From Candidatus Parcubacteria bacterium (lineage in GTDB: Bacteria > Patescibacteriota > Minisyncoccia > Phycocordibacterales > CAIJYI01): a DNA stretch of 64,000 nucleotides. Under the pieces are notes generated by a model that was not told where the DNA came from, did no database searches, and saw only the letters and a list, made by a program, of their open reading frames with translations. A program made the translations under genes and the position numbers. How positions within the stretch are numbered: position 1 is the first letter of the stretch; each line of letters begins with the position of its first letter. Below, piece after piece: positions 1 through 64,000 of this stretch. The stretch is taken from positions 122,111 through 186,110 of the forward strand of contig JAPLYL010000002.1 of NCBI GenBank assembly GCA_026395595.1. The letters run 5' to 3'.

Positions 1-90
1 ATAAAAAAAATATTTTTATCAAGAACAGCCACCATTCTTTTTTCTTTTTTTATAGGTTTAAGTATTATTGTTGGGTCTTTTATCTATAAA

Positions 91-435
91 GTGAATAGAG
101 TGAACGGGTATTGCACGACAGATAGCGGCAGATACTGTTTTGCCGGTAAGATAAAAAAAATTAAAGTTTGTTGTAACGGTCTTAAAATTGAAGTTGATAA
201 GCCTCTTGACGGCACTTTTATGTTTACATCAAGTTCAAAGTTATACATGTGGTGGAATCTCTCTCAGGGTCAATGTGTTATGGGAGATGCTGATCCGGGT
301 GGAACTTGCATCCTTATAGAATCATACTGTGAAGAAGAGGAGGAAGTAGATGGTACCATAAGAATGATAGGAACGACGCTTAAGGGCCCGGCAAAAGGAA
401 CCTGTACTAATAAAACAGGCGGAGTTGGCGCCTAG
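91..435 (+). CDS. hypothetical small Cys-rich protein
   Basis: ATG-initiated 114-aa ORF with several Cys and an acidic EEEEE stretch; I recognise no family. Confidence 0.3.
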   Translation: MNRVNGYCTTDSGRYCFAGKIKKIKVCCNGLKIEVDKPLDGTFMFTSSSKLYMWWNLSQGQCVMGDADPGGTCILIESYCEEEEEVDGTIRMIGTTLKGPAKGTCTNKTGGVGA

Positions 436-489
436 TTTGAAAAAAATAAAACAATTCAACAAAAGAAGCAGATTAACCTGCTTCTTTTA

Positions 490-1293
490 TTAAACTTCGC
501 AAAGTTTTTTCCAATTTTCCAAAAGCATATCTTCCGCCCTGATATTTTCAGGGATTCCAAAGCCTTTCATTCTTTCTTTCAGTTCTGTTTCTTTAAAAAT
601 CGCTTTTAAGTTACCGAAAAGTTGTTTTCTTTTATGCGCGAACCCGGCATGGAGGATTTTAAAAAAGCGTTCCTCTGAAATTCCTTTGAAAAAATCGTGC
701 GAAATGGAATCTATAAGTAATATCGCTGAATCAACCTTTGGTGCTGGCGTAAAACTCCCCGCTTTAACAGTTTTTATATAGGTTGGCGTTCCGTAAGCTT
801 TCACGCTTATGGAGAGAAGGCTTTCCTTTCCGTTTTGTGCGATAATCCTTTCCGCTACTTCTTTTTGTACTAAAAGCACCATTTTTTCAGGCTGTTTTTC
901 TGAAGTAAGGAATTTCCGTATGATAAGTCCCGTGATGTAATACGGGATATTGGCAATAAGTTTATAGGGTTCTTTTGGTGAAAAATTGAAATTCAGTATA
1001 TCCTCATAGATAAGGGAAAGTTGGCTTTTTTCCATTCTATCCCTGAATTTTTCTTGAAGAAGCGGTATAAGTTCCGCGTCTTTTTCAATAGCAATAACTC
1101 GCGCTCCTCTTTTTAATAATTCTTCTGTCAAAATCCCCCTCCCTGGCCCTATTTCAAGAATAGTATCACCAGAAGAAACCAACCCAGCGTCAACAATAGA
1201 GGAGACGATACCTGTGTTGGTAAGAAAGTTTTGACCAAGAGATTTTTTAGCGAAAATCATTGTTAAATTGTTAGATGGTTTATAAAATTCCAA
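490..1293 (-). CDS. rsmA: 16S rRNA (adenine1518/1519-N6)-dimethyltransferase RsmA/KsgA
   Basis: N-terminal KKSLGQNFL motif and a SAM-binding LEIGPGRGILT motif; the real start is probably the internal MIFAKK (~1260). Confidence 0.85.
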   Translation of the reverse strand: MEFYKPSNNLTMIFAKKSLGQNFLTNTGIVSSIVDAGLVSSGDTILEIGPGRGILTEELLKRGARVIAIEKDAELIPLLQEKFRDRMEKSQLSLIYEDILNFNFSPKEPYKLIANIPYYITGLIIRKFLTSEKQPEKMVLLVQKEVAERIIAQNGKESLLSISVKAYGTPTYIKTVKAGSFTPAPKVDSAILLIDSISHDFFKGISEERFFKILHAGFAHKRKQLFGNLKAIFKETELKERMKGFGIPENIRAEDMLLENWKKLCEV

Positions 1294-1347
1294 ATATCCA
1301 ATTTCAAATTTCCAACAAAAACAAAAATGTCAGAATGTTTAAAAACA

Positions 1348-1719
1348 CTACTTTGTGTTAATTTTTGACTTTTTTATTATTGACCTGAAAATAAGTTGGA
1401 GTTCATTAGATTCCTTCCAAAGTATTTTTGCTTCTTTTATGAGATTTGGTTCTGCTTTTGATATCATTCTTAACCAGTGTTTCGTTTCCTTTGCTTCTTT
1501 ATTGCAAATTCCAAGCTTGTGCTCAAAATCTTTTCTTGACTCTGCACAATCAGCTTCGCAGTAATTTGCACCTACACTTGTTCCAGACCTTACTATTTGC
1601 GAAATTAAAGGTCTTGTTATTTCGTTTTTTGGAATTTTTTTACAAAAAACAATCATATTCTCACCAAAACGAGCCGTTCTTTCTTCTAAATCAAAAACCT
1701 TTTTTATTTCTTTCGTCAT
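1348..1719 (-). CDS. four-helix-bundle protein (23S rRNA intervening-sequence protein family)
   Basis: 123 aa with the GTSVGANYCEA and KEAKETKHWL signature typical of the TIGR02436-like family. Confidence 0.65.
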   Translation of the reverse strand: MTKEIKKVFDLEERTARFGENMIVFCKKIPKNEITRPLISQIVRSGTSVGANYCEADCAESRKDFEHKLGICNKEAKETKHWLRMISKAEPNLIKEAKILWKESNELQLIFRSIIKKSKINTK

Positions 1720-1763
1720 TTTGATTTTTATTGGAAATTAGAAATTTGATATTTGAAATTCTT

Positions 1764-3707
1764 TTATAAATATACTATTTTTCCTACCCCAAATTCCCCT
1801 GTCTTTCCTTCTTCTATTTCAACCAATTCCTCCGGTATATCGCTCAAAAATTCTGACGGAACCGTCATATTTCTTGAACCAAAGATTGTTCGTACTGAGG
1901 CATAAGAGAGAAAAAGACGTTTTTTGGCTCTGGTAATAGCCACATAAAAGAGTCGTCGTTCTTCTTCTTTGTGTTCTTGCGATACCCCTGATTCCCCAAA
2001 ACTTCGGTGCGGGAAAAGCCCGTCTTCAAGTCCGGTGATAAAAACCGTTTCAAATTCCAAACCTTTTGCCGCATGTACCGTCATCAAACGAACTCGTACC
2101 CCGTCGCTTTTATGCATAAGCGAATCCTGATCGCTGGCAAGGGCCGCATCTTCCAGAAGTTTTTGTATCCCATCCTCTATAGGGAGCATATCATATTTTG
2201 TTGCAAGGGTAACGAGTTCGTAAAGGTTTTCTATCCTTTCTTGCTCTTCTTCTCCTCCTAAAGACAGCCCGTTTTCCATTCCCATTTCTTTGAGGATATA
2301 TTTTATCGTATCGCTCGGTTTGTTTTTTAGAGCTGTCTCTTTTATTCTTCCGAGAAGCGCTTTAAATTCATATACTTTCTTTTTTGTTGAAGCCGGAAGA
2401 GATTCTGTTTCTCCTGCAAGTATTTTTTTGAGCGTTACTTCCCCTATTCCCCTTGGCGGAACGTTTATAATACGCTTCATATCTATTGCGCCGTCAGGAT
2501 TGAGAGATGCGCGGAGAAAAGAAAGAACATCTTTTACTTCTTTTCTCTCAAAGAATTTTACTCCGAGCACCTGATAAGGAATATCTGCGGAAAGCATAGC
2601 CTCTTCAATCGCGCGTGATTGATAGTTTGCGCGGAAAAGTATCGCTATATCCTGATAAGAAACTCCTTTTTTGGAGAGCTCTTGTATTTTTTCCGCAATA
2701 AAAGAGGCTTCGTTGTTTTCATCGTAGGCTTCGTATATGGATATTTTTTCTCCGCCGGAGCTTTTAGTAAAAAGATTTTTTGGAACGCGTATTTTGTTTT
2801 TTTGAATCACATTATTTGCCGCCGAAAGGATGTTTTGTGTTGATCGGTAGTTTTCTTCCAAGAGTACGACTTTTGCTCCCGGATAATCTTTTTCAAAATG
2901 AAGAATGTTTTTTATATTTGCGCCTCGCCACGAGTATATATTTTGGTCTGCATCCCCCACGACGCAGATGTTGCGTTCTTTTCCGGAAAGAAGCCGTGAA
3001 AGCTCGTATTGTACGGTGTTTGTGTCTTGATATTCATCAATGTGAATATATTGCCAGATGTTTTGATATTTCTCACGGACGGCTTGATTATCACGCAAAA
3101 GCATAAGTGTTTTGAGAAGCAGGTCGTCAAAGTCAAAAGCGCCTTCTTTTCTGGCCTTTTTTTCATAATCCAGCCAAATTTCAGCCACGATGCGCGGGAA
3201 GTATCCGGTATTGGATATTGGATAAAAGGCTTCCGCTGTCATACATTGTCCCTTCTGCTTTGAGATAATGCTTTGGATTTTTTTCGGATCAAATTGTTTC
3301 GGGTCCAAACTTTTCGCCTTAACGGAATCTTTAATGAAATTACGCGAGTCTGTTTGGTCTAAAACCGTAAAATGACGCGGAATTCCCAGTATTTCGTGTT
3401 CGTTACGGAGAATATGAATTCCAAGAGAATGAAAGGTTCCAATAAAAGGAACTTTTTGATAATCGGCATTTTGATCATTCTGAAGAAGCGAATGAATCCG
3501 TTCTTTCATTTCTTGAGCCGCTTTGTTGGTAAAGGTTACGGCGAGAATTTGATTTCCGGGAACACCCCCTTGTATTAAATGAAGAATCCTATGGGTAAGT
3601 GTTTTTGTCTTTCCGGCTCCGGCTCCGGCGATAATCAAAAGAGGTCCATTTTTATGAAGAACCGCTTCTTTTTGCGGTTCATTGAGTCCTAAAGTGTAAT
3701 CTTGCAT
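1764..3707 (-). CDS. ATP-dependent DNA helicase, UvrD/PcrA/Rep family
   Basis: Walker A GAGAGKTKTLTHRI, followed by AVTFTNKAAQEMKERI and the rest of the SF1 helicase motif order; 647 aa. Confidence 0.9.
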   Translation of the reverse strand: MQDYTLGLNEPQKEAVLHKNGPLLIIAGAGAGKTKTLTHRILHLIQGGVPGNQILAVTFTNKAAQEMKERIHSLLQNDQNADYQKVPFIGTFHSLGIHILRNEHEILGIPRHFTVLDQTDSRNFIKDSVKAKSLDPKQFDPKKIQSIISKQKGQCMTAEAFYPISNTGYFPRIVAEIWLDYEKKARKEGAFDFDDLLLKTLMLLRDNQAVREKYQNIWQYIHIDEYQDTNTVQYELSRLLSGKERNICVVGDADQNIYSWRGANIKNILHFEKDYPGAKVVLLEENYRSTQNILSAANNVIQKNKIRVPKNLFTKSSGGEKISIYEAYDENNEASFIAEKIQELSKKGVSYQDIAILFRANYQSRAIEEAMLSADIPYQVLGVKFFERKEVKDVLSFLRASLNPDGAIDMKRIINVPPRGIGEVTLKKILAGETESLPASTKKKVYEFKALLGRIKETALKNKPSDTIKYILKEMGMENGLSLGGEEEQERIENLYELVTLATKYDMLPIEDGIQKLLEDAALASDQDSLMHKSDGVRVRLMTVHAAKGLEFETVFITGLEDGLFPHRSFGESGVSQEHKEEERRLFYVAITRAKKRLFLSYASVRTIFGSRNMTVPSEFLSDIPEELVEIEEGKTGEFGVGKIVYL

Positions 3708-3746
3708 CGCATTATCATATCATAAAGAGTTGATAAATTAAAAAAT

Positions 3747-3777
3747 ACCAATCTTTTTTGAGACTGGTATTTTTTTT
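3747..3777. terminator. rho-independent terminator hairpin
   Basis: AATACCAATC...GACTGGTATT stem flanked by T/A runs, lying between two convergent or serial minus-strand genes. Confidence 0.5.
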
Positions 3778-3788
3778 GGAATGTTCTA

Positions 3789-5003
3789 TCACCCCTTCCC
3801 TCTCTCAAGTATTCGGTATGCGGTGGTATTTCTGTTAAAAAGCGGTTCTAACTTTAATGTTTCACCTTTATTTATATGATCGGCATCTTTCAATACACCC
3901 ATTTTTTGAATTTGTTCTTTGGAAGATCGTTTTATTGCATCATTCAAACCGTCTAAAACAAAATTTTGTTCGCGGGCGGTAATCTTATTGAAAAACGCAT
4001 TTTTTCCGAGGCGAAACTTGAGGATACTGCTTAATGTCCCGTCATTTTCCACTTCGTAAGGTTCCGTTAATTTCTTCATGGAATCTTCAAAAGTTTCTTT
4101 TTTGGGTTCAACTGCTTCAGAAGGAGGGGTTGGTTTTTGGGGGATAGAGACCGACAATGGTTTTTCTGGTATTTTTTCAGGGGATTTTGGTTTTGTCGGA
4201 ATATCTTTTGGTATGTTAAGTTTTGAAAGAATCAAATCAGAAATGGTTTTATCTGTTTCTTTTCTCGGTATATTGGATATTTTGATTTGTACAGGAACTA
4301 TCTTTTTAGGAAGAACAGCTGGTGCATCTTTGTGTAAGATGATCATTTTTTCTAGCTGTTTTTTTATTTCTGCCTCTTTTTTCAGGTCTTTTTCTTCTTT
4401 CTCTTTTTGTGTTTGTTCTGGTATTTGAAGATGGGGTGTTTCTTCTTGGTTATTTTTTTCGGTTTCTGTCGAGGAAGGCAAAGCCTTTTCTGAGATAAAA
4501 GAATGTTCTTTTGTTTCTTCTGGAAGAGGGTATCCTAGTCGTCGTTTAAACTTTTCTATTACTGCGTTTGGCGTATCTGTCGGGAGAATAGCAACCCCGA
4601 GTGATTCTGCCACCTTTTTTGTGTGGTTGGAAATAAACATCAGCACGCCTCTTTCCGCTGAATGGATAATGTCTACTGCTTCTTGCTCTGATTCTGTTTG
4701 TTCTGGAGCTTTGTTTGTTTCCAGTTCTTCTTCTGTTTCTGTTTGTTTGAACGCTATTTTTTCATGGAGATTTTTGAGTTTTGCCAGTATTTCTCCTTCA
4801 GTGAATGTTCCTTGGATTATTTCCGCCGCTTCTTTGGCCAATGCTTCATTTTTTTCTATTTCTTCTGTATCTTCCGTTTGCTTTTGCTTTTCATTTAAAA
4901 GGTTTTGAATATCTTCTATTTCTTTATTTATTTCCACAACAACATCACCCTCGTTGTTCTCAAAGGGTATCACCGGTGTTTGTATGTCGTTGTTTTTTTC
5001 CAT
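3789..5003 (-). CDS. hypothetical protein, E/K-rich low-complexity N-terminus
   Basis: 404-aa ORF with a charged low-complexity N-terminal half and a more ordinary C-terminal domain; it runs in series with the next two ORFs on the same strand. Confidence 0.5.
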   Translation of the reverse strand: MEKNNDIQTPVIPFENNEGDVVVEINKEIEDIQNLLNEKQKQTEDTEEIEKNEALAKEAAEIIQGTFTEGEILAKLKNLHEKIAFKQTETEEELETNKAPEQTESEQEAVDIIHSAERGVLMFISNHTKKVAESLGVAILPTDTPNAVIEKFKRRLGYPLPEETKEHSFISEKALPSSTETEKNNQEETPHLQIPEQTQKEKEEKDLKKEAEIKKQLEKMIILHKDAPAVLPKKIVPVQIKISNIPRKETDKTISDLILSKLNIPKDIPTKPKSPEKIPEKPLSVSIPQKPTPPSEAVEPKKETFEDSMKKLTEPYEVENDGTLSSILKFRLGKNAFFNKITAREQNFVLDGLNDAIKRSSKEQIQKMGVLKDADHINKGETLKLEPLFNRNTTAYRILERGKG

Positions 5004-5042
5004 TTTTCTTTTTTTAGCCTCCTTTTTGATGATAAAAAGTTC

Positions 5043-5393
5043 TTACGGAAGACCTCTTAAATTTTTAGGAACATCATCTTCTTCGGGAAAGTCTGAAGAT
5101 TCGTGGTTAGGAAGTATGGTGACGCCATTTTTATCTTCTTTTTGAATATATTCTTTTTCCACTGTTTTTTTGTCTGTATCGTCTAAAGATTTCAGTGTCT
5201 CTGGTTCTTTTTCAGGTTCCTCTATCTCTATCCCCTTATCCGCGGAAGAAAATTCAGATTGCAGGGAGGTACGATCTTTGCATGAAGGGTCATCGCATTC
5301 TGTTTTTTGCGCTTTTTCAAAAACTATGCCATGTAATAAGTTTTCAGCATCCTCTTTTGAATTTTGTTCTTTTGTTTTTAAAGATAGGTTCAT
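5043..5393 (-). CDS. hypothetical acidic protein
   Basis: 116-aa ORF packed tightly between the neighbouring same-strand ORFs. Confidence 0.35.
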   Translation of the reverse strand: MNLSLKTKEQNSKEDAENLLHGIVFEKAQKTECDDPSCKDRTSLQSEFSSADKGIEIEEPEKEPETLKSLDDTDKKTVEKEYIQKEDKNGVTILPNHESSDFPEEDDVPKNLRGLP

Positions 5394-5404
5394 ACAAGTA
5401 CAAG

Positions 5405-6337
5405 CTATTCTTTTTTTGCTTCATTTTTCCTTATTGTCGGATATATTCTTTGTATAAAAGAGGAAATGGTCTCGTCTTTTTCCGGTTCAATTTCTTCGGA
5501 TAGATTTTTTGTTGCTATTTTTCTTTGTTTTTTTATTTTTGTGATATAATCGCGAAGCCTTCTTTTCCATATATCATTTGTGTTTGGAATACCACCTTTG
5601 TCTCCTTCTTCTGATATTATATCGGTTGCTAACAGTTTTTCCATTGTTTCTCTTGTTCCTGCTGGGGCATTTTCAAAAATACTTCTCATTTGTCCTTCAA
5701 TAATTTTCTTTTGAAAGGTTTCCTCCATGGTATTAGCGGATGAAACAACAGTTGTCTGCTTCTGAATTAAGGTTTGAGGAGAAAATGTTTCTTTTTTGGA
5801 TATGAAACGAGGAAGTACTATCGTTTTTGTGTGAATTTCTATTGGAGTATCGAAACTTTTTATCGGCTCAGTATGTTCTTCAGTAAGAACTTGATTGGGA
5901 AAAACACTTTCGATTTCTGTGGTCATCGGTTTTTTAGGGATAGTAACGGTATTTTTTTCAGAAATCTTTATTTCTTTGGGGATATTTCCTCCCGGATATT
6001 CCCCGAGAAGAAGGGCTTTATCCCATTCGTCCATTTCTTGCGGAACCTCTATTTTTTTGGAAACATTCGTGTCTTTTTTTTGAGCAAACTCTACAAAAGC
6101 AGAGCTGTTCGCTTCAAAATGGTCCCGTACATGAGAAGGAAGCGTTTTTTTGCCCAAAGGAAAGTCACCCTCTCTTCTTATGGCTTCATTTTGTTTATCG
6201 AGAAGCATTGACGGAAGAAAATTGCCACGGTGAGGCGCAAGAGAATTTTCTTCTACTTTTATGATGTCATGTGTTTTTGGTACAGATTGGGGGTCGGCTT
6301 GCGGGACATTTTGTTTTGTTGATGTGGTGTCTTGCAC
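5405..6337 (-). CDS. hypothetical protein
   Basis: 310-aa ORF with no motif I recognise. Confidence 0.45.
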   Translation of the reverse strand: MQDTTSTKQNVPQADPQSVPKTHDIIKVEENSLAPHRGNFLPSMLLDKQNEAIRREGDFPLGKKTLPSHVRDHFEANSSAFVEFAQKKDTNVSKKIEVPQEMDEWDKALLLGEYPGGNIPKEIKISEKNTVTIPKKPMTTEIESVFPNQVLTEEHTEPIKSFDTPIEIHTKTIVLPRFISKKETFSPQTLIQKQTTVVSSANTMEETFQKKIIEGQMRSIFENAPAGTRETMEKLLATDIISEEGDKGGIPNTNDIWKRRLRDYITKIKKQRKIATKNLSEEIEPEKDETISSFIQRIYPTIRKNEAKKE

Positions 6338-6489
6338 AGAGATAATTTTTTAGACTCAATTATTCTTATTCAAAATAATTGAGTATCCTACATTATTCAT
6401 TTTACCCCCAACCCTTGCGAATGACAATGAAATAAGTGTTGAAAAGATTTTAGGGGTATCAATAATAAAAGAATCGCTCTTTTTCCGCC

Positions 6490-6519
6490 GTTGACTTATC
6501 CGGCATTGTTTCCTATACT
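6490..6519 (+). promoter_or_regulatory. candidate sigma70-type promoter (TTGACT-18-TATACT)
   Basis: TTGACT at 6490-6495 and TATACT at 6514-6519, ~220 nt upstream of the LysM/M23 gene. Confidence 0.4.
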
Positions 6520-6739
6520 ATTAATGTGGAAGTAAGGAAGCAAAAGAACAATATAAGGCATTAAATGAGCCTTATTCTCAGACAAACACCGAAACGATTA
6601 ATCTATTTGGCTTATTGCTACTCTCAAACAAGACCCCGACCCTGTTTCAACAGGTTCCTCACAGGAAGTAAAGAATCGGGCGATATATAGCGGTATTTCG
6701 GCTTTTTGCCGAAAAGGGCGCCTGTCTGGTGTTTTTGTC

Positions 6740-7756
6740 GTGTTTGTTATGACTTTTTTCCCGACTTCTTTTGCTTATGCCGGTGTTTTTACTGATTTTA
6801 CTGATTTTTTCGGAAACATACTTCAGCCGGTAAATGCAGACCAGAAAACAGTCAATAGTATTCACAAAAACTCTCAAATAGGAGCCGCTTTGGAAGCGCC
6901 CCTTAATCATGATCTTAATCAGTCTTCTAATGAAGAAATCCCTGTAGAAGTGGATGGTTCTGCTGTTTCCGCTAATCTTTCCGTTACACCCATTACTGTT
7001 AATGATAAGAACACCAATAACACAAATGACCAGATTAGCGTATATGTCGTCCACGAAGGAGACACTTTGTCTCAAATCGCCAAAATGTTTGATGTAAGCC
7101 CGAATACTATCCTTTGGGCGAACGATATTCCCCGAAAAAGTTCTCTCAAAGTGGGGCAAAAACTTGTTATTCTCCCTGTATCCGGTATTCAATATACTGT
7201 TAAAAAAGGAGACACGATAAACAAAATAGCAAAAGCTTTCTCTGCTGATGCTGGCGAAATACGTGATTTTAATGATATACAAGACAGTTCCCTTTCTATT
7301 GGAGACATTATTATCATTCCAAATGGAATGGAAACACCTGCGCCGGTAACAGCTCCGAAAACCATTAAAAAAATACTTACCAATATTTTTTCTCCTGAAC
7401 CAAACATTGAAACAGACGGATATTTTATTCGTCCCGCAAAGGGTGTGAAAACACAAGGAATACATGGACATAATGGTGTTGACTTTAGTGCTCGGTCTGG
7501 CGTTTCCGTTGTCGCGGCCGCTGAAGGCAAAGTACTTATCAGTCTCAGTTCTGGTTATAATGGCGGATATGGAAGCTATATCGTTATCAATCATCCGAAT
7601 GGAACTCAGACACTTTATGGACATTTAAGCGCTAACTTTGTTTCTGCCGGCGATTATGTTTCTCAAGGTCAGCTTATCGGAAACATCGGAAACACAGGAA
7701 AATCAACCGGGCCGCATCTCCATTTTGAAATTCACGGAGCAAAAAATCCATTTTAA
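6740..7756 (+). CDS. LysM-domain peptidoglycan DD-metalloendopeptidase (M23 family)
   Basis: N-terminal hydrophobic signal; two LysM repeats (GDTLSQIAKMF, GDTINKIAKAF); M23 motifs HNGVDF and GNTGKSTGPHLHFEIH. Confidence 0.85.
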   Translation: MFVMTFFPTSFAYAGVFTDFTDFFGNILQPVNADQKTVNSIHKNSQIGAALEAPLNHDLNQSSNEEIPVEVDGSAVSANLSVTPITVNDKNTNNTNDQISVYVVHEGDTLSQIAKMFDVSPNTILWANDIPRKSSLKVGQKLVILPVSGIQYTVKKGDTINKIAKAFSADAGEIRDFNDIQDSSLSIGDIIIIPNGMETPAPVTAPKTIKKILTNIFSPEPNIETDGYFIRPAKGVKTQGIHGHNGVDFSARSGVSVVAAAEGKVLISLSSGYNGGYGSYIVINHPNGTQTLYGHLSANFVSAGDYVSQGQLIGNIGNTGKSTGPHLHFEIHGAKNPF

Positions 7757-7758
7757 AA

Positions 7759-7786
7759 AACCGCTTCAAACGAAGCGGTTTTTTAT
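7759..7786 (+). terminator. rho-independent terminator
   Basis: AACCGCTTC-AAA-CGAAGCGGTT hairpin followed by TTTTT, immediately after the M23 gene stop. Confidence 0.75.
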
Positions 7787-8073
7787 GAGATGGTTTGTTC
7801 TCTTTCTTTCATATTCTTTCTGTTTTTAGTGAAAGACATAATCATAAAAATCGTGGAACCCGGCGTGATGGGGAGCATCTCCAATAATCCGTTTACTCCG
7901 GTCATAACCGCTGTTCCTCTCATATCGTATTGCGCAAGCCAAAAAGTAGTCTTCATAAAGGCAATAAAAATCGCCCCGATAAAAGGCAGGAGAATCCCCG
8001 CAGTATCCACTATAATGGCGCAAACCATCCCGCCGGCAAAAGCCACTCCCGACATTTTTTGATTCCCTTCCAT
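7783..8073 (-). CDS. hypothetical small membrane protein
   Basis: 96 aa with two hydrophobic segments; its extent overlaps the terminator, so I hold this call weakly. Confidence 0.3.
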   Translation of the reverse strand: MEGNQKMSGVAFAGGMVCAIIVDTAGILLPFIGAIFIAFMKTTFWLAQYDMRGTAVMTGVNGLLEMLPITPGSTIFMIMSFTKNRKNMKEREQTIS

Positions 8074-8208
8074 AGGATTTTATTATACAACAAAAGATGG
8101 TAACTCCTCACTTTTTATGTGAATATCAGAATCCGTTTCTCTCTATTCTTCAATACTTTTAATTATGTTTTTCTTGGATACTTTTATTATATGCGAGTTG
8201 TTATACGC

Positions 8209-8421
8209 CACGGTAAGTATTATCCTCTTTTCTTTCAATCGCGACTAATCTAATATCATTATCTTTTTTTGTAAAAATGATTCGCAAATCCCCTATGCGT
8301 ACCCGATAAAAATCTTTTTGTCCTTTCAGTTTTTTTATGCAAGAATTTTTTCCACACAAACCATTACTCGAGCACGTTCATTGGTTTGTAAAATTCGCAG
8401 AATTTTATCAATTCGTTCCAT
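8209..8421 (-). pseudogene. RelE/ParE-family toxin, frameshifted
   Basis: Minus-strand reading gives MERIDKILRILQTNERARVMVCVEKILA*, then in another frame ...KDFYRVRIGDLRIIFTKKDNDIRLVAIERKEDNTYRGV*, which is a RelE/ParE C-terminal signature; the frame break sits at T/A homopolymers around 8331-8350. Confidence 0.5.
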
Positions 8422-8614
8422 GAAGTTTTTTTAATGAGAGAAGCACATCTTTTGCTGATACCCCATTCGGATCTATGGTTGTAAAATCAGCAACTGTTTC
8501 CCATAAACTTTCATCTTCTGCGACTCCGATCGGCGATATTTCGAATATAGGTTGTGAACGACGAGCGACCGTAAAAGAAGCTCCTTTTTTCACTCGAAAA
8601 ATATATTCCTCCAT
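8408..8614 (-). CDS. putative antitoxin (by position upstream of the RelE-like remnant)
   Basis: 68-aa ORF whose stop overlaps the start of the RelE-like reading frame by 12 nt (ATG at 8421); I assign no family. Confidence 0.35.
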   Translation of the reverse strand: MEEYIFRVKKGASFTVARRSQPIFEISPIGVAEDESLWETVADFTTIDPNGVSAKDVLLSLKKLHGTN

Positions 8615-8719
8615 GTTTTCACGAAGTTCTTTAAGTCCGATTATTTACGGTCGTTTTAATTTGAGTGTTTTCATGCAGTAAGTTTATTTTAAGATAAACT
8701 TTGTGTCAAACTACGCTGA

Positions 8720-9358
8720 TCAGTTCTTCTTCTCCCTATACCCCAACGCTTCAGCAAGATGTTTTTCCTGAATATCTTCACTTCCCGCAAGGTCGGCGAT
8801 GGTTCGTGCGAGTTTGATGATACGGTGATAAGCACGCGGTGAAAGCGATATTCTGGTCGCGGCGGAATTGAGGAGATTTTTCTCTTTTTCGCCAAGTGGT
8901 GCAAATTTTTCCAAATCTTTTGCGCTCATTTCGGAGTTGGTATTTATCTTTTTGTCGGCAAACCTTTTTTCTTGAATTTCTCTTGCTTTTAGTACTCTGT
9001 CGCGAATATCTTTAGAGGTTTCCATTCCTTCCGGCACTTTGTCAGAGAGTTTTTTGTAGTCGATTTCGGCGACTGGTAGGAAAATATCTATTCGATCCAT
9101 AATCGGACCAGAAAGTTTACGTTCATATTTGTAAATATCTCCTGCCGAACAAACGCACTCTTTTTTAGTACCTTTAAACCCGCACGGACACGGATTCATC
9201 GCGGCAACCAAAATGAAATTCGCTGGAAAAACTTCCGTCCCCTTCGCTCTTGAAATGCTCACAAATTTTTCTTCCAGCGGTTCGCGCAAGCTCTCTAAAA
9301 CTCGTTTTTCAAACTCAGGGAATTCGTCTAAGGTATATGTCCTACAAAAAACATTCAT
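8720..9358 (-). pseudogene. 3' fragment (C-terminal ~205 aa) of a comM/yifB paralogue
   Basis: The translation is ~90% identical to residues ~130-338 of the 9869..10885 ORF (DEFPEFEKRVLESLREPLEEKFVSISRAKGTEV...LAEALGYREKKN); nucleotide identity is ~85%; it has no N-terminal ATPase part. Confidence 0.7.
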
Positions 9359-9392
9359 TTATATTGTGGGACAACTATTTAGGTTTTTACCA

Positions 9393-9423
9393 TCAAAAAA
9401 ACACTCTTGATTTCTCAAGAGTG
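9393..9423 (-). terminator. rho-independent terminator (perfect 10-bp stem)
   Basis: ACACTCTTGA-TTTC-TCAAGAGTGT followed by a T7 run on the minus strand, downstream of the lipoprotein gene. Confidence 0.7.
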
Positions 9424-9493
9424 TTACGCTGTAATCAGTTTTCTTTATTTCGCGGACAAAGTTTCAGACAAAAACTTATCCCATTCCTTTATG

Positions 9494-9748
9494 TCAACTT
9501 TTTTCTGAGAAAAAAATCGAAATTTTTTCATTCACCTCTTTTTTCATGTTTTCACAAGTAATGGCGTATCCCTGTTGATTATTAGGAATATCTAATTTAT
9601 GGCAACCTTTTTCTCCGTTATGGTTTGTCCAGATGCTATATTCGATCCCGTCTAAATTAATAGAATGTTGATTGTATTCATTTCCATCAGAACAAGCACT
9701 TAATACAAAAATCAAAATTATCACTGGTAATAAAAATAACTTTTTCAT
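9494..9748 (-). CDS. small lipoprotein
   Basis: 84 aa with a signal peptide ending in the lipobox LSAC; it sits between the two comM 3' copies. Confidence 0.55.
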   Translation of the reverse strand: MKKLFLLPVIILIFVLSACSDGNEYNQHSINLDGIEYSIWTNHNGEKGCHKLDIPNNQQGYAITCENMKKEVNEKISIFFSEKS

Positions 9749-9868
9749 TTTTTACCTCTCAATTTTTTAAACAATGGGAAATAAAACTTCAACAAAAGCA
9801 CCAAAAAGTAATATACCCAACCCACATGCAAGTATATAGAATTCTTGATTTTGTGTCAATAGTGTGTT

Positions 9869-11444
9869 TCAGTTCTTCTTCTCCCTATACCCCAACGCTT
9901 CGGCGAGATGTTTATCTTGTATGTTTTCACTTCCTGCCAAGTCGGCGATGGTTCGCGCAAGTTTTATAATCCGATGATACGCGCGCGGTGAAAGACCCAT
10001 GCGGGTTGCGGCGGAATTGAGGAGGTTTTTTTCTTTTTCTCCGAGCGGAGCGAATTTTTCCAAGTCTTTCGCGCTCATTTCGGAATTGGTATTTATACGT
10101 TTGCCTTCAAATCGTTTCGTTTGTGTTTCGCGAGCTTTTAAAACACGGTCGCGAATATTTTTTGAAGTATCGGTTCCCTCCGGCGCTTTGTCGGAAAGTT
10201 TTTTGTAATCAATTTCGGCGACGGGCAAAAAGATATCAATGCGATCCATAATTGGGCCGGAAAGTTTGCGTTCATATTTGTATATGTCGCCGGCCGAGCA
10301 GACGCACTCCTTTTTAGTACCCTTAAATCCGCACGGACAGGGATTCATCGCGGCGACCAAGATGAAATTCGCCGGAAACACTTCTGTCCCCTTCGCGCGA
10401 CTGATTGAAACAAATTTTTCTTCAAGCGGTTCTCGCAAGCTTTCCAAAACTCGTTTTTCAAATTCGGGAAACTCATCTAAAAACAAGACTCCGCGATGTG
10501 CGAGGGTTACTTCGCCCGGTTTTGGAAAAGCTCCGCCTCCGATCAGTGAAACATATGAAGAAGTATGATGCGGAGCGCGAAATGGGGCGGTGGTGACAAG
10601 CGGTTCTTTAAGTGTGCCGGAAATAGAGTGAATCCCCGTTATCTCCAGAGCTTCTTCAAAAGAAAGTTCTGGCAGTAATTGCGAAAAAGCGCGCGCCAGC
10701 ATAGTTTTCCCTGTACCGGGCGGGCCGAACATAAGAACATTATGCTTTCCTGTTGCGGCGATTTCCAAACCTCGTTTTGCGGTTTCTTGCCCCCCGTACG
10801 TCTTCAAAGCCGTATTCACGCAGTGTTTCTCTTTTTTCAACTCTTCCCGGAACATGAGGCGGAATAGCCTTCGAAGCTGTTTCATCTTCAGATGTCATAG
10901 TATTCAGGTGTCTAATGACCTGTAAAAGCGTTTTACATCCAAAAACCGTAATACCCTCAATGATTGAGGCTTCATCTGCATTCTCATATGGCAGAAAAAC
11001 TTCGGTAAAACCTTTTTCTTTTGCTTTTTGAACCAGAGGAAGCGCCCCTTTAATAGGACGCAGTTCCCCGTTTAATCCGAGTTCTCCCAAGAAAAGTTTT
11101 TCTTTGGTATCAAACTTTATTTCTCCGCCGGCTAACAAGTATGTTAATGCGCACGCGAGATCAAAAAGAGTCCCCTCTTTTTTTATATTTGCCGGAGTGA
11201 GAGAAATTATTATTTTCTGATTTTTTGCTTTCGGTGATTTATACCCGGAATTCTTTATTGCTGCGGAAATGCGGTCTTTTGATTCATCAACGGATTTGTC
11301 GGGAAGTCCTACGACGGAAAAAGAGGCCATTCCTTTAGAAATATCCACTTCCACACAGACAATATGAGCGCGCAGTCCGACAGATTGAGCGCTATAACTT
11401 TTTGCGAAACCCATGATACATAAGAAATAAGCAAAAAGAAACAA
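9869..11444 (-). CDS. comM: Mg-chelatase-like AAA+ ATPase ComM/YifB, interrupted by a 1-nt frameshift in a G6/C6 tract (~10791-10796)
   Basis: The 10740..11444 ORF gives the Lon-like N-terminal domain; the 9869..10885 ORF gives Walker A GPPGTGKT and the C-terminal Mg-chelatase domain; the frames join as ...GFEDVRG|QETAKRGLEIAATG, the expected YifB junction. Confidence 0.8.
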
Positions 11445-11499
11445 GAGAAAAGGAAAGTTACCCCCCTATTTTTCTTATTGCTTTTTTCTTTTTTCTCGT

Positions 11500-11862
11500 T
11501 TAATTGTTAATATGCTCTTTACATGTTTCTGCTGCTGGATTTGCTTCCAAACGGTCATCTTCTATTTCTCCTTGGCAAACTCGGCAAATGCCGTACTCCC
11601 CTTTTTCTATTCTTTCAAGAGCCGCTTTTATCTCATTAAAACGGACTTCCAGTTCTGTTTCAACCGCGCTTCTTTCTTCAAATTCTTCAAATTTGTCCGC
11701 GAGAGAATTTTCATCTTCGGTATCAATATCTTGCGTGTCTCCCGGAGTTGCCTCCCAGTCATTCGGATTTGACGGGTTTATTCGTCCGACGCCTTTCAGT
11801 TCTTCTCCAAGTTGTTTCTTTTCCATTAAAAGCGCTTCCTTAAAGTGTTCAATGTTTTTCAT
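11500..11862 (-). CDS. DksA/TraR-family C4 zinc-finger protein
   Basis: C-terminal CRVCQGEIEDDRLEANPAAETCKEH is a CxxC-N17-CxxC finger, preceded by an acidic coiled-coil region. Confidence 0.7.
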   Translation of the reverse strand: MKNIEHFKEALLMEKKQLGEELKGVGRINPSNPNDWEATPGDTQDIDTEDENSLADKFEEFEERSAVETELEVRFNEIKAALERIEKGEYGICRVCQGEIEDDRLEANPAAETCKEHINN

Positions 11863-12015
11863 ATGCGTTTATGATAGCAAATTTTTTTTCTTGCTACAAT
11901 TATTTCTATTTTATCCAAGCTATTCACATCTCCCCCTTATTTTTCTCGTCATTCTACCGCAAAGGTACCCAGTTTTCATAACCGCTTCATTCCTTCAGAA
12001 TTACCCTAAGTTTAC

Positions 12016-12042
12016 TTGACATTACTTTTTATGTTGTATACT
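12016..12042 (+). promoter_or_regulatory. candidate promoter (TTGACA-15-TATACT) with a downstream 14-bp palindrome
   Basis: TTGACA at 12016-12021, TATACT at 12037-12042, and the palindrome GCTTCTGCAGAAGC at 12085-12098 ahead of the 12137 ORF. Confidence 0.35.
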
Positions 12043-12136
12043 GTATAACAACTTAAGTCACTGGTGTGATTTAGGTAAGTAGGCTTCTGCAGAAGCAGAA
12101 ACTATATGTCTTTGTTCTATGAAATAGGAAAAGAAA

Positions 12137-12475
12137 ATGATATTTATAAAAGATTGCGTTACCCGCCAAAAGTTTATTGAGTTAGTTGAATTTAGTCTTG
12201 CGCCAGAGTGTCAGTTCTTAATAGCCGTGAAACCAAAAACGAATATTGTTAATGATCATTTGTTTCAAAATGGTTCTATTATATCCTTTCTGAAGGTTGA
12301 AGAACACATTTTTGAAGATGTTGACGCGCAAGGTTTAGCAACACTTTGGGCCGGATTTTCAGTGAAAATTCTTGTTGAAGACGAGTATTGGGTTAAAAAA
12401 GAAAAAAGATACTACAAGTCAGAAATAACTCCTCCTGAAATTCTAAATAAAGTTGCCGAAATTTTAAGTCGGTAA
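12137..12475 (+). CDS. hypothetical protein
   Basis: 112-aa ATG-initiated ORF with a terminator directly after it. Confidence 0.4.
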   Translation: MIFIKDCVTRQKFIELVEFSLAPECQFLIAVKPKTNIVNDHLFQNGSIISFLKVEEHIFEDVDAQGLATLWAGFSVKILVEDEYWVKKEKRYYKSEITPPEILNKVAEILSR

Positions 12476-12493
12476 ATAGCGATTAATCCTATC

Positions 12494-12526
12494 ACACCCC
12501 TTTGATACTATCAAAGGGGTGTTTTT
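12494..12526. terminator. bidirectional rho-independent terminator
   Basis: ACACCCCTTTGA...TCAAAGGGGTGT hairpin followed by TTTTT, between convergent genes. Confidence 0.7.
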
Positions 12527-12529
12527 CTC

Positions 12530-13807
12530 TTACTTTTTCTTTAACTCCACATCAAGCCGTCGGGAAAGTTCAAAAAGCGTATTGTTATTTGTGGTGATAA
12601 TAAGAGTATTTTGGTCTTTGAACATATAGACAAGAGCGATGCTTTTATCAAAATTGTATAAAACGCGCGTATCTTTGTTTTTTGTGACCAGGTCGCTCCA
12701 TGTTCTTTGTCCGAGTTCGCCTTCTCCAATCGTTCCAAAAAGAGGTTTTAGATCTTGAGCCATGGTCCCTTCCCACCCAAGCATTCCCACAAAAGCGTTG
12801 TCATAATAATCTGTTTTGAGAATAAGAAATGGCTGGTTTCCGTTGAAGGTATGGTATCCAAACATGAAATCATCCTTTATGGTGCGAAGAATTATTTGAG
12901 GAACCGGTATTTCAAGTTTTTCAATAATTTTTTTTGCTGAAATTAAATTTTTCTTTTTAACAAGACCTGTATCGGTTTGAGTCAGGAGGGTTTCCGTAAA
13001 AAAGAGATATTTTACGGTATCAAGCTTTGGTTTTGAAGAAGTTACCTCCTGCTGAATTTCTTGAGAAAGAACTTTTTCATTTTTTTCATCGGTGGAAATT
13101 TCCTGTATTTGTTCCGTACTGATAAGAGGAACCACTTTAACCTCAGTAAGAAGTTGTTCTCCTTTTGATGGCAGGAAAAAAGTGTAATAGACAACTCCGG
13201 CGGTCGCCAAAAAGAAAAGAGTGGAAAGAACGATAAGAGTGATATTTTTTCGTGATTTTGGTGATTCCCTCTCTTCTTTTTTGTATTTGTTTTTTTGTTC
13301 TTCCAAAACCATTCGGACGAGAGAAGTTTTTTGGTCTTTAATCACTCCCGCTACATCTTTTTTGTAGGTACGAAGAGTCGGAATATCTGATGGGTCTACT
13401 TTTGTTTGCGTTTTTATTTCATCAAGCTTCTCTTTAGGCAGAATGGATATTTTTTTTGCGCTTGTGTTTTGTTGTGGAATATCGTCAGTTTTTGTATGAG
13501 ATTCTTTTGTTTTTTCAATCGGCGCAATATCGCTCATATCAATCGTTGGCTCAAGTATTTTGCTTTGTTCTGGAAGATGGGAACCCCTTAAGATATCAAC
13601 AGTTTCTTCAGTCTGTTTTTTTTGAGGTATAGAAGGAATAACTGTTTCCGAAGGTGTTTGCTCTTTTTGCGGCACATCAAAAACGATACCTTCACTGAGT
13701 AACAGTGATGGATTCTTTTGCGGTATATCAAAAGGAATGTTTTTGTCCGCATTTTTCTGCGGGATATTCCCTAAAATTCCCTTTTTTGGAATTTTGTCTT
13801 CATCCAT
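12530..13807 (-). CDS. hypothetical membrane-anchored protein with N-terminal (F)D(I/V)PQK repeats
   Basis: 425 aa; four repeats (NIPFDIPQKNPS, VFDVPQKEQT, SIPQKKQT, DDIPQQNTS); one TM segment (LIVLSTLFFLATAGVVYYTFFL); a C-terminal globular domain. Confidence 0.5.
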   Translation of the reverse strand: MDEDKIPKKGILGNIPQKNADKNIPFDIPQKNPSLLLSEGIVFDVPQKEQTPSETVIPSIPQKKQTEETVDILRGSHLPEQSKILEPTIDMSDIAPIEKTKESHTKTDDIPQQNTSAKKISILPKEKLDEIKTQTKVDPSDIPTLRTYKKDVAGVIKDQKTSLVRMVLEEQKNKYKKEERESPKSRKNITLIVLSTLFFLATAGVVYYTFFLPSKGEQLLTEVKVVPLISTEQIQEISTDEKNEKVLSQEIQQEVTSSKPKLDTVKYLFFTETLLTQTDTGLVKKKNLISAKKIIEKLEIPVPQIILRTIKDDFMFGYHTFNGNQPFLILKTDYYDNAFVGMLGWEGTMAQDLKPLFGTIGEGELGQRTWSDLVTKNKDTRVLYNFDKSIALVYMFKDQNTLIITTNNNTLFELSRRLDVELKKK

Positions 13808-14042
13808 ATGAAATTATGGTTAATAAAACCGATCTGGTTTTATGTCGCGTGATTATATTTTTGAGATGTTTCCTTTTTTTTGATTCTTTAATTTCAACCC
13901 AACCGAAATAACACATCCCTCTTTTATAATATCACTTCCTTTACTTACGCGAAACGGTGGAATTTCTGAAATGTGGACAAGTCGCCATCATATTTTCATT
14001 TTGCAAAAAAAGTCCCGGCTATTTGCCGGGACTTTTTAAAAA

Positions 14043-16268
14043 TTAAGATCTATTCGTACGCGGTGTAAAAGGACGGTCATGTCCGCCTCTGAATGTTCCG
14101 CGGTCTCCTCCAAAAGTTCTTCCCTGAGATCCGCTCGGACCAACACCCGGTGCTGCCGGTTTGACGCCTTTTCTTGCGGCAAATTCCGGATCGGCTTGCT
14201 TGATGGAAAGTTTCATTTTTCCTCGGTCATCAACTTCACGGATCATAACAGTGACTTCCTCCCCTTCTTGTACGACATCGCTTACTTTATTTACTCGGAA
14301 CGGGGCTAACTCCGAAATATGAACGAGCCCCTCGTTGTTTATGCCGAATTGCACGACGGCTCCGATATCATCCAAGACTTTGATGACCTTTCCGGTATAT
14401 TTTTCTCCCGGTTTGTAAACATGAGTCATTCCTTCAATAAATTTCTTTGCTTTTTCCGCTCCGCCGCCTTTTCCGGTGATAAATACCGTACCGTCATCGT
14501 CAATATCTATTTCCGTCCCAGTCGCTTCGCGTATTTTATTGATTATTTTTCCTCCCGGGCCGATAATACCTCCTATTTGTTCGGGAAGAATTTTAACCGT
14601 CAAAATTTTTGGCGCAAAGAGTGAAATATCCGCGCGAGGAGTTGCCAATTCTTTCTCAATGACATCAAGAATCTGAAGGCGAGCGGTTTTTGCCTTTGCA
14701 AAAGATTCCGTAAGAATTTTTACCGGTATGCCGTCTACTTTAACGTCCATCTGTATGGCGGTAATTCCTTCGCGAGTCCCGGCCACTTTCAAGTCCATAT
14801 CTCCGTGGTGATCTTCCGGACCTTGAATGTCCATGAGAATTTTGTAAGTCTTTTCGTCTTCCATCATGAGGCCCATCGCGATGCCGGCAACCGGCGCTTT
14901 GATAGGCACTCCGCCGTCCATAAGCGCCAAGGTTGAACCGCAAACCGAAGCCATAGAGGTTGAACCGTTTGATGCCATAGATTCGGATACGACGCGAATC
15001 GTATACGGGAAAATATCTTTTGTCGGGAGTACGGGGATAAGCGCTTTTTCTGCAAGTGCTCCGTGTCCGATCATTCTTCGGTTCGTTCCGCCCATTCTTC
15101 CTGTTTCACCGCCTGAATACGGAGGAAAATTGTAATGATGCATATACGTCTTCTCTTTTTCAGATCCGTCTATCGTTTGAGAATCTTTTGGCCCACCAAG
15201 AGTCAAGACAGAAAGAACATGCGTTCCTCCGCGATAAAATACGCCGGTACCATGAAGTACGGAAGAAATTCCGCCCGCTTTTGCCGAAAGATTTCGCAGT
15301 TCGTCCATCCCGCGTCCATCCGGTCTGCTGTTGTTTTTTATGGCCTCTTTGTGGAGAAGTTCATTTACTTGGTGGTGGAAATACTCTTTTGCTTTCCCCA
15401 CATCTTCGCCGGGAAGTTTTTCTTCTACTATTTTCCCCCATTCTTCCTCTAATTCATAACCGATTTTGCTTCCGGGGCCGACATAGAGCTTTTCTTTTAA
15501 TGTTTTTCCGACCTCTTCTTCAAAAAGGGCTTTAACGACAGCCGAATGACCAGTTGCGGGAATCAAAACTTTCTTTTTTCCTATTTCCTTCACAATCATT
15601 TTTTGGAAATCTTGGAGATTTTCAAGTTCTTTCTTTGCTTTTTCCAAGGCCTTGCTTGCTGTTTCTTCGTTTATTTCTTTTCCTCCGAGTTCTATCATAT
15701 TGATATTACCGTCTTTTCCGCAGACCGTCATATCCATTTCGTATTCGGGAAGTTCTCGTTCTGTGTTATTCGGATTGACGATAAATTCCGCTACTCCTTT
15801 TTTCTTCCCCAGTCTCAAAGCGGAAACCGGGCCATTGAAAGGAATATCGGAAGTGGCAAGAGCCAAAGAACCGGCAATAACGGAAAGAACATCAGTCTCG
15901 CATTCCCCAAGTGCCAATACCGTAATAACCACCTGTATTTCTTTGCGAATATGCTGGTCAAAGAGCGGTCTGATGGTTCGGTCTACAACGCGTCCGGAAA
16001 GTATGCCTTCGTTTGAGGGCTTCCCTTCTCTTCGCACATAACGGCTTCCAAGAATTTTCCCCGAAGCGTAAAAGCGTTCTTCGTAATCAACGGTGAGGGG
16101 CAGATAATCAATACCTTCTCTTTCGTTGCCTCCGATAACGGCGGTAGCGAGTACGACGGTGTCGTTATATCGCACGATAACCGAGCCATTCGTCTGGTCA
16201 GCAAGGTCAGTAAATTGAGCAATCAACGGTTTCCCCCCTATTTCTACGGAGTATTCTTTGCTTTGCAT
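14043..16268 (-). CDS. pnp: polyribonucleotide nucleotidyltransferase (PNPase) with a Gly/Arg-rich C-terminal tail
   Basis: Two RNase PH-like domains followed by KH and S1 domains; the ~45-aa C-terminal tail is RGG/GR-rich; the likely start is MQSKEY (the ORF track extends to 16319). Confidence 0.9.
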   Translation of the reverse strand: MQSKEYSVEIGGKPLIAQFTDLADQTNGSVIVRYNDTVVLATAVIGGNEREGIDYLPLTVDYEERFYASGKILGSRYVRREGKPSNEGILSGRVVDRTIRPLFDQHIRKEIQVVITVLALGECETDVLSVIAGSLALATSDIPFNGPVSALRLGKKKGVAEFIVNPNNTERELPEYEMDMTVCGKDGNINMIELGGKEINEETASKALEKAKKELENLQDFQKMIVKEIGKKKVLIPATGHSAVVKALFEEEVGKTLKEKLYVGPGSKIGYELEEEWGKIVEEKLPGEDVGKAKEYFHHQVNELLHKEAIKNNSRPDGRGMDELRNLSAKAGGISSVLHGTGVFYRGGTHVLSVLTLGGPKDSQTIDGSEKEKTYMHHYNFPPYSGGETGRMGGTNRRMIGHGALAEKALIPVLPTKDIFPYTIRVVSESMASNGSTSMASVCGSTLALMDGGVPIKAPVAGIAMGLMMEDEKTYKILMDIQGPEDHHGDMDLKVAGTREGITAIQMDVKVDGIPVKILTESFAKAKTARLQILDVIEKELATPRADISLFAPKILTVKILPEQIGGIIGPGGKIINKIREATGTEIDIDDDGTVFITGKGGGAEKAKKFIEGMTHVYKPGEKYTGKVIKVLDDIGAVVQFGINNEGLVHISELAPFRVNKVSDVVQEGEEVTVMIREVDDRGKMKLSIKQADPEFAARKGVKPAAPGVGPSGSQGRTFGGDRGTFRGGHDRPFTPRTNRS

Positions 16269-16469
16269 ATTTTTACGGAGTGGTCGCCAGATTCTAGTAC
16301 TGAAACAGAAAAAACTCATATTTCAATCCTAATATCCGCCGATCACCATTATTTTTGTAATGAATAATGCAAACACTATATCAATGTTTAAAAGAGAAAA
16401 CAAAGTTGACAAAGATATGTAAATGATTTAGATTAATAATCGGATTTGATACAGAGGGAGAAAAAAAAG

Positions 16470-16748
16470 ATGTCATTAGTTGAAATTACCGAAGAACAAC
16501 AAAAAATTTTAGACAAATATGAGTTTGAACGCCTTGCTTCAGAAAGAGACGAGATTACAAAGAAAATTTTTGTGTACAGATTTTTAACTTTTAAACCGAT
16601 GATTTTTGAAGAAGATCCTGAACTTCTGGAAAAACTCAACGAAAAAATTCGTTTAGGTGAATCTCAGCAAAAAGAAGTTGACATAAAACTTGCTGTTCTC
16701 CGTAAAAAACTCGGCATAGAAACACCGACCATCAATACAGAGTTGTAA
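16470..16748 (+). CDS. hypothetical protein
   Basis: ATG at 16470 is preceded by AGGGAG; the ORF track starts earlier, at a TTG (16446). Confidence 0.4.
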   Translation: MSLVEITEEQQKILDKYEFERLASERDEITKKIFVYRFLTFKPMIFEEDPELLEKLNEKIRLGESQQKEVDIKLAVLRKKLGIETPTINTEL

Positions 16749-16756
16749 AAAGCTTA

Positions 16757-16786
16757 AAAACGCCCAGAATCTGGGCGTTTTTTTAT
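16757..16786 (+). terminator. rho-independent terminator
   Basis: AAAACGCCCAG-AAT-CTGGGCGTTTTTTT. Confidence 0.75.
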
Positions 16787-17508
16787 AATTTTTGAAATAA
16801 AAGCTTGAATATTTTTCGCTGAAATTCCGCAATCATAGGATTTTCAATAATAACAGCCGTTTCGGTATTATAATCAACGAAAGCTATTTTATCGCCGTAA
16901 ATAAGCTGGGTTATGTCATATTCAAAAAGGTCAAAACTTTTCGGAATTATTTTTACCGATTTTTCAAACTTTATTTTTTTCCATTTTTTTGAACCTTCAT
17001 TCGTGATGACATACCTTTCCAGTTGTTTTTCATCGCGCAGTTTTGTGTAATTTTCCGAAACATAATATCCTCGTTTTTTCAGTATGGTGGGGGAACTGTA
17101 TCGATAAAACGTATCCCCTTTTTTGAGAGTGGCGACAATATCGTCATAAACCTTTCGTACTCCCTCTGTACCGTCAAGAAAGATGGTAAACGGTCGTTTT
17201 TCTTTTTTGTTGAATTCTGACAACATTTCAGGAAGAGCGCGGTTGAGATCGTTGCCAAGAGAAGATAGCAGAGAAGCAAGTTTTTCCGGCGATGCCGCCA
17301 TAAACAACTTTCTTTTTCCTTTTATGGTTGTGTTTACCAAATTTCGTTCTTGAAGTTTTGGAAGCACTTTATACACTTCCGGACGATACAATTTTGTTGC
17401 GGCGGATATTTGAGAAATAGAAAGATTGCCTTTGTGTAAAAGAGCAAGGTATACAGCGCTTTCTTCTTTTGAAAGTCCTATTTTTTGTAAAATATCATTT
17501 GTTTCCAT
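16783..17508 (-). CDS. TrmB-family transcriptional regulator (HTH)
   Basis: N-terminal wHTH (ILQKIGLSKEESAVYLALLHKGNLSISQISAATKLYRPEVYKVLPKLQERNLV) followed by a TrmB-like C-terminal domain; the likely start is METNDI. Confidence 0.65.
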   Translation of the reverse strand: METNDILQKIGLSKEESAVYLALLHKGNLSISQISAATKLYRPEVYKVLPKLQERNLVNTTIKGKRKLFMAASPEKLASLLSSLGNDLNRALPEMLSEFNKKEKRPFTIFLDGTEGVRKVYDDIVATLKKGDTFYRYSSPTILKKRGYYVSENYTKLRDEKQLERYVITNEGSKKWKKIKFEKSVKIIPKSFDLFEYDITQLIYGDKIAFVDYNTETAVIIENPMIAEFQRKIFKLLFQKL

Positions 17509-17683
17509 GATATGTATTATATTTAATACACATTTTATTGTCAATAATATGGCTTACAATATAATAAAAATAGAAAACAGATAAAAATATCATACAAATG
17601 TGAACAATAAAATAACAAATTTATTTACCGTTGATATATAGTGGAAACAGAACTTCATTGATAACAATATAAAAGGGGTTGCC

Positions 17684-18112
17684 ATGAACGACATCACTCA
17701 AAAAACATTCAGCGTTATTTGCCAAAAATGGGAAGAAAGCGAAAGTGGTTGGGGTTCCAGACCGGACGGATACAGCCTGCATTTGTCTTTTGAAGACAGC
17801 AAAGCTTTTATTGACGGTTATTGGAAAGGAATGCCGGACGAAGTTCCGGACGAATACTCCCGCCCTTGCGGTACTGTTTATAAATGTTTTGTCTCTGAAG
17901 AAGTTTATTTAGAAGTAAAAGCAAGTTCGAATGGGTTGCGGTTTTGGAATGACGACTATCCCGTCGGCGACACCGATGGATGGATGAATGTTCCAAATAC
18001 CCCAGACCTCTCTTCTGATGAGAAGGAAACATTGGTGATGGTTGAAGCGGTAAAAAAACTTCTTTCTTTACCACAAAAAGATTTATTAGAATTGCTTAAA
18101 AAATACCAATAA
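17684..18112 (+). CDS. hypothetical protein
   Basis: 142-aa ORF with no family I recognise. Confidence 0.4.
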   Translation: MNDITQKTFSVICQKWEESESGWGSRPDGYSLHLSFEDSKAFIDGYWKGMPDEVPDEYSRPCGTVYKCFVSEEVYLEVKASSNGLRFWNDDYPVGDTDGWMNVPNTPDLSSDEKETLVMVEAVKKLLSLPQKDLLELLKKYQ

Positions 18113-18143
18113 ATCAAACACTATATAGATAAAAGGTATCTTT

Positions 18144-18770
18144 ATGGACATAAACAAAAATATCACTAATCGTGAACTTTTTTTAAAAAAGTTCAGCCCC
18201 TATTTGAGCGCTTTTGGAATGGAACGCATCTATGATGCTTATAGATTTGCAAAATATGCTCATAAAGAACAGTATCGCACTGATGGTTGCCGATATGTTG
18301 AACACCCTCGCGCTATGGTTAAGATTCTTGCTGATGAGCTCGGTATCGTTAATGATTGGAAGCTTATCGTCACCGCTCTTCTTCATGATGTTTGGGAGGA
18401 CACATGGCTTTTGACCCCAAGTTTGACCAAAAAGATATTCGGCGGAGATATTGCCTTATGGCTTTCTTTTTTAACGAGAGAAAAAGAGCACAGTAAAGAA
18501 GAATTTCCCAGGTATATTGGCAAAATATCGGAATCCGGTATCTGGCAAGTTGTTTTGATTAAGGTCTGCGATCGATTGCATAATTTGCGGACTTTGAAAA
18601 ATCTTGATATTGACCGACAAAAAAGATATTTGCACGAAACTGAAACGTATTTTTATGATCTTGCGAAGGTTCTGATCCAGCTTGCGCCTAAACGTTTAAG
18701 TAAAAAAATGGTACTTCTGGAACAGGCGCTTATTTTTGAAATAAATACCTTGAAAATCGCAAGATCATAA
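18144..18770 (+). CDS. HD-domain protein, RelA/SpoT-like (p)ppGpp hydrolase domain
   Basis: YAHKEQYRTDGCRYVEHPRAMV...LLHDVWEDT matches the HD_4 / small-alarmone-hydrolase motif pattern. Confidence 0.6.
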   Translation: MDINKNITNRELFLKKFSPYLSAFGMERIYDAYRFAKYAHKEQYRTDGCRYVEHPRAMVKILADELGIVNDWKLIVTALLHDVWEDTWLLTPSLTKKIFGGDIALWLSFLTREKEHSKEEFPRYIGKISESGIWQVVLIKVCDRLHNLRTLKNLDIDRQKRYLHETETYFYDLAKVLIQLAPKRLSKKMVLLEQALIFEINTLKIARS

Positions 18771-18799
18771 GGTTTTAAAGACAAAAAGATTTGACCTGA

Positions 18800-18827
18800 A
18801 GACCGCCTTAATCGGCGGTCTTTTTTA
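18800..18827 (+). terminator. rho-independent terminator
   Basis: AGACCGCC-TTAATC-GGCGGTCT followed by TTTTTT. Confidence 0.75.
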
Positions 18828-18889
18828 TTTCTCATTTATATTCGCAGGTATTCCTTGCTCAATTCCCTTTCCTCTATTATTCTTATGAT

Positions 18890-19663
18890 ATGAAAATCAT
18901 CTCTTGGAACATCAATGGTATTCGCGCGACAAATAAGAAGAAGCTTTTTCTTCCTTTTTTGGAACAAGCAAAACCAGACATTCTTTGTCTGCAAGAAACA
19001 AAAGTGACCAAAGAACAACTTCCGGAAGAGTTAGTTACCATACCAGGATATTTCTCGTATTTTGCCTCGCCGGATACCAAGAAGGGGTATAGCGGGGTGG
19101 CTATTTATACCAAAGAAGAGCCGATAAAGATTGAATACGGAATAGGAAATCCCGAATTTGATAAGGAAGGTCGTGTTATTGTGGCCTATTACCCCGAATT
19201 TGTGCTTTTAAACGCATATTTTCCGAACGGCGGAGGAGGAGAAGAACGATTGAAGTATAAAATGGATTTTTATGATGCTTTTCTTTCTTTTATAGACCGT
19301 TTAAGGAAGAATGGACACAAAATTATTTTTTGCGGAGATGTAAATACGGCGCATGAAGAAATAGATCTTGCGCGTCCAAAACAAAATGAAGATAATACCG
19401 GATTTCTTCCCGAGGAACGCGCGTGGATTGATGAGGTCATCTCACACGGTTATACCGACACTTTTCGCAACGAACATCCGACAAAAAAAGATATTTATAC
19501 CTTCTGGGATATGAAGAGTCACGCGCGCGATAGAAATGTCGGTTGGAGAATAGATTATTTTTTTGTTAGCAACAATCTTTTACCGAAAATAAAGTCAACA
19601 CATATTTTATCTAATATTCTCGGTTCTGATCACTGCCCAATTTCGCTCTCAATAGAGCCGTAG
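18890..19663 (+). CDS. xthA: exodeoxyribonuclease III (AP endonuclease)
   Basis: N-terminal MKIISWNINGIRA, the EEP-fold motif order, and C-terminal GSDHCP. Confidence 0.9.
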   Translation: MKIISWNINGIRATNKKKLFLPFLEQAKPDILCLQETKVTKEQLPEELVTIPGYFSYFASPDTKKGYSGVAIYTKEEPIKIEYGIGNPEFDKEGRVIVAYYPEFVLLNAYFPNGGGGEERLKYKMDFYDAFLSFIDRLRKNGHKIIFCGDVNTAHEEIDLARPKQNEDNTGFLPEERAWIDEVISHGYTDTFRNEHPTKKDIYTFWDMKSHARDRNVGWRIDYFFVSNNLLPKIKSTHILSNILGSDHCPISLSIEP

Positions 19664-19689
19664 TTTGTCGTGTCCTTTAAGGAAATTTA

Positions 19690-19708
19690 GTTATCCACAG
19701 TTATCCAC
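19690..19708 (+). promoter_or_regulatory. two tandem perfect DnaA boxes (TTATCCACA g TTATCCACA)
   Basis: Exact matches to the 9-mer consensus at 19690-19698 and 19700-19708, immediately after the xthA stop. Confidence 0.5.
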
Positions 19709-19956
19709 ATTAAAGGACTTGCGTATAAAGGACAAGGAAGTATAATAATAATCAGATAGTGATTCAATAAATAGATAACCAAGGGAACTTATTTGTTCTA
19801 CCGCCTCAACAAAGGCAACCATCTATAAAAACATTATCATAGTCAGTCACATTTGTTCTTTCCTAGGTCACAAAAAATAGAATATACCCCAAGGGCCGCA
19901 CATGCGGCCCTTTATTTATTATTGGTGCTAACCGAGCGGTCTTTTTCGCGACCTTT

Positions 19957-20029
19957 GCTTTATTTTTTAAAAATTATCGTGGAGCAGTACTATTTGTACA
20001 GCTCCGCGATAATTTTTAAAAAATAAAGC
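19957..20029. repeat. 29-bp inverted repeat (1 mismatch) with a 15-bp spacer
   Basis: GCTTTATTTTTTAAAAATTATCGTGGAGC ... GCTCCGCGATAATTTTTAAAAAATAAAGC. Confidence 0.6.
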
Positions 20030-20127
20030 AAATTCTTGCCCTGCCGTAGCTTTAGCGAAGGAGGGTCATCGAAAAATCCTCGCTCTTTGTTTTGTTGTGT
20101 TTACAGGTGATTCTGAACCATAAGCCT

Positions 20128-20267
20128 CTGAATCCAAAAACTCCTTTTTCCCATCCAAATAACCCCTCCCGTCATGCCGGGCTTGACCCGGCATCCACGT
20201 AGTTAAGCGGTATTTCATAGATCCCGGGTCAAGACCGGGATGACGACTGAGAGTTTTTGGATTCAAG
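20128..20267. mobile_element. MITE/REPIN-like element, copy 1 (terminal inverted repeat TGAATCCAAAAACTC plus two inverted core hairpin units)
   Basis: Left end CTGAATCCAAAAACTCC; core units CGTCATGCCGGGCTTGACCCGGCATCCACG and ATCCCGGGTCAAGACCGGGATGACGA; right end GAGTTTTTGGATTCAAG; the ORF track's 20066..20266 ORF lying over it is spurious. Confidence 0.6.
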
Positions 20268-20351
20268 GATAAGCTTTTTTGACTTAAGGCACAATATCAA
20301 TTACTATCTATGTTGGAAACACTGTATTTTTACTGCAAAAAGGAGTAGATT

Positions 20352-20639
20352 ATGCAACTTGCTATAGATATCCTTAAACGAATCAATTTATTTTATGTAA
20401 ACTACGGAAGAAATTCCAACGAAAAAGTTCTTATCACCTATTTTAACATGACACAGGGTCAAAGTGCGGAAAGCGTTCAAAACTCTTTGAACAAATTGTT
20501 TCAAAAGGATTTGATTACGCGAGCATCCTCGGGAGAAAAAGAGGAAATAAGCACTGACATTATCCCAACATCATACACCCTTGGATTATTGGATGATTAT
20601 ACAGTTGAAGAGATTTTCTTTAATAGAATCCAAAAATAA
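20352..20639 (+). CDS. hypothetical protein
   Basis: 95-aa ORF inside the MITE-flanked island, followed by a hairpin terminator (~20663-20692). Confidence 0.4.
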   Translation: MQLAIDILKRINLFYVNYGRNSNEKVLITYFNMTQGQSAESVQNSLNKLFQKDLITRASSGEKEEISTDIIPTSYTLGLLDDYTVEEIFFNRIQK

Positions 20640-20696
20640 GGCTAGGGGCCTTCCGTAAATACAAAAACGCGACCAATCGGCCGCGTTTTTTAACAT

Positions 20697-20960
20697 TTAT
20701 TGATAGATCTCATGCGAACCTATTTTTAATAAAAATACCGTATTTTCTTCCCCGTACTCAAAAATGATTCGAAATTTATAATTTACTGAAAAACTATAAA
20801 AACCAGACAATTGACCGCCAAGTTTATGAACTTTTAACAATTTATGGTTTCCTTGTTCCTTAAAAAGTTCAATTTTTTCAATCGCCTCGTCTTGAAGCGC
20901 TATCGGAAGTGATTTCCATTGGCGGATAAAGAGAGGAGCATAAGCAATATCTAATTCCAT
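20697..20960 (-). CDS. RelE/ParE-superfamily toxin (type II toxin-antitoxin)
   Basis: 87 aa; the C-terminal SFSVNYKFRIIFEYGEENTVFLLKIGSHEIYQ fits the RelE/ParE/YafQ-like pattern; it lies immediately downstream of the RHH antitoxin gene. Confidence 0.7.
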   Translation of the reverse strand: MELDIAYAPLFIRQWKSLPIALQDEAIEKIELFKEQGNHKLLKVHKLGGQLSGFYSFSVNYKFRIIFEYGEENTVFLLKIGSHEIYQ

Positions 20961-20970
20961 AAAAAGTATA

Positions 20971-21192
20971 TTACCCTAGTTGTTGAGAAAGCTCTCTTAT
21001 ATCCCCCCGCATTGCTTTACCTGCGTGAATTTCTTGCTGTGCCTTGAGAACATCGCTTACCGCCTCATCTTCAGCGAGAAGACGGAGCGCTTGTCTTACT
21101 ACCTCGGCTTTATTTGAAGCCCGGCCTTTCTTTACAAAAGAATCAATAAATTCTTCAAGAGCTGGGTTTAATGGAACAGAAAGAGTACTCAT
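20971..21192 (-). CDS. ParD-like ribbon-helix-helix antitoxin
   Basis: 73 aa; MSTLSVPLNPALEEFIDSFVKKGRASNKAEVVRQALRLL is typical of ParD/COG3609 antitoxins; 10-nt gap to the toxin gene. Confidence 0.7.
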   Translation of the reverse strand: MSTLSVPLNPALEEFIDSFVKKGRASNKAEVVRQALRLLAEDEAVSDVLKAQQEIHAGKAMRGDIRELSQQLG

Positions 21193-21262
21193 AGTAATAA
21201 TGTATTATATAATAATATGATACTATCATATTTCATTTTTTTGTTACCGTCAAGTCATAAGA

Positions 21263-21513
21263 CTGTGAATCCAAAAACTCTTCGTTCGTCATCCTCGCGA
21301 ATGCGGGGATCCACGTCGTTAAGTCATACTCTGGAGCACCACAAGAGTATTTCCATTTTTATAGTCGCTTCGCTCCTTATACTACAAGAGTATTTCCATT
21401 TTTATAGTCGCTTCGCTCCTTAAAAATTAGGTCAAAATTAGGTCGCCCCGTATTCGCGAGGATGACGATTTTGGGATATTTTAGTCCAAGGAAACGAGTT
21501 TTTGGATTCACAG
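21263..21513. mobile_element. MITE/REPIN-like element, copy 2 (with an internal 2 x 39-bp tandem repeat)
   Basis: Ends are CTGTGAATCCAAAAACTC / GAGTTTTTGGATTCACAG; cores CGTCATCCTCGCGAATGCGGGGATCCACG and its inverted partner; the direct repeat ACAAGAGTATTTCCATTTTTATAGTCGCTTCGCTCCTTA occurs twice (21332-21413). Confidence 0.6.
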
Positions 21514-21531
21514 ACATTAGTCACAGAAACC

Positions 21532-23223
21532 TTATTTAACCCCGTGTTTCTTGCGTATTTCAGTAAGTTCTTGTTCCTCAGCCTCAGCTTTTGCCTCTTT
21601 CCCTTCTTCTCCAAGTTTTTTAAGCTCTGATTCCGGAAGTTTTATAAGTTCTTGAGTGCGTTTCTCAAGATATTCTGCTGTGTTGAGGTTTGGATCTTCT
21701 AAAACCTCCTCCAGGAGCGCGTGCAGGATAAGTCCAAGTTTTGGTCCGGGTGTTTCATGTGTAACCTCCATTATTCTCGTACCATCAATTTTGAGCATTC
21801 CGACGGAAACAGGTGCACGCATCGCTTCTTCTATCATCGCCTCGTATTTTCGTAAACGATAGGGTTTTTCAACCGGTCTTCCCATTCCAATACGGTCACA
21901 TGCCCTTATTTTCATAAGATCCCACACATTTTCCGGTCCGACATTCGCAACAATCCTTCTTACTGCTGAAAGCGTTATCTTTTCCACATCTGAGAAGAAA
22001 AGATGATATTTTACCAGAGATGAAACCGTATCGGAAAGTTTCACGGGAAACCTTAATCGTTCCATTATCTTCTTTGAAACCCTTCCACCAACGACGTCAT
22101 GCCCGTAAAACGTCCAATTGTCCTTCTCTTTAGACCATCGGCGTGTTTCCGGCTTGGAAATATCGTGCAGCAAAGAGCCTAAACGGATATGAAGAGGCCA
22201 ATTATGCCTCGCCGCATTATCAAGAGCGCGAAGGTTATGTTCCCAGACCGTATAGATATGACTCCCGTTTTGTTCCACACCAATCCCCTTTTCCAGTTCC
22301 GGGACGATAAATCGCAATAAACCAAGCTCATGAGTCAAAACGATACCGCTCATAGTATTCTCCGACATAACTATTTTTACAAATTCATCACGAATTCTTT
22401 CACATGAAACATGTTTCAGATTGTCGGAAAGCTGTTTTATGGCATCTTCCGTCTCTTTTTCTATAGTGAAACCCAGTTGGGTAGCAAAACGAACAGCGCG
22501 CAGTAAACGAAGAGCGTCTTCATTGAAACGGTCTTCCGGTTTCCCTATTGCCCTGACGATTTTGTCCTTTATATCAGATTGTCCTTTATAAAGGTCAACA
22601 ATAATACCCTCTTTTGGGTTGTATGCGAGTGCATTTATCGTAAAATCACGGCGTTTCAGGTCGTCTTCCAGTTTTTTACTGAAAATCACCGCATTCGGAT
22701 GCCTTTTGTCGCTATATTCCGATTCCATTCGGTAAGGCGTAACCTCTATAATAGTTGTTGTTTCATGTGTAACAGGGTTTTCCTCATTTTTTAATGTTTC
22801 ACATGTAACTATTTGATTGACCGCTCGCGCGGCTCGCTGTGGCGTAGGAGTCAGTCTGGGGACTGACGGATGAAAACCTACGGTTTTCATACTTTCCCTT
22901 GTTTCACATGTAACATTTTCGTCACCACCATCTGATGTTTCATGTGTAACGGTCGGTCGGACGTGGTCTCTGACCCCGTCCGGAACATTTGTATTTACCA
23001 CAACCCCCACGGTTCCAAAGGTATTTTCATAGAAGGTTTTCTCAAAAAGCCCGATTATTTCTTCCGGTACGGCATTAGTGGTAACATCCCAATCTTTCGG
23101 TTCCCTTCCCAAAATAAGATCTCTTACACAGCCACCAACCAAATAAGCTTCAAAACCGGCGTCTTGAAGGGTTTCTGTTACACGTGTAACATATAATGGA
23201 ATATGGCTCTGTAAGTCTTTCAT
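21532..23223 (-). CDS. cca: CCA-adding tRNA nucleotidyltransferase (class II, with HD domain) carrying an ~85-aa in-frame insertion
   Basis: LVGGCVRD, RRDFTINA, ERxxxE and a C-terminal HD motif (LLHDISK); the insertion falls between the FGTVGVV and IEVTPYRMESEY blocks. Confidence 0.8.
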   Translation of the reverse strand: MKDLQSHIPLYVTRVTETLQDAGFEAYLVGGCVRDLILGREPKDWDVTTNAVPEEIIGLFEKTFYENTFGTVGVVVNTNVPDGVRDHVRPTVTHETSDGGDENVTCETRESMKTVGFHPSVPRLTPTPQRAARAVNQIVTCETLKNEENPVTHETTTIIEVTPYRMESEYSDKRHPNAVIFSKKLEDDLKRRDFTINALAYNPKEGIIVDLYKGQSDIKDKIVRAIGKPEDRFNEDALRLLRAVRFATQLGFTIEKETEDAIKQLSDNLKHVSCERIRDEFVKIVMSENTMSGIVLTHELGLLRFIVPELEKGIGVEQNGSHIYTVWEHNLRALDNAARHNWPLHIRLGSLLHDISKPETRRWSKEKDNWTFYGHDVVGGRVSKKIMERLRFPVKLSDTVSSLVKYHLFFSDVEKITLSAVRRIVANVGPENVWDLMKIRACDRIGMGRPVEKPYRLRKYEAMIEEAMRAPVSVGMLKIDGTRIMEVTHETPGPKLGLILHALLEEVLEDPNLNTAEYLEKRTQELIKLPESELKKLGEEGKEAKAEAEEQELTEIRKKHGVK

Positions 23224-23283
23224 AAGAGCAATTGTAACAAACTTTTGATATTTTGTGAATTTTAGTGTAGTATACGATTATAA

Positions 23284-23355
23284 GCGCCCGTAGTGAAACG
23301 GATATCACAACGGTCTTCGAAACCGTTAGTCCAGGTTCGAGTCCTGGTGGGCGCA
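23284..23355 (+). tRNA. tRNA-Arg (anticodon TCG)
   Basis: I folded the cloverleaf by hand: acceptor GCGCCCG/TGGGCGC, anticodon loop CTTCGAA, T-loop TTCGAGT, discriminator A; CCA is not encoded. Confidence 0.85.
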
Positions 23356-23418
23356 CAAGAAATATATAAGTATTTTTTCTATTGAAAAAACTTTTATTTT
23401 TCGTATAATAGTGACATT

Positions 23419-23489
23419 GCGGGTATGGTTTAGTGGTAGAACATTTGCTTGCCAAGCAAAAGACGCGGTTTCGATTACCGCTACCCGCA
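23419..23489 (+). tRNA. tRNA-Gly (anticodon GCC)
   Basis: Acceptor GCGGGTA/TACCCGC, anticodon loop TTGCCAA, T-loop TTCGATT. Confidence 0.85.
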
Positions 23490-23496
23490 CAATGAG

Positions 23497-23524
23497 AAAA
23501 TACCGCCATGTGGCGGTATTTTCT
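23497..23524 (+). terminator. rho-independent terminator after the tRNA pair
   Basis: ATACCGCCA-TG-TGGCGGTAT followed by TTTT. Confidence 0.65.
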
Positions 23525-23525
23525 G

Positions 23526-23534
23526 TTATCCACA
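23526..23534 (+). promoter_or_regulatory. perfect DnaA box TTATCCACA
   Basis: Exact 9-mer; a second copy lies in reverse orientation at 23950-23958 (TGTGGATAA). Confidence 0.4.
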
Positions 23535-23567
23535 TAATTAAACTTTCTTTATTTTGTTCATTATTTT

Positions 23568-23891
23568 GTGTATACTAAAGATATGGAAATTAAAACTGAG
23601 TTTGAATCCGCTCTTATTTTACACAACATGCGCGAGTTCGTTATGGACAAACACAAGTTTGATGAATGCATACCGGAAAATATGAAAGAAGACCGAGAAT
23701 ACGGCTTTCTTGTGTCCGGACAGCGCAATTATTGGCTTTTGGGAAAGTTTCCTTTGCATGAAAAACGAGAAGATGGCGTCGTTTCAGCAGATCCGCGCGC
23801 TATTATTAATATCTTTGAAGTAACACATTTCATCGATAACGGACAGATTTGTACGCGAGGAAAATATAAAATACTCCAGATTGTGGGATAA
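23568..23891 (+). CDS. hypothetical protein
   Basis: 107-aa ORF followed by the terminator ACACCC-CTTATC-GGGTGT-TTTT (23915-23937). Confidence 0.4.
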   Translation: MYTKDMEIKTEFESALILHNMREFVMDKHKFDECIPENMKEDREYGFLVSGQRNYWLLGKFPLHEKREDGVVSADPRAIINIFEVTHFIDNGQICTRGKYKILQIVG

Positions 23892-24172
23892 TACTCATCT
23901 ACCATGACTCTTAAACACCCCTTATCGGGTGTTTTTCTATCCCCATAGATATGTAAAACTGTGGATAACTCTGTGTACATGTGTATAAAGGACACTTTTT
24001 TGAACCACTCGCAAGCATTCTTTTTTTGACCTTTTGTCAATAAATGTGGCTTAAAATAACACTATTTGCTTAGGTCATCAAGAGAAAAAGGGTAAAGTAC
24101 AAAAGGGAAAAATAGACGTTTCACATGAAACGTTGTTTTGTGAATTTCCTTTAAAAGGGGTATTATCTTTTT

Positions 24173-24700
24173 ATGTCAAAGACCGAGAAACAAGAAACAG
24201 GGGATATTGGAGAGAAAATAGCGGGACTTTTTTTGAAAACCAAAGGGTTTACCGTTATTGGAACGAATTACCGAAAACCATGGGGAGAAATCGATATTAT
24301 TGTTCAGAAAAAAGGAAAGATTCATTTTATTGAAGTAAAAACCGTAAAAACAAGAGAAAATCAAAACCGATTAGACAAAGGACTTCCCTTAAGGAGGAGC
24401 GGTGAGCGACAAGGAAAGGGGAGTCTTTTGGGAGCGATTATTTTAGGAAAGTTTTTACCGCAGGAAAGATCCTATGCCATCAAAGAAATTTTTGAAGGGG
24501 ACGGTGAAACGAAAGGATATCGCCCCGAGGATAATTTGCACCCATGGAAGCTTCAGCGGCTAAAACGGGCAATTATATCGTATTTGGAAGAAAAAAGGAT
24601 GTCAGAAGAAGACGACTGGCAATTTGACGCCGTTACCGTTCGTTTAAACGAAGAAAGGAAGACTGCTTTGGTTGAGTATTTGGGGGATATTATTCTTTAA
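24173..24700 (+). CDS. YraN-family (UPF0102) endonuclease-like protein with a central insertion
   Basis: GDIGEKIAGLFL...GEIDIIVQKKGKIHFIEVKTVKTR, and the C-terminal WQFDAVTVRL block. Confidence 0.65.
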   Translation: MSKTEKQETGDIGEKIAGLFLKTKGFTVIGTNYRKPWGEIDIIVQKKGKIHFIEVKTVKTRENQNRLDKGLPLRRSGERQGKGSLLGAIILGKFLPQERSYAIKEIFEGDGETKGYRPEDNLHPWKLQRLKRAIISYLEEKRMSEEDDWQFDAVTVRLNEERKTALVEYLGDIIL

Positions 24701-24764
24701 TCTTACTAAATAAATAAATACGTGATTTTTTCATTGGTTTATGGTAGAGTAATCAGGTGAAAGA

Positions 24765-24835
24765 CGGGGCGTAGTATACCGGTAGTACGTCTGCTTTGGG
24801 AGCAGATAGACCGAGTTCGATTCTCGGCGCCCCGA
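24765..24835 (+). tRNA. tRNA-Pro (anticodon TGG)
   Basis: Acceptor CGGGGCG/CGCCCCG, anticodon loop TTTGGGA, T-loop TTCGATT. Confidence 0.85.
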
Positions 24836-24846
24836 CAAAGAAAAAC

Positions 24847-24884
24847 AAAAGGCTGTTTGATTCAAATCAAACAGCCTTTTGTTT
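24847..24884 (+). terminator. rho-independent terminator
   Basis: AAAAGGCTGTTTGATT-CAA-ATCAAACAGCCTTTT. Confidence 0.7.
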
Positions 24885-24990
24885 GACAGAAACTATACTT
24901 CTTGATACTATCGTCGGTGTCACTCCGCGGCACAGTCCGCGGATTTTTGTTTTTTGAAAATCAGTATCACTCTCAAATGAGGAGAAGAAT

Positions 24991-25893
24991 ATGGAAAAAC
25001 AGGGGAATCCTCAGTTTTTTAAAGAAGTACGGTCAAAAGAAGATGCAACGGTAAAATTTATTTTCCGTGCGCCGGAGATCATTGAATTCAGTTATATTAA
25101 TAAAAGCGACGGGAAAGATATTATTTGCGCTCCAACGCAAACCTCATGCAATCTTGGCTGTAAATTTTGTTTTCTTACGGATTTTAAACTTAAGGTTCGC
25201 AATCTTTTACCCGAAGAAATAACCAATCCTGTGGAATACGTTGTGGAAAGGCTTAATTTACTTTCTCGCGAAAAACGAAATTGCGTGCTTTTGATTTCTT
25301 TTATGGGTTGCGGCGAACCTTTGTTGAACCTGACAAATGTTATTACTGCGGCAAAAATGATACGGGAAAAGTATGCGGACCAATACGATGTTGTTCGTTT
25401 TGCGATTGCTACACTGGTACCAAAACCTTCGCTTCTTTTGCGCCTTATTGAAGAAGTGAGAAAAAATGATCTTGCTGTTAAACTTCATTTGTCGCTCCAC
25501 ACGCCTTTTAATGAAAAAAGAAGGGAGCTTATGCCTTCCGCTTCCGGTGTTCAAGAAAGCGTTTTTCTTTTGGGAAAATTTCGAGAAAAAACCGGAAATT
25601 CAGCAGAGATACATTATGCGATGATTAATGGGGTAAACGATCGGGACGAAGATCTCTCCGGACTTATTTCTCTTTTTGGCGGAAAAAATATTCCGATTAA
25701 GTTTTTGATTTACAACGAAAAACCTTCACTGGAGTTAAAAGAATCAACTCGCGTTGCTTTCTTTCGCGAAGAACTTGCCAAACATGGCATCGTTACTGAA
25801 TTTTACATCCCGCCCGGACGGGACGTCGGAAGCAGCTGCGGACAATTTCTCTTAGAATACTACCTAGAATATAATCAGGTCAGTAAAAAATAG
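24991..25893 (+). CDS. rlmN: radical SAM RNA methyltransferase, RlmN/Cfr family (short form)
   Basis: CNLGCKFC (CxxxCxxC), SFMGCGEPLLN, and the C-terminal GRDVGSSCGQF; an SD (GGAG) precedes the ATG. Confidence 0.7.
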   Translation: MEKQGNPQFFKEVRSKEDATVKFIFRAPEIIEFSYINKSDGKDIICAPTQTSCNLGCKFCFLTDFKLKVRNLLPEEITNPVEYVVERLNLLSREKRNCVLLISFMGCGEPLLNLTNVITAAKMIREKYADQYDVVRFAIATLVPKPSLLLRLIEEVRKNDLAVKLHLSLHTPFNEKRRELMPSASGVQESVFLLGKFREKTGNSAEIHYAMINGVNDRDEDLSGLISLFGGKNIPIKFLIYNEKPSLELKESTRVAFFREELAKHGIVTEFYIPPGRDVGSSCGQFLLEYYLEYNQVSKK

Positions 25894-25895
25894 CT

Positions 25896-25930
25896 TTATA
25901 GCCCTCGGAATTTCCCGGGGGCTATTTTTT
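25896..25930 (+). terminator. rho-independent terminator
   Basis: TAGCCCTCGG...CCGGGGGCTA followed by TTTTTTT. Confidence 0.6.
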
Positions 25931-25939
25931 TACAGAAGT

Positions 25940-26275
25940 TTGCAAAAAGAAATTTACATATGTTATCATAGTGGTATGAATACTTACAAAGAAACGCTTG
26001 AAACCGCGAAAAAAATAATAGACGGGCTGGATATTTCCGCCGAAGATAAAGCTTTGCTTCATGAACGAATACCAAAGCTTTCTTTTGATGCGTTGGAAGT
26101 TTTTGTGTGGACGCTTGAAAAGGATCCGTCTGATGTATCCTCTCTTATTCAAAAAACACGACAATGGATGTCTTCTCAAAACGATCCGATTGCTATTCAG
26201 AAGGCGATAGATAAAGATAAAAAAGAACTTGAAGAAGCCATAGCAGCCACAGAAGAAGAGCCTTTAATTATATAA
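25940..26275 (+). CDS. hypothetical protein
   Basis: 111-aa ORF. Confidence 0.4.
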   Translation: MQKEIYICYHSGMNTYKETLETAKKIIDGLDISAEDKALLHERIPKLSFDALEVFVWTLEKDPSDVSSLIQKTRQWMSSQNDPIAIQKAIDKDKKELEEAIAATEEEPLII

Positions 26276-26280
26276 ATTTT

Positions 26281-27258
26281 ATGGAAAAATTTCCTGAAGC
26301 AGAAGAAATAAAAAAAGTTGATTCTCAAGAGGAGAGTGGAGGGAGATATAATTTTCCTCCAGAGGTGTCTCTGAATCCAAATAGCATGCCTTCCGTGGGT
26401 GAAAATAACCCGGAAGCAACAATTGAAGTGCTCCAGACAAACATTGCTTATCAAAATATGATAGGGGAAACCTTAGAGAATCATGCTCTTCGTAAAAACA
26501 TGAGCAGTGAAGAAATAGAAGCTTTGGCGACCGCTATGGTTGAGCAGTATGAGGAAACAAGCATTGAAGCGGAAGAAGCGCAAGTTTCTGAGATATTTGA
26601 GGTAACAGAAGCGGAAAATAAAGAGGAAGTTGCGAAACAAAAAGAGGGAGGCGAGTCATCTATCTTTTCACGGGCCGTAGAAGTAATGAAAGAATACTTG
26701 GTGAAATATCCCAAAGTCGCGAGATTGGCTATGGTGGGGATGTTGGCTTATGAAATGGGAAATAATCCGGCAATGGCTGATGATACTTTTGGGCGGATGA
26801 TATCCTCCGGTACAGAAGGCGCATCACGATACGCCTACTCTCAACAAGCGGGGCAGGAGCGTCTGCAATACAATGCGATGTATGGAGATCAGAGAGCCCG
26901 CTTACAATACCAAGGAGATATGCAAAGAGCGGAACAACAACGTCAAAGAGAATACAGCCAGCTAGATGACGCTATTTTACGGGCGCAATCATCGGAAAAA
27001 TACAAAGGAACCCAAGAACAAGAAAATAAGATTGCCGGTCAGGTATATAAAATAAGAATGCAAATAGAACAACGGTATAGGCAGAATGTTTCCAATGCAC
27101 AAATGAGAGCTCAGGCGACCCAACAAAATACGCAAATAAGAGCGCAGGAAATAGAGATGCAAAATAAAATGAGACAGCAAGAGATTGCCGTAGGCGTCGG
27201 ATCTCAAATCGCAAATCAGGCTATTAATGGAGTTATCCGCGGAGTATTTGGGCGCTAA
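26281..27258 (+). CDS. hypothetical protein, Q-rich coiled-coil C-terminus
   Basis: 325 aa; the C-terminal third is rich in Q/R/E repeats. Confidence 0.45.
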   Translation: MEKFPEAEEIKKVDSQEESGGRYNFPPEVSLNPNSMPSVGENNPEATIEVLQTNIAYQNMIGETLENHALRKNMSSEEIEALATAMVEQYEETSIEAEEAQVSEIFEVTEAENKEEVAKQKEGGESSIFSRAVEVMKEYLVKYPKVARLAMVGMLAYEMGNNPAMADDTFGRMISSGTEGASRYAYSQQAGQERLQYNAMYGDQRARLQYQGDMQRAEQQRQREYSQLDDAILRAQSSEKYKGTQEQENKIAGQVYKIRMQIEQRYRQNVSNAQMRAQATQQNTQIRAQEIEMQNKMRQQEIAVGVGSQIANQAINGVIRGVFGR

Positions 27259-27275
27259 AATCTCACTAACTTATC

Positions 27276-27313
27276 CAAAAAACAAGACTCAATCTTTCGG
27301 GTCTTGTTTTTTT
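27276..27313 (+). terminator. rho-independent terminator
   Basis: CAAGAC-TCAATCTTTCGG-GTCTTG followed by a T7 run. Confidence 0.6.
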
Positions 27314-27516
27314 ATGGTTGTTATGTTGGATTTTGTTATACACACCCTGTTTTTTTGGAAGGAGAGTATAATAAAAGAATAAGAGAAGGAAGGAGTACTA
27401 TAAAATTATATCCCGCAGATACTCTCTAGAATGAGAATCCTATGCGCAGCGGGTTTTTTGGTGACTCCGCGTTGTTTGGTGGGTTATACAAGAAGAGAAT
27501 AAAAAATTATTAGTTT

Positions 27517-29673
27517 TTGAAGGAAATTATGCAACCAAAAACAAAATCGCTTGTTGTGGTAAAAAGAGATGGATCAAAAGTTGCGTTTGATAGCGAAAAG
27601 ATATTTCAGGCGATATTGAAAGCCGGCATTGCGACCAATGATTTTGGTGAGAAAAAAGCGCGCGCCATTTCCGAGGGAGTTTCTCATTTTTTAAGCAAAT
27701 CCAGAAAAGAAGAACTTCCCATTGAGGAAATACAGGATGTTATTGAATTTGCGATTATGAATGCCGGATTTTATAAGACGGCCCGCGCGTATATTACTTA
27801 CCGAGATTCTCGTGCCCGCGAAAGAGATAAAGAAAAGACCTTTGTTGAGGTGGAAAAAACCATTACCGAGTATTTGAACAAAGCGGACTGGAGAGTGAAT
27901 GCGAATGCGAATCAGGGATATTCTCTCGGCGGGCTCATTTTGAACGCTTCTGGAAAAATTATTGCAAATTATTGGCTTTCTTCCGTTTATCCGAGAGAGA
28001 TCGGCGAATCACACAGAGAGGGGGATATGCATATCCACGATCTTGATATGTTTTCAGGATATTGCGCCGGATGGAGCTTGCGTGCTCTTATTGAAGAAGG
28101 TTTTAACGGGGTGCCTGGAAAAGTAGAATCTGATCCTCCGAAACATTTGGAAACAGTGGTGGCGCAGATGGTGAATTTCTTGGGAACTCTTCAAAATGAA
28201 TGGGCGGGAGCGCAGGCGTTTTCTTCTTTTGATACCTACATGGCTCCCTTTGTCCGAAAAGATGCTTTAAGTTATAAAGAAGTAAAACAATCGGTACAGC
28301 AATTTGTTTTTAACTTGAATGTTCCGTCACGTTGGGGGACACAGACCCCTTTCACTAATATCACGCTTGATTGGGTGTGTCCGGAAGATATGAAGAAAAA
28401 ACAACCGATTATCGGCGGCGAAATTATGAATTTCACTTATGGTGATTGTCAGAAAGAAATGGATATGGTGAACAAAGCCTTTATTGAAGTTATGACTTCC
28501 GGCGACAGAAACGGACGTGTCTTTACTTTCCCGATTCCTACCTACAACATTACGAAAGATTTTGACTGGGATAATGAAAATGCGCAAGCTCTGTTTGAAA
28601 TGGCAGCAAAATTCGGAACGCCCTATTTCCAGAATTTTCTGAATTCTACTCTGAAACCGAGCGATGTTCGGAGTATGTGTTGCCGACTCCAGCTTGATCT
28701 TCGTGAACTTCGTGCCAGAGGAGGAGGGCTTTTTGGTTCTGCGGAAATGACCGGTTCTATTGGCGTAGTTACCATTAATCTTCCGAGAATTGGCTATATT
28801 TCTGACACAAAAGAACAGTTCTTTTCCCGTCTTGGCAAATTGATGGATTTGGCAAAAAATTCATTGGAATTGAAAAGAAAAGTGGTCGGCGATAATATAG
28901 AAAGAGGGTTGTTGCCGTATACCAAAAGATATTTGCCGAATTTACATGCTCATTTCAGCACGATTGGCTTGAATGGAATGAATGAAGCGGTACGAAATTT
29001 TCTTGGAAAAGATATTGATATTTCTACCAAGGAGGGAAGAGAATTCGCTCTTGAAATTTTAGATTTTATGCGCAATCGTTTGGCTGACTTCCAAGAAGAA
29101 ACGGGGAATATGTATAATCTTGAAGCGACTCCTGCGGAAGGAACAACCTATCGTTTTGCAAAAGAAGATCAGAAGCGTTTCCCTGGAATTATTCAAGCGG
29201 GAACAAGAGAGGCTCCTTACTACACCAATTCCTCCCATCTTCATGTCGGACACACCGATAATCCGCTTGATGCGCTAGATCACCAAGATGAATTGCAGAC
29301 AAAATATACGGGGGGCACAGTTCTTCATCTTTTTTTGGGAGAAAGATTACGCGACTGGAAGACGGCAAGAAATTTCGTGAAAAAAGTCGCCGAAAATTAT
29401 CGTTTACCGTATTTCACTCTGACTCCGACGTTCTCTGTTTGCCCGACCCATGGTTATCTGAATGGCGAAGTGCCGAAATGTCCAACGTGCGATGCTGAAT
29501 GTGAAGTTTGGTCGCGTATTATGGGATATCATCGCCCGGTTTCACAATGGAATCACGGAAAAAAGAGCGAGTACGCGGAAAGAAAAGAATATATTCCGCC
29601 GACTATAGCGCATAAACCAGACGTTTGCTTACCGAAGGTTGTAAAGGGTAAGAAAGCGGAGATGGCGAAGTAA
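27517..29673 (+). CDS. nrdD: anaerobic ribonucleoside-triphosphate reductase (class III RNR)
   Basis: N-terminal ATP-cone (VVKRDGSKVAFDSEKI); C-terminal Zn ribbon CPTCDAEC with the glycyl-radical region SRIMGYHRPV. Confidence 0.9.
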   Translation: MKEIMQPKTKSLVVVKRDGSKVAFDSEKIFQAILKAGIATNDFGEKKARAISEGVSHFLSKSRKEELPIEEIQDVIEFAIMNAGFYKTARAYITYRDSRARERDKEKTFVEVEKTITEYLNKADWRVNANANQGYSLGGLILNASGKIIANYWLSSVYPREIGESHREGDMHIHDLDMFSGYCAGWSLRALIEEGFNGVPGKVESDPPKHLETVVAQMVNFLGTLQNEWAGAQAFSSFDTYMAPFVRKDALSYKEVKQSVQQFVFNLNVPSRWGTQTPFTNITLDWVCPEDMKKKQPIIGGEIMNFTYGDCQKEMDMVNKAFIEVMTSGDRNGRVFTFPIPTYNITKDFDWDNENAQALFEMAAKFGTPYFQNFLNSTLKPSDVRSMCCRLQLDLRELRARGGGLFGSAEMTGSIGVVTINLPRIGYISDTKEQFFSRLGKLMDLAKNSLELKRKVVGDNIERGLLPYTKRYLPNLHAHFSTIGLNGMNEAVRNFLGKDIDISTKEGREFALEILDFMRNRLADFQEETGNMYNLEATPAEGTTYRFAKEDQKRFPGIIQAGTREAPYYTNSSHLHVGHTDNPLDALDHQDELQTKYTGGTVLHLFLGERLRDWKTARNFVKKVAENYRLPYFTLTPTFSVCPTHGYLNGEVPKCPTCDAECEVWSRIMGYHRPVSQWNHGKKSEYAERKEYIPPTIAHKPDVCLPKVVKGKKAEMAK

Positions 29674-29737
29674 AAACTTTTAGTCCGCCAACCGGCGGAT
29701 AAGGTTTCAGCTTTTAGCTTTAGATCATTGCAAAAAA

Positions 29738-29776
29738 ATAACTGCCCCGACATTCGTCGGGGCAGTTTTTGTTTTT
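29738..29776. terminator. bidirectional terminator
   Basis: AACTGCCCCGAC-ATTC-GTCGGGGCAGTT followed by TTTTT. Confidence 0.7.
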
Positions 29777-30185
29777 ATCCAAGCAGGAGGTTGGCTAAAA
29801 AGATAACTACGTTTGCAAAGTGAAACTGTCTTTCTTTTGTGGTGTGTTCAAGTTTAAGTTCTTCGAACCAGCCGCCTTGATCAAGCACTTTTTTAAGAAA
29901 AACGCTTACTGAGGGGTATGTTTTTATGTATTCCGGCGTTTGTTCTTCGTATTTGTGTGATTCTTTGCGAGCATAGCATAGATTTGGTTTTTTGATTGGA
30001 ACCGCTCCCGAAACCCTCATGTGGGTTAAAAGAACATGTTCAAAGACAACTTTTACCGGAGATTCATAGTAACTGTCCCCGAGAATGGTCTCTGACGGCT
30101 CAAGGTCTTTCTCCTCGTCTTTCAAAAAGTTTTCGTAAAGTGTTCTATATTGTTCCAGTGTAAGGTACGGTATTTTCTTCGGCAC
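29775..30185 (-). CDS. hypothetical protein (antisense, between nrdD and nrdG)
   Basis: 136-aa ORF on the opposite strand. Confidence 0.4.
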   Translation of the reverse strand: MPKKIPYLTLEQYRTLYENFLKDEEKDLEPSETILGDSYYESPVKVVFEHVLLTHMRVSGAVPIKKPNLCYARKESHKYEEQTPEYIKTYPSVSVFLKKVLDQGGWFEELKLEHTTKERQFHFANVVIFLANLLLG

Positions 30186-30280
30186 TGCTTTCTCCTGTTG
30201 TTAAAGTCTGTTCACTACTGTATATCACCATAAGTGATTTGTCAATAAAAGAATCCTTATCATTGAGGTATACTATTCTT

Positions 30281-30973
30281 ATGCTCATCGGAGGATTTCA
30301 AAAATTGACACTTCTGGATTATCCGGAAAAAACAGCCGCGATGATATTTACGCGTGGGTGTACTTTTTTGTGCCCGTTTTGTCATAATCCCGAGCTTATT
30401 TATGCCGATCAAGATACGGAAAATGTAACAGAAGAAGAAGTTTTGGATTATCTGAAAAAGAAGAAAAAAATGATTGATGGCTTGGTGATCACCGGAGGGG
30501 AACCGACCATTCATAAAGATTTGGGTGATTTTATAAAAAAAGTTCGCGATATCGGCATGGTTGTGAAACTGGATACGAACGGGACTTCTCCGGAAACAGT
30601 GGAAAGGTTTCTCAAAGAAAAGATAGTAGATTACTTCGCGATGGATTTGAAACATACGTGGGAGAAATATAATCTGATCGGGCGCTCAAAAAAAGAGGAA
30701 ATGATTGATGACGTGAAAAAAACCTTTTCTCTTATCCAGAATTCCGGCCTGCCCCATGAGTTTCGTACCACTGTTTTTCCGGGGTGTCACAGTGAGGAAG
30801 ATTTTTTCACAATGGCGGGTTACTTATTACCTGGTGAAACGTATTTTTTGCAGAATATCCGCTACGGAAAAACACTGGAAAAGAATTTAGACAAAAGTAA
30901 GAAACTGAATGTTTCTCATGTTGTTTCCAAATTGAAAGAAAAGTTCCCATGGCTTATAATTGAAGAGAGGTAA
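30281..30973 (+). CDS. nrdG: anaerobic RNR activating protein (radical SAM)
   Basis: GCTFLCPFCHN (CxxxCxxC) near the N-terminus; the likely start is MLIGGF (the ORF track begins earlier, at 30239). Confidence 0.85.
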   Translation: MLIGGFQKLTLLDYPEKTAAMIFTRGCTFLCPFCHNPELIYADQDTENVTEEEVLDYLKKKKKMIDGLVITGGEPTIHKDLGDFIKKVRDIGMVVKLDTNGTSPETVERFLKEKIVDYFAMDLKHTWEKYNLIGRSKKEEMIDDVKKTFSLIQNSGLPHEFRTTVFPGCHSEEDFFTMAGYLLPGETYFLQNIRYGKTLEKNLDKSKKLNVSHVVSKLKEKFPWLIIEER

Positions 30974-31035
30974 TGTTAAATTGTTATGTGAGATACTAAA
31001 ATTTTAAATGCTTAACCATTTAATAAATAAAATAC

Positions 31036-31293
31036 ATGATGGGATACTACAATTATGATTTTTATCCGCGCCACAACGGCTTTGAAATAGTTATTGCTGT
31101 ATTGTGCTGGATAGCGGTTGTTTCGTTTGTAATCTTTTTGGTGAAACGATTCGGAATGTGCCACGGGCGACGTTGTGGACACATGGGTGGGTTTCATGGT
31201 GGCTCCGCCTTGGACATCTTGAAAGAACGATATGCAAAAGGAGAAATCGACAAAAAAGAGTTTGAGTCAATGAAAAAAGAAATTGAGGGCTAG
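31036..31293 (+). CDS. SHOCT-domain membrane protein
   Basis: TM segment followed by the C-terminal LKERYAKGEIDKKEFESMKKEI SHOCT motif. Confidence 0.6.
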   Translation: MMGYYNYDFYPRHNGFEIVIAVLCWIAVVSFVIFLVKRFGMCHGRRCGHMGGFHGGSALDILKERYAKGEIDKKEFESMKKEIEG

Positions 31294-31317
31294 TTTCACA
31301 AAAATAATATATAAAAA

Positions 31318-31344
31318 GACTCGCAAAAATAGCGAGTCTTTTTG
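31318..31344. terminator. rho-independent terminator
   Basis: AGACTCGC-AAAAATA-GCGAGTCT followed by TTTT. Confidence 0.65.
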
Positions 31345-31352
31345 TTATAATG

Positions 31353-31423
31353 TCGGGCTGCCGGGAATCGAACCCGGTCTATATCCACCCCATGGACACG
31401 TACTACCGGTATACTACAGCCCG
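31353..31423 (-). tRNA. tRNA-Pro (anticodon GGG)
   Basis: Minus-strand fold: acceptor CGGGCTG/CAGCCCG, anticodon loop ATGGGGT, T-loop TTCGATT; its D-arm is identical to that of tRNA-Pro(TGG). Confidence 0.8.
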
Positions 31424-31618
31424 CCTTCACTAAGACTACGTCGGGCGATGCCCGCTTTCCTTTACTCTATCAGAAATTTCGTCTTTTGGAAATAAGTGTT
31501 TGTTTGCAAAAAAGCAGTTTCTTTGTTATATTATCCAAGTACTCAGCTTTGTCAGTGGGCTTTGCTCGCCGTAGCTTCAGCGGAGTCTGTCTTCGCCAAA
31601 AGCTATGGCAAAGTAAAA

Positions 31619-31689
31619 GCGGGTATAATTTAATGGTAGAATGGCACTCTTCCAAAGTGCATACCGGAGTTCGATTCTCCGTACCCGCA
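31619..31689 (+). tRNA. tRNA-Gly (anticodon TCC)
   Basis: Acceptor GCGGGTA/TACCCGC, anticodon loop CTTCCAA, T-loop TTCGATT. Confidence 0.85.
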
Positions 31690-31706
31690 CCAGAAAAACC
31701 GACCAC

Positions 31707-32936
31707 ATGGCCGGTTTTTTGCTTGTTGCTTCTATTTTTGTTATTCTTATCTATATGAAAGAAAATTTTGAAGAGGCATTGCGAAGTTTAAGCGAGGATA
31801 TAAAACAGGAAGACGAGAAGAAGGCAAATAAAGATTTGCAAAAATACAGCAGTAAAAATATTCTTATGAAAGAGACGGCTGGTGTCGTGTATGAAATTCA
31901 AAAAGAGAAACAGCACGTTATAGATGAACTCCACCAAAAAATTCAAGATGTAGAAAACGATAAAGAAGTTAGCGGTTTTACGGAAGGAGAACCGCGTTTC
32001 GTTGAATGGAATAAACGGGCTCATCGCGCTATGGTCGTTCTTCCTTCCGGCAAACGTACGCCGGCTACTGTCGGGGAACTTGTAACTGACGGGGAGTGGA
32101 ATCTTTCCTATACTCTTTCCGGTGAAATACCGAGGGATATCAGAAAACGTTTTATCACGGCGGAGGCACGGAGGAAAATTCACAATTTGGCAGATGAACA
32201 GATTATTGAAACAGAAAAAGAAAGAGGGCTAAATCCCGTATTCAACCACTTGAAGGAGAACGAAAAAAGCGGAGCAAAAGAAATGAAAGACGGATTTATT
32301 GCCGAAAAGCTTGTTGCGACGTATTTTGAAAAGAACATTCTTGATCATGATCTCCCTATGAAATTTGAAAGAGCCGATGTTCTTGAGGATTTGCAGGAAA
32401 GGATAGATTTCAAGATTTATCGTCCAGATCGTATTCGGGGCGTAGGGACAACAACAGGAGTGCAGTTGACGATAGATACTACGTATCAGACACAAAATCG
32501 CAAAAAAGGAGATATAGAGAAAGTAAAACTTGAAAATAAATCGGACGTTGATGATATTGTGCTTGTTACTTTACCTTTAGACCATCTTCGTCAAAAATTT
32601 TCCACATGGAAAAACAATGAAATGCGACCAGGCGGACCCATGAAAACATGGGGAGATAAGGAGAAGAAAGAAATATTCAGAGGTGTTTTGTATGGAATTT
32701 TTCCGGAAAAGGAGATATCCGGTATGTGGGAAAGCGTAATCAGTGATGCGTCGGAAACGGATTTGAAAATAAACGAAGTGATTGAGCAAATTTCAAAAAT
32801 TAGCACTGAAAAAAAATCTCAAAAACAAACGAATAAAACAGAGATTACTACAAAAAAAACTTCCGATGAGGGCGGACAGGAAAATCTGGATAAATTTGCG
32901 AATAAATACGGTAGGTGGTTCGGTAAGAAAAAGTAG
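31707..32936 (+). CDS. hypothetical protein with N-terminal TM anchor
   Basis: The ORF track starts at 31641, inside the tRNA; a plausible start is MAGFLLVASIFVILIY (31707), or MKEN (31756). Confidence 0.45.
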   Translation: MAGFLLVASIFVILIYMKENFEEALRSLSEDIKQEDEKKANKDLQKYSSKNILMKETAGVVYEIQKEKQHVIDELHQKIQDVENDKEVSGFTEGEPRFVEWNKRAHRAMVVLPSGKRTPATVGELVTDGEWNLSYTLSGEIPRDIRKRFITAEARRKIHNLADEQIIETEKERGLNPVFNHLKENEKSGAKEMKDGFIAEKLVATYFEKNILDHDLPMKFERADVLEDLQERIDFKIYRPDRIRGVGTTTGVQLTIDTTYQTQNRKKGDIEKVKLENKSDVDDIVLVTLPLDHLRQKFSTWKNNEMRPGGPMKTWGDKEKKEIFRGVLYGIFPEKEISGMWESVISDASETDLKINEVIEQISKISTEKKSQKQTNKTEITTKKTSDEGGQENLDKFANKYGRWFGKKK

Positions 32937-33012
32937 TATTTTTTGTTAGGATTTGGTATGGTTTATTTACCAAAGGTTAGTAAGTATATGCTTGCCCTGC
33001 GTAGCTTTTAGC

Positions 33013-33094
33013 GAAGCATGGGCCCGGGTGGCGAAATTGGTAGACGCGTACGCTTCAGGTGCGTATGTCGCAAGACATGGAGGTTCAAGTCCTC
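33013..33094 (+). tRNA. tRNA-Leu (anticodon CAG), class II
   Basis: Acceptor GCCCGGG/CCCGGGC, anticodon loop TTCAGGT, long variable arm TGTCGCAAGACAT, T-loop TTCAAGT. Confidence 0.85.
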
Positions 33095-33101
33095 TCCCGG
33101 G

Positions 33102-33429
33102 CACAAAAAATCATCCGCTTCTGCGGATTTTTTGTGCCCGGGAAGGGAGTGCCCTGCGGCACTCGCGGGAGGATTTGAAGATGTTGAACTTGTCGCAACG
33201 AGTCGAGGCCGGTGAGGAATGGGCTGGGCCCCGTTCCGCAAGACCTTTTGAGAATTTTTGTGAGCGGTGAGCGCGACCTAAATTTTTACGACCATGGGGG
33301 AGATAAAAATGGAAGTACTCTTGCGGTGAAACAAAAAGTCCAAAAGGTGTACTGCGCCAGTAGGGCGAAGTGAGACGTGAAACATGTACCGTTCCTGTAA
33401 GGAAAAAGTCCTCTCCCGGGCACAAAAAA
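33102..33429. repeat. GC-rich ~300-bp non-coding insert bounded by 23-nt direct repeats of the tRNA-Leu 3' end
   Basis: AGTCCTCTCCCGGGCACAAAAAA at 33079-33101 and again at 33407-33429, each followed by a terminator hairpin; the insert begins with GCCCGGG, the tRNA 5' acceptor sequence. Confidence 0.5.
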
Positions 33430-33511
33430 GACCAACAAAAGGTCTTTTTTATTTGTATTTATTGATGATCTGTCAAGGTAACCCTCTCTCTGTTTTTCGG
33501 TTATACTATTT

Positions 33512-34648
33512 ATGATGAACAACAAAGCTCAACCGGTGAAACTCCGTACGTGGATAGAGATAGATACGCGTGCAGCCACTCAAAACTATAAGGTTTTTCG
33601 GGGTATTATTAAACCGAAGACGAAACTGATGGCCGTCGTGAAATCCAATGCGTATGGAAACGAACTCATCGGTTTTTCCAAGATGCAGGACAAATTTGGG
33701 GCTGATGCATTTGGTGTGGACTCTATTACTGAAGGACTCGCCTTACGCGAGGCGGGAGTGGTGAAACCGATACTGGTTTTGGGGTATACGATCCACGAAA
33801 ACGTCCGCATTGCCTCAGAAAAGAACATCAGTATTACGCTTTCCAGTTTTGAAGCGCTTTCTTTGTTGATAAAAGAAAAAATACCGGTTACTGTCCATAT
33901 AAAAATAGACAGCGGTATGCACCGGCAAGGATTTTTTCCGAAAGACGCAAAAAAACTCGCCGATATTCTTTCGAAGAATAAGCACATAAAAGTAGAGGGA
34001 ATGTATACTCATTTTGCCAATGCAAAAAATCCGAGCTTTTCTGGAGATACCGACCAACAAGCGATGGAATTCAAACAAACTGCGGATATTTTTGAAAAAG
34101 CGGGATTTCATTTTATAAAACACGCGAGCGCGACATCAGGCGCTTTGCTTTTTCCTGAATATCACTTTGATATGGTACGTATCGGCATTGGTTTGTCCGG
34201 TTTGTGGCCGGCAAAGGAAGTGGAACGGGTGCTGGAGAAAAAAATAAAACTGACGCCGATACTTTCTTGGAAGACCGTCGTTGCCGAAACAAAAACCATT
34301 CCGAAAGGGGAGAGAATCGGATATAACTTCACGGAAACTTTTTCCCAAGATGCGAAGATTGTTATTTGCCCGATTGGTTATTGGCACGGATTTCCGAGGT
34401 CTCTTTCTTCTATTGGTCATGTACTCGTTGCTGGAAAGCGTGCAAGGGTACTCGGACGGGTTTCTATGGATATGATCACTGTTGATGTGAGCGATATAAA
34501 AAACATAAAAATAGGAGATGAGGTTATTCTTATCGGAAAAACAAGCAAAGAAGAAATTACCGCCGATGAATTCGCCGCTTATTCCGATACCTCAAGTTAC
34601 GAGATTGTAACAAGGATCAATCCAAAGATACAAAGAGTGTTTTTATAA
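33512..34648 (+). CDS. alr: alanine racemase
   Basis: PLP-lysine motif AVVKSNAYGNE and fold-type III domain order; 378 aa. Confidence 0.9.
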   Translation: MMNNKAQPVKLRTWIEIDTRAATQNYKVFRGIIKPKTKLMAVVKSNAYGNELIGFSKMQDKFGADAFGVDSITEGLALREAGVVKPILVLGYTIHENVRIASEKNISITLSSFEALSLLIKEKIPVTVHIKIDSGMHRQGFFPKDAKKLADILSKNKHIKVEGMYTHFANAKNPSFSGDTDQQAMEFKQTADIFEKAGFHFIKHASATSGALLFPEYHFDMVRIGIGLSGLWPAKEVERVLEKKIKLTPILSWKTVVAETKTIPKGERIGYNFTETFSQDAKIVICPIGYWHGFPRSLSSIGHVLVAGKRARVLGRVSMDMITVDVSDIKNIKIGDEVILIGKTSKEEITADEFAAYSDTSSYEIVTRINPKIQRVFL

Positions 34649-34663
34649 GATTATCAAAAAACA

Positions 34664-34706
34664 AAAACTCCTCCGATCGTCATCGGAGGAGTTTTTGTTT
34701 TTTTGA
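34664..34706. terminator. bidirectional terminator
   Basis: AACTCCTCCGAT-CGTCAT-CGGAGGAGTT flanked by A and T runs. Confidence 0.7.
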
Positions 34707-34717
34707 TAGAGGTAGAT

Positions 34718-34990
34718 TTACTTTACCGCATCTTTGAGAGCTTTTGCTGCGCGGAATTTCGGGACGGTCATAGCGGCGACCTGAATCAATTCTCCTGTTT
34801 TTGGGTTTCTTGCAGTGCGAGCTTTGCGAGCTTTTACGGCAAAAATTCCGAGACCGGCAATGGAGACATCTTGGCCTTTCTTGAGGCTTCCGATAATGGT
34901 GGCGATAACGGTTTCCACTACGTCCTCAGCTTGTTTCTTCGTGGTTCCGAGAACTGCGTGTACCGCTTCAATTATGTCTTGTTTGTTCAT
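34718..34990 (-). CDS. hup: HU-family DNA-binding protein
   Basis: MNKQDIIEAV...GFGTF-like arm (AGLGIFAVKARKARTARNPKTGE); the likely start is the internal MNKQ. Confidence 0.85.
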   Translation of the reverse strand: MNKQDIIEAVHAVLGTTKKQAEDVVETVIATIIGSLKKGQDVSIAGLGIFAVKARKARTARNPKTGELIQVAAMTVPKFRAAKALKDAVK

Positions 34991-35124
34991 AGTTATTATT
35001 CTTTTACTTTTAATGACGTCTACTTGATACATTACGATATCAGTATCAAATTGATCGACTAAATGTTCTTGCATTCATTATATATTATAGGGTTTTTTAT
35101 GCAATAGAGCCGTAGAATGGTAAT

Positions 35125-35248
35125 AATTTTCAATTTACAATTTTTAATTTTCAATCAATTTTCAAATGTGACAAACGTCTGTGTTTGAAAATTTTTTCAT
35201 TGAAACATTGTAAATTCATTGAAAATTAAAAATTGTAAATTGAAAATT
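35125..35248. repeat. large AT-rich palindrome (31-bp perfect arms, ~62-bp spacer)
   Basis: AATTTTCAATTTACAATTTTTAATTTTCAAT at 35125-35155 and its reverse complement at 35218-35248. Confidence 0.6.
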
Positions 35249-35315
35249 TTTTTAAAAAAACAACCCTTCCTTTTCAAGAAAGAGCTGTTTTTTTTGGCTA
35301 GTTTTAAAGGTTTTT

Positions 35316-36839
35316 CTACCTCGCGTATTCTATCACCCTTGATTCTCTTATCACATTCACTTTGATTTCTCCCGGATATTTGAGCTCGTTTTCAATGCGA
35401 ACAGCAATCTCTCGGGCGAGTTTTTTGGACTCAAGATCAGTCACTGCTTCGGGGAAAACAAACACTCTTATCTCGCGCCCGGCTTGAAGAGCGTAGGCTT
35501 TTTCCACACCCCCAAATGACGTGGCAATTTTTTCCAGTTCTTCAAGACGCTTGATATAATTTTCAACAGAGTCGCGACGCGCACCTGGACGGCCTCCTGA
35601 AATAGCATCGGCAACCTGAACCAAAATAGATTCAACGGTTTCGTAAGGATACTCTTCGTGGTGCGCTTCCATCGCCTTGATGATCTTTTCATTCGCTCCG
35701 AACTTCTGAAGAATTCTTCTTCCGATGTCTACGTGCGTTCCTTGAATTTCATGGTCAACCGCTTTTCCGATGTCATGAAGAAGAGCGCCAGCTTTGGCGA
35801 TTTGAATATCTGCGCCGAGTTCTGTTGCGAGCATGCCGGCGATGTGCGCCATCTCAACCGAGTGACGCAAAACATTTTGTCCGTAGCTGGTTCGGAAATG
35901 GAGTCGTCCCAAAATGGAAACGATGCGCGGATCAAGATTGAAGACCCCGCACTCGTACACCGCTTTTTCTCCTTGATCTTTAATGATCTTGTTTATTTCA
36001 TTTTTCGCTTTTTCTACCATCTCCTCAATCTTTACCGGCTGGATGCGTCCGTCGGCAATGAGATTTTCAAGAGCGAGTTTGGCGATATTTCTTCGTACCG
36101 GATCAAAAGCGGAAATAGTGATGGAACCGGGAGTATCATCAACGATAAGTTCTACTCCGGCAGATCTTTCAAAAGCGCGGATGTTTCGTCCTTCTTTTCC
36201 GATTATTTTCCCTTTGATTTCATCGGAAGGAATAGTGACCGCGGTCGTCAACACATCTGAAGCGACGGAATTTCCCAAACGATGAATGGCTGTGGTAAGA
36301 ATTTCTCTCGCCTTTCTTTCCAGTTTTTCATTTCCGGTGTGTTCCAGTTTTTGCATGCGGACGAGAATATCTTCCTCATTTTGTTTCTCAACTTTTACCA
36401 TGAGTTCCTCCTTTGCTTCCTCTGGAGAAAGTTTGGCAATGCGGGAAAGATCTTTTTCCACTCCTTTTTTCAGGTCTTCGGATTCTTCCCGTATTCTTTT
36501 GATCTCTACGACTTTTTGTTTGAGAGATTCAACCTCACGATCAATATCCTGTTGGCGTCTATCCAACAGTTCTTCTTTTTTGATAAAGCGATCTTCCGTT
36601 TTTTGGAGGATCTCTTTTTTCTCTTTCTCTTCTTTTTTTATCTCTTCAACCTTACGGGCCGCTTCTTTTTCCGCTTGCGCTGTGATTTTCTGAGCCTCTT
36701 CCTTTGCGGAAAGAAGCATTTGTTTAATCTGGATCTCCATGGAACCCTTTTTCCCGAGGGAAACCAGAAGACGCAGATAGTACCCGAAAGCCACCCCCGC
36801 GAAGGTTATGACAATGAGCAATAAAATTTGTAATGACAT
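35316..36839 (-). CDS. rny: ribonuclease Y
   Basis: N-terminal TM, coiled coil, KH domain (GKIIGKEGRNIRAFE) and HD domain (LLHDIGKA). Confidence 0.9.
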   Translation of the reverse strand: MSLQILLLIVITFAGVAFGYYLRLLVSLGKKGSMEIQIKQMLLSAKEEAQKITAQAEKEAARKVEEIKKEEKEKKEILQKTEDRFIKKEELLDRRQQDIDREVESLKQKVVEIKRIREESEDLKKGVEKDLSRIAKLSPEEAKEELMVKVEKQNEEDILVRMQKLEHTGNEKLERKAREILTTAIHRLGNSVASDVLTTAVTIPSDEIKGKIIGKEGRNIRAFERSAGVELIVDDTPGSITISAFDPVRRNIAKLALENLIADGRIQPVKIEEMVEKAKNEINKIIKDQGEKAVYECGVFNLDPRIVSILGRLHFRTSYGQNVLRHSVEMAHIAGMLATELGADIQIAKAGALLHDIGKAVDHEIQGTHVDIGRRILQKFGANEKIIKAMEAHHEEYPYETVESILVQVADAISGGRPGARRDSVENYIKRLEELEKIATSFGGVEKAYALQAGREIRVFVFPEAVTDLESKKLAREIAVRIENELKYPGEIKVNVIRESRVIEYAR

Positions 36840-37106
36840 TTTGGGTGTTTCGCTGTACGCAAAAACCCCTACCAGTTAGGCGTTTCCCTAAAAAATATAG
36901 ATAAAGATAGATATTTTCGTGTTTGAGAGCGCATAATCAAGATAATTTGGGTTTTCTTTAAACGAAACCGGAACCATCATCCTTTGACAACGGTATTTAA
37001 CTCATAACGATACCCGTAATAATAGCAGAAGAGGGTCAAAAAGTCCACCGCCGATAGACGGAGAATAAAGCAACAAGAAAAAAGAAAAAAGGGAACGGCC
37101 GACTGC

Positions 37107-37222
37107 CGGGCTGGGGTTGTACCCCAGCCCGAAACGTTTGAATGACATAGTAAAGTTTGTTTAAAAAAAGAACCTCGTCTGGTCACACAAACGTTCCGGA
37201 ATGGGGTACAACCCCGTTCCGG
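37107..37222. repeat. two inverted copies of a GC-rich hairpin motif (GGGGTTGTACCCCA core) in the rny-clpP intergenic region
   Basis: GGGCTGGGGTTGTACCCCAGCCC at 37107-37129 and CCGGAATGGGGTACAACCCCGTTCCGG at 37196-37222, both followed by ...AACGTTTG. Confidence 0.45.
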
Positions 37223-37273
37223 CGGTACGTCGTCGTCCCCTTTTTCTTGTCGCTTTTTGCTTAATTCTTTTTC

Positions 37274-37855
37274 TTACGCTTTCGGTTTCATGACTGCGTC
37301 AACCAATCCATAGTCTTTTGCTTCTTCAGCACTCATATAATAGTCGCGGTCGGAGTCTTTGTTGAGTTGAATAGTCGTCTTTTTGGTGTTTTTGGCGAGG
37401 ATTCTATTCAAATTTTCTTTGGTTTTGAGAATGTGACGGGCGGTGATCTCAATATCAGAAGCTTGCCCTTCTGCTCCCCCCATAACCTGATGGATCATGA
37501 TTTCCGCATTCGGGAGAGCAAAACGCTTGCCTTTGGCACCAGAAGAAAGAAGTACGGCCCCCATGGAAGCGGCAATACCGACACAGATGGTTGCGACATC
37601 GGGTTTGATGTGTTCCATTGTGTCATAAATGGCGAGACCGGCGGTTACGGAACCTCCGGGGCTATTGATGTAGAGGGAAATATCTTTCTTCGGGTCTTCC
37701 GCTTCAAGGAAAAGAAGCTGAGCGATCACGATATTTGCGGTGTAATCATCAATCGGACCCGCGAGGAAGACGATACGCTCGCGAAGAAGCCGAGAGTAGA
37801 TATCATAAGCGCGTTCGCCGAATTGTGATTTTTCAATTACTGTAGGTATGAGCAT
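37274..37855 (-). CDS. clpP: ATP-dependent Clp protease proteolytic subunit
   Basis: [14 protein letters not shown], catalytic Ser (AASMGA) and His (MIHQ) motifs. Confidence 0.9.
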
Positions 37856-37872
37856 AGATTTATTTTTTTTTA

Positions 37873-37948
37873 TTCGTCATTCCCTTGAAAAAGGGAATCC
37901 ATGTTTGGTGATATAACTTTGGATCCCCGTATCCGCGAGGATGACGAA
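37873..37948. repeat. MITE core-only copy (two inverted hairpin units, no outer terminal inverted repeats)
   Basis: TTCGTCATTCCCTTGAAAAAGGGAATCCATG ... GGATCCCCGTATCCGCGAGGATGACGAA. Confidence 0.5.
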
Positions 37949-38053
37949 ATGTTATGAATAACAAAAATAGCATACCATAAGAAAGATTTGTTGACAATAG
38001 CTGTTAAAATAGGTATATTTATGGCAGATACGTTCCATTTGAAAGGAGGATAT

Positions 38054-38239
38054 ATGGTTATCTGGTACGCTTTGTTGGCGCTTGTCTCCGTTGGTTTTTT
38101 GATCGCGGCTTGCATTGTGGAAGCTGAACAAGGGTTTTATCGCGCGATTCCTTTAGGTCTTATCGGTTTCGCCGGAATTATTCATGCCTTCTATTTATAT
38201 AGCATGTATTTGCTTTCCGTTTACATGGCCATAAATTAA
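38054..38239 (+). CDS. small two-TM membrane protein
   Basis: ATG at 38054 preceded by AGGAGGA; 61 aa, hydrophobic. Confidence 0.4.
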   Translation: MVIWYALLALVSVGFLIAACIVEAEQGFYRAIPLGLIGFAGIIHAFYLYSMYLLSVYMAIN

Positions 38240-38249
38240 ATGGTTATGA

Positions 38250-38281
38250 CAACCCCGTCCTTTCAAAAGGGCGGGGTTTTT
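38250..38281 (+). terminator. rho-independent terminator
   Basis: AACCCCGTCC...GGGCGGGGTT followed by TTT. Confidence 0.6.
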
Positions 38282-38375
38282 GACAAAAAAAACGAGCAGT
38301 GGTAGTGTACCAACAGATTTGGTCGGTTTTTTGAAAGACCAATTTTGTTTAACTATCAAAAGAGGGCTTTGAAAT

Positions 38376-39593
38376 ATGGATAAAACTTCTGAAAGATCTC
38401 TTGAGCTCCACCAAGAACTCGGGGGAAAAATAGAAACAGGGTTGAAAAAAAAGATAAGAAATCCGAAAGATCTTTCTTTGTTATATACACCCGGGGTTGC
38501 TGCTGCCTGTACGGCTATTGGGAATGATAAAAAACTTTCCCGTGTCCTGACAATAAAAAAGAATACGGTTGCCATTGTTTCTGACGGTTCAGCCATTCTC
38601 GGTCTTGGAAATCTCGGACCGGAAGCGGCATTACCCGTTATGGAGGGGAAAGCGGTACTTTTCAAACAGCTCGGCGGAGTGGATGCTTTTCCTCTCTGTA
38701 TTGATGCCTATGAAACGGAAGATATTGTGAGGTTGGTAAAACAAATAGCGCCAACCTTCGGTGGTATTAACTTAGAAGACATTTCCGCTCCGCGATGCTT
38801 TGCTATAGAACAGCGTTTGAGAGAAGAACTGGATATCCCCGTGATGCACGATGATCAGTGGGGAACGGCGACCATTGTTCTTGCCTGTTTGATTAATGCG
38901 GTAAAATTGCGCGGACTTGATAGAGAAGAGGCGGAAGTGGTGGTGAACGGCGCCGGTGCGGCAGGTATTGCGGTTACAAAACTGCTTCTGGCGTATGGTT
39001 TTAAGAATATCGTTATTGTTGATACGAAGGGCGCCATATATCAAGGACGAAAAGATTTACTCCTCTTGTGCGAAAACAATCGAGAAAAATATCTTATCGC
39101 CAGTAGAACTAATCGATTCTATGAATGTGGGGATTTATCTGAGGTAATCGGCGATACGGATATTTTTATCGGCGTTTCCGGCCCGAACATCCTTACTGAG
39201 GATATGGTTCTTCATATGAATAAAGATCCGATTATTTTTGCGTTAGCTAATCCTATCCCCGAAATCATGCCTGATGTAGCCCATAAAGCTAGGGCGTTTA
39301 TTGTTGCAACGGGAAGTTCTGAATTTCCGAACCAATGCAATAATTGCTTGGTGTTTCCGGGAGTCTTTCGTGGAGCGCTGGATTATGGGGTGAAAAAAAT
39401 CACGGAAGAAATGCTTATTTGTGTTGCGAAAGCCATTGCCGGGATGGTAAAACATCCGAAGAAAGAAAACATCCTTCCTCATGCTTTAGACCGAAGAGTT
39501 CCCGTTATTATAGCACAGGCCATCGGTGAATACTTCAAGAAATCGGAATCATCTTTTTGTCCCCCCGTTATCGGTTGGGAATGCGTCTCTTAA
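38376..39593 (+). CDS. NAD(P)-dependent malic enzyme (short form)
   Basis: YTPGVAAAC, GLGNLG and GAGAAG Rossmann motifs; 405 aa. Confidence 0.85.
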   Translation: MDKTSERSLELHQELGGKIETGLKKKIRNPKDLSLLYTPGVAAACTAIGNDKKLSRVLTIKKNTVAIVSDGSAILGLGNLGPEAALPVMEGKAVLFKQLGGVDAFPLCIDAYETEDIVRLVKQIAPTFGGINLEDISAPRCFAIEQRLREELDIPVMHDDQWGTATIVLACLINAVKLRGLDREEAEVVVNGAGAAGIAVTKLLLAYGFKNIVIVDTKGAIYQGRKDLLLLCENNREKYLIASRTNRFYECGDLSEVIGDTDIFIGVSGPNILTEDMVLHMNKDPIIFALANPIPEIMPDVAHKARAFIVATGSSEFPNQCNNCLVFPGVFRGALDYGVKKITEEMLICVAKAIAGMVKHPKKENILPHALDRRVPVIIAQAIGEYFKKSESSFCPPVIGWECVS

Positions 39594-39619
39594 TATTTTT
39601 TAAGTAAGGAGAAAAACCA

Positions 39620-39760
39620 TGCCATTTGGCCCCTTAATTGTTCGTTTATTGATTGCTCTCGGAGCGATGTTCTACGGCTTTCATAAAGTCGGCCCGCCAA
39701 CTTCTTCAAACTCAAATACAACGAAGAAAAAATGGCTCCAAAAAAGCAATAAGCAATAAG
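39620..39760 (+). CDS. possible small hydrophobic peptide (46 aa)
   Basis: ATG ORF reading MPFGPLIVRLLIALGAMFYGF..., shorter than the ORF-track threshold and followed by a strong terminator; speculative. Confidence 0.25.
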
Positions 39761-39774
39761 AAAAAAGTATACAA

Positions 39775-39804
39775 AAACCCGAACGCTATGCGTTCGGGTT
39801 TTTC
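39775..39804. terminator. rho-independent terminator flanked by inverted heptamer repeats
   Basis: CCCGAACGC-TAT-GCGTTCGGG followed by TTTT; GCAATAAGCAATAAG lies upstream and CTTATTGCTTATTGCTTATTGC downstream. Confidence 0.7.
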
Positions 39805-39811
39805 TTTATTC

Positions 39812-40879
39812 TTATTGCTTATTGCTTATTGCTTTTTCCTTTTCCGGTGTTTCCAGAAATTCCAAAACTTTCTCGTTGGTCATAACCATTTCTACATACG
39901 ATCTCGTCCTGTCTTGATCGGCATCCGCGTAGTGTTCCATGATATGTTCCACTTCCTTGGTAACGAGGTCTTTTTCGGGGGAGAGTTTTTCTGTTTCTGC
40001 TATTTTATCAATGATGAGCTGGGTTTTTGCACGAGCTTCTGCGTCTTTCTCCCATTCTTTTCGCATATCTTCCTCTGTCTTTTTCAAGTGCTTCAGGTAA
40101 TCTTCAAATTTGATTCCCATTTGTGAAACATCGTGTTTGAACTGCGCGATCATTCTGTTTTGTTCGCTTTGAATGAGGACATCGGGAAGTTCAGCTTTGG
40201 TTTCTTCACTGATTGCTTTGATGATTTCCATTCTTCTTTTTTCTTTTGCTTGCTGTTCCTTTTCTTTCGTCATATTATCTCTCAGAAGTTTTTTGAGATC
40301 GTCAACGGTTTTGAAATCACCGAGGGATTTCAAAAATTCTTCGTGCATTGGAGGCAGATCTGCGTCTTTGACTTCCTGTACCTCCGCATTTTCTCCTTCC
40401 ACTCTTTCTACTTTTGGAGCGCGCTGTTTTCTGATGTTTAAAATAACTTTTTCAACCTCTTCTTCTGATACTACCGTTTCAATGCTTTCTTTTGTAAACT
40501 TTCCGGCGAGTTTTTTGTAGTCAGGAAGTTCAATTTCCGGAAGAACCGCAACAACGATTTTGAACTCAAAAGGGTTTCCTTTGGCGAGTTTGGTAATACT
40601 GATGGTCGGATGCCCGATAGCGTCAATTTTATTGACCATGATAATCTCTGGGAATTTTGATTCAATGGCTATTTCCGCCATTTCTTCCAAAATGGTCATT
40701 TCTCCCGCTGAACTCTCTATAACTTTTCCGGGAACATGACCTTTTCTGAATCCCGGTAAATCGGCGTGTTCACCTAAATGGGAAAGAGCCTTACCTCTGA
40801 AAGATTCAAATTCTTCGGCGTCTATGGTGCCCATGATTTCAACCAGGGACTTCGGTAATTTTTTAATTTCAGTTTTCAT
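39812..40879 (-). CDS. tig: trigger factor
   Basis: N-terminal ribosome-binding motif GFRKGHVPGKV, then PPIase-like and C-terminal domains; the likely start is MKTEIKK. Confidence 0.8.
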   Translation of the reverse strand: MKTEIKKLPKSLVEIMGTIDAEEFESFRGKALSHLGEHADLPGFRKGHVPGKVIESSAGEMTILEEMAEIAIESKFPEIIMVNKIDAIGHPTISITKLAKGNPFEFKIVVAVLPEIELPDYKKLAGKFTKESIETVVSEEEVEKVILNIRKQRAPKVERVEGENAEVQEVKDADLPPMHEEFLKSLGDFKTVDDLKKLLRDNMTKEKEQQAKEKRRMEIIKAISEETKAELPDVLIQSEQNRMIAQFKHDVSQMGIKFEDYLKHLKKTEEDMRKEWEKDAEARAKTQLIIDKIAETEKLSPEKDLVTKEVEHIMEHYADADQDRTRSYVEMVMTNEKVLEFLETPEKEKAISNKQ

Positions 40880-41010
40880 GCCCATAAGCATAGAGGTTTT
40901 TGAAGGAAATGTCAAAAAAAATGACGTGTTTCCATCTTTCTTCCGAGCTTGGGACGACGTTCGGGAAGCGATAATAGAAAAACGGCTCGCGTGAACGCGA
41001 GCCGTTGTAT

Positions 41011-41655
41011 TTATTCAGGAATGTCTTGCGATAATTCCAAAATTCCGGTGTTATCGAAATAAGGGGTCCTGAGCCCTTGTTCCCAACTCCAACCATAGTA
41101 CGCTGCGCGAATCATTTTTCCGATATCGCCGTGGGTAACCATAAGCACGTTTTCGTGCGGGTGACGTGTCTGAATTTCTTTCAATACGATTTTTGCTCGC
41201 GCTAATGTCGCAGGAAAATCCTCGGAGCCTTCCGCATCCAAAAAATAGTCCACTTTTTCGGTCTTTAAAATTTTTGTTGCATATTTTGGAACATCTGAGA
41301 TCGGTTTTCCTGTGAGGATCCCAAAATCTCTCTCAATAAGACCTTGATGGTAATTTACACCGGCAATATGTAAATGTCCGGCGATAATCCAAGCTGTTTG
41401 GTGTGTTCTCGGTAATGGGGAACAGTAAATTACTTTTATTTCACACCCTTCAAGCTTTTTAGCCACTTTCTTCGCTTGTTCTCTTCCAAGTTCTGTTAGT
41501 GATGTGTCGCGATGGCCGTTTAAAATCCCCGCAACGTTGTCGGTATCTTGTCCGTGGCGGACAAGAAAAATTTTACCCGGCGACTGCTTAAAAAGTTTTT
41601 CGAACCACGTTTTGATGACAAATAACCGTTGATTCATATTTTTCCCTCGAGTCAT
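41011..41655 (-). CDS. histidine phosphatase family protein (phosphoglycerate-mutase-like)
   Basis: IFLVRHGQDTDN catalytic RHG motif and the C-terminal HGD block. Confidence 0.7.
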   Translation of the reverse strand: MTRGKNMNQRLFVIKTWFEKLFKQSPGKIFLVRHGQDTDNVAGILNGHRDTSLTELGREQAKKVAKKLEGCEIKVIYCSPLPRTHQTAWIIAGHLHIAGVNYHQGLIERDFGILTGKPISDVPKYATKILKTEKVDYFLDAEGSEDFPATLARAKIVLKEIQTRHPHENVLMVTHGDIGKMIRAAYYGWSWEQGLRTPYFDNTGILELSQDIPE

Positions 41656-41760
41656 TTTTTCCTATATCAGTATATCATAAATTAAAACCTTTGTCAAAAA
41701 AACCTCGGCTACATTCAACCAGTTACTGCAACACTCACACCAGGACATCAAAAAAGGACG

Positions 41761-42008
41761 TTAAAAGATTTACCGAAAGTAAAAATAGGAATAAGTCGGC
41801 AAATAGCGATTCCTAAGAAATTTTATGATGCCATGAAGTTGGAACCCGGGGATTATATGGAAATAGAGTTTTGCGGTGATAAGCTTACCTTGACGCCAAA
41901 AATGTTTATCGAAAAGCGAATCGCGGAGGGTTTGAAAGATAAAAAAGAGGGAAGAATAACCGGACCATTCAGAAATGCGAAGGAGGCGCTTAAGGCACTT
42001 GATTTGTA
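41761..42008 (+). CDS. AbrB/MazE/SpoVT-like swapped-hairpin domain ORF without a canonical start codon
   Basis: Translation reads LKDLPKVKIGISRQIAIPKKFYDAMKLEPGDYMEIEFCGDKLTLTPK...; there is no in-frame ATG/GTG/TTG before the domain, and the first ATG would remove the N-terminal strand. Confidence 0.3.
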
Positions 42009-42043
42009 ACTGCAAACAAAAACATCTCAATGTTGGGATGGTT

Positions 42044-42172
42044 TTTTTATATCTTGAATCCGAGGACTCCATTTCTCTATTCAAAAACCCTATTCGTCAT
42101 CCCGTGTCGCGACACGGGATCCATGTAATGAGTGCTAACGACGTGGATACCGGGTCAAGCCCGGTATGACGA
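42044..42172. repeat. degenerate MITE copy (partial left terminal repeat plus two core hairpin units)
   Basis: CTTGAATCCGAGG...; TCGTCATCCCGTGTCGCGACACGGGATCCATG and CGACGTGGATACCGGGTCAAGCCCGGTATGACGA. Confidence 0.5.
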
Positions 42173-42248
42173 ACCTTACGCGATCCGGCGCCTCGCGAAG
42201 AGATTGCTTAAATCGTTCCGAAAAAGCGGACTGGATCATGTAATCGCT

Positions 42249-42596
42249 TTATATCGACTGCAATTCTTTATCTATTGAATTGAGATCTGTGGCATTGAGG
42301 TCTGCCTCAATGGAAGTGACTTCATCAGAGGAACTTTGGCTGTTCAGTGTGTCAATCATGGTATCTGGCTCGGTCGCTGATTGTTCTAAAGCAATAGTGT
42401 TGTCATCCGGCAACAGTTGTTCGTCCTTTGGGGCGGTTATTTGCGGTTGAATTCTCGTACTCCAGACGTATACGCCTCCGACGAGAAGAAGGAGTACAAT
42501 GATTATTGCGCCAATAAGAGCTCCCATCGGTTTGCTTTCTTTTGGCTGAATCACCGGGGATCCTTGCGGGGCTGGTGTGATATTTTCGTTTTCCAT
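42249..42596 (-). CDS. hypothetical membrane-anchored acidic protein
   Basis: 115 aa with one TM (ALIGAIIIVLLLLVGGVYVW) and an acidic S/T-rich tail. Confidence 0.4.
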   Translation of the reverse strand: MENENITPAPQGSPVIQPKESKPMGALIGAIIIVLLLLVGGVYVWSTRIQPQITAPKDEQLLPDDNTIALEQSATEPDTMIDTLNSQSSSDEVTSIEADLNATDLNSIDKELQSI

Positions 42597-42629
42597 AGTA
42601 TGTTAAAGATGTAAAAAATAATAAAGGAA

Positions 42630-43403
42630 CTAATTTGTCGATGTCGCGCTTGTTGGAGTCTTCTCTGTTTTTTTAACGCCTTCCTTTCCCTTTAAATCCG
42701 TGATGGTTTGAACGAGAGCTTGGTGGGCAGCTTTTAAGGAATCATTCACGACACGAACTTGTTCTTTTATCTTTGGAAGAGTTTGACTCACTATGTTTTT
42801 TGCCTCATTTGCATCAGTCGCTGCGGCTGCTTGCGTTCCAATATCGGCAATGGCGGTTTTTGCGGTTTCAAGACTGGTTTTTGCTTCCGCGATTTTTTGT
42901 TTTGCCGTTATCAGAGAAGCATCAGCTGTTGCGGTATCTATTTTATTCGCCTTCATTTTGACAATACGGGCATTTATGCGTTCGGCAAGTTTTTCAAGCC
43001 GTGTAACCGCTTCTTCAAGGCGTTTTATCGTTTTTTCGCCCCATTGTTTCATTAGCACTATCTTTCTGTTTTCAACCGTATTTCTGAGTTCGTCTCTTTT
43101 ATTTTGTATCTCCTGTCGAGCGGTTTGCATTTGCTGTTTGATTTCACCCTTGGTTGAAGAGGCAGTCTCTCTTATGCTCTCTATTTTTGCTTTTAATTCG
43201 CCTTTTGCCACGGAAGTTGATTCCTGAACTTTGTTTCTGATGGTTTTGATCTCCGATTGCGCCGCTTCTCTTATTTGTTTTGGCTTCGCCGTTGTTACGG
43301 TGTTCGGAGCGGCCGGTTCTGTTACGGTTGTTTGCGCAAAAGTCATCTGTGTTCCTATGACGGCAACCAGAGCTAGAGCCGCAAGTTTTGATATATTTTT
43401 CAT
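42630..43403 (-). CDS. secreted coiled-coil protein
   Basis: Signal peptide MKNISKLAALALVAVIGTQMTFA, then heptad-rich sequence; the likely start is MKNISK. Confidence 0.5.
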   Translation of the reverse strand: MKNISKLAALALVAVIGTQMTFAQTTVTEPAAPNTVTTAKPKQIREAAQSEIKTIRNKVQESTSVAKGELKAKIESIRETASSTKGEIKQQMQTARQEIQNKRDELRNTVENRKIVLMKQWGEKTIKRLEEAVTRLEKLAERINARIVKMKANKIDTATADASLITAKQKIAEAKTSLETAKTAIADIGTQAAAATDANEAKNIVSQTLPKIKEQVRVVNDSLKAAHQALVQTITDLKGKEGVKKTEKTPTSATSTN

Positions 43404-43504
43404 TTTTTTTGAAAAAAATTTTCTAATAATCTTATGTATAGTATATACCAAAACTCCCCATCGCGTGCGACGGGGAGTTGTTGATAACTGTGTTTTTTTC
43501 GGGA

Positions 43505-45505
43505 TTATAAGAATTTAACGAGAAGCAAAGCAACAATGTTGATGATTTTTATCATCGGATTGATAGCAGGCCCGGCGGTATCTTTGTAAGGATCCCCGAC
43601 GGTATCTCCCGTAACGGCGGCCTTGTGCGCTTCAGAACCTTTGCCACCGAAGTTTCCCTCTTCAATGTATTTCTTGGAGTTATCCCAAGCGGCACCTCCT
43701 GTCGTCATGGAAATTCCGACGAAGAGTCCGGTAATGATAGCTCCGACGAGTAATCCGGCGAGAGAGGCAGCTCCGAGGAAATATCCGACGAGAATAGGAA
43801 CGATCACGGGAATCAACGCGGGCACGATCATTTCTTTGATGGCCGCTTTGGTAACGATGTCAACGCATTTTGAGTATTCCGGTTTTGCGGTTCCCTGCAT
43901 AATGCCTTTGATTTCGTGGAATTGTCGGCGAACTTCTTCAACGACGGCTTTCGCAGCGTTTCCGACGGCTGACATGGCGATGCTTGCGAAGAGATAAGGC
44001 AAAAGTCCTCCGATTAAAAGACCGACGAGCACTTTCGGGTCTGAAAGATCAAAAACTGATGAAATACCCCTTTCTCTCAAGGCTTCGGTGTAGGCGGCGA
44101 ACAAAACCATGGCGGCAAGTCCGGCGGAAGCGATAGCGTATCCTTTTGTAACGGCTTTGGTGGTGTTTCCAACCGCATCAAGCGCGTCAGTAACATGACG
44201 GACGGATTTGTCCAAACCTGACATTTCTGCGATTCCTCCGGCATTGTCGGTGATTGGGCCGAAAGCGTCAATGGCGACGACGATACCTGTAAGGGAGAGC
44301 ATGCTCATGACGGCGAGAGCAATACCGTAGAGACCGGCGAGGTTGAAAGCAACCAATATAGCGACGACGATAACGAGAATCGGCATAGCGGTTGACTGCA
44401 TTCCTACCGCTAAACCTTTAATGATATTGGTTCCGTGTCCGGTAGTGCTGGCTTCAGCAATGCTTTTGACTGGAGAGTAATTGCTGGCGGTATAGTATTC
44501 AGTGATTAAAACGACGGCTCCCGTAACGACGAGTCCGATAAGGGAAGCGAAGTACAGATTCATAACGGAGTAAATTCCGTTGCCGGTCATAAGGATAGTG
44601 GTAACCGGATAGAAAGCGGCTGCGGACAAAACACCGGTAACGATCAAACTTTTGTAAAGCGCGCCCATGATGTTCTGAGATTTTCCGAGTTTTGCGAACC
44701 ACGTACCGATGATGGTGGTAAAAATAGAAACGGCTCCAATCGCGAGAGGATAGACGATAGCATTTCCGAAATTCGCGAAGACCGCTCCGCCGAGCAAAAT
44801 GATGGCGATAGCTGAGACGGCATACGTTTCAAAGAGGTCAGCAGCCATTCCGGCACAATCTCCGACATTATCCCCGACATTATCGGCAATAACTCCAGGA
44901 TTACGAGGATCATCTTCCGGAATTCCGGCTTCAATTTTTCCGACCATGTCGGTGCCGACGTCTGCTCCTTTGGTGAAAATACCTCCTCCGAGACGGGCAA
45001 AAACGGAAATGAGAGAAGCGCCGAAACCGAGACCGATAAGAGCATTAACATCTTTAGTGACGAAATAGAAACCGGCAACAGAGAGAAGTCCGAGACCGAC
45101 GACAAAAAGTCCGGTAACCGTACCTCCTTCAAAAGCGAGGGTTAAAGCGGGTCCCATACCCTTTTTTGCCGCTTCTGCGGTGCGAACATTCGCGCGAACG
45201 GAAACATTCATGCCGATAAAACCGGCAAGAGCGGAAAATACTGCGCCGACAATGAAGGCGAAGACCGTATTATTGGAAAATCCGGTGGCAACCATGATGG
45301 CGACCACCACAAGGGCGACCATTCCGACGGTCTGGTACTGGCGGGAAAGGTAAGCCGAGGCTCCTTCCTGAATAGCCGAAGCGATTTCCTGCATTTTGGA
45401 ATTTCCTGCAGGTTGCTTCATAATCTTGTAAATAAGGAACGCTCCGTAAACGAGAGCGACAACACCCGAAATAAGGGCATATATCAAAATTTGATTCTCC
45501 GACAT
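43505..45505 (-). CDS. hppA: membrane-bound H+/Na+-translocating pyrophosphatase
   Basis: GDNVGDCAG, the DxxGNTTKA-like block ([20 protein letters not shown]) and 14-16 predicted TM segments; 666 aa. Confidence 0.9.
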
Positions 45506-45720
45506 ACGTTAAATTAAATTTACTATTAGTAATTGAATAATTTTCAAACTATACTATGTTTCAGCGAAAAAAACAAGGAAGAACGCGGTATCTCATCACG
45601 CACTTGTCGCCCGACGGGGTCAGAGACCCGGTCCGGCGTAGGAGATATAAAACGTGCAAACATCCGAGTTTTTGATATTATGATTTTATGCTCTGCTTAT
45701 AAAAGAGGATGGTTAAAGAA

Positions 45721-45860
45721 CTTGAATCCGAAAACCCACTATCGTCATACCGGACTTGATCCGGTATCCACGTCGTTAATGCGCATTACATGGATCCCGT
45801 GTCTCGGCACGGGACGACGAACGGGTTTTTACGCAAAAAAATGGGGTTTTTGGATTCAGG
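45721..45860. mobile_element. MITE/REPIN-like element, copy 3
   Basis: CTTGAATCCGAAAACCCAC ... CGTCATACCGGACTTGATCCGGTATCCACG ... ATCCCGTGTCTCGGCACGGGACGACGA ... GGGGTTTTTGGATTCAGG; the ORF track's 45533..45871 ORF is spurious. Confidence 0.6.
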
Positions 45861-45880
45861 TTAAAGAATAATATACATAT

Positions 45881-46255
45881 ATGAAACAAGAAATAATCAC
45901 ACAACTTCATAAAAATTTTGAGGATTACGCGCAAAAGACCAAAAACGGATTTGAATTTTGGTATGCTCGCGATTTACAGATTTTGCTCGGCTATAATGAA
46001 TGGAGAAATTTTCAAAAAGTCATTGAAAAAGCGAAAATCGCTTGTAAAAATACCGGTTTATCGGTTGATGACCATTTTGTTGACGCCAACAAAATGGTCG
46101 GTGTCGGATCGGGGGCAAAGAGAGAAATAGACGACATTTCTCTCACTCGCCACGCTTGTTACTTCATTGCTCAAAACGGTGACCCGAGAAAAGAAGAAAT
46201 CGCTTTCGCTATGGCATATTTTTCCGTTCAAATGAGAAAACAAGGAAGTCATTGA
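45881..46255 (+). CDS. DinD/Bro-N-like protein, N-terminal fragment (probably truncated)
   Basis: FEFWYARDLQILLGYNEWRNFQKVIEKAKIACKNTGLSVDDHFVDANKMVGVGSGAKREIDDISLTRHACYFIAQNGDPRKEEIAFAMAYF resembles E. coli DinD, but the ORF stops at 124 aa and similarity continues in another frame. Confidence 0.55.
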   Translation: MKQEIITQLHKNFEDYAQKTKNGFEFWYARDLQILLGYNEWRNFQKVIEKAKIACKNTGLSVDDHFVDANKMVGVGSGAKREIDDISLTRHACYFIAQNGDPRKEEIAFAMAYFSVQMRKQGSH

Positions 46256-46416
46256 AAAAAGAATTGCAGAAAGGGTCTATTCTGGCTACAATTTTCGTGT
46301 TTGAGGCACTGGTAGGACGTCCCACATTTAGATTTTAAAGAATTTGCAAAAAATTTGCAAGTTTTTTTCTTTTGTGTATAATAAAGATACTTTAGACATA
46401 AGTTTAAGCAAAATAT

Positions 46417-47670
46417 ATGCAAATTTCACTTATAGAATTTTCAGTAGAAAACTTCAGCGTTTTTAAAGAAAAGGCAACACTTTCTATGGTGGCGCGGAAA
46501 AATGATAACCATACATTTGAATCAAATGGTGAAAACCTACTGAAAACCTCTTTTATTTATGGTCCGAATGCCTCAGGAAAAACCTCTCTTTTGGACGCTT
46601 TTGTGAATTTGAAAACGGGAATTTTGTTTTCTTCCAATATGAAAGAAAATTCAGAGTTGCCCTATAATCCGTTTTTGGCATCGGAAAACACCAAAACAAA
46701 GCCAGTTTGGTTTGAGTTGGTTTTTTCTGCACTTGGGGATCATGCCGGAATATATAGATATTCCTTCTCTTTCTTGCCGGATCATATTGTTACGGAGAAT
46801 TTTACTAAAATATCTATAACTGGGGTAGAGGAACAACTTATTTCGCGAACGGGGCAAGATATAATACTTTCGGGTTGGGGAGATGACGTACAAATTTTGC
46901 GTGACAAAGCGCGTAAGGAAACACTTTTCTTGTCTGTTGCGGCACAATTCAATAATAAACTTGCCCTAAGTTTTGTGGAGGCGTTAAAAAATGTGAATAT
47001 CATTTCAGGCGTTACTTATGCAACCTATCAGCAATTCACTATAAAAAAATTCAAAGATGATCCGCTATACAAAGAAAGTATTTTAAAATACTTAAAAACT
47101 GCCGACTTTTGTATTTCCGGCGGTCGAACAAAAGAAATTGACATTCCATCTTTAGAAAACGTTAAAGATGAGCCAGATATGTTTTCTGCGGTTAAACGAA
47201 TGATAAAACACACCGCTTTGTTTTTCGAGCATCCTGTGTTTGGTAAAAACAACGAACCGGTCGGTGTGTTCGAGCTGTCTCTTGAAGAAGAGTCAACCGG
47301 TACACAAAATTTTCTTTCTATGCTTGGACCAATCATTAACACTCTTGAAACAGGTAAAGTTCTTGCCATAGACGAATTTGATAACAGCTTGCATCCGCTT
47401 TTGACAAAATTTATTGTCGATCTTTTTGAATCATCTGAGACAAATAAACACAACGCTCAACTTGTCGTAACGACACACGACACAAGTTTACTTTCGTATC
47501 GCGATGATTTTATCAAAGATCAATTTTGGTTTACCGATAAAGATGAATTTGGTTCAGCTCGGCTGTTTTCTCTTGCTGAATTTGATATAAGAAATGATAC
47601 TGAATTTGCGAAAAAATATCTGGAAGGTCGATTTGGCGCTCTGCCGTTTATCGGTTCCGTAAAAAAGTAA
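46417..47670 (+). CDS. AAA_21/ABC-type ATPase (OLD / AbiLi / AriA-like)
   Basis: Walker A GPNASGKTS near the N-terminus, Walker B/D-loop LAIDEFDNSLHP, and H-loop VVTTHD. Confidence 0.75.
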   Translation: MQISLIEFSVENFSVFKEKATLSMVARKNDNHTFESNGENLLKTSFIYGPNASGKTSLLDAFVNLKTGILFSSNMKENSELPYNPFLASENTKTKPVWFELVFSALGDHAGIYRYSFSFLPDHIVTENFTKISITGVEEQLISRTGQDIILSGWGDDVQILRDKARKETLFLSVAAQFNNKLALSFVEALKNVNIISGVTYATYQQFTIKKFKDDPLYKESILKYLKTADFCISGGRTKEIDIPSLENVKDEPDMFSAVKRMIKHTALFFEHPVFGKNNEPVGVFELSLEEESTGTQNFLSMLGPIINTLETGKVLAIDEFDNSLHPLLTKFIVDLFESSETNKHNAQLVVTTHDTSLLSYRDDFIKDQFWFTDKDEFGSARLFSLAEFDIRNDTEFAKKYLEGRFGALPFIGSVKK

Positions 47671-47674
47671 AGGA

Positions 47675-48298
47675 ATGTCTGTTTTTCAACGCAAACGCGA
47701 TACCCGTAAGATTCGCAAAGTAATTCGGATATACACGGAAGGTACAAAAACGGAGCCGAATTATTTCGGCTCGATAAAAGATGAATTGCGAATATCTGAA
47801 ATAGATATTCAAATTCAAGGGGTGCGAGGATTTAACAATCATACTTTACCGCTCGTTGGGTCGGTGATTGAAAGAAAAAAAGAGGAAGAAAAAAATAACG
47901 ATTTTGAAACGGAATGGTGGGTTGTTTTTGATAAAGATGATTTTCCTGATTTTAATAGTGCTATTGATTTGGCACAAAAACACGGCATTAACGTTGTCTA
48001 TTCCAACGAGTGTTTTGAATTATGGTTTATTCTCCATTTTGAGTTTTTGCAGACTTCTCTCGGAAGGAATAATTTTGAACCAAAGTTATCAAAGTTGCTC
48101 GGCAGAAAATATGAAAAGAAGAGTTCGGATATTTACGATCTGATAAAAGATAAAGAATCCAACGCGATTCGTTACGCAAAAAAGCTGGAAAAAATGCATG
48201 ATGATGAAAAAGTGAGTTCTCCGGAACAAAGAGTTCCATCAACTTTAGTCTATAAACTGGTCGAAAGATTACGATCACTAAAAACCGAAAGAGAATAG
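47675..48298 (+). CDS. RloB-like (Toprim-like) protein
   Basis: N-terminal IYTEGTKTEPNYF matches the RloB signature (CEGxTExxYF); starts 5 nt after the ATPase stop. Confidence 0.7.
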   Translation: MSVFQRKRDTRKIRKVIRIYTEGTKTEPNYFGSIKDELRISEIDIQIQGVRGFNNHTLPLVGSVIERKKEEEKNNDFETEWWVVFDKDDFPDFNSAIDLAQKHGINVVYSNECFELWFILHFEFLQTSLGRNNFEPKLSKLLGRKYEKKSSDIYDLIKDKESNAIRYAKKLEKMHDDEKVSSPEQRVPSTLVYKLVERLRSLKTERE

Positions 48299-48302
48299 TT
48301 TT

Positions 48303-48887
48303 ATGACCGCCAAAACCACAAATCGCCATATTAAAATTGTTAATAAAGCAAAGCAAAAAATCAAAGAACTTCTTGAAGATCCGAATTGTGTTTGGAGAAC
48401 CATGAGAATACTTAAGGGGCACACAACGGGATTATCCGAACAAGAAATCCTTGATATTTTGTCGAATCTTGGAGCAACGAGTTCTGTCGGAGAAAAAGGT
48501 GAAAAAATATGGAAGTTACATTCCCGTGGCGATAATGATACCCACAAACAAAAAAAGCAATCTCGAAATAAAATTATTTCTCACTCTGACTATTGGAAAA
48601 ATATTTGGTCCCAATGTTCCAAAATTAAATTCAGATACGTTATAATTTCCATGTTGTTAGTTTCTGCATATCTGGGTTACATAAAATTTTCTCCCGAGGT
48701 AAGCACTCCTCTTGGTAAATTTGCATTTAACACAAGCGAATCAAATAAAGTTCTTAGTTCGTCGGTTTTATCTGCTGATATAAACCCAAAAAAATGGACG
48801 TTTCTGTTTTTGGGTTGGTCTCAAGTATTGATTACCGTAAACCCTTATTCAATGTTCAAAAGAAATGGGAAGGATACAAAGGATTAA
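48303..48887 (+). CDS. hypothetical protein, predicted wHTH N-terminus plus one TM
   Basis: Starts 5 nt after the RloB stop; TM segment FRYVIISMLLVSAYLGYIKF. Confidence 0.45.
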   Translation: MTAKTTNRHIKIVNKAKQKIKELLEDPNCVWRTMRILKGHTTGLSEQEILDILSNLGATSSVGEKGEKIWKLHSRGDNDTHKQKKQSRNKIISHSDYWKNIWSQCSKIKFRYVIISMLLVSAYLGYIKFSPEVSTPLGKFAFNTSESNKVLSSSVLSADINPKKWTFLFLGWSQVLITVNPYSMFKRNGKDTKD

Positions 48888-49147
48888 ATACAACAAAAGA
48901 ACAAGCTATACTCTTTAATTCTGGAGATACTGGGTCAGGAAAAATTTGGGCAGATTTGGAAAGTACGCATCTGTATGACGGAAAAAATGTTAAAATCACG
49001 TGCGTTTTTGGAGGAGAATGGGCTCAAAGAATTGAAGTCCTTGGAGAAAAAGAACATGGAACCCGCGAATTAACTTTTTCGGGAATCATTAATGGTGATT
49101 TGTCACAAGGAAATCTCCCCGTGTTAGAAGATTGTAAGTTGTATTAA
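48794..49147 (+). CDS. hypothetical protein (overlaps the previous ORF by 94 nt in the +2 frame)
   Basis: Its ATG follows an A7 run directly; the translation is plausible and beta-rich; the start is uncertain. Confidence 0.35.
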   Translation: MDVSVFGLVSSIDYRKPLFNVQKKWEGYKGLNTTKEQAILFNSGDTGSGKIWADLESTHLYDGKNVKITCVFGGEWAQRIEVLGEKEHGTRELTFSGIINGDLSQGNLPVLEDCKLY

Positions 49148-49156
49148 TCACACAAT

Positions 49157-49384
49157 GTGAGTAAAAGCGGTGAGCATGTTGTCGCGATTCAGTCTAAAAT
49201 CAAAAAAGAAAAAAATTACTGTATGTTGTTCTCGAAATTTTTTGAGGCCAAAAGCTTGAAAAAAATGCTGATCGAGTCGTTCCAGCAGATCCACTCAAAG
49301 ATTATTTGGAATACGTGCGATAGTAGGAAAGAGAGAGTTGACACAAACAAACCCGCCAAACCTTACGGTTTGGGCGGGGGATAA
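49157..49384 (+). CDS. hypothetical small protein
   Basis: 75-aa ORF, the last in this same-strand cluster. Confidence 0.3.
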   Translation: MSKSGEHVVAIQSKIKKEKNYCMLFSKFFEAKSLKKMLIESFQQIHSKIIWNTCDSRKERVDTNKPAKPYGLGGG

Positions 49385-49491
49385 ATACAATCCTAATATC
49401 CCATAGGCGAGGGTAACTTGCATTACGTATACAATACGTATCCGTAGCACCTATTAGTCAAGCTCTTCCGCTGTGGACAAGTGCATAAAAA

Positions 49492-49522
49492 CAACTCCGC
49501 AAAGTTTGCGGAGTTATTTTTT
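49492..49522. terminator. bidirectional terminator
   Basis: AACTCCGCAAA-GTT-TGCGGAGTT followed by TTTTTT. Confidence 0.7.
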
Positions 49523-49529
49523 ATCTTTC

Positions 49530-50873
49530 TTATTCTTCCGTTTTTTCCTCTTTTTTCTTTTTGGTTTTCTTCGGTTCTTCTTTTGCCGTTTCGGCGGAGG
49601 CGGATTCCACTTCTCCTTTCAGTACTTCTTCTACCACCTCTTTTTCCGTGATGACTTCTTCGGTTGGGGTTTCATTTATTGATTCTTCAAATTCTTTCAC
49701 TTCCTTCTCTTCTTCCAGTTCTTTTTCTTCCTCCTCTACTGCTTCTTCCGTTTCTTTGGTGGAATGAATGTCTATTTTCCAGCCGGTCAATTTGGCGGCC
49801 AGTCTCGCGTTTTGACCTCCTTTTCCGATAGCGAGGGAAAGCTGGTCTTCGGCGACGATGACTGAGGCACGCTTTTCTTCGGGGCGGAGTTCTACGGAGA
49901 GGATTTTGGCGGGAGCGAGAGAATCGGAGATGAATTTCTTTGCATCTTCCGACCATTCTATAATATCTATCTTTTCTCCTCCGAGTTCGCTCATGACGGT
50001 GGTTACTCGGACGCCTCTTTGTCCGACACAGGAACCGATCGGGTCAATGTGCTCATCGTTTGAATACACGGCGATTTTTGCGCGTGAACCCGGTTCGCGG
50101 GCGATATTTTTGATCTCAACGACCCCACTCATGACTTCTGGCGCTTCCATCTTGAAAAATTCTTCAATGAGTTTTGGGTGGGTGCGGGAAAGGCGGAGGT
50201 TTATTCCTCTCGGTGTGTCTTCAACGCGATAAAGAAAGGCTTTGATGCGCTCTCCTTGGCGATATTTTTCACGGGAGATCTGTTCTTCGTAAGGAAGAAT
50301 AGCGGTCGTTTTTCCGAGGTCTACGAAGATATTCCCCTTTTCAATTCTTTGAACCATTCCGTTGACGACTTCTCCTTCTTTTTTGCCGAATTCGTCCATC
50401 GTCGTGCTTTTCTCCGCTTCACGGATTTTCTGAATAATGACCTGTTTTGCGGTTTGTGCGGCAATGCGTCCGAAATCTTCTTTGGTTTCAAGAGGGAAGA
50501 CGAGTTCTTCTTCAACGGCGGCATCGCGTTTGATTTTCTTGGCATCTTCAAGAAGAATATGGTGTTCGCTGTTGAAGCGAGTACGAAGGTCGTTTTCGTC
50601 TTTTTCTTCCTCAATCGGTTCACCATTTTCATCAAGCGGAGCCGGCATTTTAACGATGGATTCGTCAACGATGACCTTTACCTGCGAGAAATCGGTCGCT
50701 CCTGTGTCCAAATCAAATTTGGCGCGGACGATTTGCCCCTTTTTACCGTATTCTTTTTTGTAGGCGGCAGCGAGAGACATTTCTATCGCTTCCAAGATCT
50801 TTTCTTTGGAAATGCCTTTTTCTTCCTCCATTTGCTCAAGTGCCGAGCGGAGCGTTTTAAGATCAAATAACAT
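49530..50873 (-). CDS. nusA: transcription termination/antitermination factor NusA
   Basis: N-terminal domain, then S1 and two KH domains, and an acidic/K-rich C-terminal tail. Confidence 0.9.
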   Translation of the reverse strand: MLFDLKTLRSALEQMEEEKGISKEKILEAIEMSLAAAYKKEYGKKGQIVRAKFDLDTGATDFSQVKVIVDESIVKMPAPLDENGEPIEEEKDENDLRTRFNSEHHILLEDAKKIKRDAAVEEELVFPLETKEDFGRIAAQTAKQVIIQKIREAEKSTTMDEFGKKEGEVVNGMVQRIEKGNIFVDLGKTTAILPYEEQISREKYRQGERIKAFLYRVEDTPRGINLRLSRTHPKLIEEFFKMEAPEVMSGVVEIKNIAREPGSRAKIAVYSNDEHIDPIGSCVGQRGVRVTTVMSELGGEKIDIIEWSEDAKKFISDSLAPAKILSVELRPEEKRASVIVAEDQLSLAIGKGGQNARLAAKLTGWKIDIHSTKETEEAVEEEEKELEEEKEVKEFEESINETPTEEVITEKEVVEEVLKGEVESASAETAKEEPKKTKKKKEEKTEE

Positions 50874-51019
50874 ATATTTGTTGTTACACTTATAATTTTG
50901 ACAATTTTGTTAAAAAAATGAGCCCGTACGGGACGGACTCAAGGTATGAATATATAGTACTCTGTGATGCCATTTTGTCAAGGAACATGCTTGTCAACAG
51001 TTATCCACTGTTTATCATA

Positions 51020-51048
51020 TTGACGAATACATGACAGGAAGTATAATA
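51020..51048 (+). promoter_or_regulatory. near-consensus sigma70 promoter TTGACG-17-TATAAT
   Basis: TTGACG at 51020-51025 and TATAAT at 51043-51048; the DnaA-box-like TTATCCACT at 51001-51009 lies just upstream; AGGAGA SD and ATG at 51055. Confidence 0.5.
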
Positions 51049-51054
51049 GGAGAC

Positions 51055-51795
51055 ATGCACCCCATACAACAAAAGATACTCTCTCTGGCGAAGAGTCAAA
51101 ATATCGCCGGGCTTACACTGCGGAAGATTGGCGAACTTATCAGTGAGCCGGACGCTCCGCAAAAGATCAAACACCATATTGATAAACTGAAAGAAAAAGG
51201 ATTATTGCTTTCTGGAGAAGGTGGCAAGCATCTGAAACCCGCTTCTGGTGGAATAGACAAAATGTCCAGTCTTGTATCTCTGCCGATACTCGGCTCTGCG
51301 AACTGCGGGGAAGCAACGATGTATGCCGACGGGGCGATTGAAGGCTATCTGAAAGTATCGCTTCGCATTTTGGGAGAAAAATTCAGAAATAAATTGGATG
51401 ACCTCTTTGTTTTGCGCGCTTCCGGAAATTCCATGAATCGCGCGAATGTTCACGGTAAAACCATTGACGATGGCGATTATGTTATCGCGGAAAGAATTCA
51501 TGAAGCGCCGAAAAGCGGGGAATATATCGTCTCCATTATTGAAGGTTTGGCGAATATCAAAAAATTCCTGATTGATACCAAAAACGAGCATATTATTCTC
51601 GCTCCCGAATCAAGTTTGGATTTTTCACCGATTTATATACATAAAGAAGACTATTCCGGCTATTTTGTTGGTGGCCGAGTAGTAGATGTCATCAAAAAAC
51701 CGGATGAATTCATGGATTCCTCTGCTGGCGATATCCTCAAATACGGCAAACCGATACGAGAGGTAGATTACTCAAGCAAGAAAAAGAAAAAATAA
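51055..51795 (+). CDS. LexA-like repressor (wHTH plus S24 peptidase domain)
   Basis: N-terminal HTH; C-terminal LRASGNSM (catalytic Ser) and ...KK (Lys) S24 motifs; the ORF track's start at 51031 would contain the -10 element. Confidence 0.7.
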   Translation: MHPIQQKILSLAKSQNIAGLTLRKIGELISEPDAPQKIKHHIDKLKEKGLLLSGEGGKHLKPASGGIDKMSSLVSLPILGSANCGEATMYADGAIEGYLKVSLRILGEKFRNKLDDLFVLRASGNSMNRANVHGKTIDDGDYVIAERIHEAPKSGEYIVSIIEGLANIKKFLIDTKNEHIILAPESSLDFSPIYIHKEDYSGYFVGGRVVDVIKKPDEFMDSSAGDILKYGKPIREVDYSSKKKKK

Positions 51796-52895
51796 TGGAA
51801 ACGAACAAGAAAGTTTCTTTAAATAGTAATTTTACGGAATTTTTACTGTATACTACTCCAAACCATAAGGTAAAGGTTGAAATTTTCTTGCGTGATGAAA
51901 ATATCTGGCTGACGCAAAAATTAATTGCACGGCTTTTTGATTGTTCTTCTGATAATGTTTCTTTTCACTTGAAAAACATTTTTGAAAGCGGTGAATTGCT
52001 GGAAAATTCAGTTACCGAGGAATTCTCGGTAACTGCCGGTGATGGTAAAAAGTATAAGACAAAACATTATAATTTAGATGCGATTATTTCGGTAGGGTAT
52101 CGAGTAAATTCCGCCAATGCGACTCAGTTTCGTATCTGGGCGACCGAACGCTTGAAAGAATATATTATCAAGGGGTTTACTATGGACGATGAACGCTTGA
52201 AAAACCCAAATACGATCTTTGGTAAGGATTATTTTGAAGAACAACTGGCAAGAATTAGAAATATCCGATCTAGCGAAAGACGAATGTATCAGAAAGTTAC
52301 CGATATCTATGCTGAATGTAGCGCTGATTATTCTCCAAATAGCGATATAACGAAAGAATTTTTTGCAACAATTCAAAACAAACTTCATTTTGCAATAACC
52401 GGTAAAACTGCCGCGGAAATTATTTATGAAAGAGTAAAAAATGAAAAACCGAATATCGGACTTACTTCGTGGAAAAACTCTCCAAAAGGAAGAATCCGAG
52501 AAACCGATGTTATCATTGCCAAAAATTACTTAAACGAAAAAGAACTTGACCACCTGAATAGAATTGTCACTATGTACCTTGATTTTGCGGAAATGCAAGC
52601 GAAACGAGGCATTCTTATGAGAATGAAAGATTGGACATCAAAACTGGATGCATTTCTGAAGTTTAACGAGCAGGAAATTTTATCCAACGCAGGAAAAATC
52701 AGCCATGAAGTTGCTGAAGCTTTAGCTCTTGAAGAATACGAAAAATACAGGATAGAACAGGATAAAAATTATATTTCTGATTTTGACAGAGAAGTGAAGA
52801 AAATTTTAGATGTAAAGAAAAAACATGCCAAATTTTCGGAAAGTGATAATTTTTTTGATAAAAATGTTGTAAAAGATAAAAATGAAGGAAATTAA
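51795..52895 (+). CDS. RhuM-family (virulence protein RhuM-like) protein
   Basis: HYNLDAIISVGYRVNSANATQFRIWATERLKEY is the RhuM core signature; its start overlaps the LexA-like stop (ATAATGG). Confidence 0.7.
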   Translation: METNKKVSLNSNFTEFLLYTTPNHKVKVEIFLRDENIWLTQKLIARLFDCSSDNVSFHLKNIFESGELLENSVTEEFSVTAGDGKKYKTKHYNLDAIISVGYRVNSANATQFRIWATERLKEYIIKGFTMDDERLKNPNTIFGKDYFEEQLARIRNIRSSERRMYQKVTDIYAECSADYSPNSDITKEFFATIQNKLHFAITGKTAAEIIYERVKNEKPNIGLTSWKNSPKGRIRETDVIIAKNYLNEKELDHLNRIVTMYLDFAEMQAKRGILMRMKDWTSKLDAFLKFNEQEILSNAGKISHEVAEALALEEYEKYRIEQDKNYISDFDREVKKILDVKKKHAKFSESDNFFDKNVVKDKNEGN

Positions 52896-53012
52896 CAAAA
52901 TTAAACAACTTAAAAATGTTATTAAAGATGCAATAGACGAGCGTTTTAATACAGTGATAAGGTAGAAGTTAAACTGGAAGAGATCATAAATAAAGCTGTA
53001 CTTGAATATGAA

Positions 53013-53315
53013 ATGCTTCTTACTGAAGATGTAAAGCAGGTACTTAAAAATAATTATAAAATAGACTTTTATAACCGTGGATATCTTGGTGATAAAATAA
53101 AAATTTACGAAGCCACCGTTGGGAAAAATGAGTTCAGTAAATTATTGTGGAAAATTAATATGATACGTAATGATTTGAGTCACACACGTATTGATAAACT
53201 TTTTTATAAAAAGCAGGATCTATCTCTAAGAGAAACAAAAGAGGTTTTACTTACTGATTTATTTACTCAAATGATAAACCACGGTGAACCATCCTTAAAA
53301 GTGAATTCAAAATAA
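53013..53315 (+). CDS. hypothetical protein
   Basis: 100-aa ORF. Confidence 0.35.
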   Translation: MLLTEDVKQVLKNNYKIDFYNRGYLGDKIKIYEATVGKNEFSKLLWKINMIRNDLSHTRIDKLFYKKQDLSLRETKEVLLTDLFTQMINHGEPSLKVNSK

Positions 53316-53319
53316 TTTT

Positions 53320-54141
53320 ATGCACAACAATTTAAAAAACCTTGCTATTTTTGAAGGGAATCATATTCGCCGGCTGTGGGACGGGGAAAAAGAACTGTGG
53401 TATTTTTCAATTATCGATGTGATTCAAGTTTTAACAGAAAGCCCGAGACCAAGAAAATACTGGAATGCTTTAAAAACAAAGTTAAAAAACGAAGGAAGTC
53501 AGTTGTCCCAGAAAGTGGGACAACTGAAAATGGAATCTCTTGACGGAAAAATGTACCTTACTGATGTGGCGGATACAGAAACGCTTTTACGACTTATCCA
53601 ATCAACGCCTTCTCCAAAAGCTGAGCCATTTAAGCTTTGGTTGGCAAAGGTTGGATATGAAAGAATGAGGGAAATGGGCGATCCGGAAATAGCGCTTAAC
53701 CGAAGCCGTGTCTATTGGAGAGAGCAGGGGAGAAGTGAAAAATGGATTGAACAAAGAATGACAGGACAAGAAACGAGAAATAAACTCACTGATTACTGGA
53801 GCGAGCACAAAGTAAAGAAAGGCGAAGAATTTGCCATATTGACGAACATCATACATCAAGAATGGAGCGACATATCAGTAAAAGAACACAAAGGACTGAA
53901 AGGTTTAAAAACACAAAATCTTCGTGATCATATGAGTGAAGAAGAATTGATTTTTACCGCGCTGGCTGAACTTTCCACAAGAAGAATTGCAGAAACAGAT
54001 AAGGCCGAAGGATTGGAAGAAAACAAAATTCCGGCAAAAAAAGGCGGAAAAATCGCAAAAGACGCGCGCCTCACTTTAGAAGAAAAAACAGGGAGCAGCG
54101 TCATCACTGGTAAAAACTTTTTGTTGCCATCTAAAAAATAA
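53320..54141 (+). CDS. Bro-N/DinD-like domain protein (antirepressor-like)
   Basis: NHIRRLWDGEKELWYFSIIDVIQVLTESPRPRKYW...AEPFKLWLAKVGYE is Bro-N-like; 273 aa. Confidence 0.55.
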   Translation: MHNNLKNLAIFEGNHIRRLWDGEKELWYFSIIDVIQVLTESPRPRKYWNALKTKLKNEGSQLSQKVGQLKMESLDGKMYLTDVADTETLLRLIQSTPSPKAEPFKLWLAKVGYERMREMGDPEIALNRSRVYWREQGRSEKWIEQRMTGQETRNKLTDYWSEHKVKKGEEFAILTNIIHQEWSDISVKEHKGLKGLKTQNLRDHMSEEELIFTALAELSTRRIAETDKAEGLEENKIPAKKGGKIAKDARLTLEEKTGSSVITGKNFLLPSKK

Positions 54142-54252
54142 ATTTTATACAATCTTTAAAACAACCATCTGTGAAAAAATTCTCGGATAAAAACCTTCTT
54201 TTTGGTTCAGATGTCCGGTTTTATCGGGCATCTGAACAACGTATGTGTCGTT

Positions 54253-54279
54253 CAGTTGGTCACAAAATGTGACCAACTG
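54253..54279. terminator. perfect 12-bp-stem hairpin between convergent genes
   Basis: CAGTTGGTCACA-AAA-TGTGACCAACTG. Confidence 0.4.
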
Positions 54280-54481
54280 AAATTTATGTCTATAAACGTT
54301 GTAATTTTTTATATAATACCATTTCTAAAAAACTACTTTATATTTTAAATCAATCGTGCTAACCGAAATTACTACCCAAGGTCTCTCCTTTCCCCGTCGT
54401 TTCGCTTCGCTACACTCCTCCTTAAGGAAAGACCTTTGTCCGTAATTTCTTGAAATGTTAATGAGTTTTTTAGAAATGGTA

Positions 54482-56581
54482 TTAGATAAGAATAATTCTT
54501 GCATCCAGTACACAGGCACCGTTTCCTTGAGAGAAAACTTTGAGAGGGTTGATATCCACTTCTGAAATCTCAGGGAAATCAATAACGAGGGAAGAAAGTC
54601 TTCCTAACATTTCAACGAGAGTATCCACATCAAGAGGATCTTGTCCGCGAACTCCGTCAAATATCTTTTGCGCTTTAAGGGAACGAACCATTCTCCATGC
54701 GTCATCTTCGGTGATAGGCGCCAATCCAAAAGTAACATCCTGCAAAACTTCCACGTATATTCCGCCGAATCCGACCATAACCGCTTCGCCAAGAGCAGGA
54801 TCTCGTTTTGCTCCCAAAATAATTTCAAACCCACGTCTTTCCGCCATTTCCTCCATAAGAACCCCTTCAATCTTCGCATTCGGAAACTTTTCAAGAACAT
54901 CATGAATAATACGATCGTATTCTTTTCCTGCATCTTCTGGAGGAACGTTGATACGAACCCCCCCTGCCTCGCTTTTGTGTAAAATATCTTCGGAAGCGAT
55001 TTTCATGACAAGTGTCTTTCCAATCTTTTTGGCTTTCAAGAGAGCGTCTTCCCTATCTCTTGCGAATTCAGTAGCAAAAACAGGAAACCCATAGGCGGAA
55101 AAAACCTGCAAAGCTTCATATTCAAAAAGCCATTTTCTTCCTTTCTCTCGAGCCTTTTTTAAAATCATGCTCACCGCCTCGCGGTCTACGTTTTCAAACA
55201 AAAATCGTTTCGGATCTTCTCTGTTAAAATAATCAGAATACAAGGCGAGTTTAGATAATGCATTTGCGGATTCCTCCGGATACTCAATCGTAGCCACACC
55301 ACCTTCGCGTAAAACTTCAATTCCTTTTTCAACAGAAGTTCCTCCCATAAAACAAGCGATGATAGGCTTACCGGTTTGTTTTTTTGCTTGTACGATAGCG
55401 TGTGCCGTTTCTTCAACTTCGGTCATGGTTTGGTGTGTCAAAATAGCAAGCGCCATATCTATGTCAGGGTCTGACATAACAGCATCAAGAGATTTTCGAT
55501 ATCGCAGAGCATCGGCATCTCCAACCACATCTACCGGATTTCCGACGCCGGCTGTTTTAGGAAGAAATTCGGCAAGTGCTGTTCGCGTTTCTTTTGAAAA
55601 TTCTCCAACAATAAGCCCGCGAAGGGCTGCTTCATCGGTAGCGAGAACGCCAGGACCGCCGGCATTAGTTACGATACCAATTCTTTTTCCTTTCGGAATC
55701 GGATTTCGGGAAAATGCTTTTATGTAGTCAAACAATTCAGAAACTTTATCCGCGCGAATAATCCCCGCCTGTAAGAAGAAGGCTTTGTATGATTCCTCTG
55801 CCCCCGCCAAAGCTCCCGTATGAGAAGCACTCGCTCCCGCACCGGCATTGGTTCTTCCTGCTTTAAGTGCAATAATCGGTTTTCTTTTTCCCTCATGCCG
55901 AGCCTTCTGTATAATTTCAATAATTTCGTGAGGATGAGTCAAGTCTTCCAGATACATAGCGATAACGGCAGTTTCGGAATCGTTCAGAAGGAATTCAATC
56001 ATTTCCCTTTCGCTCACCTGAGCTTTATTTCCAATGCTGACGAATTTGGAAAATCCTATGCCAAGTTTTTCAGCATAATCTAAAACAGCAACACACAAAG
56101 CACCGCTCTGAGAAAAAAATCCGACGGAACCGGCTTTCGGCATAACACGAGCAAAAGAAGCATTCATGCGTATACCGGGATTGATGACGCCGAGGCAATT
56201 CGGACCGACAAGAGTTATTCCGTGTTCATTACAAAAAGAAGCAAGTTCATTTTCAGATTGCGCATCTCCCGTTTCTTTGTATCCTGCCGTAATAACAATA
56301 GCCGCCTTTATTCCCAGTTTTTCCGCTTCTTTCAAGGAAATCATGACATCGGAAGGATGGACGACAAATATACCAAGATCAATCGGTTTTCCGATAGAGG
56401 ATACCGTTCCGTAACAAGTGCGGCCGAGAATAACATCGGTCTTTGGATTCACCGGAAAGATTTCTCCTTGGTATCCTTGTTCAATAAGATTTTTTAAAAC
56501 GCCGTAACCGACATGTGTTTCTCTGCGAGACGCCCCGATAACGGCAATGGATTTCGGATCAAAAACAGAATCAAAATTCAT
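54482..56581 (-). CDS. acetate--CoA ligase [ADP-forming], fused alpha/beta
   Basis: N-terminal CoA-binding domain (SIAVIGASRRETHVGYGV), succinyl-CoA-synthetase-like domains and a C-terminal ATP-grasp; 699 aa. Confidence 0.85.
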   Translation of the reverse strand: MNFDSVFDPKSIAVIGASRRETHVGYGVLKNLIEQGYQGEIFPVNPKTDVILGRTCYGTVSSIGKPIDLGIFVVHPSDVMISLKEAEKLGIKAAIVITAGYKETGDAQSENELASFCNEHGITLVGPNCLGVINPGIRMNASFARVMPKAGSVGFFSQSGALCVAVLDYAEKLGIGFSKFVSIGNKAQVSEREMIEFLLNDSETAVIAMYLEDLTHPHEIIEIIQKARHEGKRKPIIALKAGRTNAGAGASASHTGALAGAEESYKAFFLQAGIIRADKVSELFDYIKAFSRNPIPKGKRIGIVTNAGGPGVLATDEAALRGLIVGEFSKETRTALAEFLPKTAGVGNPVDVVGDADALRYRKSLDAVMSDPDIDMALAILTHQTMTEVEETAHAIVQAKKQTGKPIIACFMGGTSVEKGIEVLREGGVATIEYPEESANALSKLALYSDYFNREDPKRFLFENVDREAVSMILKKAREKGRKWLFEYEALQVFSAYGFPVFATEFARDREDALLKAKKIGKTLVMKIASEDILHKSEAGGVRINVPPEDAGKEYDRIIHDVLEKFPNAKIEGVLMEEMAERRGFEIILGAKRDPALGEAVMVGFGGIYVEVLQDVTFGLAPITEDDAWRMVRSLKAQKIFDGVRGQDPLDVDTLVEMLGRLSSLVIDFPEISEVDINPLKVFSQGNGACVLDARIILI

Positions 56582-56585
56582 AATA

Positions 56586-56692
56586 ATTAGCTTTTAGCTT
56601 TTAGGTTTTAGGTTTTAGCTTAACAAGCAAAGTCGTCATCGTTTTTAGCTAAAAGCTAAAACCTAACAGCTAAAACCTCGTTTGTTATTTTA
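56586..56692. repeat. palindromic block built from TTTTAGC/TTTTAGG heptamer repeats
   Basis: TTAGCTTTTAGCTTTTAGGTTTTAGGTTTTAGCTT ... AGCTAAAAGCTAAAACCTAACAGCTAAAACCT. Confidence 0.55.
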
Positions 56693-56734
56693 TGAAGAAT
56701 TATTTCTTCTATGATACCATGCCAAACGAATAAG

Positions 56735-58438
56735 TTATACCATTTTCAATCTTTGCGTCACTCTTTCTTTTCCCATGACTTTCATAACGGAATGCAAATC
56801 AGGCGTATTGGTTTTTCCCGTCAAAAGAACTCGGAAAATTTTTGCGACATCGCCTACTTGCCCCTTGTATTTTTCCGGTTCAAGCTTGTACGCTTTTGCC
56901 CCATCGGCATATCCGAGTTTTCTTCCAATATCTTTTACTTTTTCAAACCATTCATCTTTCGTATCATTTTCATTATAGGTTTCAAGAAAAGCATTTACGA
57001 TTGACTCGCGATCGTCTTTTGCTGTACCAAAAAGTTCTTCAGATACCGGTTCTTTTTCTCCGAAAATTGAATCAAAGAAATACCCAATTTCAGCATACAA
57101 ATCAGACCATGCACCGATATCCTTTCTTGGACGTGGAGCTCCTTCTCTTTCTATATTCAACGCATCTTTTGTATAGTCGGGATTTCTTTCCATTTCCTCC
57201 GCGAGTTTTTGATTATACTGTTTTGCCCATACAAGTCCTCGATCATATATTTCAGAAGCCTGCAGGTGCGAAACGATTTCCTTACTCACATCATTCAATT
57301 TTACAAAATCAAGCAATGGTCCATTGGAACGAGAGAGGCGTTCAAACGTCAAATGAAATTCACGATTATCTTTTCCCTGATTTTCTTTTCTCCAATCTTC
57401 AAAATCTGAGTTCGCGAGATTCAAAAGATATTCAACGACTGCTTCAGGGAGAAATCCTTCTTCCTGATACAACATCGCATTTGCTTCCGGATCTTTTCGT
57501 TTACTCAACTTTCGCTTCTTGGAAGCATCTTCCATTTTTTGTATCGGAGCGAGGTGTCCATATTCGGGGGGTTTCCATCCGAGCGCTTCAAATAATTCAA
57601 GATGCAAAGGAACAGATGAAAGCCATTCGTCTCCGCGGAGCACATGCGTCGTCCCCATGAAATGATCATCAATAACATGAGCTAAATGGTAACGAGGAAG
57701 ACCGGTTGCGGGAACAAAAATTTTCTTATCAATATCATTTTCCGATAATTCCAAATCTCCTTTCAAAAGATCGTGAACTTTAACCTTATTTTCAAAATTT
57801 CCGTCTGAACGCAGTCGGATAACATACGGCGTTCCCTTGGCTAATTCCGCTTCCACTTCTTCAGGAGAAGCATCACGCCATTTCGCCCACTTTCCATAAT
57901 AACCCGGGCGGATACCGTCCTTCATTTGTTGTTCTCCAAGAGTTTTTGTTTCTTCACTCGTACAAAAACAGGGGTACGCTTTTCCTTGTTCAACCAATTT
58001 TTTAGCAAAAGTTTGATACAGTTTCGCGCGTGCGCTTTGCGTATACGGCCCGTAATCTCCTTTCTCTTCTCCTGAGATAGTCATTCCCTCATCAACGGGA
58101 ATGTTAAAAAAATAAAGAGACTTCACAATAACCTCAGTCGTTTCCGGTTGAGAACGAGCTTCGTCGGTATCTTCAATACGAAGATAAAAAACTCCGTTTG
58201 TCTGATGGGCAAATCGTTCTGAAATGAGCGACGCATATACGCCACCCAAATGCATAAGACCGGTAGGGCTCGGCCCAAGACGTGTCACCATCGCCCCCTC
58301 CGGTAATTTTCGCGGAGGATATTTTTCTTTCCATTCTTCTTCATCCGGAAGTTCACCCGGAAAAAGCTTTGTAACAACATGTTCTGGAAGTATGTGGCTC
58401 TCTTGTTTTTGATTCATGGTCTCATTTATTGTTTTCAT
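56735..58438 (-). CDS. gltX: glutamate--tRNA ligase, with N- and C-terminal extensions
   Basis: RLGPSPTGLMHLGG (HIGH-like), KLSKR (KMSKS), and class I Rossmann fold order. Confidence 0.85.
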   Translation of the reverse strand: MKTINETMNQKQESHILPEHVVTKLFPGELPDEEEWKEKYPPRKLPEGAMVTRLGPSPTGLMHLGGVYASLISERFAHQTNGVFYLRIEDTDEARSQPETTEVIVKSLYFFNIPVDEGMTISGEEKGDYGPYTQSARAKLYQTFAKKLVEQGKAYPCFCTSEETKTLGEQQMKDGIRPGYYGKWAKWRDASPEEVEAELAKGTPYVIRLRSDGNFENKVKVHDLLKGDLELSENDIDKKIFVPATGLPRYHLAHVIDDHFMGTTHVLRGDEWLSSVPLHLELFEALGWKPPEYGHLAPIQKMEDASKKRKLSKRKDPEANAMLYQEEGFLPEAVVEYLLNLANSDFEDWRKENQGKDNREFHLTFERLSRSNGPLLDFVKLNDVSKEIVSHLQASEIYDRGLVWAKQYNQKLAEEMERNPDYTKDALNIEREGAPRPRKDIGAWSDLYAEIGYFFDSIFGEKEPVSEELFGTAKDDRESIVNAFLETYNENDTKDEWFEKVKDIGRKLGYADGAKAYKLEPEKYKGQVGDVAKIFRVLLTGKTNTPDLHSVMKVMGKERVTQRLKMV

Positions 58439-58558
58439 GATTATATACTATATATTACGGCATTTTTTGTTTTTTACAAATGAAAATTCTGCTATGAAAA
58501 TTAAAAATAACGTGGTATTATCCGTTCAGAATGTTGTTTCAACAGAGGAGTACCAAAA

Positions 58559-58747
58559 GTGTCTCAAGTTATCATATGCATCAGTTTACTTTTGCTTGCC
58601 GTTTGTTCAGCCTTCAAAAGCAACATCGCCAAATACCGAAAAGATTTTAAAAAAGCCTCATTTTATGCGTTCTTGGTTTACGCATCCATGTTCTTCATCG
58701 GGATGATGATAGCCCCCGTCGTCATTCAGATTTATTCCCTTTTATAA
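58559..58747 (+). CDS. possible small two-TM membrane protein
   Basis: 62 aa, hydrophobic; a competing overlapping ORF runs 58416..58706. Confidence 0.3.
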   Translation: MSQVIICISLLLLAVCSAFKSNIAKYRKDFKKASFYAFLVYASMFFIGMMIAPVVIQIYSLL

Positions 58748-58885
58748 TTCACCAAACCAAACCCCGCGAGCGCAAAGCGCTTTTGCGGGGTTTCTTGCCA
58801 AATCGTTAAAAGTGTGATATATTACTCCACGTAACAAGTTCTTCTACATTTTTCACAAAACACTATTTTTTGCGAGGCAATAAAA

Positions 58886-59638
58886 ATGACTATGACACTT
58901 TCCGACCGCATTCTTTCCAGACAAAGAAAATGGTATATCCAACCTCTTGACCCCGGGTCAAGCGAAAAAATTTATCGACTTCTCAAGAATGCCAAGTCGG
59001 TAAGGTCAACAGAAACCACCGGATGCCCGAAGGAAAATGGGTATCAATTGAGAGAGGCCGATAGAAAAACCGTGCAGTCTCTCATGGAAGAAACATCTAT
59101 CAAAGGACTCAACTCGGAAGGAACAGACTTCGGTGTAAATTTTTTCGTCTATGTCAAAAACAGCGACGACAAATTTCCCAGATTCTGTTTTGCTTCCACA
59201 AGCGCCATGCGCGCAGAAAATGGAAAAAAACATAAAAAAAGAGAAGGTATCGGGCCGGTTCAGTTAAAAGCCATTCCGTCAGCAAAAATTACCGGAAAAA
59301 AAGAACCCTCTTTTATAATCCCGAGAGTAGATCAAGAAAAGAATGAAGAAGAACTAATCCCCTTCCCTCGTTCTAAACGAAATTCGCTCTATCGTATAAC
59401 CACGCACCACAAAAGAATGATCTCTCTTTTAGAAGAAGAACTTTCTCAAGCGGGCGAAGACATCAAACCAATTCCAAATTTGAGCGAAGGAAACGAGAGT
59501 GTCTGGAATGTTTCTCCGGAGGTTGTCCTGAAATTGAAAATTCATACAAGACTCAAGTTCCTCCATTTTAGAATATGGAAAAAGGACAGCAGTGGAAATT
59601 ACCTTCTCGTCGGCCAATACCCGCGTCAAGTAAAATAA
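58886..59638 (+). CDS. hypothetical protein
   Basis: 250-aa ORF followed by the terminator ATCCGGCGA-ATTACT-CGCCGGAT-TTTTT (59645-59673). Confidence 0.45.
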   Translation: MTMTLSDRILSRQRKWYIQPLDPGSSEKIYRLLKNAKSVRSTETTGCPKENGYQLREADRKTVQSLMEETSIKGLNSEGTDFGVNFFVYVKNSDDKFPRFCFASTSAMRAENGKKHKKREGIGPVQLKAIPSAKITGKKEPSFIIPRVDQEKNEEELIPFPRSKRNSLYRITTHHKRMISLLEEELSQAGEDIKPIPNLSEGNESVWNVSPEVVLKLKIHTRLKFLHFRIWKKDSSGNYLLVGQYPRQVK

Positions 59639-59708
59639 AGAACTATCCGGCGAATTACTCGCCGGATTTTTTATTGCTCCTCTCTCCTATATTCGGTATA
59701 ATTCACCC

Positions 59709-61148
59709 ATGAAAACAGAAAAAAATGAACCATTCCGTTTGGCGCTTTCCTATGATGATGTCCTTCTCGTACCGCATTATTCTGATATTCCCTCCCGTAA
59801 GCAGATAGACCTCACGACCTTGTTCTCCAAAAGAATACATCTGAACATCCCCATCGTCAGTGCCAATATGGACACAGTAACGGGAGCGGAAATGGCCATT
59901 CATATGGCTCGGCAAGGCGGTATGGGAATTATCCATCGTTTTCAAAGTGCCGAAGAAGAAGCGAATGAAGTCCGTCTCGTGAAGCGCTCAGAAAATATCT
60001 TTATCCCCGATCCGATTACCATAGGAAAAGAAGCCACCCTTCGGGAAGCACTCACACTCATGGAGAGAAATCATGTAACCGGAGTCATCGTTATTTCCTC
60101 CGACCGAAGCATTGAAGGAATCCTTACGGCGAGAGACGTTCGTTTCAAAACAGATCTCAACGTTTCCATCAAAAATCTCATGACACCAAAGGAAAAGGTT
60201 ATCATCGCCAAACAAAACATCTCAAGCGAAGAAGCCCTCAAAATTCTTGATAAAAACAAAATTGAAAAACTGCCTCTCGTTGACGCAAAAGGAAAACTCT
60301 GCGGTCTTATCACGGCGACGGATTACAAAAAAACAAAAGAAAACCCGCGAGCATCCAAAGACAAAAGTGGGAGGCTCTTGGTCGGTGCCGCCATCGGAGT
60401 AAGAGACGGAATGGAAAGAGCTGAACTCTTAGTAAAAGCGGGGGCAGATGCGCTTATCATAGACATCGCTCACGGTCATCACAGTACCTGCATAGACTTG
60501 GTTAAAAAACTAAAAAAGAAATTCCCTTCTGTTGATATCGTTGCCGGAAATGTTGCTACCGCAGAAGGAACGCTTGCTTTAATAAAAGCAGGTGCGGATG
60601 CGGTAAAAGTCGGTATCGGCCCGGGAGCAGCCTGTTCTACGAGAATTGTCGCGGGAGCAGGAGTTCCTCAACTTACCGCAGTCATGGAAAGCGTTGCCGT
60701 CGCTCAAAAATTCAAAGTACCCATCATTGCCGACGGAGGAATAAAAAATTCCGGAGACCTAGCGAAAGCCATTGCCACAGGAGCAGGAACAGCAATGGTA
60801 GGAAATCTTTTTTCCGGGTGTAAGGAATCTCCCGGAGAATACTACATTGAAGGAGGTGAAGCATTCAAAATTTACCGTGGACTCGCTTCCCGCGACGCTT
60901 CCGCCGATATGGCCATCCGAGGAGGCGGAGATGTGGAAAAACAAAACCGCACACCGGAAGGTATCGGATATCGCGTAACGTTCAAAGGAGAAGTCCGAAA
61001 AATTCTCGCAGGATTGATAGATGGACTCCAGTCAGGAATGAGCTATACCGGAGCAAAAAACCTAAAAGAATTTTATCAAAAAGCAGAATTCGTCCGCATC
61101 ACCGATGCAGGAATGAGAGAAAGCAAACCGAGAAGCCATCAGGTTTAA
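59709..61148 (+). CDS. guaB: IMP dehydrogenase
   Basis: Catalytic loop [11 protein letters not shown], a CBS pair and GGIKNSGD; 479 aa. Confidence 0.9.
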
Positions 61149-61156
61149 AAAAACAA

Positions 61157-61193
61157 AAAAGCGTCCCGAATTTCGGAACGCTTTTTTGTTTTT
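61157..61193. terminator. bidirectional terminator
   Basis: AGCGTCCCGAA-TTT-CGGAACGCT flanked by A and T runs. Confidence 0.65.
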
Positions 61194-61198
61194 TTACA

Positions 61199-63295
61199 TT
61201 AAAATGGCACAATATCCAACGTCGTCTTCCTCGCCGAACAATCAACACTCACCCCCGGCGGACTAGAAGGACTTCCACAAGTCCAATTCCAGTAGATCTC
61301 CCCTCCCACCGTACTCTTCGTCACTTCAGTGGCACTTCCTACATAACATCTCGCACCAACCGAAGGAGCCATAAATGAAGGAATGCCGTTCGCACTTCCG
61401 CATCTGCCGTTCTGAGAACGGGATGCCGTACAAGTGAGAGAACCGCAGGTCCAAGTAGCGGAAGAACCCGGTGCAGGAAATGCGACTGCAGGGGCACCTA
61501 CGGTGGAACCGCAAGCGTTTCCGGTGTAAGAGGTATTGGCTTCGGTGTAATTCTTTGCCGCCGTACCACAGGTGATTACCGGACAGGGTTTTGTTCCCGA
61601 AACCGTTGCTCTGTTGTGTCCGCAACCATCACTCTGAGGTACCTTAGCGGTCGTGCAGGTGGTGGAAGTATCGGTGGGAGTCCAGACGGGTTCGCAGTTC
61701 GCGATGCAGGTTCCACCACTTCTATGGAAGTTGGTTGAACAGTGGTATTGGCACTGAGGAGCGGTGTCACTGGTGGAGAAAGTATATTGGGTCGTATTGT
61801 TCGTTACGGTAGCATCTCCCGGGTAGAGAGTGGTGTTTGGAGGGAGAGTGCCTTGGCAGGAGAAGACAGACACGGCGGTACTGGTAACGGTAGCGGAACG
61901 AGTGATAGTGCTTCCGTTGTTTCCCGTACACGTAAGCGTGTAGGTTCTCCTTCCCTCAGGAGCAAGGAAAGGTGAAGTTCCTGAAATGAGAGTATTGGGG
62001 GTTATAGCTCCAACTCCGTTGTTTACCGAACAGGAAGTGACGTAGGAAGAAGCAACGTAGTAGTTAAAGTTAGCTCCTACTGCTCCGGTAACAGAAGTTC
62101 CATAAGTGGAAGCGGTCAGTGATTTTACCTTAAACTCTGCGGTGGGGGTTCCTGAGATGACGAGAGAGATGGGAGTCCAGGGTGAGCAGGCTCCGTTTTG
62201 ATCGCAAGCAACAGCAGAAATGCCTTTAGTGCCGGTAGTCGTCCATGGATGTATTCCTGTTGCTGTTGTGCCTGAGGTGTACGTGTGGGCATTGTTGACG
62301 TGGCCGAAAAGTTGATCCACATCATCACCTGTTCCACCGACTCCGTCGCTGTTTACGGTGGTGTCCCAGTCTATGCCATAAGCGAGTTTATCTCCCGCGT
62401 CTGCATCGGTTCCGATGAGAGTGAAGGATTGATTGTTGTTGACGAGGTAGTTGTTGGCGGAGTTTGAAGTGAAGGTTATGGAGGGCGGGTTGTTGGCGGG
62501 GACGGGGGCGAGGGCGGTGAGGGTGAAGTCTATTTGCTGGGCGGGGACGGAGAGGACATAATCTGAAGGACCAACAGAAGCATATATCAAACAAGAAATA
62601 GAATCATAACAATTAGTAAAACCAGTTCTCATGGGAACACTCGTAAAATAATTAAAAATATTTATGTCTGCGTTTCTGACTTGAGATAGATACTTGTAAT
62701 AAAATTTTCCAGAGGTTTCTGAAAAATTAACCGAAGCGGTTATAGCGCCCGGACCAGTAACTGTACATATTCCGTTTAAACAGGAAAGATTTGAAGTAGA
62801 ACCAAGAGAAGAGATTGGCGGGGTTATGGAAAGCGGAATATAAATATCGATAAGACCATTTCCAAGAGGAGCGACTACTCTGTTTACTTTAAAATTATCC
62901 ATTACCGGATTTGCCGGGGCCGCAGCGTTATCAATCCATGTTCCGATTGGGGTATCCATGGAAGAACCTGTACCATTCCAAAAAATATCAGAATCAACAT
63001 ACGGTATTTTTTCAAACATAAGCCTTGTTCCTACGTTTACGGTTGAATCATCTTCAATAACAGCTTTTGTGTCAACATTAACAATTTGAGCATGATAAGT
63101 AACCGTTCCGGTAACGCCGGACAGTCCAAGTGCCCACCCAGAAAGACCATCGCAAGCAGCAGAACCCCCACAATTCCAGTAGTAGTACAGATCCGGTATG
63201 CTTCCCATAGTCCAAATAGTACTCTTTGCTTCCACTCCCCTCACGTTTATCATTCCAAAAAGAGCCAAAACAATGACGAGTAAAAATGTTCTCAT
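61199..63295 (-). CDS. large secreted Cys/Thr/Gly-rich protein (possible surface or adhesin-like)
   Basis: Signal peptide MRTFLLVIVLALFGMINVRGVEA; 698 aa with >30 Cys and T/S/G-rich low complexity. Confidence 0.5.
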   Translation of the reverse strand: MRTFLLVIVLALFGMINVRGVEAKSTIWTMGSIPDLYYYWNCGGSAACDGLSGWALGLSGVTGTVTYHAQIVNVDTKAVIEDDSTVNVGTRLMFEKIPYVDSDIFWNGTGSSMDTPIGTWIDNAAAPANPVMDNFKVNRVVAPLGNGLIDIYIPLSITPPISSLGSTSNLSCLNGICTVTGPGAITASVNFSETSGKFYYKYLSQVRNADINIFNYFTSVPMRTGFTNCYDSISCLIYASVGPSDYVLSVPAQQIDFTLTALAPVPANNPPSITFTSNSANNYLVNNNQSFTLIGTDADAGDKLAYGIDWDTTVNSDGVGGTGDDVDQLFGHVNNAHTYTSGTTATGIHPWTTTGTKGISAVACDQNGACSPWTPISLVISGTPTAEFKVKSLTASTYGTSVTGAVGANFNYYVASSYVTSCSVNNGVGAITPNTLISGTSPFLAPEGRRTYTLTCTGNNGSTITRSATVTSTAVSVFSCQGTLPPNTTLYPGDATVTNNTTQYTFSTSDTAPQCQYHCSTNFHRSGGTCIANCEPVWTPTDTSTTCTTAKVPQSDGCGHNRATVSGTKPCPVITCGTAAKNYTEANTSYTGNACGSTVGAPAVAFPAPGSSATWTCGSLTCTASRSQNGRCGSANGIPSFMAPSVGARCYVGSATEVTKSTVGGEIYWNWTCGSPSSPPGVSVDCSARKTTLDIVPF

Positions 63296-64000
63296 GATGT
63301 TTGAATCTTTTTCTTACGAATAATGAGTATTGAAAGAACAACAAATAAAAGAACCCCCGTACCGATTACCATCTTCATCGTAGTGCTCATCGGTTTCGGA
63401 CAATCCGTCCCAATTTTATCGCATTCATACTTCATCGTCACTTGGTCAACCAATTTGTCATCCTGATAGAGTTTTGCTTCAAGAGAAAAGTTTTTGTAGG
63501 TCTTTGACGGTTTGAAAGTATCTTTAACGGCCATCATCGCTCCGGATACCGCCCCGTTGTAGGTGTAAGAATGGATAAGGTTGTTGTTTTCATCTTTGAG
63601 ATCAAGGATAAGTTTGTTGTTCTGGACGGTAGCCGTTCCGGAGTTGTGAACGCAGGAAAAAACAGTATTCTCTGTATCTTGTTCCAGAGGATAGGCTGTT
63701 ATGGAAGGAAAATTAAGGCGCACCTTATCAACACCGTCTCTGACGTAACGGATATCCAAGATGGATTTTGTATCTTGATATTTTGCTTCCGCGACGAGAA
63801 GATGTACGGTGTGAGTTCTGTTGGTATCAGTATAAGAAAGAGTTTTAGTCTCTTTGGCATTAAGAATAACATCTTCCTCTTTTGTGTTGAGAAGATTCTC
63901 TTCTGTTTGGGCATCCCAACCATACAATTTCCACGTCACTCGGACAATCTGTGATTCATTGGTTCCGTTTACGAGTTCGGCTGTTACAGGAATATCTTTA
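63292..64000 (-). CDS. hypothetical membrane-anchored protein (5' end beyond the window)
   Basis: The frame stays open to the window edge; C-terminal TM segment VIGTGVLLFVVLSILII; its stop overlaps the start of the 61199..63295 gene (ATGA). Confidence 0.45.
   Translation of the reverse strand, partial: KDIPVTAELVNGTNESQIVRVTWKLYGWDAQTEENLLNTKEEDVILNAKETKTLSYTDTNRTHTVHLLVAEAKYQDTKSILDIRYVRDGVDKVRLNFPSITAYPLEQDTENTVFSCVHNSGTATVQNNKLILDLKDENNNLIHSYTYNGAVSGAMMAVKDTFKPSKTYKNFSLEAKLYQDDKLVDQVTMKYECDKIGTDCPKPMSTTMKMVIGTGVLLFVVLSILIIRKKKIQTS

Follow-up and report, generated by a model that had tools for sequence, protein, structure and literature searches.

An in-frame insert in a Patescibacterial cca gene combines parS-like palindromes with one member of a dispersed hairpin-rich repeat family

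Introduction

What accounts for an in-frame insert of palindromes and hairpins in the head domain of a CCA-adding enzyme? The question is raised by the cca gene in a 64-kb stretch of DNA from a Candidatus Parcubacteria genome, referred to below as the window. An earlier note on this DNA took the whole insert for one selfish mobile element similar to the Rickettsia palindromic elements (RPEs), which Ogata et al. reportedly described in 2000 as selfish repeats that sit in frame within protein genes. A quite different kind of palindrome is parS, a centromere-like site at which ParB dimers load, spread and recruit SMC, and which marks the origin for segregation. Chromosomal parS sites often lie within genes, for example inside spo0J of Bacillus subtilis. 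The insert examined here proved to be composite, with four palindromes that resemble parS surrounding a 91-nt copy of a dispersed repeat, termed the module (Table 1).

Table 1. Coordinates of the features discussed, numbered from the first base of the window.
Feature	Position	Strand	Basis
cca, class II CCA-adding enzyme with HD domain; host of the insert	21532..23223	-	ORF, Pfam, orthologue names
In-frame insert, ~residues 78-155, in place of the head-domain beta-hairpin turn; predicted disordered	22759..22992	-	alignment A1, AF2, solved homologue
parS-like site, C-terminal part of cca (EVTHETPGPK); 2 mismatches	21752..21765		motif scan, translation
parS-like site GTTTCACGGGAAAC; 1 mismatch; other open frame (FPVK)	22038..22051		motif scan, translation
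parS-like site CTTTCACATGAAAC (VSCE); 2 mismatches; overlaps conserved cca motif	22397..22410		motif scan
parS-like site GTTTCATGTGTAAC, VTHET on the cca strand; 2 mismatches to core GTTTCACGTGAAAC	22760..22773		motif scan, translation
parS-like site GTTTCACATGTAAC, VTCET; perfect half-site GTTTCAC; immediately adjoins the module	22796..22809		motif scan, translation
Module, long-form copy of the dispersed hairpin-rich repeat (91 nt); structured strand +, antisense to cca	22810..22900	+	blastn copies in related loci, alignments A2/A3
Module hairpin 2, GTCAGTC-TGGG-GACTGAC; missing from short-form copies	22850..22867	+	pairing-preserving stem types
Module hairpin 1, ATGAAAACC-TAC-GGTTTTCAT, then ACTTTCCCTT; terminator-like on + strand	22870..22890	+	covariation
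parS-like site GTTTCACATGTAAC, VTCET; identical to 22796 site; flanks the module's other side	22901..22914		motif scan
parS-like site GTTTCATGTGTAAC, VTHET; identical to 22760 site	22937..22950		motif scan
Perfect palindrome GTTACACGTGTAAC, cca codons 12-16 (VTRVT)	23177..23190		motif scan, translation
Intergenic parS-like site 42 nt 5' of yraN, GTTTCACATGAAAC; 1 mismatch; the best in the window	24118..24131		motif scan
Tandem pair of perfect DnaA boxes, other side of cca	19691..19709	+	motif scan
tRNA-Arg(TCG) and tRNA-Gly(GCC), divergent from cca	23284..23490	+	
Putative replication-origin region; DnaA boxes 23526, 23960, 23980	23491..24172		skew, gene strands, DnaA boxes
yraN-like gene (UPF0102)	24173..24700	+	

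The host gene and its loop

The cca gene was delimited by ORF listing and translation as an ORF of 563 aa. Its product matched the Pfam families PolyA_pol (8e-36) and PolyA_pol_RNAbd (1e-18), plus HD; its nearest PDB relatives were CCA-adding enzymes, and its orthologues carry the name CCA tRNA nucleotidyltransferase. The motifs GGCVRD, RRDFT and NEDALR were present, and they were invariant across the orthologue alignment (A1). Cca has the GGxVRD and RRD head, the EDxxR nucleotide-selection motif and the body RNA-binding domain of a class II enzyme.

In A1 the spacing from GTVGV to EVTPYR was 85 residues in this Cca, against 13 in the shortest orthologues. Residues 74 to 159 aligned with residues 110 to 117 of the solved CCA-adding enzyme 6ibp_A, so that the insert puts ~78 residues where solved enzymes have ~6. 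The two comparisons bear out the claim of the earlier note that a head-domain loop holds an in-frame insertion. The AF2 model agreed with this placement: pLDDT was 25-37 over residues 81-154, between confident strands at 72-77 and 156-163, and the loop is predicted to be disordered and is probably surface-exposed. An assembly or frameshift artefact, which the note had considered, was ruled out, as the insert was found, varying in form, in several independent assemblies. No Pfam family matched the insert, which together with the predicted disorder and the hypervariable sequence rules out an intein, an intron or a folded domain. Among orthologues that are otherwise 70-90% identical, insert length ranged from 0 to ~170 aa and tracked the number of motifs (r=0.84), and the inserts of close relatives differed by whole palindrome-bounded units.

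parS-like palindromes in and around cca

The 14-bp near-palindrome GTTTCAYRTGTAAC had five matches in the 64 kb, against 0 expected from 100 shuffles, and all five fell within cca, in its reading frame, as VTHET or VTCET. One match lies at 21752. The other four are those described for the insert by the earlier note, starting at 22760 (not 22759), 22796, 22901 and 22937, and the two further hairpins that it had reported were located as well, at 22850-22867 and 22870-22890. As had been proposed, then, the insert is built of palindromic and hairpin sequence at the DNA level and is not a protein domain.

These 14-mers fall within the family GTTNCANNTGAAAC(A), which is the core of the chromosomal parS site, whose published consensus is TGTTNCACGTGAAACA (PMC7022226). 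Counting sites with at most two core mismatches gave nine, all within the 2.4 kb from 21752 to 24131, where 0.42 would be expected in 64 kb; each of the nine had one or two mismatches and none was perfect. The four insert copies carry CATGTG or CACATG in place of the CACGTG core. At 23177 the two departures from the core are at the N-type positions, one in each half-site. The site at 22397 may be partly coincidental because of the conserved cca motif that it overlaps. At the position equivalent to the 24118 site, relatives carry the perfect GTTTCACGTGAAAC. The related palindromes outside the insert (21752, 22038, 22397, 23177, 24118) had gone unnoticed in the earlier note. Variants of the perfect core within cca include GTTACACATGAAAC, GTTACATGTGAAAC and GTTACACGTGTAAC. 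In Pseudomonas aeruginosa the CACGTG core matters for binding, and parS sites with two mismatches bind weakly and cannot support segregation (PMC4368675). With their CACGTG core altered, the window's own sites are probably weak for that reason, and in-gene copies could be weak or decaying.

At the level of the lineage, the match extended to the 16-bp parS palindrome TGTTNCACGTGAAACA. In the related loci the family GTTNCANNTGNAAC included the perfect core GTTTCACGTGAAAC 15 times, GTTNCACGTGAAAC was matched 31 times, and T at −1 and A at +15 were each present in 57%, against a background of 29%. Site density in the 80 related genome loci was 0.84/kb in cca and 0.06/kb in the flanks. With the window included (81 loci), sites were confined to −4 to +2 kb from the cca start and absent elsewhere, and every metagenome locus that lacked cca had 0 sites. 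The 14-mer family is restricted to the surroundings of the putative origin. The frames of the 109 in-cca sites were also highly skewed, with 99 read as VSRET, 9 as FHVKH and 1 in the TGA-carrying frame (canonical parS). Across the 81 loci, 14 in-cca sites matched the N-containing consensus, only 2 of these within the insert.

The level at which the repeats are constrained was resolved by codon choice in 96 motifs picked by peptide (V[STPA]xET). Val was GTT in 97% (background 37%), Glu was GAA in 99% (background 65%) and the last Thr was ACA in 80% (background 36%). Constraint on the V-T/S-x-E-T repeats therefore acts on the DNA and not on the peptide. The same test rules out a tandem peptide repeat under protein selection.

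A rival reading takes the palindromes as derived from parS but functionless, that is, as local duplication or gene-conversion copies of real intergenic parS sites whose cores have decayed and which only the tolerant loop has preserved. The all-T canonical core was found 15 times upstream of cca and never inside it in the 81 loci, the dominant CA/TG centre is one CpG->TpG step off the consensus, units have been gained or lost between close relatives, and the weakness of two-mismatch sites in P. aeruginosa fits as well. Against this reading, the synonymous motif positions 3, 6, 9, 12 and 15 are fixed across species whose spacers can no longer be aligned, variation is uneven, falling mainly on the central dinucleotide and the N position, and the same core variants are common in non-coding upstream DNA. 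We consider such functionless copies unlikely, although they deserve to be taken seriously.

The central module

The stretch of 91 nt enclosed by the inner palindromes belongs to a separate, dispersed family, a membership of the two hairpins that the earlier note had not noticed. A metagenome pattern search gave 49 matches, of which ~33 were true module copies in unrelated contexts; the pattern fixed 22 module bases, at which conservation is accordingly uninformative. Copies were 65-90 nt long and kept their hairpins by compensatory changes. Hairpin 2 occurred in 10 distinct stem types that all keep pairing, and hairpin 1, (AT)GAAAACC-TAC-GGTTTTC(AT), showed UA/CG covariation at its closing pair. 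RNAalifold on alignment A3 returned hairpin 1 only, owing to alignment gaps, and hairpin 2 was analysed by script. The structure is specific to one strand: in 30 of 32 copies the cca-antisense strand had the greater stability (p=3e-6), with 13 A.C against 1 G.T on the cca-sense strand. In long forms GGCGTAGG stands 5' of hairpin 2 on the structured strand, and short forms are without that hairpin. A start codon in the module's AAGGGAAAGT-ATG was ruled out, since this ATG covaries as a stem (ATG/CAT, GTG/CAC, TCG/CGA).

Most copies were intergenic or at tRNA 3' ends, with in-gene copies the exception. Six of 27 distinct copies abutted a tRNA 3' end, several of them beginning exactly at the end of the tRNA gene, and in relatives copies adjoin the 3' ends of tRNA-Arg(TCG)/tRNA-Gly(GCC). 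The tRNA 3' ends at which the module begins are also where Cca later acts. A guess that 5S rRNA lies downstream of two copies was not supported. Within cca the module was found in the window and in loci L001, L002, L082, L099, L130 and L131, and within yraN in L004; all frames are open. In L130 and L131 the reading frame shifts within the module, while the DNA is still ~90% identical.

No Rfam family matched the module. The two ends of its consensus, CAAGGGAAAGT... and ...CAAATAG, do not form inverted repeats, and the flanks of the dispersed copies showed no target-site duplication, so that the module lacks both of these MITE-type features; bracketing by identical 14-mers was seen for the window copy only. 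The module may be mobile or may act as a terminator. It represents a previously undescribed structured repeat family in the phylum, one that abuts tRNA 3' ends and is tolerated in frame.

How much of this supports the earlier note's reading, in which the whole 240-nt insert, 14-mers included, is a single RPE-like mobile element? The central ~91 nt fit it, as a dispersed repeat whose in-frame presence is tolerated and which is read in different frames in relatives; moreover, the 14-mers flank the module with the same junction in cca and yraN, and L130 holds two tandem [14-mer + module] units. The 14-mers do not fit it. They were never carried by module copies away from cca, most orthologues carry them but no module, module-free copies also lie in yraN and in the intergenic DNA upstream, and they match parS and are tied to one locus, a few kb around the putative origin, rather than spread genome-wide. 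As one unit, such an element is quite improbable, and the RPE-like trait of a dispersed multi-copy repeat holds for the module and not for the 14-mers.

The putative origin and the search for ParB

The parS-like sites cluster near what is probably the replication origin, as judged from skew, gene orientation and DnaA boxes. The GC-skew minimum and a gene-strand switch fall at about 23-24 kb, and the window's four perfect DnaA boxes all lie at 19.7-24.0 kb (the box at 23980 has 1 mismatch). Over the 81 loci DnaA boxes peaked at −3 to 0 kb from cca. The tandem box layout recurs in L131, and dnaA itself was close by in just one of the related loci. The yraN genes of relatives hold in-frame parS-like sites, accompanied in L004 by the module copy.

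We infer that the 14-mers are bound by a ParB. No ParB or ParA was found in the window with regex signatures and Pfam searches of ~40 window ORFs, or in ~1.6 Mb of related DNA by phmmer with Spo0J/Soj probes; Spo0J/Soj/DnaA probes run on all related DNA returned DnaA only, in L018 and L104. The Spo0J probe was confirmed as exact, in that a database search with it matched only Bacillus, a result that is uninformative on this lineage. In the literature on Patescibacteria, CPR, Parcubacteria and Saccharibacteria, searches for ParB or for partition genes gave nothing usable, and none of the papers found dealt with the chromosome segregation system of uncultivated Patescibacteria.

The lack of a ParB hit in the DNA searched would be explained if the palindromes were operators of another DNA-binding protein, such as a transcription factor for cca, the tRNAs and yraN, and the sites at +34 in cca and 42 nt 5' of yraN are placed as operators might be. 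Against this stand the up to nine sites in a single coding sequence, the match of relatives to the pan-bacterial parS core at 14/14 positions, and the coincidence of the sites with DnaA boxes and the skew minimum; we regard this as very improbable.

Least credible of all is that the insert works as a protein element, whether as a Cys/His metal site (H-x11-C-x34-C-x11-H), for which the symmetric VTHET/VTCET/VTCET/VTHET supplies two His and two Cys, or as an extra tRNA contact, given a loop that is predicted to be disordered and ranges from 0 to ~170 aa, a residue at the H/C position that varies (R, G, Y, D and others), codons locked to the DNA motif and a module read in different frames; no sign of a protein function was found.

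Discussion

The reading that we favour, with a probability of roughly 65%, is that the insert combines part of an origin-proximal parS-type array with one copy of the dispersed module, both accommodated by a permissive beta-hairpin turn of Cca. The four 14-bp palindromes would form part of a parS-type cluster close to the putative origin. Because the putative oriC lies immediately 5' of cca and this Paceibacterota lineage has very little intergenic DNA, the cluster would spill into the coding sequences of cca and yraN. An in-frame parS would read V-(S/T)-x-E-T, free of stops, so that sites could accumulate in the loop without breaking the enzyme. Repeated palindromes would in turn favour the addition and removal of intervening units, so that the loop becomes hypervariable from one species to the next. 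The 91 nt that the inner palindromes enclose are a copy of a lineage-specific structured repeat whose last hairpin looks terminator-like where copies abut tRNA gene 3' ends, and which in cca runs antisense and is just translated through.

A bolder extension is that the cca mRNA, being antisense to the module over ~91 nt, pairs with the trailers of unprocessed pre-tRNAs and so ties the supply of the CCA-adding enzyme to how many tRNAs still await completion, with the flanking parS array placing cca within the centromere. We offer this as a long shot. In a milder form, selection on a centromere array, and not on protein function, may create and maintain a hypervariable loop in an essential enzyme.

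If the composite reading holds, sequences that act in cis on the chromosome can come to be encoded within an essential protein, where more DNA sites mean a longer loop; the genome here is very compact, and its centromere-type sites beside the origin appear to travel as a disordered stretch of protein that can expand. For uncultivated Patescibacteria, the array would offer a practical way to mark where replication starts and where the segregation locus lies. For annotation, the warning is that V-T/S-x-E-T repeats in proteins of this kind reflect underlying DNA sites and should not be read as protein motifs. An origin-proximal array in cca also bears on a question left open in ParABS biology, namely why the number of parS copies varies and what causes the sites to cluster (PMC7333895).

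Among known systems, the palindromes are closest to the chromosomal parS sites of the ParABS systems of B. subtilis, Caulobacter and P. aeruginosa, with which they share the palindromic core, multiple copies near a (here putative) origin and a mixture of perfect and imperfect sites. They differ in that the cca sites are stacked in one frame in the loop of an essential enzyme, apparently lengthening the protein into an insert that is hypervariable between species, and in that all window copies deviate at the core and the window and ~1.6 Mb of related DNA yielded no cognate ParB.

The likeness to RPEs is confined to the module, a hairpin-forming dispersed repeat of ~90 nt that lies in frame at a tolerated position, probably a surface loop, in cca and yraN, and is translated in any open frame. 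The 14-bp palindromes stand outside that repeat, at one locus; in-gene module copies are exceptional, the host belongs to the Patescibacteria and not to Rickettsia, and the likeness is one of description rather than of compared sequence.

A third comparison is with REP/BIME and with small non-autonomous repeats bearing terminators, such as Correia/NEMIS elements. Like them, the module is short, structured, multi-copy and mostly intergenic, with an orientation-specific single-strand structure and a terminator-like hairpin; unlike them, it lacks terminal inverted repeats and any clear target-site duplication, no RAYT or transposase came to light, and several of its copies start at the end of a tRNA gene. 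REP elements have the layout GTAG plus palindrome, and it is this layout that GGCGTAGG followed by hairpin 2 recalls in the long forms of the module.

Palindromic sites in and around cca

The 14-bp near-palindrome GTTTCAYRTGTAAC, reported four times in the Cca head domain by the earlier note, was confirmed at those four copies and found once more in the same gene. These five were the only matches in 64 kb, where none are expected, and in the cca reading frame each copy encodes VTHET or VTCET. The two further hairpins described in the insert were also located. A mismatch-tolerant scan added related palindromes, giving nine sites within two mismatches of GTTTCACGTGAAAC between 21752 and 24131 (expectation 0.42) and none in the remainder of the window; the palindromes thus extend beyond the insert, which is not their sole location.

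The chromosomal parS sequence, TGTTNCACGTGAAACA (review PMC7022226), has GTTTCACGTGAAAC as its core, and at the sequence level the cca family matches parS. In a logo of 171 instances, conservation reaches a 16-mer, with the preceding T and following A each present in 57% (29% background). Across 80 related genome loci, the density of the family GTTNCANNTGNAAC was ~14-fold higher in cca than in the flanks (0.84 versus 0.06 per kb), though the sparser flank copies were still far above chance. One group of flank copies consists of perfect GTTTCACGTGAAAC sites, intergenic and 1–2 kb upstream of cca; the other consists of in-frame GTTNCANNTGNAAC copies within the neighbouring yraN-like gene.

Codon usage was examined in motifs picked by peptide alone (V-[STPA]-x-E-T, n = 96, from cca of the 80 related loci and the window). 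Valine was encoded by GTT in 97% (37% background), glutamate by GAA in 99% (65%) and the final threonine by ACA in 80% (36%), while the codons for residues 2 and 3 ended in A and T, respectively, in ~80% of motifs. The favoured bases are exactly those required by parS, one of them outside the 14-mer. Judged by these codons, the constraint on the cca palindromes acts on DNA, not peptide. The frames of canonical parS read V-S-R-E-T, F-H-V-K-H and a third with TGA; the 109 in-cca sites use them 99, 9 and 1 times, in agreement with what each frame encodes.

Features of the window and of related loci (handles L003–L131)
Feature	Position	Strand	Remarks
cca, CCA-adding enzyme, 563 aa	21532..23223	minus	PolyA_pol head, RNA-binding and HD domains
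GTTTCAYRTGTAAC copies	21752, 22760, 22796, 22901, 22937		21752 is the additional copy
Related palindromes	22038, 22397
Perfect palindrome	23177		cca codons 12–16
Related palindrome	24118		intergenic, upstream of yraN
Module, 91 nt	22810-22900		between inner palindromes
Hairpin 2; hairpin 1	22850-22867; 22870-22890
Perfect DnaA boxes	19691, 19701, 23526, 23960		all in window
DnaA-box clusters	19691-19709, 23526-23988		both sides of cca
Same layout, L131	2366-2379, 5353-5363
ORF, 107 aa	23568-23891		between DnaA boxes
GACGTTTCACATGAAACGTT, 20 nt	24115-24134		followed by T-run
yraN-like, 175 aa	24173-24700
Small gene pair, 73 and 87 aa	20697-21192	minus	directly downstream of cca
Mg-chelatase/ComM-like ORFs	8720-9358, 9869-10885		C-terminal part only; full length; looks like a partial duplication
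AAA_21 ATPase and RloB (OLD-like defence pair), then S24 peptidase-like, RhuM, Bro-N	46417-48887, 51031-54141		probably a mobile or prophage-derived island
Module at tRNA 3' end	L003 9785-9870, L004 8909-8976, L097, L101, L111, L128
Module in yraN insertion	L004 8222-8385
Module after dnaA	L104 1-964		directly after 3' end; DnaA box immediately next

A putative replication origin

The minimum of cumulative GC skew lies at ~20–24 kb of the window, and gene strands switch at the putative origin, from minus on the left to plus on the right. Three DnaA boxes, one of them imperfect, lie together with the best parS-like site in the 680 bp that separate tRNA-Gly from yraN. Counted over the 81 loci, perfect DnaA boxes are densest within 3 kb upstream of cca (0.16–0.42 per locus per kb, background about 0.04), and parS-like sites occur only within −4 to +2 kb of cca. 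In 49 metagenome loci selected without reference to cca, 3–8 parS-like sites were counted where cca was present and 0 where it was absent. From these features we infer a locus that looks like a replication origin.

The paired DnaA-box clusters, laid out similarly in the relative L131, may represent a bipartite origin flanking cca. The 107-aa ORF has no Pfam match and may not be a real gene. The palindrome GACGTTTCACATGAAACGTT, in which the best parS-like site sits, scored terminator-like on both strands in a simple scan.

No ParB was found in the window, which was searched with Pfam, or in some 1.6 Mb of DNA from related loci, searched with a Bacillus Spo0J probe whose sequence was confirmed exact; a literature search found no papers on ParB in Patescibacteria. 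The window has no perfect parS site, and the four insert copies have an altered CACGTG core. Such alteration lowers ParB binding in P. aeruginosa, where two-mismatch sites bind weakly and do not substitute for origin-proximal high-affinity sites (PMC4368675). Among the 81 loci, no all-T canonical core lies within cca, and matches to the N-containing consensus number 14 in cca versus 16 upstream. Since the window sites are imperfect, their cores altered and all-T cores absent from cca, the copies inside the gene may serve as weak auxiliary sites or may be by-products that are decaying. Their synonymous positions are fixed, which speaks for some remaining constraint.

The Cca insert

Alignment with orthologues, those named being from Patescibacteria/Paceibacterota, bore out the proposed in-frame insertion: GTVGV and EVTPYR are 85 residues apart, against 13 in the shortest orthologues, and in the solved enzyme 6ibp_A the stretch equivalent to residues 74→159 is 110→117. 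An artefact is ruled out because insert variants recur in several independent assemblies. In orthologues whose remaining sequence is 70–90% identical, this segment is anywhere from 0 to about 170 residues long and is dotted with V[TS]xET motifs, whose number correlates with insert length (r = 0.84). AlphaFold gave residues 81–154 a pLDDT of 25–37 and no secondary structure, between confident strands at 72–77 and 156–163. The insert is thus hypervariable in length and predicted to be disordered.

Only residues 13–62 of the yraN-like protein match the UPF0102 profile; after FIEVKT the protein carries an insertion of its own, which in relatives contains the in-frame parS-like sites VSCET, VTHET and VPHET. 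The small gene pair downstream of cca has an orthologous pair in the related locus L130, with weak Pfam calls as ParD antitoxin and HigB-like toxin.

A dispersed hairpin module

In relatives, copies of the module also lie outside cca. A metagenome scan with a module pattern not anchored on cca returned 49 loci, comprising about 33 true copies and chance hits in GC-rich contigs. True copies share the flanks ...CAAGGGAAAGT and GCGCGAGCGAT...CAAATAG, are either long or short, the short form lacking hairpin 2, and are mostly intergenic. Of 27 distinct copies, 6 start exactly (offset −1) at the 3' end of an annotated tRNA gene (Arg, Gly, Ala, Thr). Three further copies adjoin tRNA-like 3' fragments without an ARAGORN call. 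The cca mRNA would in effect carry a pre-tRNA trailer element in antisense.

Hairpin 2 stems are of 10 types with pairing kept throughout. Non-Watson–Crick stem positions on the cca-sense strand are A.C in 13 cases versus G.T in 1, and the opposite strand is more stably folded in 30 of 32 copies (p = 3e-6); the module is therefore structured antisense to cca, on the tRNA-direction strand, where its last hairpin scores terminator-like. No Rfam family matched it. L130, whose Cca is 89% identical, has two tandem palindrome-plus-module units, translated as ...SPKTIGSHCQSSDWPLRPASRASDIQIV and ...SMKTIGFHPSVPKLPPTLQRAERAINQIV. In L130 and L131 the frame changes within the module, with the DNA still about 90% identical, so the peptide is incidental. 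For the module itself, we infer mobility or a terminator role.

Interpretation and comparison with known systems

The earlier note likened the insert to Rickettsia palindromic elements. That analogy suits the module, a dispersed hairpin repeat tolerated in-frame in an enzyme loop, but not the 14-mers, which occupy a single locus and match parS. We favour a reading in which a cluster of centromere-type sites beside the putative origin reaches into cca and yraN. With so little non-coding DNA available, the cluster would spill into both coding sequences; the beta-hairpin turn of Cca would be a permissive spot where sites, and occasionally the module, build up and turn over by recombination between repeated palindromes.

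Both parS sites within genes and in-frame selfish repeats, the latter from Rickettsia, are already known. We found no literature description of parS-type sites stacked in one frame and lengthening a loop of an essential enzyme to a species-variable extent, nor of this module family in Patescibacteria. Near-origin parS clusters that combine perfect and imperfect sites in variable copy number are well known (PMC7022226, PMC4368675, PMC7333895).

Follow-up and report, generated by a model that had tools for sequence, protein, structure and literature searches.

Why should a 14-bp palindrome recur again and again within and beside cca, the gene of the CCA-adding tRNA nucleotidyltransferase, in the 64-kb window that makes up the whole stretch of DNA analysed here? 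An earlier note on this sequence had reported seven copies within 1.75 kb and proposed either a family of transcription-factor operators or a recombination/insertion hotspot. The recurrence is not random, as the window contains seven exact matches to GTTWCANNTGWAAC where 100 shuffles gave an expectation of 0.03. The list of copies in the note was right in part only. The four copies in the insertion of cca (starting at 22760, 22796, 22901 and 22937) and the intergenic copy GTTTCACATGAAAC at 24118-24131, which ends 42 nt ahead of the yraN ATG at 24173, were found as described. The perfect palindrome GTTACACGTGTAAC, previously placed at 23173-23186, is located at 23177-23190, and the copy at 22397-22410 reads CTTTCACATGAAAC, one base off the pattern. 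An exact copy at 21752-21765 and a near-copy at 22038-22051 had been overlooked, and the measured cluster extends from 21752 to 24131 and spans 2.4 kb.

The palindrome is identical to the universal chromosomal parS consensus tGTTTCACGTGAAACa. The published consensus is TGTTNCACGTGAAACA, with GTTTCACGTGAAAC as the form found in M. smegmatis (PMC7022226). Allowing up to two mismatches to GTTTCACGTGAAAC we obtained nine sites, all of them within the 2.4-kb cluster, compared with 0.46 expected for the whole window under a second-order Markov model; at this threshold, the remaining 61 kb contain none. All nine sites match the 16-bp palindrome TGTTNCACGTGAAACA with one or two mismatches to its 14-bp core: none is perfect, those at 24118 and 22038 differ at one position and the remaining seven at two. 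The cca copies of the form GTTACAYRTGAAAC keep one perfect half, TGAAAC, next to a weaker second half.

Table 1. Putative parS sites and neighbouring features of the cca-yraN locus, in window coordinates.
Feature	Position	Strand	Remarks
parS-like site cGTTTCACATGAAACg, best in window	24118..24131		intergenic; 1 mismatch to core
parS-like site GTTACACGTGTAAC	23177..23190		2 symmetric mismatches; in frame V-T-R-V-T, cca residues 12-16
parS-like site, cca loop insertion	22937..22950		sense GTTACACATGAAAC = VTHET, residues 92-96
parS-like site, cca loop insertion	22901..22914		sense GTTACATGTGAAAC = VTCET, residues 104-108
parS-like site, cca loop insertion	22796..22809		VTCET, residues 139-143
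parS-like site, cca loop insertion	22760..22773		VTHET, residues 151-155
Degenerate parS-like site CTTTCACATGAAAC	22397..22410		2 mismatches; in frame V-S-C-E-R
parS-like site GTTTCACGGGAAAC	22038..22051		1 mismatch; second permitted frame, R-F-P-V-K-L
parS-like site, sense GTTACACATGAAAC = VTHET	21752..21765		residues 487-491, near cca C-terminus
cca, class II CCA-adding tRNA nucleotidyltransferase with HD domain, 563 aa	21532..23223	-	8 of 9 sites inside
In-frame 84-residue insertion (residues 76-159)	22747..22998	-	head-domain beta-hairpin, between strands GTVGVV and EVTPYR
Module A, 91 nt, three hairpins	22810..22900	-	translated in frame; dispersed repeat related to IS200/IS605 ends
REP-like hairpin CGGACGGGGTCAGAGACCACGTCCG	22951..22989	-	translated as VPDGVRDHVRP; also a dispersed repeat
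yraN (UPF0102)	24173..24700	+	divergent from cca
Perfect DnaA box TTATCCACA	23526..23534	+	cca-yraN intergenic
Perfect DnaA box (TGTGGATAA on + strand)	23960..23968	-	cca-yraN intergenic
Two perfect DnaA boxes in tandem	19691..19709	+	downstream of cca

The same arrangement is conserved over the whole class of bacteria. Across 84 Paceibacteria loci (1.35 Mb; median five sites per locus), 383 sites have at most two mismatches; 374 of them fall into the interval from -3 to +2.2 kb around the cca start, and only nine into the ~1 Mb of flanking DNA. They are found upstream of the divergent yraN, within yraN and within cca, and 151 upstream and 202 intragenic sites together give the logo T-GTTTCACGTGAAAC-A. 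Perfect sites number 26, of which 22 are upstream of cca, mostly starting no more than 60 nt from the start of the yraN ORF. At the position equivalent to 24118 relatives carry GTTTCACGTGAAAC (L002, 4619). The N-terminal position in cca is occupied by a site in 27 relatives and that of the 22397 site in nine, and the 22038 site is also present in L001, L002 and L004. The yraN genes of relatives contain parS-like sites in frame; in the window, yraN retains only a remnant of such sites, GGTGAAAC, and a repeat-derived insertion of ~45 residues.

Markers of a replication origin gather at this locus. The window has four perfect DnaA boxes in all, each within 19.7-24.0 kb. Over the first kilobase upstream of cca perfect boxes number 0.6-0.9 per kb, and directly downstream of cca 0.41 per kb, compared with a background of ~0.04 per kb. 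The cumulative GC skew of the window reaches its minimum at ~22-24 kb, GC skew being partly confounded by gene orientation. With the same partial confounder, the skew rises in an origin-like manner from the yraN side to the side downstream of cca in 33 of 36 relatives (p = 9e-8). In three loci dnaA is no more than 10 kb away, and eight published Parcubacteria genomes have 23-43 genes between it and cca. As evidenced by the DnaA-box cluster and the change of sign in GC skew, the cca-yraN locus probably coincides with the replication origin or adjoins it; the precise placement of oriC we infer.

Overall, the palindrome is very probably parS, and in this genome of the Paceibacteria (CPR/Patescibacteria) its nine parS-like sites form one cluster over the divergent cca-yraN pair, probably at or very near the origin. 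A centromere-like site, parS is bound by dimers of ParB/Spo0J; in well-studied bacteria ParB is loaded there as a clamp that depends on CTP, from where it spreads over the DNA and recruits SMC and ParA. The element is thus of a known kind, found in a new lineage and in an unusual in-frame array; in the literature searched, we met no report of parS or ParB from CPR bacteria, and two CPR papers mention neither ParB nor ParA.

Conventional operators through which a TrmB-like protein (16783-17508) or an S24-peptidase LexA-like protein (51031-51795) would regulate yraN and cca are the strongest of the alternatives and still improbable. The 24118 site ends 6 nt ahead of a promoter-like TTGTGA-17-TATTAT and so lies beside a candidate -35 element of yraN. 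Genes of the TrmB family occur a few kb from cca in the window as well as in L001 and L002, and as ParB itself can repress locally, some regulatory effect is possible. However, the motif is identical to parS, and we know of no TrmB or LexA site identical to it. Only one of the nine window sites is at a promoter; the copies are mostly intragenic, using two frames along 1.5 kb of coding sequence, and the flanking DNA of relatives is nearly free of sites. The conserved neighbours over the 84 loci are yraN and the DnaA boxes alone, whereas the TrmB genes are not conserved, nor is any other regulator gene. The operator proposal was therefore correct in seeing a family of sites for a DNA-binding protein, but identity with the consensus, the setting among DnaA boxes at a GC-skew transition and conservation across the class argue for parS rather than for a TrmB-like or LexA-like operator.

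For these parS-like sites a ParB-type binding protein is plausible. Searches with regular expressions and phmmer detected neither ParB nor ParA in the 64-kb window, within 10 kb of cca in the 84 loci or in 56 metagenome contigs. No ParB/Spo0J gene was found in the fetched loci, which total 1.7 Mb, and Pfam scans showed no ParB domain among 20 proteins of the window. We take COG1475 to be the Spo0J/ParB family. It is listed, under the row label 'Predicted transcriptional regulators', for 13 of 17 Parcubacteria genomes including RAAC4_OD1_1, and SMC for 14 of 17 (Nelson & Stegen 2015, Table S1). RAAC4 corresponds to our locus L022, in which tGTTTCACGTGAAACa adjoins yraN.

The insertion in cca is a mosaic of four parS-like sites, two 22-nt spacers, Module A and the REP-like hairpin. 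Module A is predicted from its sequence to be a miniature element derived from an IS200/IS605 end. Its hairpin, GAAAGTATGAAAACC-N3-7-GGTTTTCAT, was found in 56 metagenome contigs and lies ~30 nt or less upstream of ORFs in L088, L089, L093, L105 and L110; the ORFs of L089 and L105 match PF01797, and those of L088, L093 and L110 were called IS200-like by eye. Three of 57 copies of the hairpin are intragenic. We rejected the possibility that the 91-nt core is tRNA-like or a ribozyme, as ARAGORN was negative and the core is a dispersed IS200-end-related repeat. Rfam searches of the window at the gathering threshold and of 22600-23100 at E <= 10 returned tRNAs and noise only. Note that RNAalifold misaligned the middle hairpin of seven Module A copies, so its covariation was judged by eye.

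These features give some substance to the idea that the palindrome is the terminal repeat, target site or target-site duplication of a mobile element that invaded cca in the manner of a Rickettsia palindromic element. GTTACATGTGAAAC flanks Module A on either side, the Module A family is dispersed and its hairpin precedes IS200-like transposase genes, copies from different genomes are translated in differing frames, and in L001 the motif and Module A together form a unit that occurs twice in tandem. Yet when the 56 Module A copies outside cca were examined from 22 nt upstream to 40 nt downstream, no parS-like sequence turned up beside any of them (minimum 4 mismatches), so the palindrome is neither an end nor a target of Module A. 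Many loops consist of parS-like sites and short spacers without Module A, and the motif is missing from the rest of the window and rare in the flanks, confined to its locus in a way that a dispersed repeat is not. To our knowledge, moreover, IS200/IS605 elements make no target duplications. We regard this origin of the palindrome as slightly less probable even than an operator. Module A is a separate element and no part of parS; what stands of the proposed hotspot is that a mobile mini-element does lie between two of the copies, while the palindrome is absent beside the 56 others. Rickettsia palindromic elements, which Ogata et al. are said to have described in 2000, are reportedly selfish repeats residing in frame within protein-coding genes. 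Module A and the REP-like hairpin resemble them in being dispersed, hairpin-forming and in frame, in occupying a surface loop of an essential enzyme and in lacking a conserved frame; the likeness extends to these passengers only and excludes the palindrome, and Module A is related to IS200/IS605 and seldom intragenic.

Inside the genes, the target of constraint is the DNA and not the peptide. Intragenic sites follow the codons GT[T/G] NCA NNT GAA ACN, in which the second and third amino acids vary and the third codon positions are fixed. Among 90 V[STPA]xET peptides the third positions are T, A, T, A in 62, and the mean distance to parS is 1.9 mismatches compared with 3.9 expected when synonymous codons are resampled. 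The permitted frames are V-[S/T/P]-x-E-T and x-F-x-V-K-x. Frame usage in cca is 155, 39 and 7, with the TGA frame the rarest, and yraN shows the same pattern; the third frame, which would give a TGA stop codon, is avoided. Sites in cca occur at many different positions across lineages. Fixed third positions despite amino-acid variation, together with the use of two frames, point to constraint at the DNA level.

The palindrome as a by-product of a functional V-T-x-E-T repeat in the CCA-adding enzyme, a codon-usage artefact that the earlier note had kept in view, is largely refuted by the same data. The loop copies do share one frame and similar pentapeptides, and the N- and C-terminal copies fall at conserved peptide positions. 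Against this, the fixed third positions and the resampled distances are not what selection on a peptide would leave, the motif also occurs between genes, in the second frame (RFPVKL, KFLVKH) and in the unrelated yraN, and only 3 of 34 homologues with the basal loop of 11-12 residues have a site there. We consider it highly unlikely. That the motif acts in RNA, folding within the cca and yraN transcripts into a hairpin for an RNA-binding protein or RNase, is just as unlikely: the insertion region does fold more stably than shuffled sequence (z = -5.0) and the 24118 palindrome scores as a weak terminator-like hairpin, but both half-sites are conserved by sequence with no compensatory changes seen, a loop of 2 nt on a 6-bp stem is sterically unfavourable, the excess stability comes mostly from the Module A hairpins and there is no Rfam match.

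With parS as the preferred reading, the sites offer an account of how the cca protein came to vary in length. When aligned to 6IBP, the insertion falls into the turn of six residues that joins the strands GTVLV and IEVTTFR, upstream of the flexible loop; placement in the flexible loop itself was thus discarded. Among relatives the shortest version of this hairpin loop has 11 residues and the longest 141, and loops are longer where sites are more numerous (Spearman 0.76), as in L008 with six sites within 55 residues. In the lineage of the window the loop grew from ~12 to 84 residues, mainly via added sites. Eight sites stand in cca in the two palindrome-compatible frames, four of them in the beta-hairpin loop of the catalytic head domain, and ParB would bind to these and the other sites of the cca-yraN locus. 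Selection for extra origin-proximal ParB sites in a gene-dense genome may have driven the expansion, and recombination or slippage among the 14-bp repeats could have changed their copy number and captured neighbouring repeats. We tentatively propose, with slightly less than even confidence, that the Paceibacteria centromere resides largely inside two origin-flanking genes, that selection for ParB sites and not any property of the enzyme has repeatedly lengthened loops of cca (and YraN) with V-[S/T]-x-E-T, and that the repeats capture mini-elements in frame. If true, a cis-acting segregation element would directly shape the length and sequence of a protein.

The DNA-level signal makes this a clear case of a signal within protein-coding sequence that alters the protein. 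For annotation, 'VTHET/VSRET' repeats and the length variation of CPR cca and yraN should accordingly not be taken for enzyme features. The divergent cca-yraN pair would also mark, at a conserved position, the centromere and probable origin of a large uncultured class, a landmark of use for orienting genomes, for estimating replication rates from metagenome coverage and for designing genetic tools.

Compared with known systems, the sites come closest to parS of the B. subtilis type (TGTTNCACGTGAAACA), likewise a 14-16-bp palindrome in several clustered, origin-proximal copies. Copies in coding sequence are tolerated there in the frame V-[P/S/T]-R-E-T, as here. The back-translation of VPRET, GTT CCA CGT GAA ACA, corresponds to the classical parS internal to spo0J, in the same frame as the cca sites; B. 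subtilis Spo0J contains V-P-R-E-T (sequence checked against 6SDK and 5NOC). In contrast to that system, eight of nine sites here lie in one 1.7-kb gene and four in one loop whose length tracks them, there is no nearby parAB operon and no perfect site in the window, and the sites are known from sequence. Noc-binding sites (NBS, ATTTCCCGGGAAAT) represent a sister specificity in the ParB family and share the architecture of a 14-16-bp palindrome and recognition by a ParB-family helix-turn-helix. They differ from the sites here, which have the parS-specific G at position 1 and a central CACGTG, and which cluster at the origin, whereas NBS are excluded from the terminus region. The parS clusters of Myxococcus xanthus, Streptomyces coelicolor and Corynebacterium glutamicum extend over a much larger region than the 2.4 kb, mostly of one gene, seen here, and we know of no expansion of a protein loop associated with them. 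Common to both are many near-consensus sites close to the origin, of which these three species have 22, 21 and 10, respectively (PMC7022226 Table 1). Finally, ParB of P. aeruginosa binds half-parS and degenerate parS sites (PMC10419367). Like the GTTACAYRTGAAAC copies in cca, those half-sites combine one perfect half, TGAAAC, with a weaker one; they are scattered genome-wide, whereas the degenerate sites here are restricted to the putative centromere locus.

The palindrome GTTWCANNTGWAAC has seven exact matches across the 64-kb window in a pattern search, against 0.03 from shuffles. The observation is a real finding, and the clustering that the earlier note had described around cca, the CCA-adding enzyme gene, is indeed far beyond chance. 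Its list of copies needs correction at four points: 23177, not 23173, is the start of the perfect palindrome GTTACACGTGTAAC, the copy at 22397 reads CTTTCACATGAAAC and departs from the pattern by one base, and an exact copy at 21752 and a near-copy at 22038 were missing. Eight of the nine window sites lie inside cca; the ninth is intergenic and ends 42 nt ahead of the ATG of the divergent gene yraN.

Features of the cca-yraN locus and related elements (window coordinates unless a locus or contig is named)
Feature	Location	Strand	Details
Exact GTTWCANNTGWAAC matches	starts 21752, 22760, 22796, 22901, 22937, 23177, 24118		
cca	21532-23223	minus	563 residues; PolyA_pol head, RNA-binding and HD domains
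cca insertion	22747-22998		
Module A	22810-22900; L002 6576-6662; L004 4281-4370; metagenome contigs L085-L140		91 nt, three hairpins
REP-like hairpin	22951-22989, 45605-45635; L004 1545-1680, 7415-7550		
yraN (UPF0102/YraN)	24173-24700		ATG at 24173
yraN repeat stretch	24340-24500, inside yraN		
Perfect DnaA boxes	19691-19709 (starts 19691, 19701), 23526-23534, 23960-23968		the only four in the window
tRNA-Arg(TCG)	23284-23356		3' CCA not encoded
tRNA-Gly(GCC)	23419-23490		3' CCA not encoded
Promoter-like site, cca	23231-23259	minus	ends 7 nt before ATG
Promoter-like site, yraN	24138-24166	plus	ends 7 nt before ATG
Two small ORFs	20697-21192		directly downstream of cca
Mg-chelatase/ComM-like ORFs	8720-9358, 9869-10885		neighbours

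For comparison with relatives we used cca with its 10-kb flanks from 80 Paceibacteria genome loci, and four loci from protein look-up. Exact matches outside cca all fall within about 2.7 kb of the gene in the Paceibacteria loci, most of them just upstream of, or within, the divergently transcribed yraN. Scanning 1.35 Mb with up to two mismatches to GTTTCACGTGAAAC yielded 383 sites, 374 of which fall in the interval from -3 to +2.2 kb relative to the cca start. All 22 perfect sites outside cca are upstream of it, and upstream sites mostly start no more than 60 nt from the yraN ORF start. The chromosomal parS consensus is TGTTNCACGTGAAACA, and M. smegmatis parS is given as GTTTCACGTGAAAC (review PMC7022226). 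The base-frequency logo of our sites is T-GTTTCACGTGAAAC-A. Judged by sequence, this is the chromosomal parS consensus, and the best explanation of the array is an element of a known kind, a cluster of parS centromere sites. We found no earlier description of such a cluster in the Paceibacteria lineage in the literature. B. subtilis Spo0J has V-P-R-E-T (checked against PDB 6SDK and 5NOC). This back-translates to GTT CCA CGT GAA ACA, in the same coding frame as the V-S-R-E-T sites of cca. This string is the classical parS inside spo0J, at the VPRET position. The coding frame thus has a direct precedent in the spo0J-internal parS; the arrangement as an in-frame array is unusual.

Searches of the window, the 84 loci and 56 further metagenome contigs turned up neither a ParB nor a ParA gene. 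COG1475 is the Spo0J/ParB family. Under its old name 'Predicted transcriptional regulators', it has entries in 13 of 17 Parcubacteria genomes; SMC is listed for 14 of 17 (Nelson & Stegen 2015). The 13 include RAAC4_OD1_1, which is our locus L022 and carries tGTTTCACGTGAAACa beside yraN. We therefore keep ParB binding at the parS-like sites as a strong inference. A local operator of the transcription-factor kind proposed in the earlier note is unlikely, because only one site lies at a promoter and the locus has no conserved regulator gene. An RNA hairpin is also unlikely, since the half-sites keep their sequence and show no covariation.

In the window and three relatives the motif codons follow GT[T/G] NCA NNT GAA ACN. 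Residue 2 is T, S or P and residue 3 is H, C, R, Y, G or P, with codons ending without exception in CA and T, respectively, while glutamate is invariably GAA. The 90 V[STPA]xET peptides in the 84 cca genes have a mean of 1.9 mismatches to GTTTCACGTGAAAC, against 3.9 predicted when synonymous codons are resampled from the same gene, and in 62 of the 90 all four third positions are exactly T,A,T,A. Site positions along cca are many and differ between lineages; by frame, 155 sites read V-S-R-E-T, 39 x-F-H-V-K-x and 7 lie where the consensus reads TGA. The unrelated yraN has 77 internal sites in 46 loci, with the same frame bias. As evidenced by the codon pattern, the resampling, the two frames at many positions and the yraN parallel, the constraint acts on DNA and not on peptide. 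The palindrome as a by-product of a peptide repeat is thereby excluded: third codon positions are fixed though residues 2 and 3 vary, and neither the second frame nor the sites in yraN fit such a repeat.

The cumulative GC skew of the window is lowest at about 22-24 kb. Across loci, the density of perfect DnaA boxes rises to 0.6-0.9 per kb over the 1 kb upstream of cca and is 0.41 per kb immediately downstream, against a background of about 0.04 per kb. In 33 of 36 loci the yraN side has the lower GC skew and the cca-downstream side the higher, which is the origin-like direction (p = 9e-8). Three loci have dnaA within 10 kb, and 23-43 genes separate it from cca in eight Parcubacteria genomes (core-gene table, Nelson & Stegen 2015). 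The boxes, the skew and the dnaA distances place the cca-yraN locus close to the origin, and it may be oriC itself. The four window boxes lie on both sides of cca, an enrichment that is two-sided in relatives too and suggests that a bipartite origin surrounds cca instead of adjoining dnaA, which is absent from the window.

Its three domains identify the cca product as a class II CCA-adding enzyme. Since the adjoining tRNA genes do not encode the 3' CCA, it should be essential in this organism. The nearest homologues, 484-641 residues long, come from Paceibacteria (CPR/Patescibacteria), and their length differences all fall at one point, between strands GTVGVV and EVTPYR; the extra residues are V-[T/S/P/A]-x-E-T pentapeptides and variable linkers. 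In an alignment with solved CCA-adding enzymes, residues 75-158 of the window protein stand in place of a 6-residue turn (6IBP residues 111-116). At the DNA level this insertion is a mosaic that reads, in sense order, REP-like hairpin, motif, 22-nt spacer, motif, 91-nt Module A, motif, 22-nt spacer, motif. Across the 76 parsable cca genes the loop of this hairpin is 11 to 141 residues long, and longer loops tend to hold more parS-like sites (Spearman 0.76, p = 1e-15). Of the basal loops, for example VNEDTEDETLKV, 3 of 34 carry a site and the rest none; the window loop holds four sites within 84 residues, that of locus L008 six within 55, and the insertion in locus L001 two tandem units of motif and Module A. 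The in-frame array has visibly remodelled an essential enzyme. We infer that origin-proximal ParB sites are positively selected, that these gene-dense genomes place them where the protein tolerates them, and that slippage or unequal recombination changes repeat number.

Three 1-nt indels distinguish the Module A copies in cca; through them the reading frame is lost and then regained, so what is conserved is an open frame and no peptide. Module A also occurs directly after tRNA genes (loci L002, L004, L005). A metagenome scan with its 5' hairpin as query recovered this hairpin in 56 contigs. Module A is dispersed in CPR-rich metagenomes, and its first hairpin is GGAAAGTATGAAAACC-N3-7-GGTTTTCAT. 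In five of the 56 contigs the hairpin lies within about 30 nt upstream of an ORF start; the two ORFs scanned against Pfam (L089, L105) belong to PF01797, the IS200-like Y1 transposase family, and the remaining three are IS200-like by eye. In the remaining contigs the hairpin belongs to other mosaic repeats. Of 57 copies, only three are in frame within long ORFs (cca and ORFs of L136 and L108), resembling Rickettsia palindromic elements (RPEs). No parS-like sequence was found adjoining copies outside cca. The palindrome is therefore neither end nor target of the Module A element, which excludes a mobile-element origin of the 14-mer.

A GC-rich hairpin, CGGACGGGGTCAGAGACCCGCGTCCG, recurs as a dispersed REP-like repeat, and one of its window copies is translated in cca as VPDGVRDHVRP. 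In L004 two inverted copies lie within an element of roughly 140 nt that has terminal inverted repeats (CCTCTTTCAAAAG...) and occurs twice in opposite orientations. Window YraN has 175 residues, compared with 124-145 in most relatives. Its extra ~45 residues are encoded by a stretch (GACAAAGGACTTCCCTTAAGGAGGA...) resembling another mosaic repeat present in contigs L099 and L113, a second in-frame repeat insertion at the locus. The 7-nt gap between promoter-like sites and ATG suggests that cca and yraN transcripts are leaderless. The ORF pair in L001 syntenic with the two small ORFs downstream of cca weakly matches families of ParD antitoxins and HigB-like toxins. Finally, each of two adjacent ORFs matches Mg-chelatase/ComM-like ATPase domains; the shorter spans the C-terminal two thirds only and so looks like a truncated duplicate.

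Follow-up and report, generated by a model that had tools for sequence, protein, structure and literature searches.

A conserved structured RNA family of Parcubacteria that carries a foldback of the neighbouring tRNA's 3' end, represented behind a tRNA-Leu gene

The DNA directly behind a tRNA-Leu(CAG) gene in the stretch analysed here (the window, 64,000 nucleotides of contig JAPLYL010000002.1 from a Candidatus Parcubacteria bacterium) belongs to a conserved structured RNA family of Parcubacteria/Paceibacterota (CPR), each member of which is a foldback of the neighbouring tRNA's own 3' end. For the window copy (33128-33429), family membership, a conserved fold, the strand, arms matched to the cognate tRNA, a modular interior and absence from Rfam were all observed. 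Set against Rfam 15 and the searchable literature, the family is apparently uncatalogued. We consider the chances about even that the locus is a plus-strand gene of approximately 290 nt for a structured non-coding RNA, i.e. a member of a tRNA-trailer family that is scaffolded on tRNA sequence, co-transcribed with the tRNA and equipped with exchangeable interior modules.

The tRNA-Leu(CAG) gene was located at 33022-33103/33104 on the plus strand, as are all features described below, by ARAGORN, by Rfam (RF00005, 52.1 bits) and from the sequence; it does not encode CCA. Its 3' 20 nt (33084-33103, hereafter S) comprise T loop, T-stem 3' strand, acceptor 3' strand and discriminator, and are copied in both orientations by the RNA downstream. 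A repeat search recovered AAGTCCTCTCCCGGGCACAAAAAA (24 nt) exactly twice in the 64-kb window, and shuffled sequences gave zero matches even with up to three mismatches allowed. The repeat spans from the tRNA T loop (A57/A58) via T-stem 3' strand, acceptor 3' strand and discriminator into an A run, copy 1 (33087-33110) being the tRNA end itself. Copy 2 (33406-33429; repeat search, fold and covariation) is the 3' strand of the closing helices of the RNA and is divided into P1b (33406-33413), P1 (33414-33417), an acceptor-like extension (33418-33423) and then the A run. An earlier sequence-only reading had announced a 23-nt direct repeat at this place. The repeat is real (24 nt) and its second copy was well placed, but the first copy, put at 33079-33101, was 9 nt off, and the spacing given as 305 bp measured 319 nt (33087 to 33406).

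A third copy of 23 nt is inverted (33126-33148); its complement is found in the tRNA 3' end as well as in the second repeat. This inverted copy, which includes GCCCGGG, was absent from the earlier reading. GCCCGGG had itself been noticed and assigned to the beginning of the segment; it is present at 33136-42, after the first hairpin and not at the very start. The high GC content reported for the region was confirmed (0.50-0.58 over 32950-33324 against approximately 0.33-0.42 in the flanks). Between the two direct copies, which are separated by 296 nt, no conserved ORF was found. The earlier opinion that the segment holds no credible ORF stands: the 104-aa ORF of the minus strand has neither a Pfam match nor a counterpart in the closest relative.

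Each repeat copy is followed by its own terminator-like hairpin, as previously claimed (33113-33128 plus T run, and 33424-33450). Inverted-repeat and terminator analysis delimited hairpin A (ATCCGC-TTCT-GCGGAT and T run) at 33113-33133, where it forms the apex of an extended palindrome of 23 bp (33090-33112/33126-33148). Hairpin B (AAAAAAGACC-AACAAAA-GGTCTTTTTT, 33424-33450) is the terminator-like end of the whole tRNA-Leu plus RNA unit. Both 33113-33133 and 33424-33450 combine a GC-rich hairpin with a U run, as intrinsic terminators do. In relative L001, a 32-nt terminator identical to window hairpin A is located after the RNA and one resembling hairpin B lies between tRNA and RNA. The two terminators are components of the locus and leave the 226-nt interior unexplained.

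Repeats, fold and covariation together defined the parts of the RNA proper. The left arm (33128-33143) consists of a U run followed by GUGCCCGGGA and is the reverse complement of the acceptor 3' strand and trailer; its partner is either 33414-33429 (P1 plus extension) or, alternatively, the tRNA 3' end. Next comes hairpin P2 (33145-33166; covariation and covariance model), with nine pairs, one of them mismatched in the window, and a CUGC loop at 33154-33157. It is flanked by a conserved A (33144) and by GG (33167-8), a position occupied by CGU in most relatives. The hairpin GAGTGCC-CTGC-GGCACTC pointed out in the sequence-only reading does exist (33147-33164) and is P2, the best-supported conserved helix of the family. 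The right arm GAGGAUUUGAA (33169-33179; fold, covariation and arm comparison) reads as T-stem 3' strand and T loop in reverse complement, and its first part (33169-33176) pairs with 33406-33413 to form helix P1b.

The variable interior (33180-33405) was dissected by pairwise alignments and folds. Its scaffold in the window is of 'type c' (33180-33212 and 33364-33405), as in L003 and L054. Nested in it is a 'Y' module (approximately 33213-33363) common to the window and L026, and within Y an 'X' module (approximately 33268-33336) common to the window, L066, L070 and L050. The 3' end of the interior carries a small hairpin, UUCC-UGUAA-GGAA (33392-33404), then AAAG. Folding of the window RNA gave a minimum free energy (MFE) of -121 kcal/mol (z = -5.4 against shuffles), with P1, P2 and P1b all in the MFE structure. 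When the whole precursor was folded, the MFE structure paired the 3' half of the tRNA with the arms.

A search with a pattern for the 5' core recovered 12 CPR species genomes and 23 metagenome contigs (about 35 genomes and contigs beyond the window), in which 7-8 of the 8 P2 hairpin pairs were formed, against at most 5 in chance matches. The members each follow a tRNA gene immediately, oriented as it is, and share one plan: reverse complement of the acceptor 3' strand, A, hairpin P2, CGU, reverse complement of T-stem 3' strand and T loop, then the variable interior and finally a copy of the tRNA 3' end. Thus the last 20 nt of the tRNA make up the 5' region in reverse complement, split at the acceptor/T-stem junction by a conserved hairpin (A, P2, CGU). 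The P1/P1b helix repeats the sequence of the tRNA acceptor/T-stem stack, P2 branches where the tRNA body would be, and the position of the T loop is taken by a variable, exchangeable interior domain, made of three nested modules in the window. A non-coding RNA reusing a tRNA-like acceptor end had been offered before as an alternative to integration. That idea was essentially right but too narrow, since the whole 3' 20 nt (T loop, T stem and acceptor) are reused as 3' strand and their reverse complement serves as 5' arms, a design repeated, each time with matched arms, behind at least seven other kinds of tRNA.

A covariance model trained without the window retrieved the window copy at 33132-33183 (56.7 bits, E = 1.8e-9) and no other credible match in the 64 kb. 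Among 27 sequences, 98.4% of P2 cells were paired, with changes on both sides at eight of the nine pairs; P1 and P1b were paired in 93.5% and 89% of cells, respectively. The covariation score reached 0.380, compared with 0.155 for shuffles (none of 500 attained 0.380) and at most 0.142 for slid controls. G-U cells (10 in P1 and 16 at a single P1b pair in the same 27 sequences) would be A-C mismatches on the opposite strand, and the fold was therefore assigned to the strand of the tRNA. The structured interiors displayed covariation of their own. The acceptor-like extension of P1 was intact in only some 11 of the 27 members (58% of cells paired), so that a complete tRNA-like acceptor end is not essential to the family. 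Leu members were gathered with a pattern fixing GGGAAG, the loop YUGC and GAGGAYTTGA, and the conservation of these letters is consequently in part by construction.

The same scaffold was encountered behind genes for tRNA-Pro(GGG), Cys, Lys, Leu(UAA), Gly(GCC), Arg(CCG) and His. The arms matched the cognate tRNA at 16-20 of 18-21 nt, compared with 8-15 nt for non-cognate tRNAs. In L004, L006, L021, L028 and L062 the 5' arms are still complementary to the upstream tRNA despite a decayed 3' copy; in L044 and L048 the left arm for the acceptor strand is absent, and no terminator separates tRNA and RNA. Loci L034 and L048 have the RNA within a run of tRNA genes on the same strand. CCA is encoded by the tRNA genes of L001 and L003. 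The upstream tRNA of L008 contains a group I intron, and RNA-like sequence was seen upstream of the cassette in L041, L043 and L073.

Interior types a-d are common to RNAs attached to different tRNAs; type c, for example, occurs behind both tRNA-Pro and tRNA-Leu in L003. No single interior is indispensable: interiors differ between close relatives (Alr 81-91% identical), and truncation or decay was seen in some copies (L082, L079). Tandem cassettes of different types behind one tRNA were recorded in L026 (Pro), L066, L061 and L031. All tRNA-Leu(NAG) loci, as retrieved via the RNA or via synteny, carried the RNA or a truncated copy. tRNA-Pro(GGG) sites were filled in L003 and L026 and empty in the window, L001, L050 and L062, the flanks of these sites not being strictly syntenic. 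A clean empty tRNA-Leu site upstream of alr was not found, the locus being rearranged in relatives of 82% identity or less (L003-L007, L078-L081). Many tRNAs of the same genomes have no such element.

Rfam 15 (cmscan with all 4227 families) returned tRNA alone at gathering thresholds, i.e. no RNase P, SRP, 6S, Y RNA, riboswitch, ribozyme or intron, and raising E up to 10 added only noise of microRNA type, due to the long hairpin. The cmscan check proposed in the earlier reading thus brought no known structured RNA other than tRNA. Full-text literature searches yielded no description of such tRNA-trailer RNAs in CPR. A known class in divergent form (tmRNA, RNase P RNA, SRP RNA, Y RNA/YrlA, group I intron or RtT) or a small protein gene would suit the tRNA-like ends, the GC-richness and the structure, and an intron does accompany the tRNA of L008; we nevertheless regard this as barely credible, as cmscan found tRNA only, ARAGORN reported no tmRNA, the RNA has no G3:U70 pair, T loop or tag frame, RF00391 detects the E. 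coli copies and not the window RNA, and the ORFs are neither conserved nor matched in Pfam.

Several specific candidates were discarded as well. For tmRNA, the acceptor GCCCGGG/CCCGGGC comes without G3:U70, T loop or tag, and both ARAGORN and Rfam were negative. A tRNA or pseudo-tRNA was rejected as only acceptor-like and T-stem-like helices and one hairpin are present, with no ARAGORN or RF00005 match on 33128-33429. Motifs of tmRNA, RNase P, SRP, 5S and YrlA, as well as hammerhead and H/ACA-type three-way junctions, did not fit in a by-eye comparison. Protein coding was dismissed for lack of Pfam matches on both strands, the long minus-strand ORF not being conserved in L001; a tag peptide or small ORF in type a/b interiors fared no better, the AUG after GCCGGAGC being missing in L048. 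Complementarity to a mature CCA end, as expected of a primer-binding site, exists only where CCA is encoded (L001, L003), not in the window. The GGA/GA internal loop of type a/b interiors has the topology of a K-turn, but its bulge is 1 nt and it is absent in types c and d. A MITE or foldback transposable element would account for the inverted ends, yet the sequence is single-copy in 64 kb and copies occur only behind the matching tRNA.

The preferred reading, a structured RNA scaffolded on tRNA sequence, would work as follows. The RNA would be transcribed together with the tRNA, by read-through of the first hairpin or, in arrangements such as L044 and L048, with no terminator in between. It would fold into a mimic of the top half of tRNA and could then be released and stabilised by the enzymes of tRNA end maturation, resulting in a natural 'tRNA scaffold' that bears a variable RNA domain. 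Arms and repeat would be kept matched to the adjacent tRNA by a DNA-level process, for which templated correction in long palindromes, unequal crossing-over and recombination between repeated cores are candidates; the same process may gain, lose and swap modules between close relatives. The direct repeat is then simply the 3' strand of the closing helix of the RNA. Transcription, processing, stability and any cellular role of the RNA are inferred. Against this model counts the hairpin between the window tRNA and the RNA, which resembles a good terminator, while a separate promoter has no room. The RNA has no T loop, and its recognition by RNase P, RNase Z and the CCA-adding enzyme is therefore uncertain; a candidate gene for the last of these is present in the window at 21532-23223. 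That the arms match the upstream tRNA despite a decayed 3' copy is no less compatible with a cis-antisense or DNA-level role.

The sequence-only reading had named first a possible scar of integration into the tRNA gene. A direct repeat of the tRNA 3' part does flank the DNA, and such a repeat, with its start in the T loop, is what classically marks an att site, but a functionless relic of a past prophage or integrative element in tRNA-Leu is very improbable: the segment is conserved in many CPR species with strong compensatory changes, the architecture is shared behind eight kinds of tRNA, folding stability is high and remnants of element genes are absent. The integrase that had been looked for was not found, as no recombinase domain occurred among the 24 window ORFs scanned and no integrase in the gene calls viewed at related loci; blastn against phage and plasmid collections gave zero matches, and a pattern scan of a viral collection gave one, attributable to chance. 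Covariation and recurrence behind other tRNAs have effectively refuted the scar already. A livelier form of the idea, still rather unlikely in our view, sees small non-autonomous mobile cassettes (terminator, arms, interior and tRNA 3' copy) that a recombinase acting in trans would insert at the 3' end of the target tRNA, through a T-loop-type att site or guided as RNA or ssDNA by the 20-nt complementary arms; the direct repeat would be the duplicated target and the arrays would stem from repeated insertion. The left boundary of the repeat indeed lies in the T loop (C56-A58) in the window, L008, L034, L044 and L048, and that of L044 reaches 15 nt beyond the tRNA. Tandem units of different types, tRNA-Pro(GGG) sites filled in some relatives and empty in others, terminators swapped between the window and L001, and interiors differing between close relatives all agree with mobility, as do the many contigs ending at the locus and repeats that are perfect in some lineages and decayed in others, suggesting events of different ages. 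This is opposed by the missing integrase, by the want of phage, plasmid or better than chance viral matches, and by copies seen only behind matching tRNAs, never dispersed or free. Moreover, retargeting to at least seven tRNA types would need rewriting of the 20-nt arms, and the difference between the window and L001 is explicable without integrase, by differential loss from a two-module ancestor (as L066) via core recombination. Mobile cassettes are kept in consideration because the T-loop boundary resembles an att site and because a DNA-level process is needed for matched arms and turnover.

Alternatively, the arms might act on the tRNA transcript itself. As a cis-antisense element, they would bind the upstream tRNA along its 3' half in the precursor, lengthen the terminator hairpin by some 20 bp and so control termination, 3' processing or quality control, the downstream sense copy being an 'anti-antisense' that normally occupies them. 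Complementarity of the arms to the cognate tRNA in every member, even with a decayed or absent 3' copy, speaks for such a role, as do the pairing of the tRNA 3' half in the whole-precursor fold and a palindrome that continues without interruption through non-functional trailer nucleotides differing by locus (e.g. CATACAC/GTGTATG in L003). It leaves unexplained the conserved P2, the structured and covarying interiors and the tandem cassettes; besides, L044 and L048 are without the acceptor-strand left arm, the tRNA folds co-transcriptionally before the arms are made, and many tRNAs of the same genomes manage without the element. We hold it to be quite unlikely. A further proposal, rather unlikely in our view, treats the arms as guides, i.e. 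as a bipartite 20-nt complement to the T loop, T-stem and acceptor 3' strands of the cognate tRNA on a common scaffold (A, P2, CGU). Such a guide could be programmable and direct some enzyme yet to be named, whether a nuclease, an activity that modifies or repairs, or a decoy, to the cognate tRNA or to its precursor or 3' fragments. It could instead belong to tiny cassettes of a new class, guided by RNA or ssDNA, as the module by which they find the ends of tRNA genes and copy the target when they insert. The low rating applies to the two variants jointly.

CPR/Patescibacteria account for much of bacterial diversity, and almost nothing is known of their non-coding RNAs. A widespread, covariation-supported family is described here with a design rule: ends are rewritten to match the preceding tRNA and the interior is swapped in the manner of a cassette. 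Beside E. coli RtT, a functional puzzle since 1991, it provides a second and far richer case of foldback of a tRNA 3' end, which makes a comparative approach possible. The family raises the mechanistic question of how 20-nt arms matching an adjacent gene are maintained. It also explains spurious gene calls over such GC-rich segments in public MAG annotations and offers natural examples of RNAs that are already mounted on a tRNA-like scaffold. Were the guide proposal true, it would amount to a novel type of tRNA-directed, sequence-programmed system and would hint at a role for E. coli RtT.

Among known systems, T-loop-type att sites show a direct repeat from the T loop to or past the tRNA 3' end, with an intact tRNA at one end and part of it repeated at the other, and they accrete in tandem; cis-mobilisable elements without integrase, flanked by att sites, also exist. 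Units of the present family differ from such elements in being 100-300 bp long, gene-free and themselves a conserved structured RNA. They further add the reverse complement of the att-like sequence, have a scaffold matched to many tRNAs and no linked integrase. An acceptor/T-stem-like helix serves as a handle on a larger RNA in mascRNA at the 3' end of MALAT1 and in engineered tRNA scaffolds. The window RNA shares this handle, which plausibly lets tRNA-end enzymes define the ends; those RNAs keep a full cloverleaf or at least the T loop, whereas in the modelled window RNA a cargo domain would replace the T loop and a single hairpin the D and anticodon arms.

Another RNA located directly after a tRNA-Leu gene and before its terminator is 3'ETS-leuZ of E. 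coli, which is excised from the precursor and has its own function (PMC8166272, citing Lalaouna et al. 2015). The window RNA is likewise encoded just behind tRNA-Leu and before a terminator. Unlike the window RNA, 3'ETS-leuZ is 53 nt long and a sponge that pairs with the sRNAs RyhB and RybB, and it neither copies the tRNA 3' end nor folds back on it.

The closest parallel in plan is E. coli RtT RNA (rttR, RF00391; tyrT/tyrV operon), which like the window RNA follows a tRNA gene immediately and on its strand, and whose foldback features were verified on the K-12 sequence. RtT is released by processing from the primary tRNA transcript, as is proposed for the window RNA. RtT belongs to an enterobacterium, the window family to CPR bacteria, and the sequences are unrelated: RF00391 gave four E. 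coli matches (133-138 bits) and no window match when E was raised to 10. A small ORF (tpr) overlaps RtT, with nothing comparable at the window RNA. RtT is known for one tRNA (Tyr), while the CPR design stands with matched arms behind at least eight kinds of tRNA, and has an antisense arm that is not split by a P2 hairpin as in CPR; the modular, exchangeable interior is likewise a feature of the CPR family, unlike RtT. Yet each 178-bp RtT unit ends in a copy of the tRNA-Tyr 3' end begun in the T loop (AATCCTTCCCCCACCACCA plus trailer), analogous to the ending in the window, and the upstream antisense GGGGAAGGAT pairs with this 3' copy and closes the RNA, the same foldback plan as in the window family. 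In the MFE fold, the repeats behind tyrV/tyrT carry the antisense GGGGAAGGAU paired with the tRNA-Tyr 3' copy, the rttR helix being GGGGAAGGAU/AUCCUUCCCC. RtT units are tandemly repeated in K-12, and tandem cassettes are also found in the CPR family.

The tRNA-Leu(CAG) gene was located at 33022-33104 (+) by ARAGORN and Rfam. Its repeat, AAGTCCTCTCCCGGGCACAAAAAA, occurred exactly twice in the 64 kb (33087-33110 and 33406-33429), and a control of 100 shuffles with up to three mismatches allowed gave zero matches in all 100. The sequence-only reading was right about this repeat and about the position of its second copy, but had set the first one 9 nt too low. Also confirmed were terminator-like hairpins behind both copies, a high GC content (0.50-0.58 in this region versus about 0.35-0.42 in the flanks) and the lack of any credible ORF between the repeats. 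An inverted third copy, GATTTTTTGTGCCCGGGAAGGGA, which the sequence-only reading had overlooked, was found at 33126-33148 and is complementary to the tRNA end as well as to the second repeat. The trailer RNA (+) opens with a left arm consisting of a U run and GUGCCCGGGA (33128-33143), followed by a junction A (33144), hairpin P2 with its CUGC loop (33145-33153/33158-33166), a junction GG (33167-8) and the right arm GAGGAUUUGAA (33169-33179). The interior (33180-33405) leads to the second repeat copy, which is the 3' strand of the RNA (33406-33429), and to terminator B (33424-33450, +); alr, the alanine racemase gene, lies just downstream (33512-34648). Its product shares 100% identity with a protein of an NCBI MAG labelled as Candidatus Parcubacteria/Paceibacterota (CPR), in keeping with the window being chromosomal DNA of such a bacterium.

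The evidence speaks for a conserved structured RNA in this segment and against a scar. Four related loci reached via the neighbouring alr (L001, L003, L004 and L006) each displayed tRNA-Leu(CAG), a hairpin and a homologous segment with a common 5' part (GUGCCCGGGAAG, hairpin, CGUGAGGACUUGAA) and a common 3' part (UCCUCUCCC...), and the differences within the hairpin stem were compensatory. A search pattern built on the 5' core gave 25 matches in a species-representative collection, 12 of them in CPR species genomes (Yanofsky-, Nomura- and Taylorbacteria, Paceibacterota), together with 23 metagenome contigs. True matches had 7-8 of 8 hairpin pairs, versus at most 5 of 8 in chance matches (coding DNA, other phyla). 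The pattern itself prescribed GGGAAG, the YUGC loop and GAGGAYTTGA, which makes their invariance among Leu members partly a matter of construction; it did not constrain the P2 stem, the 3' end or those parts of the arms that lie upstream of GGG.

For the 52-nt core, a covariance model trained with the window copy left out recovered that copy with 56.7 bits (E = 1.8e-9) and no other credible match in the 64-kb window. Its second match there was the minus-strand reading of the tRNA 3' end with P2 deleted, which formally identifies the core as a reverse-complemented tRNA end into which a hairpin is inserted. In an alignment of 27 sequences covering both ends of the RNA, P2 was paired in 98.4% of cells with both-side changes at eight of nine pairs, and the closing helices P1 (GGGA/UCCC) and P1b (GAGGAYUU/AAGUCCUC) in 93.5% and 89%, respectively. 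An acceptor-like extension of P1 was paired in 58% of cells and intact in about 11 of the 27 sequences, among them the window copy. The covariation score was 0.380, versus 0.155 after shuffling (0/500 reached the observed value) and at most 0.142 in slid controls. P1 and P1b are rich in G-U pairs, which would be A-C mismatches on the opposite strand; the folded strand is therefore that of the tRNA. Conserved helices with compensatory changes were likewise seen in interior types a and b, and the window RNA folded at -121 kcal/mol (z = -5.4) into an MFE structure including P1, P2 and P1b.

Weaker core-model matches lay directly 3' of other tRNA genes. These loci were inspected, and each tRNA in 31 CPR loci was compared with its surroundings to detect repeats of its 3' end; the same architecture appeared behind tRNA-Pro(GGG), Cys, Lys, Leu(UAA), Gly(GCC), Arg(CCG) and His, and no such RNA turned up behind Gly(UCC), Arg(UCG), Val, Phe, Asn or Pro(UGG). 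The 5' part consists of the reverse complements of the acceptor 3' strand, the T-stem 3' strand and the T loop, with A, P2 and CGU inserted after the first; then follow the interior (types a-d) and a copy of the T loop, T stem and acceptor 3' strand. Cross-comparison showed 16-20 of 18-21 positions matching between arms and cognate tRNA, versus 8-15 for non-cognate tRNAs. P2, junction nucleotides and interior types are common to trailer RNAs of different tRNAs: locus L003 has a type c interior behind both tRNA-Pro and tRNA-Leu, and L010 an identical P2 behind tRNA-Cys and tRNA-Leu(UAG). In L010 (4538-6330), less than 1.8 kb holds four consecutive tRNAs (Cys, Leu-UAA, Lys, Leu-UAG), every one with a cassette of its own, an arrangement repeated in L031, so that tRNA-cluster spacer DNA consists mostly of trailer RNAs in some genomes. 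The window has one behind tRNA-Leu only. Its tRNA-Pro(GGG) (31352-31423, -) is followed by just a terminator, as opposed to counterparts with tRNA-Pro-matched arms in L003 (42-300; one cassette) and L026 (4420-4861, -; two); L001, L050 and L062 have none at tRNA-Pro(GGG).

Some cassettes displayed unusual upstream neighbours. In the Yanofskybacteria locus L008 (6811-7102, -), a group I intron (RF00028, 51 bits) precedes the cassette, and the upstream sequence ends in a T arm and acceptor 3' strand, which suggests an intron-containing tRNA missed by ARAGORN; the cassette ends in a copy of the 3' end of this putative tRNA. In three contigs (L043:2421-2601, -; L041:11600-11831, -; L073:1063-1245, +), what precedes a Leu-type cassette is no tRNA but another RNA-like, GC-rich sequence, with AAAAAGGTTCGCGC...AGCAC and a terminator at its end; it gave no Rfam or ARAGORN match, and in L041 it holds the X module also present in the window RNA.

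The interior is modular. Pairwise alignments assigned the window scaffold to type c, like those of L003 and L054. A Y module (about 33213-33363), which L026 also has in a type b scaffold, is inserted at a hairpin tip, and Y in turn encloses an X module (about 33268-33336) that recurs in L066, L070 and L050. With X in Y in a type c scaffold, the window copy is the largest and most composite of the members seen, the shortest being about 105-130 nt. Interiors differed among close relatives: type d in L001 (Alr 91% identical to that of the window), c in L003 (82%) and b in L004 (81%), with a copy truncated after the core in L082 (82%) and a decaying one in L079 (82%). In the latter, four small minus-strand ORFs that the window lacks separate the copy from alr (611-2558); one of them has a weakly scoring phage phiTE-like domain. 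Terminators were exchanged as well, an identical 32-nt hairpin A lying behind the tRNA in the window and behind the RNA in L001. Tandem units occurred in L031, L061, L066, L067 and L026; L066 has type c and then type d inside a single P1/P2 frame. One type may have been lost from such a unit when its repeated GAGGACUUGAAG or AGAUUCCUCUCCC cores recombined, and either loss would yield exactly the window/L003 or the L001 arrangement.

Other features were recorded in the same regions. Relative to L001 (1560-2289; Gly -, Pro +), the window (31352-31692; Pro -, Gly +) has its tRNA-Pro(GGG)/tRNA-Gly(UCC) pair inverted among syntenic flanking genes. A mechanical ORF of 431 aa without Pfam match (31641-32936, +; the L001 homologue was called as 456 aa) begins inside tRNA-Gly(UCC) (31619-31692), so its real start lies further downstream. 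A 563-aa protein (21532-23223, -) with a PolyA_pol head, RNA-binding and HD domains adjoins a tRNA cluster (23284-23490) and is a candidate CCA-adding enzyme, which fits tRNA genes without encoded CCA such as tRNA-Leu(CAG). A gene run at 46417-54141 (+), encoding an AAA_21 ATPase (Pfam text: 'putative AbiEii toxin'), a RhuM-family protein and a Bro-N domain protein, is typical of mobile or defence islands.

We place moderate confidence in a tRNA-scaffolded trailer RNA whose arms are matched by a DNA-level process, and infer its transcription, processing and function as follows. It would be co-transcribed with the tRNA, as proposed because L044 and L048 lack an intervening terminator and the RNA lies within tRNA operons in L034 and L048. 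Its ends would fold into a replica of the acceptor/T-stem stack, tRNA-end enzymes might release and stabilise it, and it would act as carrier of a variable domain, while templated copying or recombination of DNA would keep arms and repeat matched to the neighbouring tRNA. The arms may also be true guides, serving a tRNA-directed activity or RNA-guided homing, which we consider unlikely.

Att sites of the T-loop type have their boundary in the T loop, and the window repeat boundary falls there too; but no integrase was found among the scanned window ORFs, no phage or plasmid similarity was detected and no copy was seen apart from the matching tRNA. Non-autonomous mobile cassettes aimed at tRNA ends are unlikely, and the dead integration scar envisaged by the sequence-only reading, also at odds with a conserved structured RNA, is highly improbable. 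Control in cis, the RNA acting as an antisense controller of tRNA maturation or termination, would suit the finding that complementarity between arms and tRNA is conserved better than the 3' copy within the RNA itself: the 5' arms are complementary to the upstream tRNA in all lineages, unlike the 3' repeat, which is perfect in some and decayed in others. We consider it slightly less likely than mobile cassettes. Membership in a known class of RNA, or a protein-coding gene, is hardly tenable: the Rfam 15 scan that had been advised as a check matched only tRNA, even at E up to 10, ARAGORN found no tmRNA at the locus, and no ORF there is credible. Minus-strand hypothetical proteins placed over tRNA-Leu trailer RNAs in public annotations (L001:3692-3898, L002:3460-3714, L077:1149-1577) are very probably spurious ORFs due to the GC-rich RNA gene.

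No description of this family was found in Rfam 15 or by full-text literature searches, which is not proof of its being undescribed. One known kind that is comparable is 3'ETS-leuZ, a functional tRNA trailer (PMC8166272). The closest known system is RtT, the E. coli rttR RNA behind tRNA-Tyr (RF00391). In E. coli K-12, the 178-bp units of tyrT/tyrV-rttR each end in AATCCTTCCCCCACCACCA, a copy of the tRNA-Tyr 3' end beginning in the T loop, plus a trailer, and each also contains GGGGAAGGAT, which pairs with this copy in the MFE fold. With the Rfam RtT model, E. coli gave four copies and the window gave none; given the shared foldback plan, the window RNA is alike in architecture yet falls outside RF00391. 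The sequence-only reading had offered, as its alternative, an ncRNA reusing a tRNA-like end; this was correct, yet with several tRNA types and matched arms the window RNA belongs to an RtT-like set of tRNA-trailer RNAs broader and stranger than it had supposed.
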